Virus record (IMG/VR): IMGVR_UViG_2541047854_000008
Source of the DNA: a virus
Lineage: Duplodnaviria > Heunggongvirae > Uroviricota > Caudoviricetes
Direction: 5' to 3' (one strand)
DNA: 13,548 bases
In this document: positions 1 through 13,548 of the stretch, piece by piece
Layout of the letters: each line of letters starts with the position of its first letter
How positions within the stretch are numbered: position 1 is the first letter of the stretch
Program-made: the position numbers and the translations under genes
The notes under the pieces: generated by a model
Seen by the model: only the letters and a program-made list of their open reading frames with translations
The model's database searches: none
Told to the model about the DNA's origin: nothing

Positions 1-234
1 CACTGGCACGTGGAGAATAAGCTGCACTGGCGTCTGGACGTGGTAATGAATGAAGACGACTGCAAAATAAGAAGAGGAAATGCAGCAGAATTATTTTCAG
101 GGATACGGCACATCGCTATTAATATTTTGACTAATGATAAGGTATTCAAGGCAGGGTTAAGACGTAAGATGCAAAAAGCAGCCATGGAGAGAAACTATCT
201 GGCGTCAGTCCTTGCGGGGAACGGGCTTTCGTAA
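1..234 (+). mobile_element. 3'-terminal part of an IS transposase gene (ISAs1/H-repeat-like DDE transposase); the rest of the gene and IS lie upstream of the window
   Basis: Frame 1 is open from nt 1 ([43 protein letters not shown]...) to TAA at 232-234. The HWxxENxLHWxLDVxxxED..R..G motif is the conserved C-terminal signature of this transposase class (recalled, not searched). The IS terminal inverted repeat cannot be placed without the other end. Confidence 0.55.
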
Positions 235-567
235 TCTTGCCCTGCCTGCTCACCTCCTCCAGGCACTTCCACTACATGATGACCTGCTCGGTGCCACCGC
301 TCCTTTTCACTATGACGTTAACCTCCCCGTCCCAGGACACCATGCTTTTGTCTACATTCTACGCAAACGGCAACTTTTATAACCAGTGTAAAAATAACGT
401 GCCGCAATAGTCATACCTATTAATGGTAAAAAGCTGTCACAATTCATAAAAAACCTTAATATACGCCACCCTAAACATAACCAGCGTTAATGTAAGGTTT
501 TTGTGTGGACTGGCTTCTTGATGTTTTTGCTACCTGGCTCTACGGCTTAAAAGTAATCGCGATAACG

Positions 568-1173
568 TTAGCGGTCATCATGTTCATCAGCGGGCTGGAC
601 GATTTTTTTATTGATGTCGTCTACTGGGTACGCCGCATTAAACGCAAGTTGAGTGTTTATCGCCGCTATCAGTTCATCCAGCGCGGCTGCTTTGTTCATG
701 GCTTTGATGATATCCCGTTTCAGGAAATCAACATGTCGGTTTTCCAGTTCCGGAAAACGCCGCTGCACCGACAGGGGGATCCCGTCGAGAATACTGGCAA
801 TTTCACCTGCGATCCGCGACAGCACGAAAGTACAGAATGCGGTTTCCACCACTTCAGCGGAGTCTCTGGCATTTTTCAGCTCCTGTGCGTCGGCCTGCGC
901 ACGCGTAAGTCGATGGCGTTCGTACTCAATAGTCCCTGGCTGGAGATCTGTCTCGCTGGCCTGCCGCAGTTCTTCAACTTCCCGGCGCAGCTTTTCGTTC
1001 TCAATTTCAGCATCCCTTTCGGCATACCATCTTATAACGGCGGCAGAGTCATAAAGCACCTCATTACCCTTGCCACCGCCTCGCAGAACGGGCATTCCCT
1101 GTTCCTGCCAGTTCTGAATGGTACGGATACTCGCACCGAAAATGTCAGCCAGCTGCTTTTTGTTGACTTCCAT
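568..1173 (-). CDS. nohD: Terminase small subunit Nu1 homolog (DNA-packaging protein), C-terminally altered
   Basis: The 201-aa translation matches lambda Nu1 essentially residue for residue through aa 169 (MEVNKKQLADIFGASIRTIQNWQEQGMPVLRGGGKGNEVLYDSAAV...KAMNKAAALDELI), then continues with 32 unrelated residues to a TAA. ATG at 1171-1173 is preceded by GGAATGAACA, as in lambda. No large-subunit (A) gene follows. Confidence 0.9.
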   Translation of the reverse strand: MEVNKKQLADIFGASIRTIQNWQEQGMPVLRGGGKGNEVLYDSAAVIRWYAERDAEIENEKLRREVEELRQASETDLQPGTIEYERHRLTRAQADAQELKNARDSAEVVETAFCTFVLSRIAGEIASILDGIPLSVQRRFPELENRHVDFLKRDIIKAMNKAAALDELIAAINTQLAFNAAYPVDDINKKIVQPADEHDDR

Positions 1174-1400
1174 TGTTCATTCCACGGCCAAAAACAGAGA
1201 AAGGAAACGACAGAGGCCCAAAAGCTCGTTTTCAGCACCTGTCGTTTCCTTTCTTTTCAGGGGGTATTTTAAATAAAAACATTAAGTTACGACGAAGAAG
1301 AACGGAAATGCCTTAAACCGGAAAATTTTCATAAATAGCGAAAACCCGCGAGGTCGCCGCCCCGTAACCTGTCGGATCGCCGGAAAGGACCCGCAAAATG
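1174..1400 (-). other. cos site: cosN 12-nt cohesive-end sequence at 1351..1362 (AGGTCGCCGCCC on + strand, GGGCGGCGACCT on - strand), with cosB between cosN and the nohD start and cosQ-side sequence at 1363..~1400
   Basis: The - strand of 1260..1362 reads as the lambda left end (GGGCGGCGACCTCGCGGGTTTTCGCTATTTATGAAAATTTTCCGG...), and the - strand of 1363..1395 matches the lambda right end (...GGGTCCTTTCCGG[C]GATCCGACAGGTTACG). The cosN-to-Nu1 start spacing of about 178 bp is as in lambda. Confidence 0.8.
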
Positions 1401-1561
1401 ATAATAATTATCATCTACATGTCACAACGTGCATCTACGCCATCAAACCACGTCAAATAATCAATTATGACGCAGGTATCGTATTAATTGATCTGCATCA
1501 ACTTAACGTAAAAACAACTTCAGACAATACAAATCAGCGACACTGAATACGGGGCAACCTC

Positions 1562-1756
1562 ATGTCAACTAAGAACAGAACCCGCAGAACAACAACCCGC
1601 AACATCCGCTTTCCTAACCAAATGATTGAACAAATTAACATCGCTCTTGAGCAAAAAGGGTCTGGGAATTTCTCAGCCTGGGTCATTGAAGCCTGCCGTC
1701 GGAGACTAACGTCAGAAAAGAGAGCATATACATCAATCCAGAGTGATGATGAATAA
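1562..1756 (+). CDS. ylcI: DUF3950-family small prophage protein (YlcI-like, 64 aa), lambda right-end ORF
   Basis: ATG at 1562 to TAA at 1754-1756. The translation MSTKNRTRRTTTRNIRFPNQMIEQINIALEQKGSGNFSAWVIEACRRRLTSEKRAYTSI... matches the K-12 DLP12 YlcI sequence and the lambda right-end sequence as I remember them. Confidence 0.8.
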   Translation: MSTKNRTRRTTTRNIRFPNQMIEQINIALEQKGSGNFSAWVIEACRRRLTSEKRAYTSIQSDDE

Positions 1757-2115
1757 ACATCCCGGTTTCTTCCACCATCGCACCGGAAAAGCGACTATGA
1801 GGGTAACCCTGCGTCTGTCAGCACAGTAAAACCCGGTGTGCATCGTTTTTGATTATTCCCGCACACTCACGCAGAAGGAATTCCCCGTCGGGCTACGGTC
1901 ATGGTTAATGCGGGAATACGGCGACGATACAGCGCAGCTAAAAGGGTAATGGACAGAAAGAGCGGTTTATTTCATTCCACAGGATTCTGAGTGCCCCCCT
2001 CCTCCAATAGGCTGAGCATCCACCTATATAGTTTTAATTTTCATCAATCCATTTAACTATCGTTTAATTGTTGTCACATAGGATTCTGCCGTTTTTAACA
2101 ATGCAGGATAATAAG

Positions 2116-2409
2116 ATGAAAAAAATGTTGTTTTCTGCCGCTCTGGCAATGCTTATTACAGGATGTGCTCAACAGACGTTTACTGTTGGAAACAAACCGA
2201 CAGCAGTAACACCAAAGGAAACCATCACCCATCACTTCTTCGTTTCGGGAATTGGACAGGAGAAAACTGTTGATGCAGCCAAAATTTGTGGCGGCGCAGA
2301 AAATGTTGTTAAAACAGAAACCCAGCAAACATTCGTAAATGGATTGCTCGGTTTTATTACTTTAGGCATTTATACTCCGCTGGAAGCGCGTGTGTATTGC
2401 TCACAATAA
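2116..2409 (+). CDS. borD: Bor lipoprotein (serum-resistance lipoprotein homolog), 97 aa with lipobox LITGC
   Basis: The ORF track starts at a TTG (2068). The Bor-like protein begins at ATG 2116 (MKKMLFSAALAMLITGCAQQTFTV...), preceded by AGGA 8 nt upstream, with a signal peptide and lipobox cysteine. Near-identical to lambda Bor and convergent with Rz as in lambda. Confidence 0.9.
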   Translation: MKKMLFSAALAMLITGCAQQTFTVGNKPTAVTPKETITHHFFVSGIGQEKTVDAAKICGGAENVVKTETQQTFVNGLLGFITLGIYTPLEARVYCSQ

Positions 2410-2440
2410 TTGCATGAGTTGCCCATCGATATGGGCAGCT

Positions 2441-2902
2441 CTATCTGCACTGCTCATTAATATACTTCTGGGTTCCTTCCAGTTGTTTTTGCATAGTGAT
2501 CAGCCTCTCTCTGAGGGTGAAATAATCCCGTTCAGCGGTGTCTGCCAGTCGGGGGGAGGCTGCATTATCCACGCCGGAGGCGGTGGTGGCTTCACGCACT
2601 GACTGACAGACTGCTTTGATGTGCAACCGACGACGACCAGCGGCAACATCATCACGCAGAGCATCATTTTCAGCTTTCGCATTAGCTAACTCCTTCGTGT
2701 ATTTTTCATCCAGTGCAGCAACATCACGCTGGCGCATCTGCATGTCAGTAATTGCCGCGTTCGCCAGCTTCAGTTCTCTGGCATTTTTGTCGCGCTGGGC
2801 TTTGTAGGTAATGGCGTTATCACGGTAATGATTAACAGCCCATGACAGGCAGACGATGATGCAGATAACCAGAGCGGAGATAATCGCGGTTACTCTGTTC
2901 AT
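2441..2902 (-). CDS. rzpD: Rz inner-membrane spanin (i-spanin), 153 aa
   Basis: The translation from ATG 2900-2902 ([64 protein letters not shown]...) is near-identical to lambda Rz. The ATG overlaps the rrrD TGA (ATGA). The track's GTG start at 2914 is judged to be an upstream extension. Confidence 0.9.
2500..2682 (-). CDS. rzoD: Rz1 outer-membrane lipoprotein spanin (o-spanin), 60 aa, embedded in Rz in the +1 frame
   Basis: The translation [60 protein letters not shown] has a lipobox (VVGC) and proline-rich stretch and is near-identical to lambda Rz1. It lies wholly inside the Rz ORF. Confidence 0.85.
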
Positions 2903-3396
2903 TGCTGACCCCACAAACAGATTTCACGCTCAATCTCACGACGAGTCATGAGACCTTTCCATTGCTTACCGCCAGCATATGTCCAGCGACGTAGCTGATC
3001 ACATGCGCCTTTGATATCGCCCTGGTTTATTTTGCGAAGAAGCGTCGATGTTCTGAAATTGCCAGCGCCCACGTTGTAAACGAACGAGTAAAGAGCGCCG
3101 CGCGTTGTTTCCGGTATATCAACTTTTATGTACGGGTTAATTTGTCTGGCGACCGTGGCAAGGTCTTTATTCAGGAGGGCTTTGCATTCTGCTTTGGTAT
3201 ACGTTTTACCGAGCATGATGTCTTTTCCTGTATGCCCGTGACATACAGTCCATACACCAACAATATCTTTGTATGGTATGTAGCTGACACCTTCCAGACC
3301 ATCGTTACCACTTGGGCCAGTGATTAACACTGATGCTATAGCAATTGCTCCGCCACCAATAGCAGCAGCAACGGCTTTTCGTAATGATGGAGGCAT
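2899..3396 (-). CDS. rrrD: Phage lysozyme (endolysin, T4-lysozyme-like GH24) with N-terminal signal-anchor-release (SAR) segment, 165 aa
   Basis: The translation [75 protein letters not shown]... has a Gly/Ala-rich weakly hydrophobic N-terminus (SAR) followed by a lysozyme catalytic region, matching K-12 RrrD and phage-21 R-type endolysin. RBS GAGGTG upstream; the ATG overlaps the essD stop. Confidence 0.9.
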
Positions 3397-3611
3397 TATT
3401 CACCTCTCGCAGCCTTGCGCTTATCTTCTTTAATCTTGAAATAAAGGTTTGTCAGGTACGTCAGCAGGCCAAATACCAGGCTACCCAGCACACCTATTGC
3501 TGCCCACTGTGAGGGCGTGACTTTATCGAGCAGCTGTAAAAACCAGTAACCGGCACTACCTGCTGAGGTGCCATAGGCGACACCCGTTGTTAACTTATCC
3601 ATGGATTTCAT
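3396..3611 (-). CDS. essD: Phage 21 S-type pinholin with dual-start motif MKSM, 71 aa
   Basis: ATG at 3609-3611 is preceded by GAGGTGGGG. The protein [71 protein letters not shown] has two transmembrane segments and a charged C-terminus. Met1 and Met4 fit the holin/antiholin dual start. The track's TTG at 3656 is judged an extension. Confidence 0.85.
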
Positions 3612-3656
3612 AACCCCACCTCGCAGACAAAGCGGGTGTAAATTGAGGGAATACAA

Positions 3657-4199
3657 CGTATCGCAAAAAAGCAGAAACGTAACAGACTCGGAGTCAGTGA
3701 ATAACTCAGGTATTGAGTTATCAGCTAATATCGAGACTCAAAAAATGGAAAAACCAGCTCGACGGCGGGTTTAAGCTGTGTGACGAAGTAACCACTCTTA
3801 ACAGCATAACCAATTTTTTACGTACGTAAACCACTGAATGATATTTATGAGAATGCTACCGAGTGTTCAAAACACCACCACAAATATATAAGAAAACCTC
3901 AACAAATAACCAATAAATAATTTCCGGCGTTATTTTTAGTTGATTTAAATTAAACCACCGAATTATAGAACCCCCATAAATAACAGCCATTAATATAAAT
4001 TAGCTAATAGGTTTATTTTTGTTCAAATAAGAGCCATAAATAGGTTTCGATAGAAAAAGTTCAGATAAAAATAGAGATCTACTTCACAAATTAAATGAGA
4101 AACTAAAACTTACATCTTGAAATAATCACATTGATTAGATGAATATTTATCGCGCAGTGACATCATTTTTTAATAATAGTTCAAAAAAAAGGGCTCACG
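3657..4199 (+). promoter_or_regulatory. Long AT-rich upstream region of the porin gene, presumed nmpC promoter/regulatory region; exact promoter not assigned
   Basis: About 540 bp without a credible ORF, visibly AT-rich, directly upstream of the nmpC ATG. Contains the short direct repeat CCATAAATA at 3974-3982 and 4034-4042. Porin genes typically have extended upstream regulatory regions. Confidence 0.3.
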
Positions 4200-5282
4200 A
4201 TGAAAAAATTAACAGTGGCAATTTCTGCTGTAGCTGCATCAGTACTGATGGCGATGTCTGCTCAGGCAGCTGAAATTTATAATAAAGACAGTAACAAGCT
4301 GGATCTGTACGGGAAAGTTAATGCCAAGCACTACTTTTCCTCTAACGATGCAGATGATGGTGATACTACTTATGCCCGTCTTGGCTTCAAAGGTGAAACC
4401 CAAATCAACGATCAACTGACTGGTTTCGGTCAGTGGGAATATGAATTCAAAGGCAACCGCGCTGAATCTCAAGGTTCCTCCAAAGACAAAACCCGTCTTG
4501 CATTTGCAGGCCTGAAATTCGGTGACTACGGCTCAATCGATTACGGCCGTAACTACGGTGTAGCATACGACATCGGTGCGTGGACTGACGTTCTGCCAGA
4601 ATTCGGTGGCGATACCTGGACCCAAACAGATGTGTTCATGACTGGTCGCACCACTGGTGTTGCAACCTATCGTAACAACGACTTCTTTGGTCTGGTCGAT
4701 GGCCTGAACTTTGCTGCTCAGTATCAGGGTAAAAATGACCGCACTGACGTAACTGAAGCCAATGGTGATGGTTTCGGTTTCTCCACTACTTATGAGTATG
4801 AAGGATTCGGCGTGGGTGCAACCTATGCTAAATCAGATCGCACTGACGGTCAGGTCGCCTATGGTAAGAGCAAATTCAATGCCTCCGGCAAAAATGCGGA
4901 AGTATGGGCTGCAGGCCTGAAATATGATGCGAACAATATCTATCTGGCTACCACATATTCTGAAACTCAGAATATGACCGTTTTTGGTAATAACCATATT
5001 GCAAACAAAGCACAAAACTTTGAAGCAGTAGCACAATATCAGTTTGACTTCGGTCTGCGACCATCTGTTGCTTACCTTCAGTCAAAAGGTAAAGACCTTG
5101 GTGTTCATGGTGACCGAGACTTAGTCAAGTATGTCGATGTCGGTGCTACTTACTACTTTAATAAAAACATGTCCACTTTTGTTGATTACAAAATCAACTT
5201 AATTGACGATAGTAAGTTTACCAAAACAGCTGGTATTGATACCGACGACATCGTCGCTGTAGGTCTGGTGTATCAGTTCTAA
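4200..5282 (+). CDS. nmpC: Outer-membrane general porin of the OmpC/OmpF/PhoE family (NmpC/OmpD-like), 360 aa, intact
   Basis: Signal peptide [23 protein letters not shown] followed by AEIYNKD..., and it ends in the porin C-terminal motif ...VGLVYQF. Full length with no interruption. Oriented opposite to the flanking late genes. Confidence 0.9.
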
Positions 5283-5290
5283 TCTGATTA

Positions 5291-5330
5291 CGAAAAAGAT
5301 ATGTTGCGGGAGGCTTTGCCTCCCCAACAT
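5291..5330 (-). terminator. Stem-loop with T-tract on the - strand: candidate tR'-like intrinsic terminator; may also terminate convergent nmpC
   Basis: Imperfect inverted repeat ATGTTGCGGGAGGC / GCCTCCCCAACAT at 5301-5330. On the - strand the stem is followed by ATCTTTTT. It sits about 140-180 nt downstream of the Q stop and 10-20 nt after the nmpC stop. Confidence 0.4.
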
Positions 5331-5471
5331 ATAAGTGGCTCCCTCAAGCCACTTCCTTTAGAAGCACAACCTTGCTTCTAACTATATAAACCTTCTGTTA
5401 TATATTACCCTTTATTTTTGGGGGCGTCTCAACGCCCCATTTTTAATAATTTTTAGTAAACAATTGGCATA
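5331..5471 (-). promoter_or_regulatory. Region expected to carry the Q-dependent late promoter (pR') and Q-utilisation site; individual elements not resolved
   Basis: In lambdoid phages pR'/qut lie immediately downstream of Q (established knowledge). The region holds several short hairpins (AGAAGCA/TGCTTCT, AGTGGCT/AGCCACT, GGGGCG/CGCCCC) and no ORF. No confident -35/-10 assignment could be made by eye. Confidence 0.3.
5420..5445 (+). terminator. GC-rich hairpin GGGGCG-tctcaa-CGCCCC followed by ATTTTT on the + strand; terminator-like, function ambiguous
   Basis: Perfect 6-bp GC stem with a 6-nt loop and a T-run on the + strand. On the - strand it is followed by an A-run, so it is only terminator-like in the + direction (possible distal nmpC terminator) or is part of the late-promoter leader structure. 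Confidence 0.3.
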
Positions 5472-5855
5472 TTAATTAGAGTTATTAACAACGATATCCA
5501 TCTCTAACCGGATATCTAATGCCATTAACATCCCTTCAATTATGCCCTCAGCCTTCTGTAACCTTTTCCCGATATAACCATCAGAGCAGCAATGCTTACC
5601 TGCCAGTGACATGAATGTCATACCGACTACATAATAATCTACTAATAAATCGTGCAAATCGCTGTTGTTCTTTTTCAGACGGGCCATGCACCCGCAAATG
5701 ATCATCGCGTCATCGTCACAACATTGCGGGCGAGATTTTACTTTTGAAGGAATTAATCCCTTAAAACCGGCGGCAATGGACGACCAGGTCACATCTTCAT
5801 GATTATTAGCCGCCCACGCTCCCCAACGCTCAAGAACCATCTGAATATCACGCAT
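5472..5855 (-). CDS. quuD: Late-gene antiterminator Q homolog, 127 aa
   Basis: ATG at 5853-5855 with GGAG 9 nt upstream. The translation [60 protein letters not shown]... matches K-12 QuuD as recalled. The track's TTG at 5870 is judged an extension. Confidence 0.9.
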
Positions 5856-5940
5856 CAACTTACTCCACAAAAATCAGACCAGAACGCCAATTACAAGCAA
5901 AAATCAATAAAACAGTATTAGTTGATTGTTATCTCTGACT

Positions 5941-6081
5941 TCATACTCCTGCTCCTGTCAGGGTTTTGGCGTAATTCCTCAGTATTCGGTAATCGGTCAA
6001 AACAGAACCGGGGAAACGATATAAGCGCAGGCGCATCCAGCGGTGGCGAAGACGTTCTGCCATATAAGACTCAAACATCAT
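5941..6081 (-). CDS. ylcG: Small prophage protein YlcG-like, 46 aa; missing from the ORF track (under 60 aa)
   Basis: Hand translation of the - strand gives [46 protein letters not shown], with ATG at 6079-6081 overlapping the rusA TGA (ATGA) and stop at 5941-5943. Position between rusA and Q matches ylcG in DLP12. Confidence 0.7.
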
Positions 6082-6440
6082 TCATCTCCCAGTTCAGTGA
6101 TGGTCAGTTCCAGCTTCCCACCTTTGGTAACAGGCATCTTCACAACGCGGTAATCAACGACCAGCTCATCATCCAGCCAGAAACCTGCTTTAGTGAGTGC
6201 GTCAAAAGCGGCTTTTTGCAGATTATCCAGGTCACGGCGACGGCGATCCGGCATGTGGCACTCAATGCGGATTTTCACAGGCATAGCCAGGCCGATATCC
6301 AGCATTGCGTTTTTAATGATTCGGGCGACGTTATCGCGGTATGCCTGCCCCTCTGCGCTGACGTGCGTGCGCCCGCGATTATGGCGGTAATAGCGATTAT
6401 TGCTCGGAGGCCAGGGTAATGTGATGCTGTAGGTATTCAC
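6078..6440 (-). CDS. rusA: Holliday-junction resolvase RusA (crossover junction endodeoxyribonuclease), 120 aa
   Basis: The translation [91 protein letters not shown]... is recognisably RusA. Its start overlaps the ybcO stop. Confidence 0.95.
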
Positions 6441-6727
6441 GCCTTAATAACCCCCTCTTTCAGCCAGATAACCTGTGTTCTCGCCATACCTTCCAGCGCG
6501 CATTCTTTTGCATATGCAGCATCGACAAAATGTGTGCGGCGGTCGATTTCGTCGTGGCAGGCAGAACATGCAATGGTGGCAATCAGGTCTGGCGGTTTGG
6601 TACCGGTGCCGCACAATCCAGTCAGCCGGATATGTGCCAGTACAGACGTTTCAGGGTTGCCATTACATACGCCAGGGATTCTTACCTGGCATTCCCGACC
6701 ACGCGCTGCTTTTCTCAAATCAGCCAT
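6437..6727 (-). CDS. ybcO: DUF1364-family nin-region protein (YbcO-like), 96 aa, cysteine-rich putative nuclease/zinc-binding protein
   Basis: ATG at 6725-6727 preceded by GGAGG. The translation [66 protein letters not shown]... matches K-12 YbcO as recalled. The track's TTG at 6766 is an extension. Confidence 0.85.
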
Positions 6728-6890
6728 GATTCCTCCTTGCTGCCAGTCGCAACCATTTTTTATCAACCAGGCTGGCGGTATATCCGAGCAGTGTTGGTAT
6801 TTCGGATGGTTTCAGCTCAGGCTTACGCTTACGACGATTTGGTACTCTGTAGATGTGTCCGTTCATGACACGAATAAGCGGTGTAGCCAT
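6720..6890 (-). CDS. ninE: NinE-like small protein, 56 aa; missing from the ORF track (under 60 aa)
   Basis: Hand translation gives [56 protein letters not shown], recognisably lambda NinE. The ATG at 6888-6890 overlaps the ybcN TAA by 1 nt, and the stop at 6720-6722 overlaps the ybcO start region by 8 nt. Confidence 0.8.
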   Translation of the reverse strand: MATPLIRVMNGHIYRVPNRRKRKPELKPSEIPTLLGYTASLVDKKWLRLAARRNHG

Positions 6891-7345
6891 TACGCCTCCT
6901 GCTTGTCGCGCAGCAGCTGGAACTCGCAGCTCTGCGGAATAGTCAGGTGGCAGCCAATATTCATCGCCCAGGCTTCAACCTTACACAGGAAGACATACAT
7001 CTCTCCGGTATCAAGATTGGAGGTATGACGTAATGACTGAATGGTGGTGATTTCACCGGTTACGACATCAACCAGTTCTTTGGTTTCATAACCGAGATAA
7101 GTGTGTTTGAGAGCATCTTTTACCCAAGCTGGAGTGGCGAACGTTTTACCCCTGCTGATGAGGTATTCACTGATTTCGCTGTACCACATGTGGCTGAGTG
7201 CATTCTGGGAAAGACTGCGTCTCTCGCGCCACGGTTTAAGCACCATGCGAAAGCATTTGCCGTCCTCCAGATAAGGCTGGATCTGCCGACCGATAGCGGT
7301 GAAGTTACCGCGATGCAATTTGATACCATCTTGTGGGAGGTTCAC
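6890..7345 (-). CDS. ybcN: NinB/Orf-family recombination protein (YbcN-like), 151 aa, GTG start
   Basis: The translation [62 protein letters not shown]... matches K-12 YbcN as recalled. GTG at 7343-7345 is preceded by GGAGGTGAAGC. Confidence 0.85.
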
Positions 7346-7443
7346 GCTTCACCTCCGCAGAGATCAAACGCTGGATGCAAAATATCGCAGGTGCATTTCT
7401 GCATCTGTGAATGGAGAAGAGAGGTTGGATTGTATGTGCGCAT
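7342..7443 (-). CDS. Possible small ORF (33 aa) translationally coupled to ybcN; may be the K-12 ylcH equivalent. Speculative
   Basis: ATG at 7441-7443 to TGA at 7342-7344, giving [33 protein letters not shown]. The stop overlaps the ybcN GTG (GTGA). No recognisable RBS or homolog; the call rests on position only. Confidence 0.25.
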
Positions 7444-7465
7444 AAACGTCCCCGTTTAGCGCAGA

Positions 7466-7496
7466 AGTCACCGGAGGAGTTCAAACTCCGGTGACT
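7466..7496 (-). terminator. Perfect 11-bp stem-loop (AGTCACCGGAG - 9-nt loop - CTCCGGTGACT) downstream of the HNH-motif gene; possible terminator or regulatory hairpin
   Basis: Inverted repeat read directly from the sequence. It lies between the stop of the 260-aa gene (7538) and the nin-gene block. There is no clear U-tract on the - strand and TTAATTAT follows on the + strand, so terminator function is uncertain. Confidence 0.3.
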
Positions 7497-7537
7497 TAAT
7501 TATGGCAAGTTGATTGTTGAAAATCAATTTAGTGGAT

Positions 7538-8320
7538 TTAGGCGCAATACAAAGGATCATTAGCAGCTCTAATACCGCCCTGAATCGCAAGCCCTGTATG
7601 GCAATTTGACATTGAGCATGATTGCCATCTGTGCAAGGGACCTCCATTAATCGAAACTTCCAGCAGATCTTTATCTCCTTTCATCCTGACCCCTTCATAC
7701 AACATATCAAGACGCTCAACAATCAATCCTGTTGGAGGTTCCATTTTTAGAACGAGGGCAAACTCTCCTGGCCCACGTCGTATTGTTATACGCGGGCCGG
7801 TACACTCCACATCCCAATTGTCTGATTTAGCTTTCCATTCATTTTCATCTATCAGTAAAGTCTCCTTACCAATAGAATTACAGAAAATTCCTGATAAAAG
7901 CATCGGTCCATGTGGTATGGGTGAAGGTTTCACAGAAAGAATGGGTTGTTCGTTGACTACAATCAAATTTTGACAGTTATGAAACGTCACTCCTGCAAAT
8001 TTTACTGTTATAGGCTCATTATGAAAATCAAACATTTCATTTGCAAAACCAGCCTGTAAGCACTTGGGATTTCTGTCAGCTATTTCCACTGTCTGTGCTG
8101 AAAGTCTACCACGAGCTCTTTTTTGATTGCATTGGGAGCAAAGAAGTGTCATTCCATTCGGATCATGTATTTTGGCATCAACGAAGTCAGGTTTAAAATG
8201 CTCATAATCATAAAATCCAAATCCACAAATTACACAGCCAAAGCCGCACCTTTGCCTTATCTGACGTTTTATTGTCTCAGGTATTCTTCTTGAGAGCCCG
8301 TGTTTATTAATATTGTCCAT
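7538..8320 (-). CDS. Hypothetical 260-aa protein with an N-terminal zinc-finger HNH (beta-beta-alpha-Me) nuclease motif and an uncharacterised ~190-aa C-terminal domain
   Basis: ATG at 8318-8320 with an in-frame stop 5 codons upstream and only a weak SD. Residues 25-65 read RCGFGCVICGFGFYDYEHFKPDFVDAKIHDPNGMTLLCSQCNQ, i.e. C-x3-C-x2-C ... EH ... N ... C-x2-C-N, the spacing typical of HNH nucleases. The C-terminal region is not recognised. The gene is AT-rich relative to the lambda-like core. Confidence 0.6.
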   Translation of the reverse strand: MDNINKHGLSRRIPETIKRQIRQRCGFGCVICGFGFYDYEHFKPDFVDAKIHDPNGMTLLCSQCNQKRARGRLSAQTVEIADRNPKCLQAGFANEMFDFHNEPITVKFAGVTFHNCQNLIVVNEQPILSVKPSPIPHGPMLLSGIFCNSIGKETLLIDENEWKAKSDNWDVECTGPRITIRRGPGEFALVLKMEPPTGLIVERLDMLYEGVRMKGDKDLLEVSINGGPLHRWQSCSMSNCHTGLAIQGGIRAANDPLYCA

Positions 8321-8450
8321 ATGGTTAGTACGCTATAAGTTTGTTTCTATAATTTTACCACAATAGATAAGTTTGTATCAGAAATCGCTATATGGAGTGA
8401 GCGGAATATTTATATTATTCATGCAATTGCTCTCCCGTACGCAGCCCGCA

Positions 8451-8476
8451 CTTCCGTCATCGCAGAATGACGGAAG
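8451..8476 (-). promoter_or_regulatory. Perfect 10-bp inverted repeat (CTTCCGTCAT-cgcaga-ATGACGGAAG) in the intergenic region between the 107-aa and 260-aa genes; candidate operator or attenuator hairpin
   Basis: Read directly from the sequence. It lies 19 nt past the stop of the 107-aa ORF and upstream of an AT-rich stretch that contains an extended -10-like TGGTAAAAT (- strand, about 8350-8360). No U-tract follows on either strand. Confidence 0.3.
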
Positions 8477-8494
8477 CCTTACTAACTAGCGCCT

Positions 8495-8818
8495 TTATTG
8501 AAACAGATTCTGAGGTAAATGCGGCAATACTTGACTCCACTTATCATCCTGCCACGGCTGAAGTTTTACATGTGCCGTTTCTCGGGCGAGGATTGCTCGC
8601 GCTCTGTTGAGTCTCTGGGGATATTCTTGCTCGATGGAAGTGAAGTGACCAGCCTCACCATGCTCCGCATCCTGAAGAAGATGAGTAACGTTCTGGTAGG
8701 CAATTAACATCACATTCCCTGCTCGCCATAACCAGGCGAGTGTGCAAAGTTCGTTATCAGTGAATTGTTTTGTGATTGGGAATTGTTGAACTGCTAGAAC
8801 GGGAACGCCAGCATCCAT
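8495..8818 (-). CDS. Hypothetical protein, 107 aa, no recognised family; upstream partner of the HNH-motif gene
   Basis: ATG at 8816-8818 with an in-frame TAG 3 codons upstream and AGGGA 8 nt upstream. Translation MDAGVPVLAVQQFPITKQFTDNELCTLAWLWRAGNVMLIAYQNVTHLLQDAEHGEAGHFTSIEQEYPQRLNRARAILARETAHVKLQPWQDDKWSQVLPHLPQNLFQ. Coding status rests on ORF length and position only. Confidence 0.45.
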   Translation of the reverse strand: MDAGVPVLAVQQFPITKQFTDNELCTLAWLWRAGNVMLIAYQNVTHLLQDAEHGEAGHFTSIEQEYPQRLNRARAILARETAHVKLQPWQDDKWSQVLPHLPQNLFQ

Positions 8819-8929
8819 TGGCAGTCCCTATAGTAAAACCATAGCTCAGGACGCTTCGTTCAGGATAGATACTTTTATTGTACTTACCTAACTTTCTTAC
8901 TATAGCACGGTTGGAAAAGTGATTATTAC

Positions 8930-10456
8930 TCAAAAATAAACCTCACCATCAACCATATATTTGAGAGTACTTATCGCCTGCTGGGCGGATATTGTTTTCA
9001 TTAAAGGATAGTGTTTAAAAACAATGCCATTCATAAAATAGATATCACAGGTTTTATTATCTGTATTGATTATGATTTTTTCGAATGTTTTATAGGCAAG
9101 TGTACGACATAGCTCTCGCCCATTTTTACTGGTTAAGTCAATAGCATGAAAATCACCAAGTGAACTCACCGCTTTACTCTTCAAAGTTTTTAATGATACC
9201 GAAGCCCTTCGTAATTCTTTATCTAATACTCTGATTTTTTCTGCTATAGCGGTAACTTCAGGCGCAACAGATAATGCAGCAATTAAATTATTAATTTTCA
9301 TCTGGAGCTCAATAATTTTCAACTCTAAAGTTTCATTAGCATCTTTCTTGTTTTCAACTGGTTGGATTTTACTACAATTAAAAAGCAACTCATTAATGAT
9401 ATTATAATCAACCAAATCTCTCTTTATTGATGGCCTGTCACATCGATGCAGTCTTCTCATCGGACAAACATAATAGCCATGCAAACTTCCAGATACCGCA
9501 TGAACAATCATGGTATTACCACAAGCCTCGCACTTCATAACTGTTCGAAGTAGATTTATCAACATAGGATTTTTGCTACTATTGCTAATACCAAAAGGTG
9601 CCAACCGAATTTCCTGCACAGCGTAAAACAAATCATCTGATATGACTCTGGGATAATAGCCAGCGATTTCACTTATTCCTTTACCTCTTGCACGATATGA
9701 AGGTACGCATATACCTATCAGAGCTTTATTCGCTAATAATTTTTCAATTACAGAAGGCCCCCATGCACTTTCTTTGCCTGAGAAATTTTTTACAGCATGA
9801 TCATTTAAATACTTGGCTATTGCATTCAATGATCGCCTTTCCATCCTGAGTTTAAAAATTAGCTCAATCGTTTTCACCCTGTCGGGGTCTGGAATAAAAG
9901 CTGTTCTTTTGTCATCCAATGAGAGCCATCTCGGACAAGACGCCGTCATAATCGTGCCTGACTCCAGTGCATCCTGCCGTTTTTTCTTCCATGATAATTT
10001 AACCCGACTTGACTTTATCTCGCTTTCTTCATTTGCCCTTTGTGCTATAAGTATGGCTTTTATTAATGAATATGGATCATTCAAAGAGTCAATATTATAG
10101 ACTGTATTATCGCAAAGAGTTATAACATCAATACCGTGATTCAAAATCAATTTCAGACGCTCAATCGCTTCACCGACTTTTTCTCTTGAAAGTCTGTCCA
10201 AACTTTCAACTAACAATGTAGTTCCTGGCAATATATAACCATGCTCTATAGCATCTAAAAATTCCGAAAAAGCTCCTGATTGTGCATGCTTTCCTTTGAA
10301 TGCACTTAATCCTAAATCTTCATATGTTATGGTATCAAGATAATAATCACTATTTACCTTTAACCATTCAGCAATAAGTCTTCTCTGTCGGTTCAATGAG
10401 TCGCCAGACATCTGACCTGGTGATGAAAATCGCATATATGCTATGGCTTTTTTCAT
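8930..10456 (-). CDS. ybcK: Large serine recombinase (resolvase/invertase-type N-terminal catalytic domain plus recombinase and zinc-ribbon domains), 508 aa
   Basis: ATG at 10454-10456. The N-terminus MKKAIAYMRFSSPGQMSGDSLNRQRRLIAEW... carries the serine-recombinase catalytic motif (YxRxSS). The C-terminal part has a Cys cluster (CEACGN...CPMRRLHRC) and a coiled-coil-like segment. Matches K-12 YbcK in length and sequence as recalled. AT-rich. Confidence 0.9.
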   Translation of the reverse strand: MKKAIAYMRFSSPGQMSGDSLNRQRRLIAEWLKVNSDYYLDTITYEDLGLSAFKGKHAQSGAFSEFLDAIEHGYILPGTTLLVESLDRLSREKVGEAIERLKLILNHGIDVITLCDNTVYNIDSLNDPYSLIKAILIAQRANEESEIKSSRVKLSWKKKRQDALESGTIMTASCPRWLSLDDKRTAFIPDPDRVKTIELIFKLRMERRSLNAIAKYLNDHAVKNFSGKESAWGPSVIEKLLANKALIGICVPSYRARGKGISEIAGYYPRVISDDLFYAVQEIRLAPFGISNSSKNPMLINLLRTVMKCEACGNTMIVHAVSGSLHGYYVCPMRRLHRCDRPSIKRDLVDYNIINELLFNCSKIQPVENKKDANETLELKIIELQMKINNLIAALSVAPEVTAIAEKIRVLDKELRRASVSLKTLKSKAVSSLGDFHAIDLTSKNGRELCRTLAYKTFEKIIINTDNKTCDIYFMNGIVFKHYPLMKTISAQQAISTLKYMVDGEVYF

Positions 10457-10638
10457 GGTGACACCTGCTAACGTATGCTTTTATAAACCTTAGTGGTGGG
10501 ATATAACTTTTGTTTAATTTTTATTTAAAAAGACAATTAAGGTCACATTATCTTGAATATACAACAATAATCGTATTGCAATTTTCTCACGCCATAATCT
10601 TGAAAGCACAAAAGAATACATAAAAAATAAAGACATTA

Positions 10639-10680
10639 ACAAAAAGCATAAAACGAGGCTCATATAAATATAAGAGCCTC
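10639..10680 (-). terminator. Intrinsic terminator downstream of emrE
   Basis: Hairpin GAGGCTC...GAGCCTC (10654-10679) is followed on the - strand by GTTTTATGCTTTTT, about 32 nt after the emrE stop. Confidence 0.5.
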
Positions 10681-10711
10681 CATATTTTAGTCGTTTAAAA
10701 ACAAATTATTT

Positions 10712-11044
10712 TTAATGTGGTGTGCTTCGTGACAATAAATTAATAACCAACACACCGGCACAAATCAACATCATGCCTATAATGGCTGGCAGGTCCAGCC
10801 GTTGGCCGAAAAATCCCCATGACAGTAAGCTAATCAGGACAATACCGACTCCTGACCAGATAGCATAAGCAATCCCTGTAGGAATATAAGCCAGCGTCTG
10901 AGCTAATAACCAGAATGATGCACAATAACAAATAATTGTACCAACAGATGGCCATAACCGTGTAAAACCTTCTGAAAACTTCATTAAGGTTGTACCAATG
11001 ACCTCTGCAAGTATTGCACCACCAAGATAAATATAAGGGTTCAT
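10712..11044 (-). CDS. emrE: Small multidrug resistance (SMR) efflux transporter EmrE, 110 aa
   Basis: ATG at 11042-11044. The translation MNPYIYLGGAILAEVIGTTLMKFSEGFTRLWPSVGTIICYCASFWLLAQTLAYIPTGIAYAIWSGVGIVLISLLSWGFFGQRLDLPAIIGMMLICAGVL..NLLSRSTPH is recognisably EmrE (four TM helices, conserved Glu14). The track's TTG at 11098 is an extension. Confidence 0.95.
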   Translation of the reverse strand: MNPYIYLGGAILAEVIGTTLMKFSEGFTRLWPSVGTIICYCASFWLLAQTLAYIPTGIAYAIWSGVGIVLISLLSWGFFGQRLDLPAIIGMMLICAGVLVINLLSRSTPH

Positions 11045-11060
11045 AGCATATTCTTTCCTG

Positions 11061-11093
11061 TTCAAACTGGAGAGAATTGTACTACAGTTTGAA
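11061..11093 (-). promoter_or_regulatory. 9-bp perfect inverted repeat (TTCAAACTG - 15 nt - CAGTTTGAA) immediately upstream of emrE; possible operator or transcript-processing hairpin
   Basis: Read directly from the sequence, between the ren stop (11112) and the emrE start (11044). Function unknown. Confidence 0.2.
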
Positions 11094-11111
11094 ATCAACT
11101 CACCTGTTTCA

Positions 11112-11414
11112 TCATTGTGTACCCATTGATGTTCTTTTATATACCCTCAATACGCGTTTCATCGCGGCACTCTGGCGACACTCCTTAAAAATCAGATTCG
11201 TGCTCACCTTTCCTTCCCGTTCTTCTCTGGTAGCGAACCGGTAATACACCGTTCGCCAGACCTTACCATCAACGACCAGGATTCCTGCCCGCGCCATTTT
11301 AGCCGCAGCCTGATTTATGCTGGTTACGGTTGCGCCTGTTACCGCGGCAACGTCCTGTGCACAGAAGCTCTTATGCGTCCCCAGGTAATGAATAATTGCC
11401 TCTTTGCCCGTCAT
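11112..11414 (-). CDS. renD: Ren protein homolog (lambda Ren, protects against Rex exclusion), 100 aa
   Basis: The translation MTGKEAIIHYLGTHKSFCAQDVAAVTGATVTSINQAAAKMARAGILVVDGKVWRTVYYRFATREEREGKVSTNLIFKECRQSAAMKRVL... is recognisably lambda Ren. The ATG overlaps the P stop (ATGA), as in lambda. Confidence 0.85.
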   Translation of the reverse strand: MTGKEAIIHYLGTHKSFCAQDVAAVTGATVTSINQAAAKMARAGILVVDGKVWRTVYYRFATREEREGKVSTNLIFKECRQSAAMKRVLRVYKRTSMGTQ

Positions 11415-12112
11415 ACACTTGCTCCTTTCAGTCCGAACTTAGCTTTAATTTCTGCGATCTTCGCCAGAGCCTGTGCACGATTTAGAGGTCTACCGCCCAT
11501 AACAGGAAGTTGTTTTACTGGTTCAGGTATCGTCTCACCACGGTTAATTCGCGCTGTCATACAGGTCAGTTCATCGGCAGCCTTGCGCCGTAATTCCGCG
11601 TCAGTCAGCGCATTGGCCCGCATGTTCTGGTACAAGTTGGTAACCAACCAGTAATGCGCGTTCGATTTCCACGGATAAGACTCTGCATCCGGATACAGGC
11701 CACGCTTCCGGCAATACTCGTAAACCATATCAACCAGCTCGCTGACGTTTGGCAGCCCGGCGTTAACAGATGCTTCTTCCCGGCACCAGGCGACAAACTG
11801 CCCGGGTGATGGCAGGAATGGTCGATTCTGCCGACGGGCTACGCGCATTCCAGCGTTAACCTGTTCCATTGTGGTGATCCCGTTTTCCCGGAAAGCCAGA
11901 ACCCACTGGCGGCGGATTTCGTTCAGTTCATTCTGGTCACGGTTAGCCAGGCTCGCCGGGAAAGTTGCCAGTAACTGGCTGAACACACCGTTGATGATCT
12001 GCGCTACCTGCTGTACCTGTGGCTTTTCGTCGTACTGTTCCGGCATGTTGTTGGCGATCCGGCGCATCTGCTCACAGTCAAAGTTAACCATCTGTGCGGC
12101 GATGTTTTTCAT
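11411..12112 (-). CDS. P: Replication protein P (DnaB helicase loader) homolog, 233 aa, apparently full length
   Basis: The translation MKNIAAQMVNFDCEQMRRIANNMPEQYDEKPQVQQVAQIINGVFSQLLATFPASLANRDQNELNEIRRQWVLAFRENGITTMEQVNAGMRVARRQNRPFLPSPGQFVAWCREEASV... is near-identical to lambda P as recalled. The start ATG overlaps the stop of the upstream O-frame remnant (ATGA), as in lambda. Confidence 0.9.
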   Translation of the reverse strand: MKNIAAQMVNFDCEQMRRIANNMPEQYDEKPQVQQVAQIINGVFSQLLATFPASLANRDQNELNEIRRQWVLAFRENGITTMEQVNAGMRVARRQNRPFLPSPGQFVAWCREEASVNAGLPNVSELVDMVYEYCRKRGLYPDAESYPWKSNAHYWLVTNLYQNMRANALTDAELRRKAADELTCMTARINRGETIPEPVKQLPVMGGRPLNRAQALAKIAEIKAKFGLKGASV

Positions 12113-12288
12113 AGCTCCACCCCGTAAATCCAGTCAGTGTTCGTCAGGTCGAGTTTTGGTTTGCCGGCTATCACGCCAGCCTGTTGCTTGTTTCGGTTGA
12201 TTTCGAGCTGGGTCCACTTGTCGCGGAGTTTGGCCGGACTTAGCACGTTACAGGCAACACGTAAAGATCCAACCAAGCCAAAATCTCC
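12109..12288 (-). pseudogene. O: 3'-terminal remnant of replication initiator gene O (only the last several tens of codons); no start codon, so the ori-containing part of O is absent
   Basis: The - strand frame ending in TGA at 12109-12111 encodes ...AGVIAGKPKLDLTNTDWIYGVEL, which matches my recollection of the lambda O C-terminus, and has the lambda-like O/P ATGA overlap. The frame is closed by an in-frame stop at 12289-12291 and there is no N-terminal part. The exact junction with int-upstream sequence is not determined. Confidence 0.45.
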
Positions 12289-12384
12289 TTACCTCACAAC
12301 ACGGCAAGCCTGCATTGCGGCGCTTCAGTCTCCGCTGCATACTGTCCAGGTGAGCGCGGGTGATGGCATAACAGAGGAAAGAAA

Positions 12385-13548
12385 ATGTCACTCTTCCGCA
12401 GAAATGAAATATGGTATGCCTCGTATTCGCTCCCGGGCGGGAAACGAATTAAGGAATCTCTTGGCACAAAGGACAAGCGGCAAGCTCAGGAGTTGCACGA
12501 CAAGCGAAAAGCAGAACTCTGGCGAGTAGAAAAGCTAGGGGATTTACCTGATGTCACTTTTGAAGAGGCCTGCCTAAGATGGCTTGAGGAAAAAGCTGAT
12601 AAAAAATCTCTCGATTCAGATAAAAGCCGGATTGAGTTCTGGCTTGAACATTTTGAGGGTATAAGGCTTAAAGATATCTCGGAGGCAAAGATTTACTCTG
12701 CTGTAAGCAGAATGCATAACAGAAAGACGAAAGAAATATGGAAACAGAAAGTTCAGGCCGCCATCAGGAAAGGTAAAGAACCGCCTGTTTATGAACCAAA
12801 GCCAGTATCAACTCAGACAAAGGCAAAGCATCTTGCCATGATAAAGGCCATTCTCCGTGCTGCAGAACGCGACTGGAAGTGGCTGGAAAAAGCGCCTGTC
12901 ATCAAGATACCAGCGGTCAGAAACAAGCGAGTCAGATGGCTGGAAAAGGAGGAAGCAAAACGCCTTATTGATGAGTGCCCCGAACCACTGAAATCTGTCG
13001 TCAAGTTTGCGCTGGCAACTGGTCTGAGAAAGTCGAACATCATAAATCTGGAATGGCAACAAATCGACATGCAGCGACGAGTTGCCTGGGTGAATCCAGA
13101 AGAGAGCAAATCAAACCGCGCCATTGGTGTGGCGCTGAACGATACCGCCTGTAAAGTGTTGCGTGATCAAATAGGCAAGCATCACAAATGGGTGTTTGTA
13201 CATACCAAGGCGGCTAAGCGAGCAGATGGAACATCAACGCCTGCGGTCAGGAAGATGCGCATCGACAGCAAGACATCATGGCTATCAGCTTGTCGTCGTG
13301 CAGGAATTGAAGATTTCCGTTTCCATGACCTCAGACACACCTGGGCAAGCTGGCTGATTCAGTCAGGCGTCCCATTATCAGTGCTTCAGGAAATGGGCGG
13401 ATGGGAGTCCATAGAAATGGTTCGTAGGTATGCTCACCTTGCGCCTAATCATTTGACAGAGCATGCGAGGAAAATAGACGACATTTTTGGTGATAATGTC
13501 CCAAATATGTCCCACTCTGGAATTATGGAGGATATAAAGAAGGCGTAA
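12385..13548 (+). CDS. intD: Tyrosine site-specific integrase (phage integrase family), 387 aa
   Basis: ATG at 12385 preceded by GAGGAAAG. The C-terminal catalytic region has the R...HxxR...Y signature ([15 protein letters not shown]...VRRYAHL). Length and sequence match K-12 IntD as recalled. The stop codon is the last 3 nt of the window, so the attachment site or tRNA is outside the window. Confidence 0.9.

Follow-up and report, generated by a model that had tools for sequence, protein, structure and literature searches.

A nohD-nfrB deletion at the late end of a DLP12-type cryptic prophage of Escherichia coli and a recurrent breakpoint in Nu1

In Escherichia coli K-12, the late end of the DLP12 prophage has full-length nohD and a 309-bp piece of gene A joined to tfaD, followed by appY, ompT, envY, ybcH, nfrA and nfrB. 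In E. coli B (BL21(DE3), REL606), the genes appY-ompT-envY-ybcH-nfrA-nfrB were lost by an IS-free deletion from the DLP12 late end. We analysed a stretch of 13,548 nucleotides (hereafter the window), which is E. coli chromosome in reversed orientation relative to the K-12 map and carries a DLP12-type cryptic lambdoid prophage at argU. The late end of this prophage was, with high confidence, removed by one simple IS-independent deletion running from nohD to nfrB.

Layout of the locus and its relatives

The features around the deletion are listed in Table 1. The first non-coding stretch is 270 bp long and lies between the end of a transposase gene (234) and a GTG-initiated ORF (505). The cosN match was obtained in 0 of 200 shuffles. 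After cosN come ylcI, bor/iss, rzpD, rrrD, essD and an intact nmpC/ompC-like porin gene, the order of a DLP12-type cryptic prophage, and beyond the porin gene quuD, rusA, ybcO, ninE, ybcN, ybcK, ren, P and intD. The last position of the window is the int stop codon.

Table 1. Positions of the features around the deletion joint and of ybcK in the window
Feature	Position	Strand	Basis or remark
ISAs1-family (ISEc1 / H-repeat) transposase gene, 3' end	1..234	+	ORF list, FORC_082 annotation, Pfam; stop codon 232-234
Right terminal inverted repeat and end of the 1,291-bp IS, CGTAATCTTGCCCTG	230..244	+	Comparison with K-12 H-repeats
vgrG/Rhs island tail	245..362		Not in K-12; found in island-bearing genomes
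Native cusS-nfrB intergenic region (upstream of nfrB)	363..504	+	100% identity to K-12
nfrB codons 1-54, GTG start	505..668	+	Remnant of c-di-GMP-activated glycosyltransferase gene
Deletion joint, shared dinucleotide TA	667..668		nohD nt 506-507 = nfrB nt 163-164
nohD (lambda Nu1 homologue) codons 1-169	667..1173	-	Final 12 codons missing
Chimeric ORF, 201 aa	568..1173	-	NohD 1-169 and 32 codons from the nfrB antisense strand
ORF reading from the nfrB start antisense through nohD	505..1272	+	GTG-initiated
cosN cohesive-end sequence, intact, GGGCGGCGACCT	1351..1362	-	Upstream of nohD; exact match
ybcK, large serine recombinase gene of the prophage	8930..10456		

The window has the same integration site and gene order as K-12 DLP12, with near-identical intD, ybcK, ybcN-rusA-quuD, essD-rrrD-rzpD-borD, cos and nohD, and the shared genes are 91-99.8% identical. 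It differs from K-12 in that everything from nohD codon 169 to nfrB codon 54 is gone. In addition, the window is without IS5 in nmpC, without IS3 in renD and without ybcV/ybcW, and has other genes where K-12 has ybcL/ybcM. An earlier reading, made from the letters of the window only (the sequence-only reading), had described the layout as unlike that of K-12 DLP12, and this is correct: K-12 reads nohD-aaaD-tfaD.

The likeness to E. coli B extends beyond the list of lost genes. There also the deletion is IS-free, the joint lies on a shared TA, and nohD is truncated within one codon of the position found in the window: in B-type strains (B, BL21) nohD breaks at codon 170, only 2-4 nt from the break in the window, and is fused to J. 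BL21 differs in that its ompT-removing deletion runs from the side-tail-fibre gene (stf) to a point upstream of vgrG, and the ISAs1 element and the Rhs island were also lost. The nohD-J truncation in BL21 is a separate and older event, common to the ompT+ strain AS19.

The closest relatives were strains TUM17668, QML220614 and PK8276, with 0 mismatches over window positions 669-4100 and with nohD intact. This sister lineage has the same vgrG allele and Rhs truncation as the window, and ompT, envY, ybcH and nfrAB are lost there too. It differs by having IS1A at its joint: intact nohD and 876 bp of gene A are followed by IS1A and an Rhs fragment, and the deletion, unlike that in the window, also took the ISAs1 element. 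The sister-lineage deletion is a separate, truly IS-linked event of the kind first proposed for the window, and is not the event in the window. Derivation of the window's joint from the B-type nohD-J joint was also considered and is unlikely, because the nearest relatives, which show no mismatch in 3.4 kb where the B type shows 6, keep an intact nohD.

The nohD-nfrB joint and the neighbouring ISAs1 element

The chimeric ORF is annotated as "terminase small subunit" (WP_000453608.1) in strain FORC_082. Its residues 1-169 (...KAAALDELI) match K-12 NohD and lambda Nu1, residues 170-201 are unrelated to them, and the Pfam model Phage_Nu1 (PF07471) is covered over positions 1-164 of 164 (E-value 3e-101). 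The nohD part is 98-99.6% identical to the Nu1 genes of lambda-like phages. The C-terminal residues 170-181 of Nu1 are missing, and the partner gene A is absent from the window. The sequence-only reading had seen the late end cut at Nu1 codon 169, followed by 32 foreign codons, with lambda identity stopping near nt 666, and the alignments agree with it: similarity to K-12 nohD and lambda-like phages begins at 663-669 (BLAST reaches 663 across one mismatch), exact nohD identity begins at 667, and exact identity to the nfrB parent stops at 668.

On the other side of the joint, window positions 1..668 match intact-nfrB genomes (ATCC 8739, strain C, AS19 and others) colinearly and at 100% identity. 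Over positions 505..668 the nfrB genes of ATCC 8739, strain C, AS19 and K-12 show 100% identity to the window, with divergence after nt 668, and the translation of this part gives NfrB residues 1-54. The 32 codons and the segment beyond them had been called unrelated to lambda, which was right: none of the top-ranked phage records listed matches 235..662. It was also taken for a fused sequence whose source was to be sought among lambdoid genomes, and this did not hold: past the IS end at 244, this segment consists of the Rhs/vgrG island tail, the region between cusS and nfrB, and the first 54 codons of nfrB. An origin from a phage or another foreign source is ruled out, as the segment is native chromosome in intact-nfrB genomes.

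A three-way alignment of the window, nfrB and nohD showed a clean switch at 667/668, with only TA common to the two parents, no filler and no IS sequence. With imperfect matches included, the similarity at the joint is CCGnTA (5/6). The break points are after nt 507 of nohD (codon 169) and after nt 164 of nfrB (codon 54). The joint is rare, being found in 4 of 5,426 complete E. coli genomes. The four carriers, FORC_082, NCCP12480, B-JRPT-4119 and O15_8X, were assembled independently of one another, and their complete genomes show 100% identity over window positions 1..1300, so that an artefact of assembly is excluded.

Both flanks keep the order and orientation that they have in the undeleted layout. 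The K-12 order is nohD(+)...nfrB(-), and a plain deletion between a plus-strand nohD and a minus-strand nfrB therefore leaves exactly the convergent arrangement of the window. As the two genes converge, each remnant reads into the antisense strand of the other. In the deletion that we propose, the break after nohD nt 507 would have been joined to nfrB after nt 164 on the shared TA, and the event would have taken the 3' end of nohD, the remaining late genes, appY, ompT, envY, ybcH, nfrA and nfrB past codon 54. A joint with TA only and without filler fits illegitimate recombination of the break-and-rejoin or template-switch type, and does not fit transposition or homologous recombination. The 2-bp microhomology does not separate end joining from template switching.

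In K-12 coordinates the deleted length is 11,676 bp, and the K-12 content lost is the 3' end of nohD, aaaD, tfaD, ybcY, tfaX, appY, ompT, envY, ybcH, nfrA, and nfrB from codon 55. The length would be 13.2-14.0 kb against ETEC-type layouts and 16.6 kb against the AS19/B-type layout. The immediate ancestor is not in the genome collection, and the nearest relatives carry their own, different IS1A-linked deletion. The length deleted and the phage genes lost are thus bracketed and not measured, and the exact ancestral content from nohD to appY is inferred. It is possible that the loss came in two steps, an earlier deletion at the same nohD site and later a second one. The far end of the deletion lies about 9 kb beyond the prophage, within chromosomal nfrB, and each of the undeleted layouts sampled had already lost most structural genes. 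So the event was not simply a removal of packaging and structural genes, as had been suggested.

The sequence-only reading was right that the window opens within the 3' end of an ISAs1-family transposase gene pointing to the joint, according to the ORF list, the FORC_082 annotation and Pfam. Window positions 10..234 (+ strand) are the C-terminus of a 378-aa ISAs1 transposase annotated in the identical genome FORC_082, and the full-length protein gave the Pfam domains DDE_Tnp_1_assoc and DDE_Tnp_1 with E-values of 4e-32 and 2e-30. The complete IS with inverted repeats that was to be sought upstream was found as well. The copy in FORC_082 is complete, and the 1,291-bp element shows 97-98% identity to the K-12 copies yhhI and ydcC over 1,291-1,292 bp, stopping at window position 244. 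Its terminal repeats are imperfect, the reverse complement of the right end (CAGGGCAAGAT...) pairing with the left end CAGG(G/A)AAAGAT..., so that the repeats have CAGGG.AAGAT in common. No direct repeat was evident in 20 bp on each side of the IS, the left flank being outside the window.

An IS-mediated adjacent deletion, by the ISAs1 element or by an IS since lost, would place one end of the deletion at an IS terminus. The transposase gene is only 430 bp from the joint and points to it, and IS-linked deletions do occur at this locus, as the IS1A between gene A and Rhs fragments in the sister lineage shows. However, the IS does not abut the prophage end: it terminates at nt 244, with 423 bp of ordinary chromosomal DNA between this terminus and the joint at 667/668, where there is neither IS sequence nor scar. 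Moreover, the segment 150-668, from the IS end through the nfrB start, is contiguous in 2,534 of the 5,426 complete E. coli genomes, including O157:H7, with nfrB intact beside it in those inspected; the IS and its 423-bp spacer are thus arranged alike in genomes with undeleted nfrB. We therefore regard an IS-mediated deletion as very improbable.

The order in ATCC 8739 is cusS - vgrG - DcrB-like - Rhs - two small ORFs - ISAs1 - nfrB - nfrA - ybcH - envY - tRNA-Arg. K-12 is without the vgrG/Rhs/ISAs1 island and its similarity begins at window position 363; genomes without the island match the 150-668 segment only from query position 214, which is the same window position 363. The ISAs1 element closes the neighbouring Rhs island; it is older than the deletion, is conserved, and played no part in it. 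Of the IS-associated deletion proposed by the sequence-only reading, the deletion was upheld as the cause and the IS was not upheld as the agent, being 423 bp away, absent from the joint and placed identically next to intact nfrB in thousands of genomes. What we found is in substance the arrangement which that reading had set against its own proposal, a complete IS with ordinary flanking DNA, with the sole difference that the flank is chromosomal and not prophage.

Recurrent breaks in Nu1

A protein search with the fusion ORF of the window returned many distinct Nu1 fusions. Breaks were counted only in codons 135-181, where detection is even, and distinct tails were counted. At least 38 of about 54 distinct variants break at codons 168-170, with about 8 at codons 135-167 and about 8 at codons 171-181, an excess with binomial p of about 5e-31 (3 of 41 codons). 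Those partners that could be placed on lambda share one strand and range over lambda nt 751-22,390, falling in genes A, B, C, E, FI, FII, Z/U, V, K, I, J, lom, stf and tfa. Non-lambda partners are a P4-like integrase gene, an MFS transporter gene and, in the window, nfrB. The MFS transporter gene has as neighbours a mannitol-dehydrogenase-like gene, ydfZ, and GntR-type, short-chain-dehydrogenase and peptidase M3 genes; we take it to be ydfJ, a K-12 locus flanking the Qin prophage. We read the fusions as sitting in DLP12-type and Qin-type prophage contexts.

Complete genomes support the pattern independently. With a query that spans the Nu1 site, 327 of 4,062 matching complete genomes lacked any copy with a coverage of 80% or more, and of 5 truncated copies sampled, 4 stop at nohD nt 507-512. 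In ETEC1717 the PGAP annotation has a Nu1 pseudogene, exactly 507 nt in length, that is fused to the portal gene. Deletion ends thus recur at Nu1 nt 504-511, with partners across the late genes and the flanking chromosome. There is also a minor break cluster at Nu1 nt 432/433 (3 events). Both the main (nt 507) and the minor (nt 432) cluster lie 3 nt past the hexamer GAACTG, which occurs 5 times in lambda nu1 and is read there as a Glu-Leu codon pair.

The shared TA also recurs. Among codon-169 joints, TA is common to both partners in 12 of 18 (p about 5e-11, with lambda as proxy for the partner sequence), and some of the remaining joints share A, ATA or GATA. The B-type nohD-J joint shares TACC, and the ETEC1717 joint at the Nu1 site is without TA. 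TA was further found at most of the other reconstructed IS-free joints of this locus, in 6 of 7 with a presumed ETEC joint included (p about 4e-7) and in 5 of 6 without it. Shared sequences are TAT at the K-12 aaaD-tfaD joint, TA at the BL21 J-J joint, TA at the BL21 joint of stf with the region upstream of vgrG, TAC at the AS19 vgrG-Rhs joint and TA at the FORC_082 Rhs-Rhs joint. At the ETEC A'-stf joint (...GACTA/TAACTG) a shared TA is presumed, the partner sequence not being reconstructed, and the TUM17668 joint uses a 9-bp repeat instead of TA.

These data suggest that the nohD end of the deletion is non-random, and we favour, with some reserve, a start from Nu1 nt 504-511, as the place of a site-specific lesion or as a sequence prone to recombination, with joining to a TA-containing site in nfrB. 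Such a reading refines the simple-deletion explanation and does not replace it. It accords with the peak at codons 168-170 with its widespread partners, with the breaks of E. coli B and BL21 at codon 170, with the sampled truncated copies and the ETEC1717 pseudogene, and with TA in most codon-169 joints and in several other IS-free joints at the locus. Against it stand the events at the Nu1 site without TA, such as that in ETEC1717, and the use of lambda in place of many partner sequences. Selection could also sharpen the pattern, because the Nu1 TA is the last TA before the ribosome-binding site of gene A; selection alone cannot easily explain a peak of three codons or the TA signature.

No structural or coding feature marking the site was detected. 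There was no hairpin or cruciform at the Nu1 site (folding z-scores -0.3 to +1.1), and the nearest inverted repeat (lambda 722-731 with 770-779) lies more than 20 bp downstream of it. The window contains no canonical Chi (GCTGGTGG); the nearest octamer, GCTGGATG, has 2 mismatches (6/8) and adjoins the Nu1 site. In the phage records listed, Nu1 is followed by A with no homing-endonuclease or other gene inserted; each record matches in one piece, and 88 of the 89 that match cover 80% of the query or more. These points also count against a site-specific lesion. A second copy of the Nu1-site motif, for example beside ybcK, was not found in the window. Fur sites have been reported for nohA/nohB, and these are upstream near cos, away from Nu1 nt 504-511. 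CRISPR type I-E self-targeting was rejected by reasoning only, as no suitable PAM was seen by eye in the required orientation. Candidate lesions would be a nick, a site of arrest or the target of an enzyme, none of which is known from Nu1 nt 504-511.

A serine recombinase acting at pseudo-sites with a 2-bp TA crossover, either the YbcK of the prophage or a Pin-type invertase, is an unlikely source of the joints. The gene for such an enzyme is present in the same prophage, in most joints, but not in all, the crossover is confined to a shared TA, with the left base always from the left parent and the right base from the right, and a hand tally gave a weak flanking preference, G-N-TA-N-C/CGG. However, the mapped partners are all on the same strand, and the roughly 45 events mapped include no inversion, which speaks against a recombinase whose TA core is symmetric (palindromic). 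Furthermore, no dyad symmetry was seen by eye around the Nu1 site, several joints at the site are without TA, and no YbcK site is known.

A site-specific lesion in Nu1 would resemble known deletion hotspots with a fixed end, such as the Int-promoted lambda deletions at att, the origin nick of M13/pC194 and the Tus/Ter-arrested fork. In these as at the Nu1 site, one end is fixed within a few nucleotides, the other varies with very short similarity, and the products are deletions only. The Nu1 site differs in that none of the features that define those systems could be demonstrated at it. A break or arrest at a fixed point would be followed by one-sided loss and then by joining on 0-4 nt of identity. 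We tentatively speculate, short of calling it likely, that Nu1 nt 504-511 (CTGATA/CCGGGG, just 5' of the ribosome-binding site of gene A) could be a genuine hotspot of mutation, with repeated unidirectional loss of late genes from lambdoid prophages, caused by a TA-favouring lesion or enzyme, and that the same process might have made other IS-free deletions here, including the ompT/nfrAB loss of E. coli B. The literature searched described neither a deletion hotspot at Nu1/nohD nor a TA-specific deletion process.

Loss of surface genes and decay of the prophage

NfrB, together with NfrA and YbcH, makes and exports a glycan which is the receptor of phage N4 (PMC8669469, PMC8669472). Intact NfrB has a GT2 domain at residues about 70-382 and an MshEN c-di-GMP-binding domain at 542-628 (Pfam), and its function needs both. 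The remnant in the window, with codons 1-54 only, is without either domain. As the glycan requires NfrB, NfrA and YbcH, carriers of the deletion should therefore be resistant to N4: they are predicted to make no Nfr exopolysaccharide and to resist N4-type phages. Judging from the gene content, they would also lack the OmpT protease, EnvY and AppY. The nfrB promoter would now read antisense through nohD, along the GTG-initiated ORF that begins at the nfrB start. Several other strains have an internal stop in nfrB.

The window thus holds a natural knockout, predicted from sequence, that affects both the N4 receptor pathway (nfrBA-ybcH) and the OmpT protease and that arose independently of the E. 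coli B deletion and of the IS1-linked deletion in the sister lineage. Three separate deletions and the internal stops in nfrB point to repeated selection against this surface system, or to its repeated loss.

As a single event, the nohD-nfrB deletion is ordinary and strain-level, and the recurrent Nu1 breakpoint is the part worth following up. If the site is a true hotspot, it would explain many odd "terminase small subunit" fusion annotations in E. coli genomes, and it would offer a defined sequence for studying how prophages are disarmed. It would also mean that a main route of prophage decay is partly deterministic and experimentally tractable.

Deletion ends within Nu1/nohD and at other joints of the locus

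Deletions recurred at nt 504-511 of Nu1/nohD, which corresponds to window 660-675, and were found in the comparison loci L004 (AS19), L012 (BL21), L014, L015, L016 and L017. Nu1 codons 168-170 were the break point of at least 38 distinct fusion proteins, whose partners lay throughout the lambda late region and in the flanking chromosome. A second, smaller cluster of breaks was located at Nu1 nt 432/433, and GAACTG stands 3 nt ahead of both clusters.

A shared TA was also found at further IS-free joints of this locus, beyond the Nu1 site (see table), with the exception of one TUM17668 joint, which carried a 9-bp repeat instead.

In one of the fusions, at L015 6001-8000, Nu1 codon 169 runs into the C-terminal portion of a gene for a P4-like integrase. 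The prophage is presumably Qin-like, as read from its csp-type gene neighbours. After the integrase part come an AlpA gene and a TIR-domain (CAP12-like) gene, an order suggesting that the late region had housed a small defence island until the deletion took place.

Joints and nfrB pseudogenes in the comparison loci
Feature	Locus	Position	Remark
Gene A fragment, IS1A, Rhs fragment	L005	18358-19985
Gene A fragment, IS1A, Rhs fragment	L006	33928-35555
Gene A fragment, IS1A, Rhs fragment	L007	46017-47643
nfrB pseudogene	L004 (AS19)	20505-22742	Internal stop
nfrB pseudogene	L008 (ETEC-type)	1750-3987	Internal stop
nfrB pseudogene	L009 (ETEC-type)	1754-3991	Internal stop
aaaD/tfaD joint	L003 (K-12)	18660-18665	Shared TA
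J/J joint	L012 (BL21)	1185 and 3502 (the two BL21 joints)	Shared TA
stf/vgrG-upstream joint, removing ompT-nfrAB	L012 (BL21)	1185 and 3502 (both BL21 joints)	Shared TA
Rhs deletion joint	L004 (AS19)	17050	Shared TA
Rhs deletion joint	L001 (FORC_082)	4634	Shared TA
IS-free joint	L008 (ETEC-type)	about 14920

Losses of the N4-receptor pathway

In the closest relatives of the window prophage (TUM17668, QML220614 and PK8276; L005-L007), nfrAB, ompT and the ISAs1 element were gone via a deletion separate from that of the window, with IS1A at the joint. Loss of these genes thus happened in parallel, along more than one route. The internal stop in nfrB, annotated as a pseudogene in AS19 and two ETEC-type genomes, is a further independent route to inactivation of this pathway.

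The window prophage compared with its relatives and K-12 DLP12

As noted for window 669-13548, none of the four genomes sharing the window joint was colinear with the whole window in a single piece (2-3 pieces, 95-100% coverage), and they carried extra insertions, for example within ybcK of FORC_082. The arrangement from which the window derives is thus related, but not identical, to theirs. The regions differing from K-12 DLP12 were window 1773-2062, 4200-5282, 7538-8818 and 11324. Unlike in K-12 DLP12, the nmpC/ompC-like porin gene is intact and free of IS5, renD lacks IS3, ybcL/ybcM give way to two other genes, one hypothetical and one with a P22AR C-terminal domain, and ybcV/ybcW are absent.

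Antisense reading frame at the joint

Between cos and ylcI (window about 1395-1417) there is a GATAAT-like, AT-rich stretch, gataataattatcatc. In K-12, strong Fur-site clusters have been reported upstream of both nohA and nohB (PMC2189734).

A 255-aa ORF (window 505-1272, plus strand) begins with NfrB residues 1-54 and then runs antisense across the whole nohD; a Pfam search with it gave no match. Provided that the nfrB promoter has kept its activity, it would now drive antisense transcription across nohD in the direction of cos.

Follow-up and report, generated by a model that had tools for sequence, protein, structure and literature searches.

Here we identified the origin of a 13,548-nucleotide stretch of viral DNA (IMG/VR record IMGVR_UViG_2541047854_000008, hereafter the window) that carries a lambda-type cos site beside an altered Nu1 gene. 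Sequence comparison assigned the locus to DLP12, a cryptic lambdoid prophage at argU, of which it is the cos-nohD segment. We consider it highly probable that the window represents a DLP12 cos-nohD relic in a rare lineage, in which a TA-microhomology deletion of ~11.7 kb fused codon 169 of nohD to nfrB. In the alignments made here, the left end of this deletion lies on a one-sided breakpoint that is common to many decaying lambda-like prophages.

The DLP12 segment and its deletion joint

We compared the window with 5,426 complete E. coli genomes by megablast and found positions 1-10247 to be 100% identical to E. coli FORC_082. Read from right to left, the FORC_082 annotation lists tRNA-Arg, intD, replication-gene remnants, ybcK, ybcN, ninE, ybcO, rusA, ylcG, quuD, a porin gene, essD, rrrD, rzpD, iss/bor, ylcI, and a gene labeled 'terminase small subunit'. 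The window is also collinear with the annotated cryptic prophage DLP12 of K-12 MG1655 at 97-99.8% identity, with integration at argU, the integrase gene intD, and the gene order and sequence of DLP12. This lambdoid cryptic prophage lies in reverse orientation in the window. Positions 663-1773 are 96.9% identical to lambda and 97.8% identical to K-12 DLP12, values that indicate homology rather than chance similarity.

The cos-nohD (b0560) segment of K-12 DLP12 (qsr') shares with the window the argU site, the integrase, and the order quuD, nmpC, essD-rrrD-rzpD, bor, ylcI, cos, nohD. In both, at the same 97-99.8% DNA identity, cos lies beside a Nu1 homolog without a functional TerL. K-12 DLP12 retains full-length NohD (181 aa), a 300-nt A' remnant, tail-fiber remnants, appY, ompT, and attR, whereas the window has lost all of these; the window also lacks ybcV, ybcW, ybcL, and ybcM and has an intact nmpC-type porin gene. 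Compared with lambda, genes A and onward are absent, and the last 12 residues of Nu1 are replaced. Cos sites and Nu1 remnants in cryptic prophages of the DLP12 and Qin type are textbook features found in most E. coli genomes, and the DLP12 cos and a functional DLP12 nu1 have already been published. The window is this known structure in a rare deletion variant.

The left edge of the window (1-362, plus strand) contains the 3' end of an ISAs1-family transposase gene (open reading frame 10-234) and the IS end, as assigned from the RefSeq annotation of the identical FORC_082 region. It belongs to an ISAs1/Rhs/VgrG insertion that sits between cusS and nfrB, outside the prophage, and homology of the window to K-12 begins at 363. 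Using blastn against K-12, we placed 363-668 at NC_000913 593320..593015 with 100% identity. This nfrB remnant, on the plus strand, consists of the region upstream of the gene (363-504) and its first 164 nt (505-668).

A three-way alignment with the nfrB and nohD sides of K-12 located the deletion joint at 667-668, a TA dinucleotide common to nohD (lambda nt 696-697) and nfrB. Approximately 11.7 kb of K-12-equivalent DNA is missing across the joint: the nohD 3' end, aaaD, tfaD, ybcY, tfaX, appY, ompT, attR, envY, ybcH, nfrA, and most of nfrB, with the A' and tail-fiber remnants included in the lost segment. The 47-bp argU-derived att repeat is present in two copies in K-12 and in one copy in FORC_082, where attR is absent and no attL-attR pair exists. 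Since attR is deleted, the integrase cannot excise the prophage. Of the 5,426 complete E. coli genomes, 4 carry the joint, and its chromosomal position is the same in all of them, which points to vertical inheritance. A single TA-microhomology deletion of this length would have brought codon 169 of nohD next to the 5' end of nfrB. We also considered an IS-mediated deletion, but the closest IS end belongs to ISAs1 (window ≤362), at a distance of 305 bp, and none of the joints examined has an IS. The deletion removes ompT, appY, envY, and nfrAB, and from general knowledge of these genes the strain is predicted to be OmpT-negative and resistant to phage N4, with a prophage that never excises.

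Comparable remnants are known from other strains. DLP12 of E. coli B and C and NohA of the K-12 Qin prophage also keep cos beside a Nu1 with a foreign C-terminus created by late-gene deletion. In E. coli B and C, nu1 breaks at the TA used in the window and continues into a J fragment (nu1::J', 65 genomes), and the cos region (window 1174-1420) is 100% identical. Qin NohA instead breaks at the next TA, nt 718/719, and continues into an stf fragment. Unlike in B, C, and Qin, the partner in the window is a chromosomal gene outside the prophage, and attR has therefore been lost as well.

From argU to the joint, the element measures roughly 15 kb, about one third of the lambda genome. All four complete genomes that carry the joint differ from the window in its right part. 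The best of them, B-JRPT-4119, matches window 9800-13548 as two pieces that span ~1 kb more. The closest complete genome has a frameshift in replication protein P, and the window has lost a further ~1 kb of the O/P region.

The Nu1 fusion and the cos site

The nohD' open reading frame (568-1173, minus strand) encodes a 201-aa fusion protein annotated as 'terminase small subunit' (WP_000453608.1). Nu1 residues 1-169 are encoded by 667-1173, and a 32-residue tail plus the stop codon by 568-666, which is antisense nfrB. The protein matches lambda Nu1 through residue 169 (...ALDELI) and then diverges, as the initial annotation had claimed; comparison of the translations with lambda, K-12, and PhiR42_1 agrees on this position. 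In place of the last 12 residues of lambda Nu1, PGLLSEYIEQSG, the protein has 32 unrelated ones. Up to residue 169 it is identical to Nu1 of Escherichia phage PhiR42_1 and differs from lambda Nu1 at three positions, K48R, A75T, and L131I. An evolved variant of the Nu1 tail was ruled out, since the tail results from read-through into antisense nfrB across the deletion joint. It is a by-product, or scar, of the deletion.

The Pfam family Phage_Nu1 (PF07471) was matched over positions 1-164 of its 164 profile positions (E = 3e-101), which covers the N-terminal winged-HTH and the central oligomerization region of small terminases. The N-terminal cosB-binding region was thus rightly described as kept, and the oligomerization part is present with it. 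At the other end, the extreme C-terminus, within the TerL-binding region, has been replaced, in agreement with the suggestion that the contact region for the large subunit is altered. TerS without its last 30 residues binds TerL poorly (PMC9026076). An intact TerL-binding end is missing here, and so is a cognate TerL gene downstream. When 23 lambda terminase, head, and tail proteins were compared with the window by tblastn, Nu1 alone gave a match and gpA gave none, which confirms the reported lack of the large terminase and of head and tail genes.

All subsites of a lambda-type cos were found, on the minus strand. The 12-nt cohesive-end sequence cosN is at 1351-1362, where it had been placed initially, with near-lambda flanks; the reverse complement of these positions is GGGCGGCGACCT, an exact match that also holds in the alignment with lambda. 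The cosQ heptamer GGGTCCT (1386-1392), likewise located by exact match and alignment, is as far from cosN as in lambda, and the flanks of cosN are identical to lambda from bp -16 to +53. The role of cosQ as the packaging-termination subsite has been described (PMC4669245). The I2 spacer between cosN and cosB (1314-1350) corresponds to lambda bp 13-49 and is identical to it in length and sequence. Alignment with lambda and K-12 delimits cosB (1195-1313), which contains R3 (1298-1313), the I1/IHF region, an inverted R2 (core 1243-1249), and R1 (core 1203-1209), with both cores exact relative to lambda.

Overall, cosN, the cosQ heptamer, I2, R2, and R1 are identical to lambda, whereas R3 has one G->A substitution (window 1309, lambda bp 54), the R2-R1 spacer is 1 bp shorter, and there are a few substitutions in the flanks. 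All of these differences are common to PhiR42_1. R3 spans bp 50-65, of which TerS contacts bp 55-63, with bp 56, 58, and 59 being critical (PMC9026076). The bp 54 change, the only one in an R site, is outside the contacted bases and away from the critical ones, and the same variant is present in the K-12 Qin cos. From 667 to 1416, a segment that includes cosQ, cosN, I2, cosB, and nu1 codons 1-169, the window is base-for-base identical to PhiR42_1 (PV340562). The PhiR42_1 genome is deposited as complete, and its nu1, A, W, and B genes are intact; the viability of this phage is taken from its GenBank record, and we found no paper describing PhiR phages in the literature searched.

For the K-12 allele, De Paepe et al. 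obtained viable lambda x DLP12 recombinants with the K-12 DLP12 nu1 and found crossovers to be clustered at cos; they proposed that exchange is stimulated when cos is cut in both partners (PMC3945230). Based on the identity to PhiR42_1, the position of the R3 variant off the contact bases, and the K-12 DLP12 allele working in lambda, a lambda-type terminase would probably cut the cos of the window in trans. A lambda-type cos is present in 4,591 of the 5,426 complete E. coli genomes, so its retention is the rule rather than an adaptation.

Packaging and mobilization

In lambda, the cosB/Nu1 end enters the head first. By this rule, packaging from cosN of the window would run toward lower window coordinates, along a path from nohD' to nfrB', the ISAs1/Rhs/VgrG insertion, cusSRCFBA, pheP, and the ent/fep cluster. 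Cos terminases require a second cos to complete packaging (PMC6687093, PMC4669245), and no second cosN was found within ~58 kb downstream or ~55 kb upstream in the FORC_082 flanks. In FORC_082, the locus has neither two co-oriented cos sites 38-51 kb apart nor a concatemer-forming replicon, either of which would make the element cosmid-like. We also looked for a co-resident helper in FORC_082, the one junction-bearing genome examined in this respect. The sole other nu1 locus is a Qin remnant with gene A truncated at 936 nt. Since this genome is without an intact lambda-type TerL, the terminase would need to come from a superinfecting phage.

The locus may thus be described as a cos relic that the lambda-specificity terminase of a superinfecting phage could still bind and nick. 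A double-strand break at this site would stimulate homologous exchange between the prophage and the incoming phage, and the documented role of DLP12 is that of a recombination partner for incoming lambdoid phages (PMC3945230). The other realistic outcome would at most be dead-end, one-cos packaging of the adjacent chromosome (nfrB', ISAs1, rhs/vgrG, cus, ent). From the classical literature on lambda 'doc' particles, a single cos is expected to yield only defective particles with one cohesive end. We do not expect the element to be transferred as a unit.

Cos-PICIs (EcCICFT073) and cosmids resemble the window in having a lambda-like cosQ/cosN and a size of about one third of a phage genome, and both use the terminase and capsids of a helper. 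E. coli cos-PICIs have a different cosB and are Rpp-dependent (PMC6739421, PMC6092414). PICIs also have their own att/int, a replicon, alpA, Rpp, and a non-lambda cosB, carry no lysis genes, and excise and replicate to concatemers, whereas the window has none of these properties. In the identical FORC_082 region, essD, rrrD, rzpD, quuD, rusA, and nin genes are annotated, and no PICI-type genes (alpA, pri-rep, rpp) were found among the annotations. Rather than a cosB distinct from that of the helper, the window has lambda's own; rather than an att pair and a replicon, FORC_082 has no attR and a frameshifted P. Replicating cosmids supply two cos sites through multimer formation, whereas the window has a single chromosomal cos. 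Passive-prophage helper packaging and 'doc' formation are similar to the situation in the window in that terminase acts in trans on a chromosomal cos. In the Feiss-lab dilysogen assays, DNA between two chromosomal cos sites was packaged (PMC4669245), but these substrates have a downstream cos at genome distance, unlike the window.

The initial annotation had proposed that a defective element with a functional cos might be packaged by a lambda-type helper and transferred in the manner of a cosmid or cos-PICI. Helper packaging in trans stands as far as its first step is concerned: cos is intact in sequence, and cutting in trans is plausible given the identity to PhiR42_1 and the working of the DLP12 cos and nu1 in lambda. 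The identity of cos to that of a deposited phage, the PICI-like size of ~15 kb, and the ability of lambda and phi80 to mobilize cos-bearing islands and plasmids (PMC6092414) would all suit such an element. The proposed cosmid- or PICI-like spread does not hold up, because attR is lost, no second cos is nearby, and the locus has lysis genes and lambda's own cosB. Deletion of attR blocks Int-mediated excision. The P frameshift of the closest complete genome and the ~1 kb missing from the window's O/P region also count against the model. There is one cos within about +/-55 kb. The locus contains lysis genes, its integrase and att site are of prophage type, the cosB is the phage's own where E. coli cos-PICIs have a different cosB and Rpp, and the joint occurs in only 4 of 5,426 genomes and in one chromosomal place. 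Cosmid- or PICI-like mobilization is not supported by the sequence of the locus, and we regard an element maintained for helper packaging and transfer as extremely improbable.

A recurrent breakpoint in nu1

The deletion in the window begins at a hot-spot breakpoint in nu1, CTGATA|CC at lambda nt 697/698, where more than 20 independent fusions were found, usually with partner sites that end in TA. The fusions of nohD to a J fragment (E. coli B and C), to stf (WP4-S18-ESBL-08), and to nfrB (the window) are all at TA, lambda nt 696-697. A protein search with NohD' returned 120 cluster representatives, 75 of which have the ...NKAAALDELI motif; within a list that is ranked by similarity to the query and drawn from redundant databases, 45 of the 75 diverge exactly after I169, into more than 20 unrelated tails, and 6 more diverge after P170. 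The tail sources include sequence upstream of U, internal Lom, Tfa, FI, integrase, portal, capsid E, stf, and the chromosomal ydfJ. All tails mapped to lambda are co-oriented with nu1 (49/49), which indicates deletions only. At the DNA level, six joints from unrelated prophages pass from CTGATA| directly into the partner and keep cos upstream. Of 15 clean cases, 12 have a partner site with a terminal TA, compared with a TA frequency of 0.045 (P = 3e-14).

A less biased sample than the protein list was obtained by walking 128 IMG/VR contigs from lambda nt 572 to 2600. In this census, nt 697-699 account for 6 of ~25 breakpoints (Poisson P = 3e-12), and no two of the six have the same partner. 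The pattern was one-sided, with foreign right neighbors in 7 of 119 contigs and foreign left neighbors in 0 of 138 (Fisher P = 0.004). Among complete genomes, four of the five truncated matches sampled end at the hot-spot position. Other breakpoints are at nt 694-696, 716-720 (K-12 NohA), 734, and 880, or scattered in gene A. By these counts, we regard the nu1 hot spot as real. As far as could be found, this TA-linked hot spot was previously unremarked, and the literature searched contains no description of it.

Several candidate signals were compared with the site. A local hairpin was sought in the MFE fold of lambda nt 641-760, which has nothing distinctive at nt 697. The likeness to the cosN right half-site amounts to 7/12 matches, which is expected by chance at more than 1,000 lambda positions. 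Likenesses to Chi (6/8) and to the IS1 inverted repeat (8 of the first 10), seen by eye and post hoc, were unconvincing, as were those to the lambda att core, the phiX174/pC194 nick motifs, and invertase hix/gix half-sites, also judged by eye over many comparisons. For an EcoBI site, the spacer is off by one. The HE-PICI integrase clade that targets prophage late genes was considered as well; its described targets are capsid, protease, and portal genes, with no mention of nu1.

The recurrence of Nu1(1-169) fusions in many prophages could suggest that NohD', as residues 1-169 plus a foreign tail, is a selected decoy, which would bind cosB or join the TerS of an invader, recruit TerL poorly, and cause Rpp/Ppi-like interference. 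Such a role would fit the intact DNA-binding and oligomerization regions (Pfam 1-164), the replacement of the last 12 residues in a TerL-binding C-terminus whose removal by 30 residues is known to weaken TerL binding (PMC9026076), and the retention of cos and the late-transcription context. However, the tails are arbitrary and often out-of-frame pieces of downstream sequence, and the recurrence is fixed to one nucleotide with TA microhomology, which argues for a mutational hot spot rather than selection on the protein. In K-12, moreover, NohD is still full-length, and lambda is able to grow on this strain and to make use of the gene. We therefore consider a decoy function very unlikely. A different account of the recurrence would be a polar break or stall specific to lambda nt 697/698 in nu1, after which the left 3' end (...CTGATA) is kept and is linked through 2-nt TA microhomology to one of various downstream sites. 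Lambda-like prophages would in this way lose their late genes again and again but keep cos and Nu1(1-169), and we put the chances of this process at about even.

A polar break would account for the divergence of 45 of 75 representatives after I169 into many unrelated tails, for the six DNA-level joints and the truncated matches in complete genomes, for the clustering in the census, for the TA at partner ends and the uniform orientation of the tails, and for the excess of foreign right neighbors. The case is tempered by the redundancy of the databases and the similarity ranking of the protein list, by the breakpoints elsewhere in nu1 and in gene A, and by selection against leftward deletions as a possible contributor to the one-sidedness. 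Neither an enzyme nor a sequence signal was found, and the likenesses to cosN, Chi, the IS1 end, and lambda att are weak and follow many comparisons. A more specific version is rather unlikely, although we offer it tentatively: nt 697/698 may be a polar break or replication run-off site, perhaps created by the terminase of the phage itself or by a host or satellite nickase aimed at the conserved nu1-A junction, that repeatedly deletes late genes through TA-microhomology joining and leaves 'grounded' prophages with lysis genes, cos, and Nu1(1-169). The window would then be a product whose deletion extended into the chromosome.

The locus itself is of little consequence, and the recurrent nu1 breakpoint is the sole part possibly worth more work. 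A mechanistic hot spot, if it is one, would account for the many E. coli prophage remnants that share one end point to the base, and it would provide a handle on prophage domestication. A polar break at nu1 complements the explanation of the window as a DLP12 deletion and does not replace it.

The 3' end of nu1 as a recurrent deletion endpoint

At the 3' end of nu1, the sequence CTGATA|CC is a one-sided hot spot for deletions, and the joint at window 667-668 (lambda nt 696-697) falls on it. The same nu1 breakpoint recurs in other compared loci (L009/L010:9754, L011, L015-L017:6507, L019 and L020), and more than 20 independent fusions join Nu1(1-169) to differing downstream sequences. All of these events are co-oriented deletions, and most, though not all, of the partner sites end in TA. 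Two contigs in the breakpoint census, L086 and L106, break at one shared position in gene A, lambda nt 880 (CTTTCA|), each joined to a different partner; a second, weaker hot spot may lie here.

Because crossover by serine recombinases takes place at a 2-bp core, YbcK was weighed as an agent that might have produced the TA joints. This protein is a complete large serine recombinase within the prophage (8930-10456, minus strand), with Resolvase, Recombinase and Zn-ribbon domains. No link between YbcK and the TA joints was found.

NohA of the K-12 Qin prophage (L014 5799-6368) is also a Nu1 fusion, reading ...PGLLSEY|NRAD...; a fragment of stf follows immediately on the TA at lambda nt 718-719. 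Upstream of nohA, the cos of Qin has the R3 bp-54 variant in common with the window. In L016/L017, the prophage is strongly reduced, retaining int, xis, recT, Rz, cos, nu1'::lom', stf, and tfa. Within L016/L017:5755-6003 it carries a variant cohesive end, GGGCGGAAGGCG, in which the right half of cosN departs from lambda.

Host genes removed at the joint and the adjoining insertion

The deletion at window 667 removed ompT, appY, envY, ybcH, nfrA, and most of nfrB, corresponding to approximately 581,340-593,015 of K-12 NC_000913. The predicted outcome is an OmpT-negative strain without the phage N4 adsorption genes. The same region is also absent from E. coli B, but through different rearrangements. 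A cluster of VgrG/PAAR/Rhs fragments with an ISAs1-family element at its end (window 1-362; L001:7031-14234 in FORC_082) is inserted between cusS and nfrB. The cusS gene of FORC_082 is frameshifted.

Differences from junction-bearing genomes and K-12

None of the four junction-bearing complete genomes is identical to the window. Against FORC_082 (L001), the differences lie at window 10247-10945 and at about 12250: in that genome an IS1 replaces 698 bp of ybcK/emrE, and the O/P replication region is about 1 kb longer than in the window. The extra ~1 kb of this region is likewise present in B-JRPT-4119.

Relative to K-12, a 1.4-kb module at window 7528-8920 takes the place of ybcL-ybcM. It encodes two proteins: one of 260 amino acids (7538-8320, minus strand), for which Pfam gives no match, and one of 107 amino acids (8495-8818), whose annotation is P22AR C-terminal domain protein. 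The nmpC-type DLP12 porin gene, annotated as ompC (4200-5282), is intact in the window, whereas it is interrupted by IS5 in K-12 and by IS1 in BLR(DE3).

Follow-up and report, generated by a model that had tools for sequence, protein, structure and literature searches.

In the prophage analysed here, a porin gene lies on the opposite strand between the gene of the antiterminator Q and the lysis genes, raising the question whether late transcription has to pass through this gene to reach the lysis cassette. The first-pass annotation of the locus had proposed exactly this, i.e. Q-antiterminated transcription crossing about 1.1 kb of porin gene in antisense orientation. We analysed the locus within a stretch of 13,548 nucleotides (IMG/VR record IMGVR_UViG_2541047854_000008, hereafter the window), whose prophage, a defective lambdoid one of the DLP12 type at argU, lacks the immunity region and the structural genes and is interrupted by ISAs1.

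An intact porin gene between Q and the lysis cassette

The gene order agrees with the first description, according to which nmpC lies between Q and the pinholin gene on the other strand: nmpC is convergent with quuD and divergent from essD. The interval originally assigned to the porin, 3657-5330, exceeds the gene: it additionally covers 543 bp of intergenic DNA upstream of nmpC and, at the other end, the first ipeX hairpin.

5472-5855, minus strand: quuD, Q antiterminator of the Q21/Q933W family, 127 aa (Pfam Phage_antitermQ PF06530, E 9.7e-54)
4200-5282, plus strand: intact nmpC/lc-type general porin gene, 360 aa (profile, structure-chain and PHROG matches)
4200-4268, plus strand: signal peptide of nmpC (identical to the 23-aa signal peptide in the PA-2 lc annotation)
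3832-4199, plus strand: AT-rich upstream regulatory region of nmpC, 28-37% G+C (composition; alignment with PA-2 and K-12)
3396-3611, minus strand: essD, S21-type pinholin with dual start (MKSM), opening the lysis cassette (Pfam P21 holin S, 3.5e-35)
2899-3396: rrrD, in the lysis cassette headed by essD
2441-2914: rzpD, in the same cassette

The porin ORF is complete. Residues 29-360 of NmpC cover positions 1-337 of the 337 positions of Pfam Porin_1 (PF00267; E 1.9e-151), the protein aligns end to end with PHROG 410, and residues 24-360 show full-span sequence alignments to the solved chains of OmpC, OmpK36, OmpF and PhoE. With 521 bits NmpC scores above the cut-off of the NCBIfam OmpC subfamily (484) and stays under the equivalog cut-offs for PhoE and OmpF. 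These matches identify it as a general bacterial porin of the OmpC/OmpF/PhoE type; the three named proteins belong to the same family but are chromosomally encoded, whereas NmpC is phage-borne. The protein carries a cleavable N-terminal signal peptide, as judged by the match to the PA-2 Lc annotation, and ends in VGLVYQF with the aromatic last residue of a β-signal, so that the earlier description of a full-length gene with signal peptide and C-terminal porin motif holds. PGAP labels the gene 'ompC', a name hiding the presence of an extra porin. PADLOC returned no match for the porin, nor for the 260-aa and 107-aa ORFs of the window.

At the DNA level nmpC is 100% identical to the annotated porin gene of E. 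coli FORC_082. Identity to PA-2 Lc and K-12 NmpC, the position between Q and S and the opposite orientation are all found in the window, and the synteny of the porin module is shared with PA-2, K-12 and 36 phage records, PA-2 (J02580) being among the latter. PA-2 has the same order of R, S, opposite-strand porin and Q, an identical signal peptide, a protein with 91% identity, a collinear upstream region and a 3' spacer differing by a single base. The differences are a length of 365 aa for Lc compared to 360 aa, short patches, probably surface loops, that hold substitutions and two small indels, and the state of the phage, PA-2 being active and the window's prophage defective. The DLP12 prophage of K-12 shares the argU locus, the neighbours quuD, essD, rrrD and rzpD, the ipeX region and the late promoter block described below. 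The inactivation of the K-12 copy by IS5, which the first-pass annotation had mentioned, is confirmed by NC_000913.3, where IS5B disrupts the pseudogene b0553 at 58 nt from the gene end, leaving a 3' fragment of this length, whereas the window's copy is uninterrupted. By identity and position, we assign the gene to the PA-2 lc/K-12 nmpC porin, of which it represents an intact allele. Salmonella OmpD is described as a relative of NmpC in the literature.

The porin gene is followed by ipeX

5283-5445, plus strand: ipeX region, 3' tail of the nmpC transcript with five hairpins (one base differing from K-12/PA-2 over the 189-bp spacer)
5421-5444, plus strand: intrinsic terminator of the nmpC-IpeX transcript (terminator scan; -13.9 kcal/mol, z -3.4, followed by UUUUU)
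5292-5332, minus strand: terminator-like hairpin with U run, in the orientation of Q (-22.3 kcal/mol, z -6.3, followed by CUUUUUC)

The spacer between nmpC and Q contains the ipeX sequence of K-12 and PA-2 directly 3' of the porin stop codon, with one mismatch in 189 bp, and as in DLP12 and PA-2 ipeX ends at an intrinsic terminator; no further difference is detectable at the sequence level. The region folds with -62.9 kcal/mol (z -10.3), and the distance of about 163 nt from the nmpC stop codon to the terminator fits the published IpeX, an sRNA of 167 nt cut from the porin transcript and reducing OmpC and OmpF (PMC12197685, PMC5069750, PMC8065619). A scan of the whole window at Rfam gathering thresholds gave no match, which is uninformative on IpeX because Rfam holds no model for this RNA. 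The first-pass annotation had considered that a phage-borne porin can alter the composition of the outer membrane; the published work on PA-2 Lc, which is produced in the lysogen and replaces or lowers OmpC, and on IpeX bears this out (PMC12197685, PMC5069750, PMC8065619). As the spacer is almost identical to the ipeX locus, whose RNA lowers OmpC and OmpF, the altered receptor composition is already published biology.

A gap of 27 nt separates the nmpC-IpeX terminator from the stop codon of Q. On the minus strand the hairpin 5332-5292, which ends about 10 nt ahead of the stop codon of nmpC, is the likely end of the Q transcript. The convergent Q and nmpC-IpeX transcripts are thus predicted to overlap at their 3' ends by about 150 nt, which differs from the interference first proposed. 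This overlap within the 189-bp spacer could couple porin/IpeX expression to the dosage of Q. In an intact phage, N-modified early transcripts through Q could continue antisense into nmpC.

The late promoter homologue lies beyond the porin gene

QuuD shares 79% identity with Q of 933W-type Stx phages (phage OP797663.1), the similarity ending at residue 120-126, and it distantly matches the Q21 structures 6P1B and 6JNX (E 7.6e-8); the naming of the Q21/Q933W family follows bioRxiv 10.1101/651190. The longest quuD ORF begins at a TTG at 5870. The late cassettes of the 933W-type Stx phages resemble the window both in the Q family and in a promoter-leader-terminator block, which spans 3830-3745 (minus strand) between nmpC and essD, i.e. 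inside the 543-bp intergenic region upstream of nmpC.

3803-3830, minus strand: homologue of the 933W-type late promoter pR' (aligned to the promoter annotated in OP797663.1)
3740-3802, minus strand: pR' leader with tR'-type hairpin (conserved motif, hairpin, U runs)
4156-4182, minus strand: sigma-E-like promoter motifs, GAACTA at 4182-4177, 16-nt spacer, TCACT at 4160-4156 (read from the sequence)

The pR' homologue consists of the -35 element TTTACG (3830-3825), a 16-nt spacer and the -10 element TATGCT (3808-3803). It is followed by the leader motif TAAGAGTGGTTAC at 3800-3788, being invariant across distant Q relatives, by the tR'-type hairpin at 3769-3754 and by U runs at 3753-3749 and 3745-3740. 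The window's stretch 3749-3831 matches 355 phage records and, among the matches listed, lies directly after Q in Stx phages; in OP797663.1 the matching stretch spans the annotated pR' promoter and the terminator. The GenBank feature of OP797663.1 underlying the assignment carries the label 'putative'. In a four-way alignment the homology runs from the -35 element to the T run, while the flanks are unrelated. By homology, a promoter followed by a terminator lies upstream of the late genes, although the hairpin of the window's allele is weak: as in PA-2 it contains a mismatch, and with -6.7 kcal/mol (z -1.0) it folds no better than shuffled sequences, so that termination here may be weak. K-12 carries the GCGGG haplotype with the stronger hairpin instead of the GCTGG of the window. 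The consensus promoter scan showed no promoter in either intergenic region flanking nmpC; it did not flag pR' because no more than 8 of the 12 hexamer positions agree with the consensus.

In Stx phages the block begins 44 nt after Q codon 126, whereas in the window a 1.65-kb cassette separates Q from pR', with about 1,640 nt between the Q stop codon and the block. As Q works in trans, this gap alters the layout but not the expected mechanism. The leader motif was also examined in 99 IMG/VR loci, all having a PF06530-type Q upstream on the same strand: the distance from Q to the motif is 41-75 nt in 24 of them and at least 600 nt, with cargo between, in the other 75.

This comparison bears on the λ-like arrangement implied by the original proposal, in which the late promoter adjoins Q and the Q-modified RNA polymerase reads ipeX and the 1.1-kb porin gene in antisense orientation to reach essD, colliding with nmpC transcription. 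λ-type cassettes indeed have pR' directly after Q (bioRxiv 10.1101/651190), the minus-strand hairpin at 5332-5292 could pass for tR', and Lambda_ev245 shows a promoter- and terminator-like stretch after a related Q, followed by an opposite-strand lipocalin gene, suggesting that a layout with a Q-adjacent promoter may exist elsewhere. Against this arrangement in the window, the promoter scan revealed no promoter-like site on the minus strand of 5283-5471. The spacer is the ipeX locus, matching only 36 phage records, the same number as the whole porin module, and is not shared by Q relatives that lack the porin. The pR'-leader-tR' block found in the nearest relatives of Q sits at 3830-3745, and throughout the 99 loci it is this block and not the Q-adjacent DNA that remains upstream of the late genes. 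We consider a Q-adjacent late promoter very improbable. The hairpin 5332-5292 was rejected as tR', there being no promoter before it and the spacer belonging to the porin cassette.

A second promoter on the essD side

According to PMC7918800, citing Rueggeberg 2013 and 2015, essD is controlled by Q and RpoE. We back-calculated the transcription start of the published essDp from its -121..+650 amplicon and the respective primers, which map to window 4272 and 3491-3504 and place +1 near 4150. This start lies between the porin coding sequence and essD, some 50 bp ahead of the first nmpC codon, and the sigma-E-like motifs at 4182-4156 fit it. A transcript from essDp would be antisense to the promoter/5' UTR of nmpC, not to its coding sequence.

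The reported control by Q and RpoE together with these motifs (GAACTA-N16-TCACT) could mean that essDp mainly drives the lysis cassette, with QuuD acting there and the 933W-like block being a relic. We regard this as doubtful. The reporter fragment also holds the whole pR' block, so that a Q dependence seen with this fragment cannot separate the two promoters; the mechanism of the Q21 family uses a sigma-70 pause element (bioRxiv 10.1101/651190); and the block is conserved at 97.6-100% across 79 IMG/VR loci compared to 83.8-100% for the AT-rich region containing essDp. The two promoters are not mutually exclusive.

Because the pR'/tR' homologue and essDp are both located on the essD side, late transcripts would begin past the porin coding sequence under either promoter. 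The antisense passage proposed at first is thus not borne out, and transcription of the lysis genes probably need not cross nmpC. We consider it quite likely, on the basis of the sequence comparisons, that the DLP12-type porin-ipeX cassette is separate from lysis transcription, which would start downstream of the porin coding sequence.

Conservation and expression of the porin module

Intact copies were counted with a 200-bp query spanning the K-12 IS5 insertion site, and 1803 of 5426 complete E. coli genomes showed an uninterrupted nmpC 3' end contiguous with ipeX. The porin module is covered to at least 80% in 2385 of the 5426 genomes, a number which is not readable as 'intact' because the search joins pieces across an IS5 and may count IS5-split copies. 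Among the IMG/VR loci, 79 of 79 carry an intact porin ORF, and these encode 13 protein alleles. Their variation is confined to short patches between flanks conserved at 99-100%, arguing for selection on an expressed surface protein.

This pattern has to be weighed against the reading that nmpC is intact yet silent in the window's strain, a passenger with no effect on the envelope. The upstream DNA has only 28.5% G+C (3801-4200), typical of xenogeneic silencing, parts of the literature group nmpC among 'quiescent' porin genes, and the prophage is defective as described above. The ORF integrity in all related loci and the patchy variation speak against silence, and the quiescence reported for K-12 stems, in the same parts of the literature, from the IS5 insertion, which is absent in the window. 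A silent porin therefore appears unlikely to us. The consensus scan and inspection by eye located no nmpC promoter in the upstream region; by the PA-2/K-12 alignment, the annotated CRP site of PA-2 corresponds to 4071-4091 there.

The junction of Q and pR' as a possible cargo slot

Comparison of the loci shows the position between Q and pR' being occupied by at least 22 unrelated gene sets, mostly in opposite orientation. The commonest occupant in the loci sampled is nmpC-ipeX; others include candidate defence genes, e.g. PADLOC PDC-S20, PDC-M68A, PDC-M53A and PDC-S42. Tentatively, and with somewhat less than an even chance in our estimation, the junction between the Q end and the pR' -35 element in Q21/Q933W-type lambdoid phages could be a dedicated cargo slot, whose occupants, including candidate anti-phage defence genes, stay outside the Q-dependent late operon; nmpC-ipeX would then be readable as defence cargo remodelling receptors. 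The layout is not universal, as Lambda_ev245 lacks the leader motif and seemingly has its own promoter-like stretch beside Q. In the Stx phages the moron stx follows pR' in the same orientation and is under Q control. In contrast, the porin cassette of the window lies upstream of pR' on the opposite strand, suggesting that it is probably Q-independent.

A model for the locus and its implications

These data support a model according to which nmpC, its AT-rich upstream region and the ipeX tail would make up a self-contained cassette for lysogenic conversion, about 1.65 kb long (3832-5471), which fills the slot from the 3' end of Q to the pR' -35 element on the strand opposite to the phage genes. 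The lysogen would transcribe this cassette from its own putative promoter, the regulatory region with the CRP site facing pR' and essDp divergently, and the transcript would terminate at 5421-5444. For the window's strain we infer that it yields the NmpC porin and a processed IpeX RNA lowering OmpC and OmpF, thereby changing the set of surface receptors, which is the lysogenic-conversion phenotype described for PA-2 (PMC12197685, PMC5069750, PMC8065619). Transcripts of the lysis cassette would start at the pR' homologue (3830-3803, start site about 3797) and/or at the sigma-E promoter near 4150, with QuuD, acting in trans, helping them past the tR'-type hairpin at 3769-3754. Promoter choice and Q dependence in this strain are likewise inferred, whereas the analysis directly shows the sequence identities, the gene layout, the conservation and the integrity of the ORF.

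The nmpC/lc porin, its position between Q and S in DLP12 and PA-2, the IS5 inactivation in K-12 and the IpeX tail are already known. The porin arrangement is ordinary and, intact copies of nmpC being common in E. coli, adds little as a discovery. Strains like that of the window are likely to produce an additional general porin together with an sRNA lowering OmpC and OmpF, both of which bear on phage adsorption and antibiotic permeability. The late promoter of DLP12-type prophages should be sought beyond the porin gene and not beside Q, which removes the supposed antisense conflict, and the junction of Q and pR' offers a place to search for prophage cargo, candidate defence genes included.

The prophage and its porin gene

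The open reading frames and Pfam matches of the window identify a DLP12-type lambdoid prophage lying in the orientation opposite to that in K-12, with the following features, listed from right to left:

12385-13548, plus strand: intD, the rightmost gene
11411-12112, minus strand: replication-P remnant
between the replication-P remnant and quuD: emrE, then the ybcK recombinase gene, then rusA
5472-5855, minus strand: quuD, encoding the Q antiterminator
4200-5282, plus strand: porin gene
3396-3611, minus strand: essD, the S21-type pinholin gene
2899-3396, minus strand: rrrD
2441-2914, minus strand: rzpD
2068-2409, plus strand: bor/iss, a Bor-family lipoprotein gene (RefSeq name iss, increased serum survival)
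left of bor/iss: ylcI
568-1173, minus strand: Nu1-type small terminase gene
10-234: tail (C-terminus) of an ISAs1 transposase gene

The window prophage contains neither an immunity region nor structural genes and is therefore defective. Positions 3300-5950 are 100% identical to E. coli FORC_082, in which the element adjoins tRNA-Arg and fimZ, as K-12 DLP12 does. An ISAs1-family element cuts the prophage after the small terminase gene (568-1173), and in FORC_082 the same ISAs1 copy stands between the prophage and a T6SS vgrG/Rhs region. Downstream of the lysis genes, bor/iss is a second opposite-strand moron of the same prophage. Between ybcK and ybcN, where K-12 has ybcL and ybcM, the minus strand (7538-8818) encodes a 260-aa ORF with CxxC pairs, assigned to PHROG 6544 (unknown function) and without a match in Pfam, NCBIfam or PADLOC, and a 107-aa P22AR C-terminal domain protein.

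The first-pass annotation had described a full-length nmpC with signal peptide and C-terminal porin motif, and this is borne out: the ORF is complete, and its product spans the Pfam Porin_1 profile in full (E 1.9e-151) and matches PHROG 410 over the entire length. Residues 1-23 are identical to the annotated signal peptide of Lc, the porin of phage PA-2, residues 24-360 can be aligned from one end to the other with the solved chains of OmpC, OmpK36, OmpF and PhoE, and the protein ends in VYQF. PA-2 Lc is 91% identical to the window porin, the differences being confined to a few short patches. The gene does lie between Q and the pinholin on the opposite strand, convergent with quuD and divergent from essD, and the K-12 copy, described there as inactivated by IS5, is indeed a pseudogene split by IS5B 58 nt before the gene end. 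RefSeq/PGAP names the phage porin 'ompC: porin OmpC' in all genomes listed; it passes the OmpC subfamily model only, and this label conceals the identity of the gene as the prophage gene nmpC/lc.

A probable late promoter on the lysis side of the porin gene

QuuD is a member of Pfam PF06530 (Q21/Q933W family) and shares 79% identity with the Q protein of a 933W-type Stx phage across residues 1-126, where the similarity ends. Window 3749-3831 matches 355 phage records and stands directly after Q in the Stx phages listed; in one of them (OP797663.1) the matched stretch spans the annotated pR' promoter and the following terminator, both features being annotated as putative. Alignment of the window with K-12, this Stx phage and phage PhiR55_1 delimits a block of ~85 bp with unrelated flanks, comprising on the minus strand:

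3830-3825, minus strand: -35 element TTTACG, at the start of the block
3808-3803, minus strand: -10 element TATGCT
3800-3788, minus strand: invariant leader TAAGAGTGGTTAC
3769-3740, minus strand: CCCGC..GCGGG hairpin and T run, at the end of the block

The promoter hexamers agree with the consensus at only 8/12 positions. In the Stx phages listed the block starts 44 nt past Q codon 126, whereas in the IMG/VR porin loci it starts 1,638-1,657 nt past the end of Q, and the window has the same distance. A promoter scan of the Q-nmpC spacer found no promoter-like site on the minus strand, and this spacer occurs only in its 36 matching phage records, the same number as the whole porin module. The porin cassette therefore appears to separate Q from its promoter rather than the promoter from the lysis genes.

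The published sigma-E promoter of essD, essDp, leads to the same side. In PMC7918800 a reporter fragment is numbered -121 to +650 from the essD promoter that Rueggeberg et al. 2015 described. With its primers at window 4272 and 3491-3504, +1 falls near 4150 on the minus strand. This strand carries sigma-E-like motifs (GAACTA, 4182-4177; 16-nt spacer; TCACT, 4160-4156) that fit the back-calculated start site; they are found 18-44 bp before the start codon of nmpC, which is encoded on the opposite strand. Like the pR' block, essDp is situated between the porin coding sequence and essD. Since the reporter fragment includes the whole pR' block, the published Q dependence cannot tell pR' from essDp. 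With either promoter, Q-dependent transcription could reach the lysis genes without traversing the 1.1-kb porin gene, and the comparative evidence does not support the proposal that late transcription reads antisense through it. The remaining possible interplay is of two kinds: a sigma-E transcript from the motifs at 4156-4182 would be antisense to the nmpC promoter or 5' UTR before running on through the pR' block, and, in an intact phage, N-modified early transcripts might continue past Q into nmpC.

In the window and PA-2 the 3' arm of the tR'-type hairpin (window 3754-3769) reads GCTGG instead of GCGGG, the two haplotypes occurring at ~39:38 (GCTGG:GCGGG) among the IMG/VR loci. For the window the predicted fold is -6.7 kcal/mol (z -1.0); the corresponding hairpins of K-12 and the Stx phage reach -12.0 (z -3.3) and -14.8, respectively. 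With the weak GCTGG form, transcription might leak into the lysis genes independently of Q. Two CRP sites annotated in the PA-2 record map to window 3776-3796, within the pR' leader, and 4071-4091.

IpeX and the convergent 3' ends

The 189-bp spacer between the nmpC and Q stop codons differs from K-12 and PA-2 by a single loop base. Its plus strand folds into five hairpins (-62.9 kcal/mol, z -10.3), the last of which (5421-5438), together with the U run after it, forms a terminator ~163 nt from the nmpC stop codon, fitting the published 167-nt IpeX RNA. IpeX is part of the porin transcript, is driven by the phage porin promoter and lowers OmpC and OmpF (PMC12197685, PMC5069750, PMC8065619); the suggestion that a phage-borne porin could change receptor composition is thus already established biology for the nmpC-ipeX cassette (PMC12197685, PMC5069750, PMC8065619).

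On the minus strand, a hairpin beside nmpC (5332-5299; -22.3 kcal/mol), followed by CUUUUUC, probably represents the end of the Q transcript, in which case the convergent Q and nmpC-ipeX transcripts would overlap by ~150 nt. Terminator-like ends of both units lie within one 189-bp spacer (window 5292-5445), and the Q 3' UTR and IpeX are predicted to be complementary over ~150 nt, making RNA-RNA coupling possible.

Intact porin alleles are widespread

The 2.65-kb Q-porin-holin module is present in some form in 4630/5426 complete E. coli genomes and covered to at least 80% in 2385/5426, a count that may include IS5-split copies as nearby pieces were joined; a 200-bp query spanning the K-12 insertion site has an uninterrupted match in 1803 complete genomes. 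Phage records with the whole module number 36; the original PA-2 lc entry is one of them, and many others are inducible lambdoid phages. Of 80 IMG/VR loci whose Q is nearly identical, 79 have enough sequence, and all of these carry an intact porin ORF; the encoded proteins fall into 13 alleles (360 or 365 aa). Compared with the window, the DNA of nmpC has a median identity of 89.8%, whereas Q reaches 99.7%, the promoter block 98.9% and essD 100%; the variable porin residues are grouped in short patches. Intactness and patchy variation together look like the pattern of an expressed surface protein, and the K-12 pseudogene is the exception.

Phage 434B (OL657227.1), a laboratory isolate of phage 434, has acquired the K-12 DLP12 Q-nmpC::IS5-S segment, annotated as 'region of 434 nonhomology', showing the module being exchanged by recombination; this phage genome was recovered with ~2.9 kb separating Q from the promoter block.

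The observation of an intact porin is correct but ordinary: nmpC, its position, the IS5-disrupted K-12 allele and the effect on other porins are already known, and intact copies are widespread.

A proposed cargo slot at the Q-pR' junction

Scanning IMG/VR for the leader motif, as a sample of 120 stretches and not a census, yielded at least 99 loci with a PF06530-type Q upstream on the same strand. Among the 99 loci listed, the Q proteins are 40-100% identical to QuuD; 24 loci have a gap of 41-75 nt between Q and the block, and the other 75 one of at least 600 nt (600-2,500 nt). The inserts of these 75 fall into at least 22 clusters by longest ORF, which lies on the opposite strand in 69/75 loci and 20/22 clusters. 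The porin is the insert in 33 of the 75; other cargo includes a KAP-family NTPase matching the PADLOC candidate PDC-S20 over its full length (E 1.4e-177), matches to the candidates PDC-M68A (an HNH protein), PDC-M53A and PDC-S42, NA37/YejK-like gene pairs, an alpha/beta hydrolase and a lipoprotein. PhiR55_1 shares the layout with a 148-aa lipoprotein-like ORF as cargo, whereas Lambda_ev245 lacks the leader motif, and its promoter may adjoin Q with a lipocalin gene after it.

Reviews mention only recognised phage immunity hot spots in general terms. The pattern goes beyond what the first-pass annotation had reported and is the only modestly new element of this analysis: the porin-IpeX cassette would be one occupant of a recurrent opposite-strand cargo slot at the junction of Q and pR'.

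Follow-up and report, generated by a model that had tools for sequence, protein, structure and literature searches.

The gene for a 260-residue protein, which we call HNH-beta, appears from sequence comparison to be an autonomous single-gene accessory cassette (a "moron") of temperate phages. It lies on the minus strand between ybcK and ybcN of a defective lambdoid prophage of E. coli, at positions 7538 to 8320 of the window, by which we mean the whole stretch of viral DNA analyzed (13,548 nucleotides). An earlier note, made from the sequence alone, had described this locus as an AT-rich two-gene insert and a candidate anti-phage module. We found instead a one-gene cassette beside the remnant of a second gene, in a slot where related prophages carry other cargo. 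The likeliest reading, held at about even odds, is that the protein is a stand-alone prophage exclusion nuclease, one that would protect the lysogen by attacking the DNA of superinfecting phages.

A cargo slot between mosaic junctions

We mapped the junctions of the locus by blastn comparison of the window with K-12, the phages Turner and PhiR26_1, and five E. coli variants. The insert had been placed at 7346 to 8929, but the segment that differs from K-12 runs from 7528 to 8920. The note had also given ybcL, ybcM, and ylcH as the K-12 cargo at this position. This was right for ybcL and ybcM, but the ylcH-like ORF of 33 codons (7342 to 7443, minus strand; RefSeq annotation) lies outside the insert and is retained as in K-12, and the DNA up to position 7527 is 94 to 97% identical to that of K-12. 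Positions 6800 to 7527 were conserved in all variants, and homology ended at 7527/7528 in every variant compared. The right flank is ybcN (6890 to 7345, minus strand), annotated as NinB-like (Pfam NinB, E = 1.5e-4), and the left flank is ybcK (8930 to 10456, minus strand), annotated as a large serine recombinase with Pfam Resolvase, Recombinase, and Zn_ribbon_recom domains. Between these flanks, the HNH-beta cassette occupies 7528 to 8443 (minus strand; 916 bp, 39.6% GC), its left junction falling at 8443/8444 or at 8501 to 8514, depending on the variant.

The earlier note had suggested a swappable locus and had called for its comparison with MG1655 DLP12 and other lambdoid prophages; this comparison revealed the diverse cargo expected. 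E. coli LWY24 carries BstA (PADLOC, E = 3.6e-121) in the HNH-beta slot, phage Turner has small ORFs there, and K-12 has ybcL and ybcM, all joined at 7527/7528. Two other alleles, with the same junction, encode hypothetical proteins of 169 and 118 residues. In 26 E. coli genomes just the final 50 nt of the HNH-beta gene are retained, and because the near-empty allele keeps these 50 nt, it is a deletion derivative. In other strains the slot next to this one is filled by PD-Lambda-1 (E = 2e-198) or by a SIR2 protein; emrE-ybcK is also found there. This pattern indicates that HNH-beta, BstA, and the other cargo are alleles that lambdoid prophages exchange by recombining at fixed junctions. The result is a lambdoid cargo slot mapped with base-pair-exact junctions, with BstA, HNH-beta, and several uncharacterized genes as its alleles, of which the 169- and 118-residue proteins are further candidates.

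The second ORF of the supposed pair, encoding 107 residues (8495 to 8818), is on the minus strand like the first, as had been noted. It had been called unassignable to any family, but it matched Pfam P22_AR_C (E = 1.5e-13), the C-terminal domain that it has in common with P22 Ant and Rha-type antirepressors, as well as the PHROG Ant families. It is 81% identical to residues 105 to 202 of the 202-residue "Rha" protein of phage PhiR26_1. The PhiR26_1 protein has both Bro-N and P22AR_C, whereas the N-terminal Bro-N domain of such antirepressors is missing from the 107-residue ORF, which has P22AR_C alone. Its first nine or so residues are novel, being encoded by unrelated DNA where the ORF meets the ybcK block. 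In O104:H4 an internal stop interrupts the ORF, and in another strain it is frameshifted. By these comparisons it is a Bro-N/Rha-type antirepressor remnant, namely, the 3′ half of an antirepressor gene cut where the emrE-ybcK block joins. We rejected the reading of this ORF as an independent functional gene.

The remnant belongs to a module (8444 to 8920, minus strand) that travels with ybcK; in the mosaic, this block and the HNH-beta cassette are distinct. Phage Turner, LWY24, KY174, and O104:H4 all share this module at 94 to 99% identity, with HNH-beta replaced by other cargo. Of 5,426 complete E. coli genomes, 343 contain at least 80% of the module, mostly without the 260-residue ORF. The AT richness ascribed to the whole insert was found upstream of each ORF (33% GC at 8321 to 8443 and 38% at 8819 to 8929, compared with 44.6% for the whole window), but it is clear only in the HNH-beta gene and its upstream region; the 107-residue ORF has 47.5% GC.

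The HNH-beta protein and its family

HNH-beta is listed in RefSeq as WP_001301145.1, "hypothetical protein," and matches PHROG phrog_6544, of unknown function (E = 3.4e-141). In an AlphaFold2 model (pLDDT 89.5, pTM 0.81), codons 1 to 90 (8051 to 8320, minus strand) form a basic domain (pI 9.2) with the beta-beta-alpha-metal fold of the HNH/His-Me finger superfamily, in agreement with the nuclease motif that the earlier note had seen in this gene. An acidic residue precedes the catalytic histidine (E40-H41), the metal-binding position of the helix is N65, and two zinc-binding pairs (C29-x2-C32 and C61-x2-C64) surround the motif, as in the zinc-finger-type subgroup. C29, C32, H41, and C61 were invariant in both alignments, and C64 was at least 90% conserved. 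E40 and N65 were invariant only among the 46 closer relatives; distant relatives have [D/E/H]H at the first of these positions and His in place of N65, giving the canonical CxxCH. The catalytic positions aligned with the motifs of IscB and ZRANB3. The score against Pfam PF01844 (14.4 bits) was under the gathering cutoff of 21.4, and P0217, a distant relative with the same architecture, scored 25.0 bits; NCBIfam had no match for either the 260- or the 107-residue ORF. From its predicted fold and conserved residues, the protein looks like an active nuclease.

Codons 91 to 246 (7583 to 8050, minus strand) form an acidic all-beta domain (pI 5.5) with about 17 strands, in which an ExFDF and an NWD motif are conserved. 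We consider it a putative sensor or substrate-recognition domain, although its role is purely a matter of conjecture. Comparison with PDB chains found no solved structural relative of the domain, and a PDB sequence search with the full-length profile returned a gp160 match alone, which was spurious. The best structural matches of HNH-beta include restriction HNH enzymes. A BFVD fold search with the full-length model gave weak matches to the HNH domain (E of at least 0.1), none of them full length and one of them named recombination endonuclease VII. PADLOC-DB 2.0 contained no significant defense model for the protein; PtuB alone was hit (E = 0.04, 11.8 bits).

We found 307 homologs that match over the full length at 50 to 79% identity. 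Matches to the beta domain form 1,560 clusters at 50% identity and begin, in nearly all cases, after about 90 residues; some members carry extra TPR or Cys-rich C-terminal tails. In Gamma- and Betaproteobacteria the family is conserved from end to end; an alphaproteobacterium, a cyanobacterium, and a Bacteroidota MAG carry more distant homologs. Values of dN were 0.14 to 0.34 with synonymous sites saturated, so that no dN/dS ratio is given, and indicate that the family evolves under purifying selection. A full-length copy is present in 80 complete E. coli genomes (1.5%), every copy being at least 99% identical, and the remaining 1 of the 81 E. coli copies is split by IS3. The gene is dispensable.

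Outside the window, homologs occupy several kinds of site. Three further lambdoid lineages carry one at the junction between the replication and nin regions. In P2-like prophages a homolog with 42% identity is located between gpA and the portal gene, at the gpA-gpQ site known from Rousset et al. (PMC9122126) as the old/tin hotspot, and in a P2-like element of Pseudomonas luteola the homolog adjoins the portal gene, after RelE/ParE and XRE genes. In Vibrio cholerae the homolog is a one-gene superintegron cassette flanked by VCR repeats. A Pseudomonas prophage has its homolog on the strand opposite to the neighboring genes, and further homologs occur on plasmids and on the plain chromosome. No partner gene was conserved; among 36 dereplicated viral loci, even the most frequent neighbor family occurred at 6 at most. 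PADLOC analysis of 138 neighbor proteins on viral contigs and 121 at other homolog loci revealed no enrichment for known defense genes except DNA methyltransferases; among the 25 families listed, the only other match was one HerA. HNH-beta, on the evidence of these neighborhoods, works alone, without a conserved partner.

HNH-beta as a candidate exclusion nuclease

Experiments have validated BstA as an abortive-infection protein of prophages (Owen et al. 2021, PMC8585504). The slot thus carries a proven anti-phage gene in sister prophages, and HNH-beta is therefore a good candidate defense gene. Its other locations also fall at defense hotspots, comprising the P2 gpA-gpQ hotspot, an integron cassette, and, in the lambdoid prophages, proximity to the slot of PD-Lambda-1 and SIR2. 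It also counts in favor of exclusion that HNH-beta stays intact inside this decayed prophage. HNH-beta and BstA are both single-gene prophage cargo of about 260 to 310 residues with two domains, occupying the same slot in LWY24, and BstA too is spread across Proteobacteria, mostly in prophages. The two differ in that they have no sequence relationship (the PADLOC BstA model misses the 260-residue protein) and in that BstA has a KilA-N-like DNA-binding N terminus and no nuclease motif, whereas HNH-beta has an HNH domain. The self-immunity element of BstA, aba, has no known counterpart at the HNH-beta locus.

On its predicted structure and conservation, the basic N-terminal domain is the probable DNA-cutting effector; we propose that the gene would be expressed in the lysogen from its own AT-rich upstream region. 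The acidic all-beta domain, always fused to the HNH domain, might pick the substrate, for example modified or foreign DNA, as in the type IV enzyme McrA. Alternatively, it might keep the nuclease inactive until a phage cue arrives, in the way that Cap5 is controlled by its sensor domain. The closest known systems include EcoKMcrA and further HNH enzymes of type IV (modification-dependent) restriction (ScoMcrA, TagI, and VcaM4I). Methyltransferases, however, lie near the gene at about 13 of 36 homolog loci, where a modification-dependent nuclease would not be expected. Cap5, the HNH-SAVED effector of CBASS, is more distant, as HNH-beta has no SAVED domain or cyclase operon and its beta domain is unrelated. 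PtuB, the HNH partner of the Septu ATPase PtuA (and retron-associated as TIGR02646), scored insignificantly against HNH-beta, which has no PtuA-like ATPase or retron nearby.

Sirona and Nemetona are single-gene cassettes of the V. cholerae N16961 integron with demonstrated anti-phage activity; they are distantly related to His-Me finger nucleases, and Sirona is reported in 34 genera (10.1101/2024.07.02.601686). Like them, a homolog of HNH-beta is held in a V. cholerae superintegron cassette. They are described, however, as type II restriction domain-like and NinG-like (PF05766), and the 260-residue protein matches neither; no abundant N16961-type relative emerged when the Vibrio homolog was used as the query. 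Judging from these descriptions, HNH-beta and Sirona/Nemetona are probably different families. In the literature we found no experiment on any HNH-beta family member, and nothing on WP_001301145.1 or on a DLP12 HNH gene with an anti-phage role. WP_001301145 and WP_001348590 are absent from the portion of the DefensePredictor supplements available to us. The missing defense-model match, the lack of enrichment for known defense genes around homologs, and the dispensability of the gene also count against a defense role.

Other readings of the gene have to be weighed against exclusion. Phage HNH genes are frequently homing endonucleases, and HNH-beta could be a selfish enzyme of this kind, or a structure-specific nuclease for phage recombination or replication acting with NinB, NinG, and RusA. 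Its pattern of two CxxC pairs, [D/E]H, and Asn resembles that of T4 endonuclease VII, and one BFVD match is named recombination endonuclease VII; the gene adjoins recombination genes in lambdoid prophages, and the 7527/7528 junction is sharp and recurs in every variant. We nevertheless consider this explanation unlikely. A homolog was present in only 1 of 50,697 deposited phage genomes, the insertion neither interrupts nor adjoins a conserved essential gene, the Pseudomonas homolog is on the strand opposite to the phage operon, and homologs extend to P2 hotspots, an integron cassette, plasmids, and the plain chromosome. The acidic C-terminal domain lacks the DNA-binding modules that homing enzymes typically have. 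Nor does the locus show the presence/absence pattern of a free-standing homing endonuclease; the alternative alleles carry other cargo and none is an empty, intact target site, even the near-empty one keeping 50 nt of the gene. A restriction endonuclease, protected from its own activity by methylation through loose pairing with phage methyltransferases (in E. coli, through host Dam or Dcm), seems more improbable still. In its favor, DNA methyltransferases are the commonest neighbors of HNH-beta homologs, being at most four genes away at about 13 of 36 dereplicated viral loci (C5-cytosine at 8, Dam class at 3, and N6/N4 at 2) and in some cases only 57 to 300 bp away. Klebsiella prophages have an MT-A70 methylase two genes upstream of the homolog. 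At three loci an XRE-type regulator immediately precedes the gene, in the manner of the controller proteins of some restriction systems, and restriction HNH enzymes are among the best structural matches. The 13.5-kb window contains no methyltransferase gene, however, and 23 of the 36 loci have none within four genes. The neighboring methylases are of four unrelated classes at variable distance and on either strand, five of the C5 cases represent one Pseudomonas prophage lineage, and the Vibrio copy is a lone cassette. Orphan methylases are in any case common in the same phage accessory regions. The adjacent cognate methyltransferase expected of a type II restriction-modification system was absent from the window and from most homolog loci.

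It is also conceivable, but improbable to a further degree, that the gene is inert cargo, decaying in a cryptic prophage and of no current function in E. coli. The host prophage is indeed defective: its O gene is frameshifted, an ISAs1 element lies at the prophage edge, and the stretch read contains no structural genes. IS3 splits one HNH-beta copy, the gene has been lost from 26 genomes, and the neighboring 107-residue ORF is itself a remnant. Decay is hard to reconcile with 80 of 81 E. coli copies being full length at no less than 99% identity, or with whole-length conservation of the family, invariant catalytic residues, and dN far under the saturated dS. Least credible of all, and very nearly to be dismissed, is joint action of the two ORFs as a two-gene accessory system. 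They are on the same strand, 174 bp apart, and adjacent in all 80 E. coli genomes that have the 260-residue gene. Yet they lie in separate mosaic blocks and differ in distribution (343 versus 80 genomes); about 260 genomes, and phage Turner as well, have the 107-residue ORF but not the 260-residue gene, and the homologs of the 260-residue protein in other genera never neighbor this ORF. The truncation of the ORF, and its decay to a pseudogene in some strains, likewise speak against the two-gene module of the earlier note.

Returning to the exclusion nuclease, we think it plausible, at somewhat less than even odds, that HNH-beta is a new and widespread single-protein family of anti-phage nucleases whose beta domain is an undescribed fold for sensing or for recognizing foreign DNA. 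Lambdoid prophages would exchange it as an allele of BstA, and P2 hotspots and chromosomal integrons would carry it too. If the defense reading is true, the 916-bp cassette would be a compact one-protein immune nuclease with an unfamiliar recognition domain, standing for about 1,500 protein clusters in Proteobacteria and beyond. If it fails, the analysis is still useful in establishing that there is no two-gene system and that half of the supposed pair is a gene remnant.

Promoter-like site and inverted repeats

The noncoding DNA upstream of HNH-beta (8321 to 8443, minus strand) contains a promoter-like site at 8381 to 8352 (CTGATA-18-TAAAAT, with an extended −10 TG), found in a consensus scan. 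The scan as a whole did no better than chance, with 6 sites versus 4.3 ± 2.1 in shuffles.

A perfect 10-bp inverted repeat had been reported to separate the two ORFs. The repeat is real (8451 to 8460/8467 to 8476, 6-nt loop), but it does not link them; it lies just 3′ of the antirepressor remnant, within 8444 to 8494, a stretch common to phages with a full-length rha gene. It folds as a hairpin without a U tract (RNA fold, −22.8 kcal/mol). A perfect 12-bp inverted repeat (7465 to 7497, 9-nt loop; −20 kcal/mol) lies downstream of HNH-beta in DNA common to K-12. Neither repeat is followed by a run of T on either strand, and we rejected both as intrinsic terminators. When the segment was shuffled 2,000 times, 8% of the shuffles contained a perfect inverted 10-mer, and the observed inverted-repeat count, which includes the 12-bp repeat, was reached in 0.2% of them.

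A prophage slot with exchangeable cargo

The window comes from a non-K-12 E. coli and is a cryptic lambdoid prophage of the DLP12 type; it lies at the argU/fimZ site in the orientation opposite to that in K-12. Strain B-JRPT-4119 matches it with 100% identity over its full length and has about 1 kb extra, which we take to lie in the replication-gene region; the O gene of this genome is frameshifted. The minus-strand order is P, ren, emrE, ylcJ, ybcK (8930..10456; ORF list and annotation), the 107-aa ORF (8495..8818; ORF list), the 260-aa ORF (7538..8320; ORF list), a ylcH-like 33-codon ORF (7342..7443; annotation), ybcN (6890..7345; annotation), ninE, ybcO, rusA, ylcG, and quuD. An intact nmpC/ompC-like porin gene of the prophage (360 aa) lies at 4200-5282; its K-12 counterpart is interrupted by IS5. 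The replication protein P ORF is full length (233 aa, 11411-12112), and 567 bp at 11723-12289 have no counterpart in K-12 DLP12.

By blastn, K-12 was 94 to 97% identical to the window up to 7527 and again from 8921, with ybcL and ybcM (1,846 bp) in place of window 7528..8920 (1,393 bp). The differing segment is therefore smaller than the insert of 7346-8929 proposed in an earlier note, which had also named ybcL, ybcM, and ylcH as the K-12 cargo; ybcL and ybcM are indeed exchanged, but ylcH is retained in the window. Eight variants were compared: K-12, five other E. coli strains, and two phages. Homology ended at exactly 7527/7528 in all eight variants (2350/2351 in L021, the E. coli LWY24 locus, with equivalents in L022, L023, STK77-E [L024], and phages Turner [L004] and PhiR26_1 [L005]). 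This position lies 10 nt past the 260-aa ORF stop codon, and the shared joint falls 10 to 15 nt 3' of the stop codon of whichever cargo gene fills the slot. This shared base suggests that cassettes are exchanged by recombination at a fixed joint. Toward ybcK, homology restarted at 8444 in O104:H4, STK77-E, and PhiR26_1 and at 8502-8515 in LWY24, KY174, and Turner. Judged by the breaks at 7527/7528 and 8443/8444, the 260-aa gene is a single-gene cassette of 916 bp (7528..8443, 39.6% GC); by the same comparison, 8444..8920 is a block of its own, made up of the 107-aa ORF, a 10-bp inverted repeat, and the remaining DNA as far as ybcK.

The slot has been filled in many ways, in line with the earlier suggestion of a swappable locus. 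At the same 7527/7528 junction, LWY24 carries a gene for a 309-aa BstA homolog (L021 2365-3294; PADLOC E = 3.6e-121), and BstA itself has been validated as an abortive-infection protein of prophages (PMC8585504). The LWY24 homolog sits at a DLP12-type ybcK/ybcN locus, which differs from the described BstA position downstream of prophage repressor genes. Other alleles encode a 169-aa protein (WP_000990013.1; L022 2757-3266, L024 2757-3266, L005 3307-3816), a 118-aa protein (WP_000379698.1; L023 2663-3019), small ORFs in phage Turner, and ybcL plus ybcM in K-12. The 169-aa and 118-aa proteins had no Pfam or PADLOC match and are likewise putative cargo candidates. Next to this cargo slot, a second one between ren and the antirepressor is taken by emrE-ylcJ-ybcK or, in their place, by PD-Lambda-1 (E = 2e-198; DUF4041 and T5orf172 domains) or a 643-aa SIR2 protein; the loci with one or the other of these two are L020 4040-5971, L024 4922-6424, and L005 5473-6975.

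A 98-bp stretch (7366-7463) overlapping the ylcH-like ORF has a 91%-identical copy 5' of the full-length antirepressor gene in PhiR26_1 (5067-5164) and STK77-E (4516-4613), where the direct repeats flank the antirepressor and 169-aa genes. The repeat may be a linker sequence promoting module exchange.

An antirepressor remnant beside the cassette

Several features of the insert were as previously described. Both ORFs lie on the minus strand, the DNA 5' of each is AT rich (33% and 38% GC versus 44.6% for the window), and the perfect 10-bp inverted repeat is present at 8451-8460/8467-8476. The 107-aa ORF, thought unassignable, in fact matched Pfam P22_AR_C (E = 1.5e-13) and PHROG antirepressor families and was 81% identical to residues 105-202 of a 202-aa PhiR26_1 protein with Bro-N and P22AR_C domains. 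DNA homology to the full-length gene ends at 8805, 13 nt into the ORF, so the ybcK-block junction supplied its first codons. Some strains have an internal stop or frameshift in the ORF. The block 8444..8920 was present over at least 80% of its length in 343 of 5,426 complete E. coli genomes, most of them carriers without the 260-aa gene, and in the apparently viable phage Turner. On these sequence comparisons, the 107-aa ORF is a gene remnant.

The 10-bp repeat is also found behind the full-length antirepressor gene, after its stop codon, and is therefore part of the antirepressor 3' flank; it has no T-run. A perfect inverted 10-mer arose in 8% of segment shuffles, and the observed inverted-repeat count, including a second, 12-bp repeat at 7465-7497, was reached in 0.2%. 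This second repeat is also perfect, with a 9-nt loop and a folding energy of -20 kcal/mol; the conserved DNA that holds it separates the cargo slot from ylcH, and the repeat has no T-run. In Turner (PP925837), a deposited lambda-like phage that is apparently viable, positions 4416-6531 carry the emrE multidrug efflux gene, the ybcK serine recombinase gene, and the remnant, so these are not confined to cryptic DLP12.

The HNH-beta protein and its distribution

The 260-aa protein is hypothetical in RefSeq (WP_001301145.1) and of unknown function in PHROGs (phrog_6544), and we found no name for its family. Among 5.8 billion proteins there were 307 matches; the 120 listed were mostly full length, 50 to 79% identical, and came from Enterobacter, Klebsiella, Citrobacter, Burkholderia, Comamonas, Alcaligenes, Pseudomonas, and Vibrio. 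The AlphaFold2 model is confident (pLDDT 89.5, pTM 0.81) and has two domains, a basic N domain (pI 9.2) and an acidic, all-beta C domain (pI 5.5; the beta domain). Its HNH fold and the conserved residues uphold the nuclease motif that had been noticed in this gene: C29, C32, H41, and C61 were invariant in both alignments, C64 was at least 90% conserved, and E40 and N65 were invariant in 46 closer relatives. Since distant relatives have a canonical CxxC-His at the N65 position, with D, E, or H preceding the catalytic His, the 260-aa subfamily is, from its alignments, an H-N-N variant of the ordinary HNH motif. The 260-aa protein itself scored 14.4 bits against Pfam HNH, under the threshold; a distant relative, at 25 bits, exceeded it. 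Searching with a C-domain profile gave 1,560 representatives after clustering at 50%, of which 790 had E <= 1e-10; the C domain begins near residue 90 in the majority of the 1,560. The C-terminal region is variable, and distant members P0166, P0205, P0170, and P0239 continue past the beta domain with TPR repeats, a CxxCxxCC domain, or long unannotated tails (up to 672 aa).

The 260-aa gene was found at 99% identity or more in 80 of the 5,426 E. coli genomes, with the same arrangement at all loci inspected, in prophages that otherwise differ. Another 26 genomes (L020 3501-3762 and 25 others) retain no more of it than the final 50 nt, which run straight into the middle of an antirepressor pseudogene; this allele is a deletion derivative, so the gene has been lost in them. 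In E. coli ST12468 (L027 4001-6038), IS3 splits the gene at window position ~7925-7929, with IS1 adjoining.

Homologs were found in only 1 of 50,697 deposited phage records (a Klebsiella prophage), in 7 of 72,556 plasmids, and on 100 IMG/VR viral contigs. In lambdoid/P22-like prophages of Enterobacter, Klebsiella, and a second E. coli type, the replication genes immediately precede the homolog and the nin/Q genes follow it. In P2-like prophages the homologs lie between replication gene A and the portal gene; Rousset et al. (PMC9122126) described this site as a defense hotspot, occupied in P2 itself by old and tin. The homolog of a Pseudomonas luteola element adjoins the portal gene, after RelE/ParE and XRE genes; that of a Pseudomonas prophage is on the strand opposite to its neighbors; and the Comamonas and Burkholderia copies are chromosomal with little or no phage context. 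In Vibrio cholerae GCA_046530255.1 (L115 1-2161), the homolog is a one-gene superintegron cassette between ~125-bp VCR/attC repeats. The cores of these repeats read CATAAC...GTTATG, and the neighboring cassettes encode an acetyltransferase and a glyoxalase. No conserved partner gene was found, no neighbor family occurring in more than 6 of 36 dereplicated viral loci.

Candidate function

The best-supported reading, which we consider an even call, is that the 260-aa gene is an autonomous prophage accessory gene whose product acts as a stand-alone nuclease excluding superinfecting phages. The N-terminal HNH domain would be the effector, as its fold and conserved residues indicate, and the beta domain could be a substrate selector or sensor, given the obligate fusion and the analogy with McrA-type and Cap5-type proteins. 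The gene might conceivably be expressed from its own promoter: a single candidate with an extended -10 lies at 8381..8352, but the promoter-like site count was no better than in shuffles. What keeps the exclusion reading from rising above even odds is the lack of a defense-model match for the protein, the few known defense genes in homolog neighborhoods, and easy loss in E. coli.

The main rival, a homing or phage-lifecycle nuclease, is unlikely: the gene is rare in sequenced phages, has no empty target allele, and has spread into integron, plasmid, and chromosomal sites. A restriction-modification-like nuclease is less likely still, an idea kept alive by DNA methyltransferase genes no more than four genes from homologs in ~13 of the 36 dereplicated IMG/VR loci (L078, L080, L081, L089, L090, L055, L085, L092, and others). 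Yet no methylase gene lies in the window, the Vibrio homolog stands alone in its cassette, and the methylase classes vary among loci, with C5 in eight (five of one Pseudomonas prophage lineage), Dam-class in three, and N6/N4 in two. Some of these methyltransferase genes are convergent and only 57 to 300 bp from the HNH-beta homolog. Inert cargo seems improbable; dN was 0.14 to 0.34 against five homologs while synonymous sites were saturated, which points to purifying selection. That the 107-aa and 260-aa ORFs form a two-gene system, as the earlier note's two-gene module implied, is hardly credible, the two falling in separate mosaic blocks.

The finding would thus be a single-protein putative nuclease in a prophage hotspot with an unrecognized second domain. 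The positional evidence is strong, and the gene is a clean, cheap experimental target. A preprint (10.1101/2024.07.02.601686) describes Sirona and Nemetona, a pair of HNH-related integron cassettes of V. cholerae that have been proven active against phages. They are described there as NinG (PF05766)-like, whereas the 260-aa protein has no PF05766 match, and the Vibrio homolog, used as a query, retrieved no abundant relative of the N16961 type; going by those descriptions, the 260-aa family is probably distinct. The DefensePredictor study reports a tested E. coli "HNH1" of 301 aa. In three nonlambdoid loci, a small XRE/HTH_3 gene lies directly 5' of the HNH-beta gene (Comamonas, L016 6394-6834; Pseudomonas luteola, L108 6550-6834; Calothrix, L109 6097-6345).

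Follow-up and report, generated by a model that had tools for sequence, protein, structure and literature searches.

WP_001301145, a 260-residue protein of Escherichia coli prophages, joins a known nuclease module, an HNH domain, to an undescribed partner domain made entirely of β-strands. Its gene forms a self-contained accessory unit (a 'moron') that temperate lambdoid phages carry in their nin region. Our analysis favours as its most likely role, with a probability of roughly 45%, that of a single-protein defence or superinfection-exclusion nuclease in which the β-domain would sense or gate. We studied the gene in a stretch of phage DNA of 13,548 nucleotides, hereafter the window, where the open reading frame at 7538-8320 reported in a first-pass annotation proved to be real, lying on the minus strand and starting with ATG. 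The features of the gene and its surroundings are as follows (window coordinates):

7538..8320, minus strand: coding sequence of the HNH plus β-domain protein, 260 aa, ATG start, WP_001301145, phrog_6544 (from the ORF list)
8072..8320, minus strand: N-terminal HNH/His-Me finger domain, residues 1-83, pI 9.2 in this protein
8126..8248, minus strand: catalytic and zinc motif core with C25, C29-x2-C32, E40-H41, H52, C61-x2-C64 and N65 (from sequence and conservation)
7571..8071, minus strand: C-terminal all-β domain, residues 84-250, pI 5.7 in this protein
7541..7570, minus strand: C-terminal tail, residues 251-260, with the subfamily motif A-A-N-D-P-x-Y (from alignment and pLDDT)
8352..8381, minus strand: promoter-like site, sigma-70-like, with a TG-extended -10, CTGATA-18-TAAAAT (from a consensus scan)
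8450..8477, minus strand: 12-bp hairpin between the 107-aa ORF and the promoter-like site (-26.6 kcal/mol, z -3.6)
7465..7497, minus strand: 12-bp hairpin about 40 nt 3' of the stop codon, without a U-tract (-22 kcal/mol, z -5.9)
7528..8920: cassette of 1.39 kb in place of ybcL-ybcM of the K-12 prophage DLP12 (from blastn against K-12, slot alleles and composition)
8495..8818, minus strand: 107-aa ORF, C-terminal remnant of an antirepressor (Pfam P22_AR_C, E 1.5e-13; PHROG Ant families)

RefSeq labels the protein 'hypothetical protein', and the PHROG family that it matches (phrog_6544, E 3e-141) is listed as of 'unknown function'; certain UniRef entries of the family are named 'HNH endonuclease'. 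Homologues of comparable length number 307. Queried as a whole, the protein gave no match in NCBIfam and nothing meaningful among PDB sequences, and the known and candidate defence families of PADLOC yielded no significant match, the sole one being PtuB (E 0.04, 11.8 bits). No publication on the family turned up in literature searches by accession, PHROG number or keyword. Its motif strings are absent from the accessible part of the DefensePredictor supplements, which does list a 301-aa E. coli candidate, 'HNH1', that gave no defence; a domain-centric screen (NAR 2026) does not mention HNH.

Two domains of unequal familiarity

The N-terminal domain is established as a member of the HNH/His-Me finger superfamily (Pfam PF01844 and relatives) on the basis of its fold and catalytic residues. 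A profile-HMM search, suggested as a check in the first-pass annotation, did match Pfam HNH to the window protein, but at 14.4 bits, below the gathering cutoff of 21.4; matches of 24 of 40 homologues were also sub-threshold. A relative of equal architecture (P0169) passes the cutoff with 25.0 bits, and two PHROG HNH families match with E 6e-4 and 3e-3. When a profile of the N-terminal 92 residues was compared to PDB sequences, HNH domains ranked first (IscB, E 0.009; ZRANB3, 0.058; Cap5, 0.08), and in the resulting alignments C61-x2-C64-N65 falls on the 'LCxxCH' motif. The AlphaFold model, computed from 40 sequences (pLDDT 91.4, pTM 0.84), contains the ββα-metal core that had been anticipated, with strands at residues 38-41 and 57-60 and a helix at 62-69. 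The best match of a structural search against the PDB was the HNH effector domain of Cap5.

All residues of the motif first read from the sequence (C25-x3-C29-x2-C32, E40-H41, H52, N55 and C61-x2-C64-N65) are present at nt 8126-8248. Across 40 homologues with 50-79% identity there is no variation at C25, C29, C32, E40, H41, H52, C61 or N65, and conservation of C64 is at least 90%; C29, H41, H52 and C61 are still invariant in 42 distant relatives (33-57% identity). A motif conserved in both sets is not a chance pattern. [quoted passage not shown] H41 is the catalytic histidine at the end of strand 1 and aligns with the catalytic histidines of the IscB and ZRANB3 HNH domains.

N55, initially taken for an HNH residue, is variable even in close homologues (N/A/D/K/E). 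Profile alignments to solved HNH domains place the middle asparagine of the motif at G56 instead, and as this position varies across the family, the family lacks the middle structural asparagine, which is a peculiarity of it. The suspected replacement of the usual final histidine by asparagine was confirmed and concerns N65. Among 88 representatives this last metal-ligand position is occupied by H (77), N (3), Q (5), E (2) or A (1), with asparagine found throughout the enterobacterial and β-proteobacterial subfamily. H52 (window 8165-8167) is invariant superfamily-wide, whereas ordinary HNH proteins have no conserved residue in that loop; its role may be that of an additional metal ligand or of a structural replacement.

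The remaining ~190 residues, for which no relative had been recognised, indeed have no detectable one in Pfam or among solved structures. Residues 84-250 are confidently predicted to form about 17 β-strands, and no internal repeats were detected in this domain. In the 42 distant relatives P85, N160 and D170 are invariant and W169 is nearly so, a conservation pattern that suggests one specific functional site. The reading of the protein as an HNH domain followed by an unmatched C-terminal domain is confirmed except for two of its details, the role of N55 and a Shine-Dalgarno sequence (see next section); the interpretation attached to it is supported in part.

A search with a profile of the β-domain in a library of 1.84 billion proteins retrieved 1,529 representative clusters (50% identity), 790 of them with E below 1e-10. 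In the best 150 of these 1,529 representatives the β-domain usually starts around residue 83-87, and none of the 150 carries an alternative N-terminal domain: a strict regular expression for the HNH motif fits 88, and the remaining 62 either are fragments truncated at the N-terminus or are full-length and have the family's N-terminal segment with small variations of the motif. HNH and β-domain are an obligate pair. Some distant relatives (P0146, P0174, P0224, P0139, P0177, P0148) have further C-terminal extensions, namely TPR repeats, a SEC-C motif, a CxxCxxCC zinc domain or a long helical region, all following the β-domain; one extension region of about 400 residues is without a Pfam match. 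The extensions could be variable sensor or adaptor modules. At the C-terminus of the window protein, the A-A-N-D-P-x-Y motif of the tail is kept in the close subfamily, but several members are without it, and model confidence falls from a mean pLDDT of 87 (residues 241-250) to 49 (residues 251-260), with values below 50 at residues 257-260. This tail may be a short docking motif.

The two domains differ in charge and rate of evolution. Family-wide, the median pI of the HNH domain is basic (8.9) and that of the β-domain acidic (5.4). Pairwise identity is 72% for the HNH domain vs 48% for the β-domain among close homologues, and 48% vs 29% among distant ones, and dN of the β-domain is 1.3-2.7 times that of the HNH domain. 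With dN at 0.08-0.39 and dS saturated, both domains are under purifying selection, a statement to which the saturation allows no numerical dN/dS to be attached. A basic, conserved N-terminal domain combined with an acidic, faster-evolving C-terminal one fits an effector plus a sensor or regulator.

Exchangeable cargo of a prophage slot

The window represents a defective lambdoid prophage of the DLP12 type from E. coli and is 100% identical to sequence in strain D2 and others. From low to high coordinates it encodes Nu1, Bor, Rz/Rz1, the lysozyme RrrD, the holin EssD, a porin, QuuD, YlcG, RusA, YbcO, NinE and YbcN, then the 260-aa HNH protein, the 107-aa antirepressor remnant, the serine recombinase YbcK, EmrE, Ren, replication protein P and the integrase. 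Rfam and tRNA scans of the window gave no matches. The OmpC/NmpC-like porin gene (4200-5282, plus strand, 360 aa) is intact here, and its K-12 counterpart nmpC is split by IS5; an ORF for an Rz1-like lipoprotein (2500-2682, minus strand) is nested in another frame of Rz (2441-2914, minus strand), the usual arrangement of spanins. YbcO (DUF1364; 6437-6727, minus strand) was classed as a His-Me finger protein in a survey of the superfamily (PMC5714182), so that two members of the superfamily, with about 1 kb between them, are encoded in the window.

Replication protein P has a full-length match in Pfam, and about 270 bp separate its gene from that of the integrase (window 11411-13548); genes for the repressor, O and cII are all absent from the ORFs and Pfam matches of the window, which identifies this prophage copy as a deletion remnant. 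It could not drive the HNH gene from pR. Fuller prophages of other strains retain repressor, O and P and carry the same HNH protein in the same DLP12-type backbone, and the identical 260-aa protein is always found within such a backbone.

In comparison to K-12 (L092, 4439-6284), window positions 7527/7528 and 8920/8921 mark the breaks in homology. The cassette between these breakpoints contains the antirepressor remnant and the HNH gene, and GC content is about 40% in the region of the HNH gene vs 49-54% in the adjoining nin genes. When complete E. coli genomes are compared, at least four alternative contents are seen in the slot between ybcK and ylcH/ybcN: the HNH cassette, ybcL-ybcM, an α/β hydrolase, or next to nothing (O157:H7). 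This DLP12 slot is a cargo-exchange site. The full cassette is present in 80 of 5,426 complete E. coli genomes; O104:H4 2011C-3493 is one strain with the cassette. The 107-aa ORF and the HNH gene share a cassette only in E. coli; we considered that they might form a two-gene module and rejected this, as the upstream ORF of the same size in the Klebsiella phage is unrelated and Enterobacter loci are without one.

Upstream of the ATG we see no Shine-Dalgarno sequence, contrary to the weak one that had been noted. The extended -10-like element reported alongside it is present, but the scan finds 6 promoter-like sites in this region where 4.3 are expected from shuffled sequence; with a count so close to expectation, the promoter-like site alone proves nothing. 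The Enterobacter and Klebsiella copies show partial conservation of the region upstream of the gene, and the downstream hairpin at 7465..7497 sits in backbone common to K-12, just outside the breakpoint at 7527. Together, the promoter-like site, the flanking hairpins and the missing Shine-Dalgarno sequence make up a predicted classic 'moron' layout.

Beyond the enterobacteria, homologues have 50-60% identity in Burkholderiales, Pseudomonas and Vibrio and about 40% in cyanobacteria, Chloroflexi, Bacillota and a Methanothrix MAG. Among deposited phage genomes we found the family in 1 of 50,697 records, a temperate Klebsiella phage, and plasmid records of it are few (7). A set of 56 non-redundant viral contigs places the gene on the early-right strand in the nin region, downstream of a CI-like repressor in 34 loci and of replication protein O in 29, and upstream of Q in 12 and of lysozyme in 15; its distance upstream of Q and the lysis genes is 2-4 kb. 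In Pseudomonas prophages it is oriented against its neighbours.

We also compared 80 genome loci from different species of many phyla, plus the Methanothrix MAG. The immediate neighbours in the 80 loci are mostly housekeeping genes, most of the loci have no phage module nearby, and no partner gene is conserved among them, the largest neighbour cluster comprising 6 loci at scattered positions. PADLOC matches are no commoner among nearest neighbours (33 families) than 6.5-10 kb away (97); this comparison, crude and with no genome-wide baseline, gave no signal of a defence island. In about 8 of the 56 viral loci (including L122, L145, L147, L148, L153, L154 and L156), a large C5 cytosine DNA methylase of 650-774 aa adjoins the HNH gene at 0.3-1.4 kb; these loci belong to two lineages and the methylase occurs on either strand. 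Homologues of this methylase were found neither in the window nor within 6 kb of the gene in any of the 80 genome loci, which excludes an obligate restriction-modification pairing. Genes of a toxin or defence type adjoin the family in a few loci: HicAB does so in Undibacterium, and a gene for a RES-domain protein in Enterobacter. In Alcaligenes (L010, 8001-11338; L011, 2324-5661), downstream of a family member lie a 67-aa ORF, a 245-aa protein and a DUF4238 protein, of which the 245-aa protein has a C-terminal HNH motif and an architecture unlike that of the family; located between prophage tail and lysis genes, the group looks like a small defence islet.

Relation to known HNH systems

HNH domains are the cutting modules of Cas9, of the CBASS effector Cap5, of Septu and Zorya, and of many restriction enzymes, systems that differ in how the nuclease is aimed or switched on. 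In Cap5 the nuclease is activated through the protein's own C-terminal domain. We compared the 260-aa protein to Cap5, type IV enzymes, type II restriction-modification enzymes, PtuB, packaging HNH proteins and homing endonucleases, and each of these assignments fails on at least one defining feature. Cap5 (HNH-SAVED; PDB 7rwk, 7rwm, 8fm1) shares the HNH effector domain, which is the best structural match. Yet Cap5 has a SAVED domain, whereas the protein studied here is without one and its all-β C-terminal domain matches nothing; and the Cap5 operon includes a CD-NTase, whereas none stands beside the HNH-β gene, leaving no obvious source of a nucleotide signal.

The type II restriction enzymes with an HNH domain (KpnI, Hpy99I) have a tightly linked methyltransferase, while the HNH-β gene has no consistent one. 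Septu PtuB and the retron-associated HNH proteins (TIGR02646) need a partner ATPase or a retron, while the family has no conserved partner, and no PtuA ATPase neighbours the gene in the window or in the 80 genome loci. Packaging HNH proteins (HK97 gp74 type; GVE2 HNH, PDB 5h0o) are about 100-120 aa long and encoded beside the terminase, in contrast to 260 aa and the nin region here. An intact-looking lambdoid prophage with the identical cassette (L180) has a separate 116-aa Pfam-HNH gene (11987-12337) beside its terminase, so the packaging role is already filled by another gene. Within the superfamily, the T4 endonuclease VII/Hpy99I group has in common with our protein the four-cysteine zinc site, the carboxylate-histidine pair of strand 1 and the asparagine, rather than histidine, that serves as metal ligand in the helix (PMC5714182).

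Proposed role and its alternatives

In the mechanism that we propose, H41 would be the general base, E40 and N65 would be metal ligands, and C29, C32, C61 and C64 would form a structural zinc site. The β-domain would hold the basic nuclease domain inactive, or would direct it, until an infecting phage gives a signal, whereupon the HNH domain would cut DNA. We infer nuclease activity, gating by the β-domain and an anti-phage role alike. As there is no methyltransferase, immunity protein or ATPase partner, control, or discrimination of self from non-self, would have to lie within the protein or come about through preference for a substrate that the host lacks. A gene that is encoded alone, mobile and optional, and that permanently ties an HNH domain with intact catalytic residues to a faster-evolving acidic domain, favours a single-protein defence or exclusion nuclease. 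Cap5 and other nucleases that combine an effector with a sensor are analogous to it in working mode only; the HNH-β protein is not a member of their groups. The context signal for a defence role is weak, and the E. coli slot, which also carries non-defence cargo (ybcL/ybcM, the hydrolase), speaks against such a role, as do the absence of a significant PADLOC match and the mostly housekeeping neighbours in the 80 genome loci. More tentatively, and with doubt prevailing, the family may amount to a very widespread and hitherto unrecognised single-protein immune system of many bacterial phyla and some archaea, with a new all-β sensor fold, in which a cue from the phage would release the HNH nuclease, spread by temperate phages as exclusion cargo.

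McrA of prophage e14 illustrates how the nuclease could instead act by discriminating substrates in the manner of type IV restriction. The β-domain would then bind a DNA feature that the host lacks, such as a modified base, a free end or a replication intermediate, and the HNH domain would cut incoming DNA directly, with no trigger of abortive infection. We consider this unlikely. The HNH-β gene resembles type IV systems in being solitary, with no cognate methyltransferase in any of the 80 genome loci, but in EcoKMcrA, ScoMcrA, TagI and VcaM4I the order of domains is the reverse, and none of the type IV reader domains (McrA N-domain, SRA/PUA-like, SBD) is matched by the β-domain. PDB matches to 6ghc, 5zmm, 6ghs and 6yex cover only 72-79 residues of the HNH domain, and the β-domain alone finds none of these structures. 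Location raises a different alternative: since recombination nucleases (RusA, YbcO) abound in the nin region, a delayed-early nuclease serving the phage itself is natural to consider. It would act in recombination, replication restart or breakdown of host DNA, as do Rap/NinG, RusA, T4 endonuclease VII and P1 Ref, with the β-domain recognising a DNA structure or a host partner. This too is improbable, given that most of the 80 genome loci show the gene isolated among housekeeping genes with no phage module nearby, that it is optional within one prophage lineage, and that hardly any sequenced phage has it. The promoter-like site of its own and its opposed orientation in Pseudomonas prophages are likewise features of a moron and not of an operon member.

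An N-terminal HNH domain followed by a second domain, as in enzymes of the I-HmuI type, together with a patchy distribution in which related prophages differ in presence and absence of the gene, would also be expected of a free-standing homing endonuclease, a selfish element that cuts alleles without the gene and in which the β-domain would recognise DNA. We regard this as very unlikely. Homing endonucleases of that type have NUMOD, IENR1 or HTH modules after the HNH domain, of which Pfam detects none in the 260-aa protein, whose C-terminal domain is moreover acidic. A single phage record in 50,697, and not a virulent one, is at odds with the abundance of homing genes in virulent phages; the E. 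coli cassette exchanges with unrelated content and is not a clean insertion; and many copies lie between bacterial housekeeping genes, with long-term purifying selection on both domains across phyla. Scarcely more credible is an addiction-type toxin that would be kept in check by its own C-terminal domain and would stabilise the element carrying it, or a mainly non-catalytic, DNA-binding HNH protein. HicAB and RES-domain toxin genes do adjoin some copies, the middle asparagine is missing, and Q, E or A replaces the last metal ligand in a few relatives; against this, the invariance of H41 and the occurrence of H or N as last ligand in 80 of 88 representatives argue for retained catalysis, and there is no conserved antitoxin gene.

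The pairing of HNH and β-domain is conserved in about 1,500 sequence clusters on which we found no publication. If the gene serves phage recombination, it would add one more nuclease to the toolkit of the nin region. If, on the other hand, the β-domain is a sensor, it would represent a new recognition module for bacterial immunity and possibly provide a compact, self-contained nuclease that can be triggered; a 'hypothetical protein' common in prophages of E. coli, Klebsiella and Enterobacter would then also have a function.

Follow-up and report, generated by a model that had tools for sequence, protein, structure and literature searches.

Results

Genetic organization of the locus

The DNA analyzed in the current work (here named "the window") is a stretch of 13,548 nucleotides, which is a DLP12-type defective lambdoid prophage of Escherichia coli and which is identical, from position 7400 to 9000, to the corresponding region of strain D2 and others. 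Its early rightward operon is located on the minus strand and has the order P, ren, emrE, ylcJ, ybcK, a 107-aa ORF, a 260-aa ORF, a ylcH-like gene, ybcN, ninE, ybcO, rusA, ylcG and quuD. The region of interest is the spacer between the 107-aa and 260-aa ORFs, which contains a palindrome adjacent to the former and an AT-rich segment adjacent to the latter; both genes flanking the palindrome are located on the minus strand, and the features are summarized in Table 1.

The 107-aa ORF matches Pfam P22_AR_C (E = 1.5e-13). A 202-aa protein encoded in strain P276M comprises both a Bro-N and a P22_AR_C domain, and the ORF has 81% identity to its residues 105-202. The ORF is thus the C-terminal half of an antirepressor-like protein, from which the DNA-binding Bro-N domain has been lost. 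When the window is compared with K-12, homology is interrupted from 7527 to 8921, and in K-12 this interval is filled by ybcL-ybcM. The two genes, called insert genes in the initial annotation, are indeed an insert relative to other DLP12 copies, which therefore corresponds to a cargo replacement.

An AlphaFold2 model of the 260-aa protein (mean pLDDT 80) was compared with known structures by Foldseek, and its first ≈90 residues proved similar to HNH nuclease domains, both that of CBASS Cap5 and those of McrA-type restriction enzymes (probability 0.97-0.98, E = 0.03-0.13). No match was obtained for the C-terminal domain, which is rich in beta structure, and the protein received no PADLOC, NCBIfam or PDB-sequence assignment and none in Pfam above threshold. 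The name "HNH gene" used previously is thus weakly supported: the structural resemblance of the N-terminal domain speaks for it, while the Pfam HNH match, at E = 0.043, lies below the cut-off of that family. Members of the protein family (phrog_6544) share 50-79% identity across Enterobacteria, Burkholderia, Comamonas, Pseudomonas and Vibrio; the family is widespread in proteobacterial lambdoid prophages and, in the lambdoid prophage loci examined, is encoded just after the replication genes. The 260-aa HNH-like protein is a candidate for a prophage-borne defence nuclease or for a selfish nuclease.

Table 1 Features of the spacer and its flanking genes (coordinates are those of the window)
Feature	Coordinates	Strand	Description
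260-aa cargo gene	7538..8320	-	HNH-like N-terminal domain, beta-rich C-terminal domain; phrog_6544
AT-rich 5' region of the cargo gene	8321..8443	-	found in one context only
Direct repeat, copy B	8335..8347	-	GAAACAAACTTAT; at the predicted transcription start
Predicted sigma-70 promoter	8352..8381	-	CTGATA (8381-8376), 18-nt spacer, TG (8360-8359), TAAAAT (8357-8352); from promoter scan
Direct repeat, copy A	8367..8379	-	GATACAAACTTAT; overlaps the -35 hexamer
Outer 3' arm remnant	8444..8450	-	TGCGGGC, counterpart of TGCTGGCA in the sister allele; from BLAST end-points and alignment
Hairpin	8451..8476	-	perfect 10-bp stem, 6-nt loop; homologous to the terminator of the sister allele; read as a relic, a re-registered terminator hairpin
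107-aa ORF	8495..8818	-	P22AR_C antirepressor-like (rha/ant) 3' remnant, residues about 96-202 of 202; Bro-N missing

A perfect inverted repeat follows the 107-aa ORF

On the plus strand, the palindrome consists of CTTCCGTCAT (8451-8460) and ATGACGGAAG (8467-8476), which are complementary at 10 of 10 positions and are separated by the 6-nt spacer cgcaga, and the perfect 10-bp palindrome previously noticed just past the stop codon of the 107-aa ORF is accordingly genuine. In the minus-strand transcript the hairpin starts 18 nt past the TAA stop codon (8497-8495), and as RNA it comprises 11 pairs and a 4-nt loop. Shuffling of the window with preservation of dinucleotide composition gave an expectation of 0.11 perfect 10-bp inverted repeats with loops of 3-10 nt per window (corresponding to ≈0.0015 per 174 nt), as compared to three that are observed. 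The fold of the 26-nt hairpin has a predicted energy of -14.7 kcal/mol (z = -5.9) and that of its 51-nt context an energy of -22.8 kcal/mol (z = -4.05), whereas the fold of the whole 180-nt spacer is unexceptional (z = -1.0), so that the hairpin alone stands out.

Just as an intrinsic terminator, the element is a stable, GC-containing stem-loop positioned just 3' of a gene. An intrinsic terminator is further characterized by about five or more U in the eight positions right after the stem, and in this respect the hairpin differs: its RNA tail, UGCGGGCU, contains two U in eight, the equivalent minus-strand DNA sequence being TGCGGGCT with two T in eight, and a T-run is absent after the palindrome on either strand. 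A terminator scan of both strands called no terminator at the palindrome. The absence of the U-tract is the reason why the hairpin is not classified here as a terminator, in agreement with the earlier statement that it is not a standard intrinsic one. A scan of the entire window with Rfam covariance models returned zero matches at E <= 1.

The palindrome was retrieved at 82 places in 81 genomes, in every case at the same locus, and is present as a single copy in the window. A dispersed palindromic repeat of the REP/BIME-like type was considered and rejected, the element being found at one locus and in one copy per genome.

A predicted terminator of a sister allele is homologous to the hairpin, which abuts a break in homology

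BLAST comparison of the window with phage PhiR26_1 and four E. coli prophages identified homology which spans the 107-aa ORF and in all cases ends at position 8444. This end is located 7 nt past the hairpin, at the point where a T-tract follows in the sister allele carried by these relatives, and coincides with a step in GC content, from 57% (8444-8494) to 33% (8321-8443). Downstream of the stop codon, the coding strand of the sister allele has the general sequence (from 5' to 3') CTAGTTAGAAATA CTGCCAGCAT TCT(G/A)CG ATGACGGAAG TGCTGGCA TTTTTT(TT)GG, while the window allele reads CTAGTTAGTAAGG CTTCCGTCAT TCTGCG ATGACGGAAG TGCGGGC followed, beyond the break, by TGCGTACGGG. In the sister allele an outer stem is formed by TGCCAGCA and TGCTGGCA and is succeeded by T6-T8; the predicted structure has 13 base pairs in its stem, which contains a single bulge, and a loop of 6 nt (-15.9 to -17.9 kcal/mol), with 6-8 U coming directly after it. 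Taking this minimum-free-energy fold together with the U-tract, on which the assignment rests, the segment is a predicted canonical intrinsic terminator. The simple terminator scan misses the sister allele because its stem contains a bulge.

Superposition of the two alleles indicates how they differ. The sequence that constitutes the 3' arm of the palindrome in the window is loop sequence in the relatives, and the outer 3' arm of the relatives is damaged in the window, where the U-tract is absent. In the register of the palindrome, complementarity amounts to 7/10 in the sister allele versus 10/10 in the window, and the 5' arm of the window differs from its sister counterpart at three of ten nucleotides. 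These are exactly the positions which in the sister allele are mismatched against ATGACGGAAG, and each of the three differences is a change to the complementary base, an outcome whose chance is ≈3e-4 for three random substitutions in 10 nt. The 25 nt surrounding these 5'-arm changes have also diverged, with eight differences, and in one variant of the sister allele the 3' half-site carries an additional change (ATAACGGAAG).

The distribution of the two alleles was assessed by means of a scan anchored in the flanking sequence, and therefore blind to the hairpin, which covered ≈60 loci and recovered only these two alleles of the post-stop segment, with no third allele among them. Variation within the terminator allele is limited to the loop and to the length of the T-tract and never concerns the outer stem; the hairpin is invariant within the window allele. 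An exact 15-mer derived from the 3' arm was unspecific as a probe, in that it yielded chance matches only in genome contigs, and its matches in viral contigs had to be filtered by BLAST, leaving ≈45 true loci.

The AT-rich segment and the predicted promoter of the cargo gene

GC content is 27.5% over positions 8300-8419 and 33% over 8321-8443, as opposed to 45% for the whole window. The segment 8321-8443 is present in 81 of 5426 complete E. coli genomes, in each case with at least 99% identity and in a constant context upstream of the 260-aa gene. Scans of viral and metagenome contigs with a 24-mer from the promoter region likewise returned this same context only, and because of this single context the cargo's own 5' border is not definable from an independent insertion. 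Spacer ORFs of 21-47 aa were listed, none of them with supporting evidence.

The sequence TGGTAAAAT occupies 8360-8352 on the minus strand, and 31 nt separate it from the ATG at 8320. It reads TGgTAAAAT and hence has the composition of an extended -10 element, in which TGn precedes a -10 hexamer whose second base is A and whose sixth is T. Considered by number alone, promoter-like matches occur at chance level (seven in the interval 7300-9200 versus 5.2 expected, and 23 in the window versus 25 expected from shuffles). Counted from the ATG, the motif TGnTAnnnT occupies -40/-39 both in the window and in its three closest homologous loci (L251, L252 and L254), while more distant homologues contain plain -10-like hexamers only, and alignment of the DNA upstream of the HNH homologues to the window revealed no similarity besides the -10 element. 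As a phylogenetic footprint of the extended -10 promoter predicted here, this conserved position is a modest one. The presence of an extended -10-like element about 30 nt before the ATG of this gene, on the minus strand, had been pointed out beforehand and is confirmed, at a distance of 31 nt and with its position kept in three loci. A search of the literature by protein accession found no transcript data.

The predicted -10 element lies between the two copies of a 13-nt direct repeat, GA(T/A)ACAAACTTAT, which have a spacing of 32 nt. When the 174-nt region was shuffled 2000 times, such a repeat arose in only 15 cases; its operator-like arrangement suggests that it may represent a candidate binding site for a regulator.

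On the plus strand, the best promoter-like match of the region (TTGGCA-16-TAAAAT, 10/12) is located at 8172-8199, antisense within the HNH-like ORF and directed toward the spacer.

The cargo slot and a co-inherited block

The 107-aa and 260-aa ORFs belong to a cargo hotspot (7528-8920) situated between ren/ybcK, or the antirepressor-like gene, on one side and the ylcH-ybcN promoter on the other. The slot was compared between the window (7528-8920) and the loci L002, L007, L009, L257, L258 and L259; elsewhere it is occupied by PD-lambda-1, SIR2-family or DUF4041 genes, a 169-aa ORF, a 309-aa ORF, a theta-subunit cluster, ybcL-ybcM or small ORFs. Relative to other DLP12 variants the cargo block of the window is bounded at 7527/7528, and nearly all cargo classes examined (K-12, L257, L258, L002 and L003) have their border at ≈7527/7528, that is, at the -35 hexamer of a promoter at 7499-7527; L009 is the exception, its homology running on to 7587. 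This minus-strand, promoter-like sequence (TTGATT-17-CATAAT) is followed at 7465-7497 by a perfect 12-bp palindrome, AAGTCACCGGAG-N9-CTCCGGTGACTT, the counterpart of which is labelled "possible regulator-binding site" in the phage 82 record X92588, along with putative -35/-10 signals.

In PhiR26_1, the orf33/ylcH-proximal segment (L002 4901-4998, corresponding to 7366-7463 of the window) is present twice and flanks a cargo pair composed of Rha and the 169-aa ORF. An arrangement of this kind suggests that duplicated promoter-proximal modules may act as recombination substrates for cargo exchange.

Among ten haplotypes of the window type, polymorphism amounts to 0.7 per 100 nt over positions 7538-8494, as compared to 2.7-7 per 100 nt in the flanks. 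This represents an approximately five- to ten-fold drop relative to ybcK, the 107-aa ORF and ybcN (positions 7000-9500 being compared), from which it follows that the HNH-like gene, the AT-rich region, the hairpin and the last few codons of the antirepressor-like remnant travel as one recent block. The breakage of other DLP12 classes at 8496-8515 agrees with this one-block reading. The low polymorphism is consistent with the HNH block having recently spread among diverged DLP12 backgrounds, or else with its flanks having been co-converted.

Discussion

A probable relic terminator at a cargo-swap joint

Taken together, the spacer is probably an ordinary mosaic junction, at which a relic terminator hairpin marks the joint of a cargo swap and is followed by the likely promoter of the cargo gene. 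According to this interpretation, the 174-bp spacer would be a fusion, at ≈8444, of two pieces. The piece next to the stop codon (8494-8444 on the minus strand) would be the 3' untranslated end of the truncated antirepressor-like gene, and its hairpin would derive from the intrinsic terminator of that gene, whose outer arm and U-tract were presumably lost where other downstream DNA became joined on. Three substitutions in the 5' arm result in perfect pairing with what is loop segment in the sister allele. The hairpin should still form in read-through RNA; intrinsic termination in E. coli is expected to be slight where no U-tract is present, and since this tract is missing, the hairpin of the window is expected to terminate E. 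coli RNA polymerase poorly. Its role would be at most that of a polymerase pause site or of an obstacle to 3' exonucleases.

The distal piece (8443-8321) would be the AT-rich control region belonging to the cargo gene itself, with an extended -10 sigma-70 promoter positioned ≈25 nt upstream of the ATG and a short leader that lacks a Shine-Dalgarno sequence. If active, a promoter of its own would allow the HNH-like gene to be expressed in a moron-like manner from the silent prophage.

As regards polarity, we infer a change from terminator to relic. In view of there being no outgroup allele, the opposite order could also apply, with the window form being ancestral and the terminator form derived.

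The rise from 7/10 to 10/10 complementarity may itself have a single cause. A one-step quasipalindrome template switch during replication is a possible, if tentative, origin of the perfect palindrome; quasipalindrome template switching is documented in E. coli and has been shown to both create and repair RNA stems (PMC8794818). With a similar degree of reservation it may be envisaged that, following loss of the 3' arm and the U-tract at the joint, the remaining 5' arm was copied anew from what had been the loop, thereby restoring a perfect hairpin, now in a new register. The three-base change can also be explained by stepwise compensatory substitution under selection, and given that no outgroup is available the two routes are inseparable. 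Were template switching to be the cause, the locus would provide a natural and datable bacterial case of this process making an RNA hairpin, which could have been kept because it shields the promoter region of the cargo from read-through or because it stabilizes the upstream transcript.

Alternative explanations for the palindrome

The initial annotation had offered three functions for the palindrome, namely an operator, an RNA hairpin or a recombination site, and of these it is only the RNA-hairpin reading that comes near the evidence, the other two being unsupported. One version of that reading regards the hairpin as a working, selected RNA element, either a 3'-end stabilizer or a factor-assisted partial terminator which insulates the cargo gene from upstream read-through. 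The coordinated change at three positions (chance ≈3e-4), the stability of the hairpin (z = -4 to -6), its position directly after a stop codon and the complete lack of polymorphism in its 26 nt among ten haplotypes would all be in keeping with such a role, yet we regard it as unlikely. At the diversity of the block only ≈0.2-0.5 variable sites are expected in 26 nt, which makes the invariance uninformative, and because the hairpin is identical in all window-type copies, selection and neutrality cannot be told apart from these copies. Moreover, the upstream ORF is a gene remnant, which leaves scant reason for stabilization of its mRNA, and a stem that has no U-tract should cause little intrinsic termination in E. 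coli. As for the accompanying proposal that the three arm changes are compensatory and were fixed by selection after loss of the outer stem, selection is not required, since one template-switch event would account for them (PMC8794818).

Were the palindrome an operator through which a dimeric regulator (the 107-aa protein, for instance) controls the HNH-like gene, this would account for the perfect symmetry of the 10-bp half-sites around a 6-bp spacer and for the intergenic position upstream of a gene. This possibility is very unlikely, seeing that the center of the palindrome (8463.5) precedes the -35 hexamer by ≈85 nt and the predicted start by ≈120 nt and so lies far from the promoter it would have to control; that the half-site symmetry is not kept in the sister allele, where 7/10 positions match in the same register and it is an RNA stem in a different register that is conserved; that the 107-aa protein contains P22AR_C alone, without Bro-N or an HTH domain; and that Turner and L257 carry the 107-aa gene but lack the palindrome. 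A target for site-specific recombination, be it for the large serine recombinase YbcK or as an attC-like cassette end for cargo exchange, is brought to mind by the homology break at 8444, 7 nt from the palindrome, by the serine recombinase gene 450 bp away and by the high variability of the slot, but we give it hardly any weight. The palindrome does not track ybcK: PhiR26_1 (L002) and P276M (L007) carry it or its homologue but no ybcK, and Turner (L003), L257 and K-12 have ybcK without it. Borders of other cargo classes scatter over 8444-8921 (with breaks at 8496, 8502, 8510, 8515 and 8921), the only recurrent border being the opposite one at 7527/7528, and the palindrome occurs once per genome and thus does not flank a cassette on both sides. 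The supposition that the palindrome is a chance inverted repeat, without history or function, can draw on its single occurrence and on its short length of 10 bp; it is next to negligible in light of the ≈0.0015 such repeats expected in 174 nt, of the homology to the terminator of the sister allele and of the fact that the three substitutions target the mismatched positions.

Implications

The palindrome as an element in its own right is of little importance. The junction nevertheless serves as a worked example of how mosaic joints in lambdoid prophages can cut through terminators and leave behind perfect palindromes resembling operators or recombination sites, and as such is a caution for annotators. 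Of more practical value than the element is the locus, a cargo hotspot that harbors a conserved HNH-like protein apparently equipped with a promoter of its own.

Comparison with known systems

Quasipalindrome template-switch mutations (the Ripley model, the E. coli thyA hotspot, and the work of Monttinen and Loytynoja 2022, PMC8794818) share with the window a clustering of substitutions in one arm, here raising complementarity from 7/10 to 10/10, with each change copying the complement of the other arm. They differ from the present case in that the 25 nt around the changes have also diverged here (eight differences), which leaves room for stepwise substitution with selection.

The cargo gene can furthermore be set beside the extra genes found in lambdoid phages. 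The HNH-like gene is subject to presence/absence polymorphism between otherwise collinear prophages; the slot it occupies contains PD-lambda-1, SIR2, DUF4041 or ybcL-ybcM elsewhere. A moron is an extra gene, provided with its own promoter and terminator, which has been inserted between conserved genes. In this polymorphism and these alternative slot contents, as well as in its lower GC content (41% for the ORF and 33% upstream of it) and predicted own promoter, the HNH-like gene is equivalent to the lambdoid morons as conceived by Hendrix and Juhala. It differs from them in lacking a terminator of its own, the next features being the promoter and palindrome of the ylcH-ybcN module (a terminator scan from the stop codon at 7538 to the promoter at 7527-7499 gave nothing terminator-like), and in that the upstream hairpin belongs to the neighboring gene and not to the moron.

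As to its kind, the hairpin is nothing new: it resembles, and probably descends from, an intrinsic terminator of the nin region. With the lambdoid nin-region terminators (the tR2/tR3/tR4 class, located between the replication genes and Q) it has in common a stable, GC-containing stem-loop right after a stop codon, and a position in the rightward early transcript (PR direction) between P/ren and the Q homologue quuD. The differences, as predicted from sequence, are that the window hairpin has no U-tract (two U in eight) and that its stem register departs from that of the sister allele; nor is there sequence similarity between the window hairpin and the lambda terminators themselves. The link to this class is instead provided by the sister prophages, in which the complete stem and U6-U8 are present in a segment that is homologous in sequence to the hairpin of the window.

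Follow-up and report, generated by a model that had tools for sequence, protein, structure and literature searches.

The 508-aa protein encoded at positions 8930..10456 (minus strand) of the window, i.e. of the whole 13,548-nucleotide stretch of viral DNA analysed in this work (IMG/VR record IMGVR_UViG_2541047854_000008), has the true architecture of a large serine recombinase (LSR), and its gene is an accessory gene, not part of the phage backbone. The feature is the known Escherichia coli K-12 gene ybcK, and in this respect our finding restates an existing annotation. The explanation we favour, with moderate confidence, is that ybcK is an orphan accessory LSR, neither the integrase of the phage that carries it nor the vehicle of the genes around it.

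The window corresponds to a lambdoid prophage of the DLP12 type, which is defective and located at argU. The genome of E. coli B-JRPT-4119 matches it over its entire length at 100% identity, with 1,017 bp of a degraded replication-gene region absent from the window, and in this identical genome the segment 8930..10456 is annotated as "ybcK: recombinase family protein". The minus-strand order, read from the intD end, is intD, P, ren, emrE, ylcJ, ybcK, a P22AR_C gene, an ORF of 260 aa and ylcH, beyond which follow ybcN, ninE, ybcO, rusA, ylcG, quuD, a porin gene and the lysis genes. The features referred to below are:

12385..13548, plus strand: intD, tyrosine integrase, the prophage's own, at the argU att site; tRNA-Arg lies 16 bp past the gene (annotation of the identical genome)
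11112-11414, minus strand: ren (window gene order)
11121..11148, no strand assigned: ren-side edge of the variable slot, within the last ~36 nt of ren (alignment and BLAST breakpoints)
10712..11044, minus strand: emrE (Pfam PF00893), always the gene next upstream of ybcK in phages
10457..10711, minus strand: 5' region of ybcK (untranslated leader, ylcJ, emrE hairpin)
10655-10680, minus strand: terminator hairpin of emrE, read from the sequence, of the intrinsic type
10514-10663, minus strand: small ORF ylcJ (annotation)
8930..10456, minus strand: ybcK coding sequence, 508-aa LSR, ATG start (ORF list and translation)
9974..10447, minus strand: Resolvase-type catalytic domain PF00239, aa 4-161 (Pfam E-value 5e-19)
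9605..9886, minus strand: Recombinase domain PF07508, aa 191-284 (Pfam E-value 2e-14)
9386..9553, minus strand: Zn_ribbon_recom domain PF13408, aa 302-357 (Pfam E-value 8e-8), with C309, C312, C331 and C339
8933..9385, minus strand: C-terminal region of YbcK, aa 358-508, with a presumed coiled coil and a family-specific tail (PHROG 2371 matches aa 348-508)
8818..8929, minus strand: 3' flank of ybcK, which travels with the gene in this type
8495..8818, minus strand: P22AR_C gene, 107 aa (Pfam PF10548), whose start coincides with the right-hand end of the ybcK unit
7538-8320, minus strand: ORF of 260 aa, the second gene past ybcK
7511..7528, no strand assigned: palindrome TTGATTGTTGAAAATCAA / TTGATTnnnnnnAATCAA upstream of ylcH, which forms the edge of the slot towards ylcH in all variants compared (alignment and BLAST breakpoints)

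The GC content is 31-40% over 8800-10800 and 47-55% on both sides, in agreement with the AT-rich block in which the initial annotation placed ybcK; the separate tyrosine integrase mentioned there is also real, intD being located at the att end of the prophage, at argU. The statement that ybcK lies far from intD needs qualification, since the two genes are only ~1.9 kb apart in this deleted prophage, against ~10 kb in the intact phage Perceval. A scan of the sequence for consensus promoters and terminators gave counts no higher than the shuffled expectation. In the 3' flank, the first 66 bp are common to O157 and LF82, and K-12 has a diverged version. In the P22AR_C gene that follows, homology with the full-length gene of strain 95-3322 (202 aa) starts at nt 286 of 609, which corresponds to position 8817 of the window, where the 107-aa ORF starts; judged by this alignment, the 107-aa gene is evidently what is left of an antirepressor-like gene of ~200 aa after truncation at the 5' end.

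The catalytic motif of YbcK is AYMRFSSPGQ (R9, S11, Q15), followed further on by D87-R88-L-S-R91. Of the attributes by which an LSR is recognized, the motifs Y-x-R-x-S-x-x-x-Q and D-R-x-x-R, the Recombinase domain and a zinc ribbon with four Cys residues are present. Across 20 homologues (lowest identity 28%), R9, S11, Q15, D87, R88 and R91 never vary, nor do C309, C312, C331 and C339, and the catalytic residues and the four Cys are likewise invariant among 30 protein alleles from the 80 viral contigs described below. The three Pfam domains and the invariant residues confirm the serine-recombinase N-terminus and the long C-terminus with a Cys cluster reported in the initial annotation, and the conservation suggests that YbcK is catalytically competent. 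PHROG 95 ("integrase") matches YbcK with an E-value of 6e-120, and PHROG 125 ("DNA invertase") matches its N-terminal part (aa 1-258).

The profile of the YbcK family identified the solved LSR structures of the SPbeta (SprA), A118, phiC31 and TP901-1 integrases (E-values from 1e-17 to 4e-4); this relationship required an alignment profile, as a search of the solved structures with the single YbcK sequence returned zero matches. The profile alignments with SprA and A118 cover aa ~360-475 of YbcK, which is the coiled-coil stretch of these two integrases, and end at aa ~472-478; a coiled coil may be presumed in the C-terminal region of YbcK (aa 358-508). SprA/YokA of SPbeta, the A118/LI integrase of Listeria and the integrases of phiC31 and TP901-1 share with YbcK its three domains, the zinc ribbon and the catalytic motif. 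They nevertheless have low identity to YbcK and differ from it in genomic position, since they adjoin attP and integrate their own phages, whereas ybcK is internal.

The K-12 protein (UniProt P77698, "putative recombinase" of DLP12) is the product of the same gene, with a nucleotide identity of 96.2% and 13 non-synonymous differences from the allele of the window in the pairwise comparison. Both copies are placed after emrE-ylcJ; in K-12, however, ybcL-ybcM come after ybcK and ren is broken by IS3, whereas the window has the truncated P22AR_C gene and the 260-aa ORF instead. The copy in phage Perceval is annotated as "Large serine recombinase, YbcK homolog", and the three-domain similarity of YbcK to CisA of Bacillus subtilis was listed in 2019 (PMC6637259). 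A literature search revealed no functional study of the recombinase activity of YbcK. The sole published phenotype of ybcK is sabinene tolerance (PMC7181518), which does not obviously agree with any recombinase model.

Pairwise comparisons of the ybcK alleles from the window, K-12, LF82 and O157 gave dN/dS values of 0.06-0.08 at dS ~0.13-0.16. The 508-aa ORF is intact in 79/80 copies on IMG/VR viral contigs, truncations being occasional, and none of the 37 variable positions among the YbcK proteins of these contigs falls on a catalytic or zinc-binding residue. The low dN/dS and the 79 intact copies indicate that YbcK is maintained by strong purifying selection.

A search of 5426 complete E. 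coli genomes found ybcK in 1424 (26%), mostly as a single copy and at most in three; the genomic contexts reported here were taken from sampled rows of these 1424. The gene occurs in prophages integrated at argU together with intD (K-12 and the window), at icd (O157 strain 86-24) and at ybhC (strain wlxctx60), and in each of the three cases the prophage has its own tyrosine integrase abutting the host junction. It is also carried by the isolated phages Perceval, D2, Lambda_4C10 and PhiR47_2, of which Perceval is a virion-producing prophage of LF82 (PMC9928086). Perceval encodes a tyrosine Int and Xis in addition to YbcK. The 80 IMG/VR viral loci that were kept are all near-identical copies of E. 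coli prophages, which makes them fit for counts and not a source of new contexts; wherever the contig reaches, the upstream genes are always (P)-ren-emrE-ylcJ, and each module is found in a single orientation. In all the E. coli and viral contexts examined ybcK is internal, located between ren/emrE and the nin genes, and no copy at an unrelated site was seen in the sampled contexts of the 1424 genomes or on the 80 viral contigs. The gene of a phage serine integrase would be expected to abut the host junction; ybcK does not, and the junctions are occupied by tyrosine integrases. We considered ybcK as the integrase of its carrier prophage and rejected this possibility on the basis of its internal position and of the tyrosine Int that adjoins the att site.

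Downstream of ybcK, a P22AR_C gene most often comes first, and various genes come after it; other prophages have ybcL-ybcM (the K-12 type, 675 genomes), an alpha/beta hydrolase gene (LF82) or almost nothing (O157). The description of ybcK as cargo in the initial annotation is supported by its presence in only 26% of the E. coli genomes and by the occupation of the ren-to-ylcH slot by unrelated genes elsewhere.

Outside E. coli, the YbcK family is mostly limited to Enterobacterales. A scan of a genome collection for relatives returned only E. coli, one locus from Atlantibacter and one contig from Alkalicoccobacillus; the latter is 253 bp long and 100% identical to ybcK. The Atlantibacter homologue (60% identity) is encoded in a lambdoid prophage, between replication and nin-type genes, and is preceded by a DNA methyltransferase gene and not by emrE. 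Relatives from Erwinia rhapontici (52% identity) and Yersinia enterocolitica (56% identity) are similar to YbcK over the full length, have ~510 aa and, like YbcK, are found in lambda-like prophages. In contrast to ybcK of E. coli, which is internal (between ren and the nin genes), both come after a gene for tail-fibre assembly, at the edge of the prophage, next to lepA in Erwinia and next to a P2-like prophage in Yersinia. From this position, the Erwinia and Yersinia proteins are predicted to be the integrases of their own phages, which suggests that ybcK of E. coli descends from working integrases. Homologues on plasmids of Pantoea and Duffyella are lone genes, and a lone homologue from Citrobacter koseri is found in a conjugative-type region. 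The Duffyella copy (51% identity) is positioned at a module junction, in a segment of 1,758 bp between two modules that are found apart on other plasmids. A comparison with Erwinia plasmids aimed at delimiting the Duffyella element revealed no clean empty site, these plasmids being rearranged mosaics.

Non-essential cargo is exchanged in a general variable slot, which extends from the 3' end of ren to the palindrome upstream of ylcH. On the ren side, BLAST breakpoints fall at position 11148 of the window for loci devoid of ybcK and at 11121 for a chromosomal island that contains emrE. The same two boundaries enclose recombinase-free slots that encode a DUF4041 protein, HEPN proteins and small hypothetical proteins, and another slot of this kind contains a theta-like gene and a full-length antirepressor-like gene. 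Since these edges are common to cargo without any recombinase, the boundaries belong to the phage itself and not to ybcK. The chromosomal island, located by fliE, has contiguous emrE-ybcL-ybcM without ybcK in 2618 genomes, including LF82; it takes in 9 nt of ren as well as ~160 bp of backbone sequence from ylcH, and is therefore of phage origin itself. On the 3' side of ybcK, homology with variants stops at 8921, 8864, 8794, 8645, 8599, 8515, 8502 or 8444, or never, i.e. there are at least nine classes of breakpoints. This scatter fits mosaic recombination and deletion and not the action of a site-specific enzyme. Odd downstream breakpoints were also considered as candidate host junctions and rejected, as one of them turned out to be an IS3 rearrangement and another a deletion remnant.

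These data bear directly on the proposal, made in the initial annotation, of a cassette composed of emrE, ybcK and the two-gene insert, for which ybcK would have served as integrase and which it would have delivered into the prophage. The entire interval is AT-rich and accessory, and the linkage of emrE and ybcK is constant in phages, as such a cassette would predict. However, emrE occurs in the 2618 genomes of the fliE island without ybcK, and P22AR_C-family genes are also found in slots devoid of ybcK, the copy in the window being an apparent 5'-truncated remnant; hence ybcK is not their vehicle. Moreover, the downstream content varies (ybcL-ybcM, the hydrolase, nothing, or the pair of the window), and the slot edges are those of recombinase-free cargo and lack detectable repeats. 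Together with the nine or more classes of breakpoints, this leads us to abandon the proposal, which we regard as extremely unlikely. The comparison of genomes with and without the block, which the initial annotation had recommended, thus gave a divided answer: ybcK is not a fixed part of the backbone, but precise boundaries of a whole cassette were not found.

Some support remains for a smaller unit. When DLP12 of K-12 is compared with the fliE island, the removal of exactly 2,079 bp restores colinearity with the emrE-ybcL intergenic region. This segment extends from just past the emrE stop codon to 305 bp beyond the ybcK stop codon and holds only the emrE terminator, ylcJ and ybcK. Its ends joined as a circle would read ...AATAAAGCAG|TGTTTCTAAACG..., and the K-12 flanks joined without it (the empty site) would read ...TAAAATAATT|AGTTTTTAGATAG... 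The indel may have been either an insertion or a deletion. Thus, of the separate smaller mobile unit suspected in the initial annotation, a single clean ylcJ-ybcK indel remains; its right edge varies and the supposed cargo is not included. TnpX of Tn4451 and TndX of Tn5397 are LSRs that move small elements via a circular intermediate and without long terminal repeats; these elements use many target sites and carry cargo. The likeness of ybcK to them is one of description and not of sequence, and ybcK differs in being found at one locus only. We consider it rather unlikely that ylcJ-ybcK with short flanks forms a minimal self-mobile element that inserts and excises alone, in the manner of an element with a serine transposase. 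The clean K-12 segment, the recombinase-specific 1,758-bp segment between separable modules in Duffyella and the occurrence of family members as solitary genes in very different contexts are consistent with it. On the other hand, copies of a serine transposon would be expected at several unrelated targets, and in the 1424 genomes (sampled contexts) and 80 contigs ybcK of E. coli is confined to the locus after emrE; the right-hand edge falls into the nine or more classes mentioned above, and no terminal repeats, ends conserved in the family or dyads above chance were detected. A related possibility, in our opinion unlikely, is that ylcJ-ybcK (~2.08 kb) is an autonomous single-gene element or an active second site-specific system of lambdoid phages; either would enter or leave the 3' end of emrE precisely and have a share in the turnover of cargo between ren and the nin genes. 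It would explain the clean indel, the solitary segment at a plasmid junction and the conservation of a gene with no assigned role. Genuine mobility as the cause of the clean 2.08-kb indel retains a modest probability.

The searches for recombination sites were likewise negative. Direct and inverted repeats over 7300-11200 amounted to short AT-rich matches at chance level, in accord with the absence of obvious flanking inverted repeats remarked on in the initial annotation. When the edges of the ybcK block were aligned locally with each other, in direct and inverted orientation, the score was below the shuffled mean. The attP/attB pair of a phage serine integrase would be expected to span ~40-50 bp and to have partial dyad symmetry; a search for such dyads, with arms of 22 nt and a core of 2 nt, gave a best value of 15/22 against a shuffled maximum of 13-15, and no conserved flank motif was found among nine members of the YbcK family. 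No inverted variants that would suggest an invertase were seen among the 80 viral loci.

The latter result argues against the idea of an inversion or resolution enzyme, in which YbcK would flip a neighbouring segment of phage DNA or resolve replication multimers. YbcK does belong to the serine recombinase superfamily and its gene sits among recombination genes of the nin region (ybcN, rusA and others). PinE, PinQ and PinR of K-12 cryptic lambdoid prophages share its catalytic superfamily, and the small invertases PinQ and PinR of such prophages are active (PMC12529663). The Pin proteins, however, are enzymes of ~190 aa that contain an HTH and whose targets are inverted sites around tail-fibre segments, whereas YbcK possesses the C-terminal domains of an LSR and has no such sites. 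A small invertase or resolvase would be expected to have ~180-200 aa, a C-terminal HTH and nearby sites, which is at variance with a protein of 508 aa, with the lack of inverted repeats around the neighbouring segments and with the one orientation found in 80 loci, and we regard this function as very unlikely. We are equally sceptical about YbcK as a factor by which the lysogen defends itself against, or excludes, other phages or mobile elements. The same slot holds elsewhere genes for DUF4041, HEPN and similar proteins typical of defence hotspots, and ybcK is retained in cryptic prophages; nonetheless, neither YbcK nor the products of its two downstream neighbours matched any of the 5027 PADLOC models (E-value <= 0.01), there is no consistently linked partner except emrE and ylcJ, and we found no support in the literature. 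Finally, ybcK, a gene with no assigned function, could be drifting in cryptic prophages as a relic without any function, as truncations occur occasionally and its transcription is silenced in K-12 (PMC4150792). The low dN/dS, the 79/80 intact copies, the invariant catalytic residues and the presence of the gene in viable phages make this explanation scarcely credible.

In the favoured interpretation, i.e. that of an orphan accessory LSR, ybcK is an accessory gene of one lambdoid-phage sub-lineage, held at a fixed ren-emrE-ylcJ-ybcK site in the slot where genes are swapped between the replication and nin regions, and co-oriented with the delayed-early rightward operon. Its most likely origin would be an orphaned integrase module: a lineage of E. 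coli phages apparently captured a single-gene unit of ~1.9-2.1 kb, and a phage with such an internalised gene would integrate by other means. A Rho-dependent terminator within the ybcK leader has been documented experimentally in K-12 (PMC4150792). Judging by the orientation of the gene and by this one K-12 study, expression in lysogens is probably kept low by the intrinsic terminator of emrE and the Rho-dependent terminator of the leader, and both could be read through via phage antitermination upon infection or induction. YbcK itself would be expected to recombine two specific sites conservatively, exchanging both DNA strands through a serine-linked (Ser11-DNA) intermediate. We speculate that this could lead to a secondary integration, to the excision of the unit to which ybcK belongs or to some other rearrangement.

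ybcK is thus one of the still-uncharacterised genes of K-12, and yet it encodes a full-length LSR that is kept by selection. If its sites are found, YbcK would be a native serine recombinase of E. coli that might serve genome engineering, and its carriers would provide a rare example of a lambdoid phage with two site-specific systems.

The window matches the locus of E. coli B-JRPT-4119 at 100% identity over all of the match except 1,017 bp of that genome (18252-19268 of the compared locus), which lie in the region of the frameshifted replication gene, DUF4222 and HTH and are absent from the window at 12249-12251, where the two sides of the junction overlap by 3 bp. Either the complete-genome collection does not include the source strain, therefore, or that strain carries an extra deletion. 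A low-coverage contig of 253 bp from the assembly of Alkalicoccobacillus porphyridii (Bacillales) matches the beginning of E. coli ybcK at 100% identity, almost certainly because the assembly is contaminated.

Outside E. coli, YbcK-family recombinases are found in other settings. The 51%-identical homologue from a Duffyella plasmid (5851-7608 of the compared locus) occupies by itself a segment of 1,758 bp where two modules meet. The first module, with AraC and aldo/keto reductase genes, is 96% identical to plasmids of Erwinia, Rahnella and Kosakonia; the second, which encodes an iron ABC transporter, shares ~75% identity with plasmids of Cronobacter. The adjoining segment of chemotaxis genes is permuted with respect to Erwinia pEB102 in another Duffyella plasmid. 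The 49% homologue from Citrobacter koseri lies in a conjugative region, beside a pilV gene of the shufflon type; upstream of the homologue (about 7813-8000 of that locus) the 7-bp unit TTCTTGT is repeated in tandem. Within the ybcK coding sequence itself, the dyad scan identified a near-palindrome (window 10175-10220) in which 15 of the 22 arm positions match, a value at the upper edge of chance in comparison with shuffled sequence; it also appears as a 24-bp self-complementary BLAST match in K-12 and O157.

The genes emrE, ybcL and ybcM occur contiguously, without ybcK, in a chromosomal island adjoining fliE in 2618 of the 5426 genomes; in strains that lack this island an integrase gene abuts fliE instead. 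The island and the two ORFs downstream of ybcK are as follows:

E. coli GPEC617, 2483-4342: fliE-side emrE-ybcL-ybcM island (counterpart for comparison: window 10704-11121)
window 8495-8818: "P22AR C-terminal domain" ORF, 5'-truncated remnant of an antirepressor-like gene
window 7538-8320: 260-aa ORF, member of PHROG 6544 (unknown function)

Because the island retains pieces of phage backbone, namely 9 nt of ren and ~160 bp of the ylcH region, it appears to be an old remnant of the lambdoid slot in which ybcK also lies.

The P22AR_C ORF retains the last ~108 codons of the antirepressor-like gene, which is found full-length (~200 aa) in other prophages. The 260-aa ORF has no match among Pfam or PADLOC models, and its N-terminus exhibits a weak match to an HNH-endonuclease PHROG (E-value 6e-4). 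At the ylcH-side edge of the slot (window 7475-7528), a hairpin rich in GC (GTCACCGGAG...CTCCGGTGAC) precedes the palindrome TTGATTnnnnnnAATCAA, and both are common to all seven slot variants compared; the palindrome is the last shared sequence, and homology among the variants stops directly past it. These elements may represent a nin-region boundary or a recombination-prone sequence, or else a terminator or operator. In other prophages the same ren-ylcH slot is occupied by genes encoding DUF4041, HEPN-domain, TagO-like and YajG-like proteins (locus L009 and search matches H96-H99), which suggests a hotspot for defence or accessory genes in the ren-nin interval of lambdoid prophages.

Follow-up and report, generated by a model that had tools for sequence, protein, structure and literature searches.

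The window, by which we mean the whole 13,548-nt stretch of DNA analysed, ends at the stop codon of an integrase gene; in identical contigs, tRNA-Arg(TCT) argU lies 15 nt further on. The encoded tyrosine integrase, IntD (12385..13548, + strand, 387 aa), is intact, as an earlier note on this DNA had stated. It matches Pfam Phage_integrase at full length (5.5e-47, profile positions 1-171 of 172), and its translation contains the conserved Arg, His-x-x-Arg and Tyr motifs (TGLR212, HDLRH314-318, RRYAH347-351). The gene is 100% identical to int of sequence L007.

Replication genes of lambda type occupy the minus strand. Replication protein P, the DnaB helicase loader (11411..12112, - strand, 233 aa), is covered by Pfam Phage_lambda_P over profile positions 1-162 of 162 (7.8e-62), and 227 of its 233 residues are identical to lambda P (228 of 234 aligned positions including the stop codon); the same sequence is WP_000788813.1 in L001 and L003. 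Ren (11112..11414, - strand, 100 aa) shares 83 of 92 residues with lambda Ren and is annotated as 'protein ren' (WP_000145915.1) in the identical L003 sequence. The earlier description of P and ren as intact is borne out. Downstream of ren lies a block typical of DLP12 (8930..11044, - strand). It comprises emrE (10712-11044; Pfam Multi_Drug_Res), ylcJ (10514-10663) and an intact large serine recombinase gene, ybcK (8930-10456; Pfam Resolvase, Recombinase and Zn_ribbon_recom), all named from the annotation of the identical L003 sequence.

Adjoining P is the 3′ remnant of a lambda-type O gene (12109..12251, - strand), comprising the last 46 codons and TGA. The encoded peptide (NVLSPAKL...DWIYGVEL) is identical to lambda O residues 254-299 at 43 of 46 positions and to PhiR70_1 O at 45 of 46. 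Its stop codon overlaps the ATG of P as ATGA, as in lambda, in agreement with the earlier observation that a few tens of O codons remain and overlap the P start, and the P-interacting C-terminal tail is kept. Phage DNA homology to O-P-ren ends at window position 12254/12251. The earlier assignment of 12113..12288 to O therefore holds as far as 12251, whereas 12252-12288 is xis sequence.

The sequence to the right of this boundary had been described merely as the upstream region of int. Instead, 12252-12384 belongs to the body of a xis gene of P22 type that has lost its 5′ end (12252..12529, + strand, codons 32-123 of 123), with the junction in codon 31 and a 3′ end that overlaps the start of int by 145 nt. 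The parental open reading frame (L003 25178-25549) encodes 123 aa with a Pfam HTH_17 domain at residues 6-36. It aligns collinearly and at full length with P22-type Xis proteins: it shares 79% of its residues with the intact 116-aa HTH protein of a thrW prophage and 76% with P22 Xis, and is 100% identical to its counterpart in phage ev243. The xis frame of the window has no Pfam match, residues 1-30 (HTH) being deleted. While a functional excisionase is indeed absent, as proposed, the gene itself is not missing: it has been decapitated and its 3′ three quarters remain. These observations also provide a correction to annotation, in that the intact P22-like xis of DLP12-type prophages whose int region is complete is labelled 'incomplete' by PGAP.

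The two remnants meet at 12249..12251, a single TAC where the parental arrangement has two, one on each side of a 1,017-bp segment, so that 1,020 bp were lost in all; these are also the outermost three bases of the O remnant (TAC/GTA). Window positions 1-12251 correspond to L003 12001-24251 and positions 12249-13548 to L003 25269-26568, both at 100% identity. The window is 100% identical to Escherichia coli B-JRPT-4119 (NZ_CP106756.1), the nearest complete genome, except for this one 1,020-bp deletion with TAC at both breakpoints. B-JRPT-4119 keeps an intact 123-aa Xis frame, and the loss of the HTH-bearing codons is thus due to the 1,020-bp deletion. A crossover at a pseudo-attachment site for IntD was considered and rejected: the sequence GACTTAG, which matches the anticodon region of argU, lies 10 nt from the junction and is wholly retained.

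The joining of integrase-side sequence to the 3′ end of O, as first described, is real and is not an accident of assembly. An exact-protein look-up placed the 55-aa open reading frame that spans the junction on nine public draft contigs, and the one in GCA_027495145.1 matches the window at 100% identity along 4,440 nt that include the junction. The allele is therefore present in independent assemblies and was already in public databases. When 160 nt around the junction served as the query, none of 5,426 complete RefSeq E. coli genomes gave a match that spanned it, and the junction 31-mer had no match in species-representative genomes or metagenome contigs; the allele is accordingly rare. An assembly or sequencing artefact, such as a collapsed or chimeric contig, could also produce a junction carried by draft assemblies and by no complete genome, but this explanation is highly improbable. 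The identical frame on nine contigs is recorded under several distinct NCBI protein accessions, the breakpoints contain no collapse-prone repeats beyond the 3-nt TAC, and both flanks occur only once and match the parent at 100% identity.

Fusion of the remnants has created two chimeric open reading frames. The longer (12137..12529, + strand, 130 aa, GTG start) places 37 residues read from the antisense of O in frame with Xis residues 31-123; it has no Pfam match, no gene was called there in the draft assembly, and it is probably non-functional. The shorter (12109..12276, - strand, 55 aa, TTG start) consists of nine residues from the xis antisense followed by the 46 O residues. On the nine contigs its product carries the annotation 'replication protein O'. 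Pfam Phage_rep_O does not match it, while the parental 281-aa fragment is still recognized. An AAGGAG motif stands 8 nt before the TTG (12285-12290) and the stop codon overlaps the start of P, so this frame, with its good Shine-Dalgarno sequence, could couple translation into P, given a read-through transcript. In a crude consensus scan of 10600-12700 for promoters and terminators, counts were at chance level, nothing was found near the junction and no promoter-like site faced P. Judged from the sequence, P is in all likelihood either silent or transcribed weakly by read-through.

These features raise the question of whether P and ren, with emrE, form a domesticated module under selection, rewired by the deletion such that P would be translated through coupling to the 55-aa frame and its ribosome-binding site. 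The intactness of both genes, the 97% identity of P to lambda P, the arrangement of the AAGGAG motif and overlapping stop codon, and the strong host effects of expressed P (PMC3640518) are all consistent with this proposal. However, P is truncated at its 5′ end in K-12 and in at least five other lineages (L013-L017, L022), and ren or emrE is also disrupted in some; a survey of the P and O side across genomes was confounded, since these genomes contain further lambdoid prophages. Since P is truncated in sister lineages, its intactness here is no evidence of retention, and nothing suggests that selection keeps it. Moreover, no promoter-like site faces P, the toxicity of constitutive P (PMC3640518) argues against expression, and the allele is rare. 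We therefore consider domestication improbable and the intact P incidental.

In keeping with the earlier note, the window contains no replication origin, functional initiator or immunity region. The part of O equivalent to lambda ori is situated upstream of codon 254, and the four lambda iterons had no match in the window at up to four mismatches, except for an isolated three-mismatch hit at 5756. Similarly, no cI, cro, N, cII/YdaT, exo, bet, gam, kil, TraR or DUF4222 was found in the 13,548 nt. Lytic growth functions are thus missing (immunity, the O N-terminus, ori and the recombination genes in the window), and in the parent genome NZ_CP106756.1 just the terminase small-subunit gene is left before an ISAs1 element. 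The backbone ren-emrE-ylcJ-ybcK ... ybcN-ninE-ybcO-rusA-ylcG-quuD-porin-essD-rrrD-rzpD is present (by RefSeq annotation of the identical sequence in NZ_CP106756.1, with Pfam for emrE and ybcK), and intD adjoins tRNA-Arg(UCU) argU in the 100%-identical contig L004 as well as in L001 and L003. Taken together, these results support, with a probability that we put at roughly 85%, a reading of the window as the early part of a defective lambdoid prophage of DLP12 type, integrated at argU, that has undergone a rare, strain-specific second deletion.

We infer the order of events as follows. The starting point would be a fuller prophage such as that of E. coli strain 64, with int, xis, DUF4222, TraR, exo, bet, gam, kil, cI, cro, ydaT, O, P and ren. 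A first deletion of about 5.47 kb, mapped against strain 64, would have run from just upstream of DUF4222 to O codon 71, giving the state of strains B-JRPT-4119 and NCCP12480, in which the immunity region, the red genes and the 5′ end of O are gone. The second deletion, of 1,020 bp between the two TAC triplets, would then have joined O codon 253/254 to xis codon 31, removing the remainder of O with its iteron/ori region, along with DUF4222 and the start of xis, which encodes the HTH. Most of the loss noted earlier (immunity, red genes and the O 5′ end) went in the first deletion of about 5.5 kb that is common to other strains. At the junction O and xis point away from each other, so that each gene has lost its 5′ end, together with whatever promoters lay in the interval. 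The deletion endpoints missed int, P and ren, and for that reason alone these three genes remain intact. The outcome is a prophage from which origin, initiator, repressor/operator region and working excisionase have all disappeared. With these functions missing and, in the nearest complete genome, attR and the morphogenesis genes missing too, the element would be an inert chromosomal passenger.

The earlier note had concluded that the element is locked in the chromosome and unable to replicate as a phage. While the inability to replicate stands, attributing the lock to the absence of xis is too simple: K-12 DLP12, which has a xis remnant only, still excises at <1e-5 (PMC3105296). In B-JRPT-4119, where the far end of the prophage could be read in a genome that lacks the junction, the prophage is cut off by ISAs1, and no match of at least 12 nt to the argU/attL segment was found within 26 kb upstream of int. 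An attR missing as in that genome, together with the ISAs1 truncation, would better explain why the element is locked in.

The process is ordinary prophage decay and reveals no new system. DLP12 is well known, defective and widespread, occurring in 74% of strains (PMC6379469, PMC3105296), and loss of the xis-to-O interval is a known DLP12 state. As a textbook defective prophage of about three quarters of E. coli strains, it gives the finding as such little importance; what the analysis documents is stepwise decay with an identifiable parent.

Deletion junctions were also compared among DLP12 variants. Of 14 junctions at which the microhomology measured 2 nt or more, 10 crossed in TA, where 7.4% would be expected (P = 3.7e-9). 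Four junctions crossed elsewhere: two in AA, one in CCA and one at a single nucleotide (G). The microhomologies were mostly exactly 2-3 nt. Several endpoints were reused with different partners (11845-7 with four, 12080-2 and 18572 with two each), and 17256 and 18629 were each used from both sides; a rough Poisson estimate for such reuse is P ~1e-7. The TA sites also resembled one another more than random TA sites do (p = 0.003). A search against PhiR70_1 for further clean deletions returned only mosaic replacements.

This TA bias and reuse of endpoints suggest that the deletion may not have been a random microhomology event. As an alternative to random microhomology-mediated end joining or slippage, the deletion could have arisen by TA-specific breakage and joining at preferred sites, with the window junction as one product. 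The activity might come from a serine recombinase that crosses over at a 2-nt TA, for example YbcK of the element itself, or from a transposase that targets TA. The excess of TA, the reuse of endpoints and the likeness among sites would all fit such an activity, microhomologies of 2-3 nt would represent a fixed 2-nt core with chance extension, and ybcK is intact in the window. However, the sites show neither a strong common motif nor dyad symmetry, no repeats resembling cognate sites were found near ybcK, no literature was found on YbcK activity, four junctions cross outside TA, and certain junctions may derive from earlier ones by nesting instead of having arisen independently. We regard TA-specific cutting as a tentative proposal, less likely than not. 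A stronger version, in which the TAC junction is the product of an unrecognised, site-preferring deletion process that repeatedly trims DLP12-type prophages, is somewhat more doubtful still; the conserved YbcK, using a 2-nt TA crossover, might catalyse it, as might a TA-targeting transposase or IS-excision machinery. If true, prophage decay at the argU locus would be a semi-programmed process driven by an enzyme instead of a random one. The TA bias and endpoint reuse are the sole potentially interesting lead here, pointing to an enzyme-driven deletion mechanism if the events are independent.

Several other sources of the endpoints were considered and rejected. For resection limited by Chi, no perfect Chi was found in L007 2-19.4 kb, only scattered one-mismatch sites. 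The IS3-family target duplications here lack TA (GTT in FT130), IS1203 duplicates GTA, and the insertion sequences lie off the hot endpoints. Peel-and-paste transposition of the IS608 type at TTAC was set aside, since junctions J5 and J9 lack the required C. By inspection, the Type II restriction sites GTAC, GGTACC and GGTNACC did not fit the endpoints, and no convincing terminal inverted repeats were found inside the deleted segments.

Returning to the preferred reading, a DLP12-type prophage with a second deletion, the closest described system is DLP12 of K-12 (Lindsey et al. 1989, as cited in PMC6379469; also PMC3105296). The two share the argU site, intD beside the tRNA gene, the same ren-emrE-ylcJ-ybcK ... 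rusA-quuD-porin-essD-rrrD-rzpD backbone and a defective state without immunity region, O/ori or complete xis. In K-12, however, a P remnant of 104 codons abuts what is left of exo, which in turn is fused to xis codon 45, IS3 lies within ren, and a 47-bp attR is kept (PMC6379469), whereas the window has intact P and ren, 46 O codons, xis from codon 32 and the ISAs1 truncation seen in B-JRPT-4119. The nearest relatives, B-JRPT-4119 and NCCP12480 (NZ_CP106756.1, NZ_CP068680.1), are 100% identical over all 13.5 kb apart from the deletion and share the same first deletion; in B-JRPT-4119 the ISAs1 boundary is also the same. Unlike the window, both strains keep DUF4222, the intact xis and an O fragment of 281 codons in which the iteron-coding repeats are still present.

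Relative to lambda O-P-ren, protein identity is 93% for the O C-terminus, 97% for P and 90% for ren, with the same ATGA overlap, but O codons 1-253, the ori-lambda iterons, pR, cro and cII are absent and the module is unable to initiate replication. The int-xis end resembles that of P22, SfV and phage ev243 in the overlap of xis with int and in integration at a tRNA gene, differing in the deletion of the first 30 xis codons. Finally, with experimental trapped cryptic lambda prophages (Hayes et al., PMC3640518), the non-excisable lambda fragment is tolerated only after loss of ori/O/P function, and survivors of Replicative Killing have insertions or deletions in O or P. Selection of this kind was rejected as a cause of the window's own deletion. 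In contrast to those survivors, pR, cI and the O N-terminus had already gone in the parent, and the deletion was therefore probably neutral rather than selected.

The window is the early and late-regulatory part of an E. coli prophage that is defective, lambdoid and of the DLP12 type. Over its full length it matches E. coli B-JRPT-4119 (NZ_CP106756.1) at 100% identity, minus 1,020 bp which that strain has kept; its left edge lies inside ISAs1 and its right edge is exactly the intD stop codon. Gene order, read from the RefSeq annotation of the identical B-JRPT-4119 sequence, is ISAs1, terminase small subunit, ylcI, iss, rzpD, rrrD, essD, ompC-like porin, quuD, ylcG, rusA, ybcO, ninE, ybcN, further ORFs, ybcK, ylcJ, emrE, ren, P, O fragment, DUF4222, an 'HTH' gene, intD, tRNA-Arg (argU) and fimZ. 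The ISAs1 transposase gene (window 1-234; B-JRPT-4119 11098-12234) bounds the prophage remnant just past the terminase small-subunit gene. Also present are an iss/bor-type lipoprotein gene (about 2116-2409) and an intact 360-aa OmpC/NmpC-like porin gene (4200-5282), whose K-12 counterpart is presumably interrupted by IS5. The P-ren-emrE-ybcK backbone is shared with the apparently complete phages PhiR70_1 (PV340577.1) and ev243 (LR597639.1); the former carries a lambda-type int/xis and the latter the P22-type xis of DLP12, showing mosaic exchange of the integration module. In E. coli SW071614 (NZ_CM129856.1, 1-1500), unrelated genes encoding a NADAR family protein and a phosphoribosyltransferase-like protein replace the DLP12 DNA left of ren, and the DLP12 side of the join starts at TA.

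The breakpoints in B-JRPT-4119 read GCACGT-TAC-CGGACC and GGCCGCC-TAC-AGGCAAC, and the window carries GCACGT-TAC-AGGCAAC (TAC at 12249-12251), a 1,020-bp deletion with 3-nt microhomology. It removed the DUF4222 gene, the first 30 codons of xis and the 5′ sequence still left in O, which had been truncated before. Before this event the O fragment spanned 281 codons in NCCP12480 and was frameshifted in B-JRPT-4119; the part lost includes the repeated LPESGKK-coding stretch, the site of the iterons. Mapping B-JRPT-4119 onto the more complete prophage of E. coli strain 64 revealed an earlier deletion of ~5.47 kb; it begins at O codon 71, ends a little upstream of DUF4222 and took ydaT, cro, cI, kil, gam, bet, exo, DUF1317, DUF1382, a hypothetical gene and TraR. 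The loss, ~6.5 kb in total relative to strain 64, would have taken two steps. Since pR, cI and the O N-terminus had gone in the first, the second was probably neutral.

The resulting allele is real but rare, and public databases already hold it. No junction-spanning match was found in 5,426 complete RefSeq E. coli genomes, and the junction was likewise missing from species-representative genomes and metagenomes when these were scanned for an exact 31-mer. The exact 55-aa junction-spanning protein occurs, labelled 'replication protein O', in nine contigs of draft NCBI assemblies; one (GCA_027495145.1) agrees with the window at 100% identity along 4,440 nt that include the junction, then runs on into tRNA-Arg(TCT) and fimZ. 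The object is an ordinary, further-deleted DLP12 cryptic prophage allele of low novelty.

The earlier note had called for alignment to lambda O. The minus-strand ORF at 12109-12276 translates as LVGSLRVAC followed by NVLSPAKLRDKWTQLEINRNKQQAGVIAGKPKLDLTNTDWIYGVEL and a stop; its final 46 residues match lambda O residues 254-299 at 43/46 positions and the PhiR70_1 O protein at 45/46. Homology to phage O-P-ren DNA runs from ren through P and ends at 12254/12251. The remnant is O-derived, as the note had proposed, but O sequence stops at 12251 and not at 12288. To its right the same note had seen only the int upstream region, with xis missing. Comparison with the intact 116-aa HTH protein preceding the thrW prophage integrase (79% identity, ungapped over 116 residues), P22 Xis (76%) and the corresponding ev243 ORF (100%) identifies 12252-12384 instead as xis coding sequence. 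The parental ORF encodes 123 aa (B-JRPT-4119 25178-25549; strain 64 18481-18852), begins 227 nt ahead of int, shares 145 nt with the 5′ end of int and matches HTH_17 at residues 6-36. PGAP annotates only its first 22 codons in RefSeq, as an 'incomplete' helix-turn-helix gene or pseudogene, a label suggestive of an annotation artefact; where the int region is complete, DLP12-type prophages carry an intact P22-like xis of 123 aa. The junction falls in codon 31, and window 12252-12529 corresponds to Xis residues 32-123, the HTH-bearing 5′ end having been deleted. No Pfam match was found for the chimeric 130-aa ORF (12137-12529). From these alignments, xis is decapitated rather than absent, and because the parental gene is still intact, it was the 1,020-bp deletion that inactivated it.

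The sole lead worth following from the window lies in the deletion endpoints. Ten DLP12 variants were mapped on strain 64, giving 14 junctions with both partners known. Microhomology contained TA at ten (TA six times, TAC twice, TAA and GTACC once each) and was AA (twice), CCA or G at the remaining four. Where positions in this DNA are paired at random, 7.4% of microhomologies of at least 2 nt contain TA (binomial P = 3.7e-9), although some junctions may be nested descendants and the number of independent events behind this statistic is uncertain. Besides window 12249-12251, endpoints fall at strain 64 positions 11845, 12080, 16359, 16576/16577, 16952, 17256, 18572 and 18613, and pairs at 6706/11322, 5821/13707 and 2704/18365. 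Endpoints are also reused (rough Poisson estimate ~1e-7), including both of those in the window. The TA at 11845, within P, is joined to 16359, 16576, 18572 and a foreign dam fragment; the TA at 12080, the window's O endpoint, is joined to its xis endpoint, 18572, here and to 17256 in a common allele (>97 contigs; 50-aa ORF MIAP/NVLSP...). Position 18572 is joined also to 11845, and both 17256 and 18629 serve as endpoints from either side. Within xis, two direct copies of CAACACG (window 12255-12262 and 12297-12303; strain 64 18578 and 18620) each lie 6-8 nt 3′ of a TA breakpoint that is reused (18572, 18613); the reused 18629 comes after the second copy.

The TA sites are more alike than random TA sites (p = 0.003) and often read K-TA-CC, but their comparison yielded no strong motif. 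Chi-limited resection, IS3-family target sites and an IS608-type TTAC mechanism were tested as causes and were unsupported, as were restriction sites and IntD pseudo-att sites. Scarless deletions could arise by IEE-type microhomology end joining once an IS has been excised (PMC9943667), but this does not obviously imply either TA or fixed endpoints. A serine recombinase with a 2-nt crossover would fit the microhomology length distribution, and the element encodes an intact candidate, the uncharacterised large serine recombinase YbcK (8930-10456; 508 aa; Resolvase, Recombinase and Zn ribbon). Its gene is intact in the window and most variants seen, despite the decay of the prophage; no published function or literature on YbcK activity was found.

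The window was searched by tblastn with the proteins lost in the first deletion and lambda xis, N, cI, cro, cII, cIII and O; matches were limited to the O tail, P, the xis body and int. It contains no ori, no O DNA-binding domain, no pR/cro/cII and no lambda iterons; a lone 18-mer at 5756-5773, with three mismatches to lambda ori iteron 4, is probably due to chance. The element cannot initiate lambda-type replication, and the absence of origin, initiator and immunity region (cI/cro) proposed earlier is upheld. A functional Xis is lacking, as the earlier note had reasoned in calling the element locked. DLP12 of K-12, with a still shorter xis remnant, nevertheless excises at <1e-5 per cell (PMC3105296), so Xis loss alone does not lock the element; excision rises with ybcC and intD overexpression (PMC12607911). 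IntD (387 aa) is intact, as claimed, with a complete Phage_integrase domain and TGLR, HDLRH and RRYAH motifs. In the parent genome, no match of at least 12 nt to the argU/attL segment lies within 26 kb upstream, and the prophage stops at the ISAs1 copy, followed by Rhs/T6SS genes, with all morphogenesis genes gone. Most plausibly, then, it is loss of attR rather than of xis that immobilises the element.

P and ren are likewise intact: P (233 aa) has a full Phage_lambda_P match and 227/233 residues as in lambda, and Ren (100 aa) is identical to lambda Ren at 83/92. P binds DnaB and is toxic when expressed, and 'replicative killing' predicts loss of O/ori in non-excisable prophages (PMC3640518). 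Nothing suggests selection for P retention; P is incidentally intact because the deletion endpoint chanced to fall 143 nt upstream of it. Elsewhere P is reduced to 104 codons joined to an exo remnant (K-12), a shared remnant of 202 codons (LD27-1, SW071614, SCZE5, E600003, AR_0085) or 139 codons (FDN-24), or is interrupted by IS3 (FT130). Its native promoter is gone from the window, and a consensus scan found none facing it. For the chimeric 55-aa ORF, AAGGAG lies 8 nt ahead of the TTG start codon, and a stop/start overlap couples the ORF to P; speculatively, read-through transcripts could be translated into P by this route. The stop codon of O (TGA, 12111-12109) and the start codon of P (ATG, 12112-12110) overlap as ATGA, which is also how O and P are arranged in lambda, as the earlier note had recognised.
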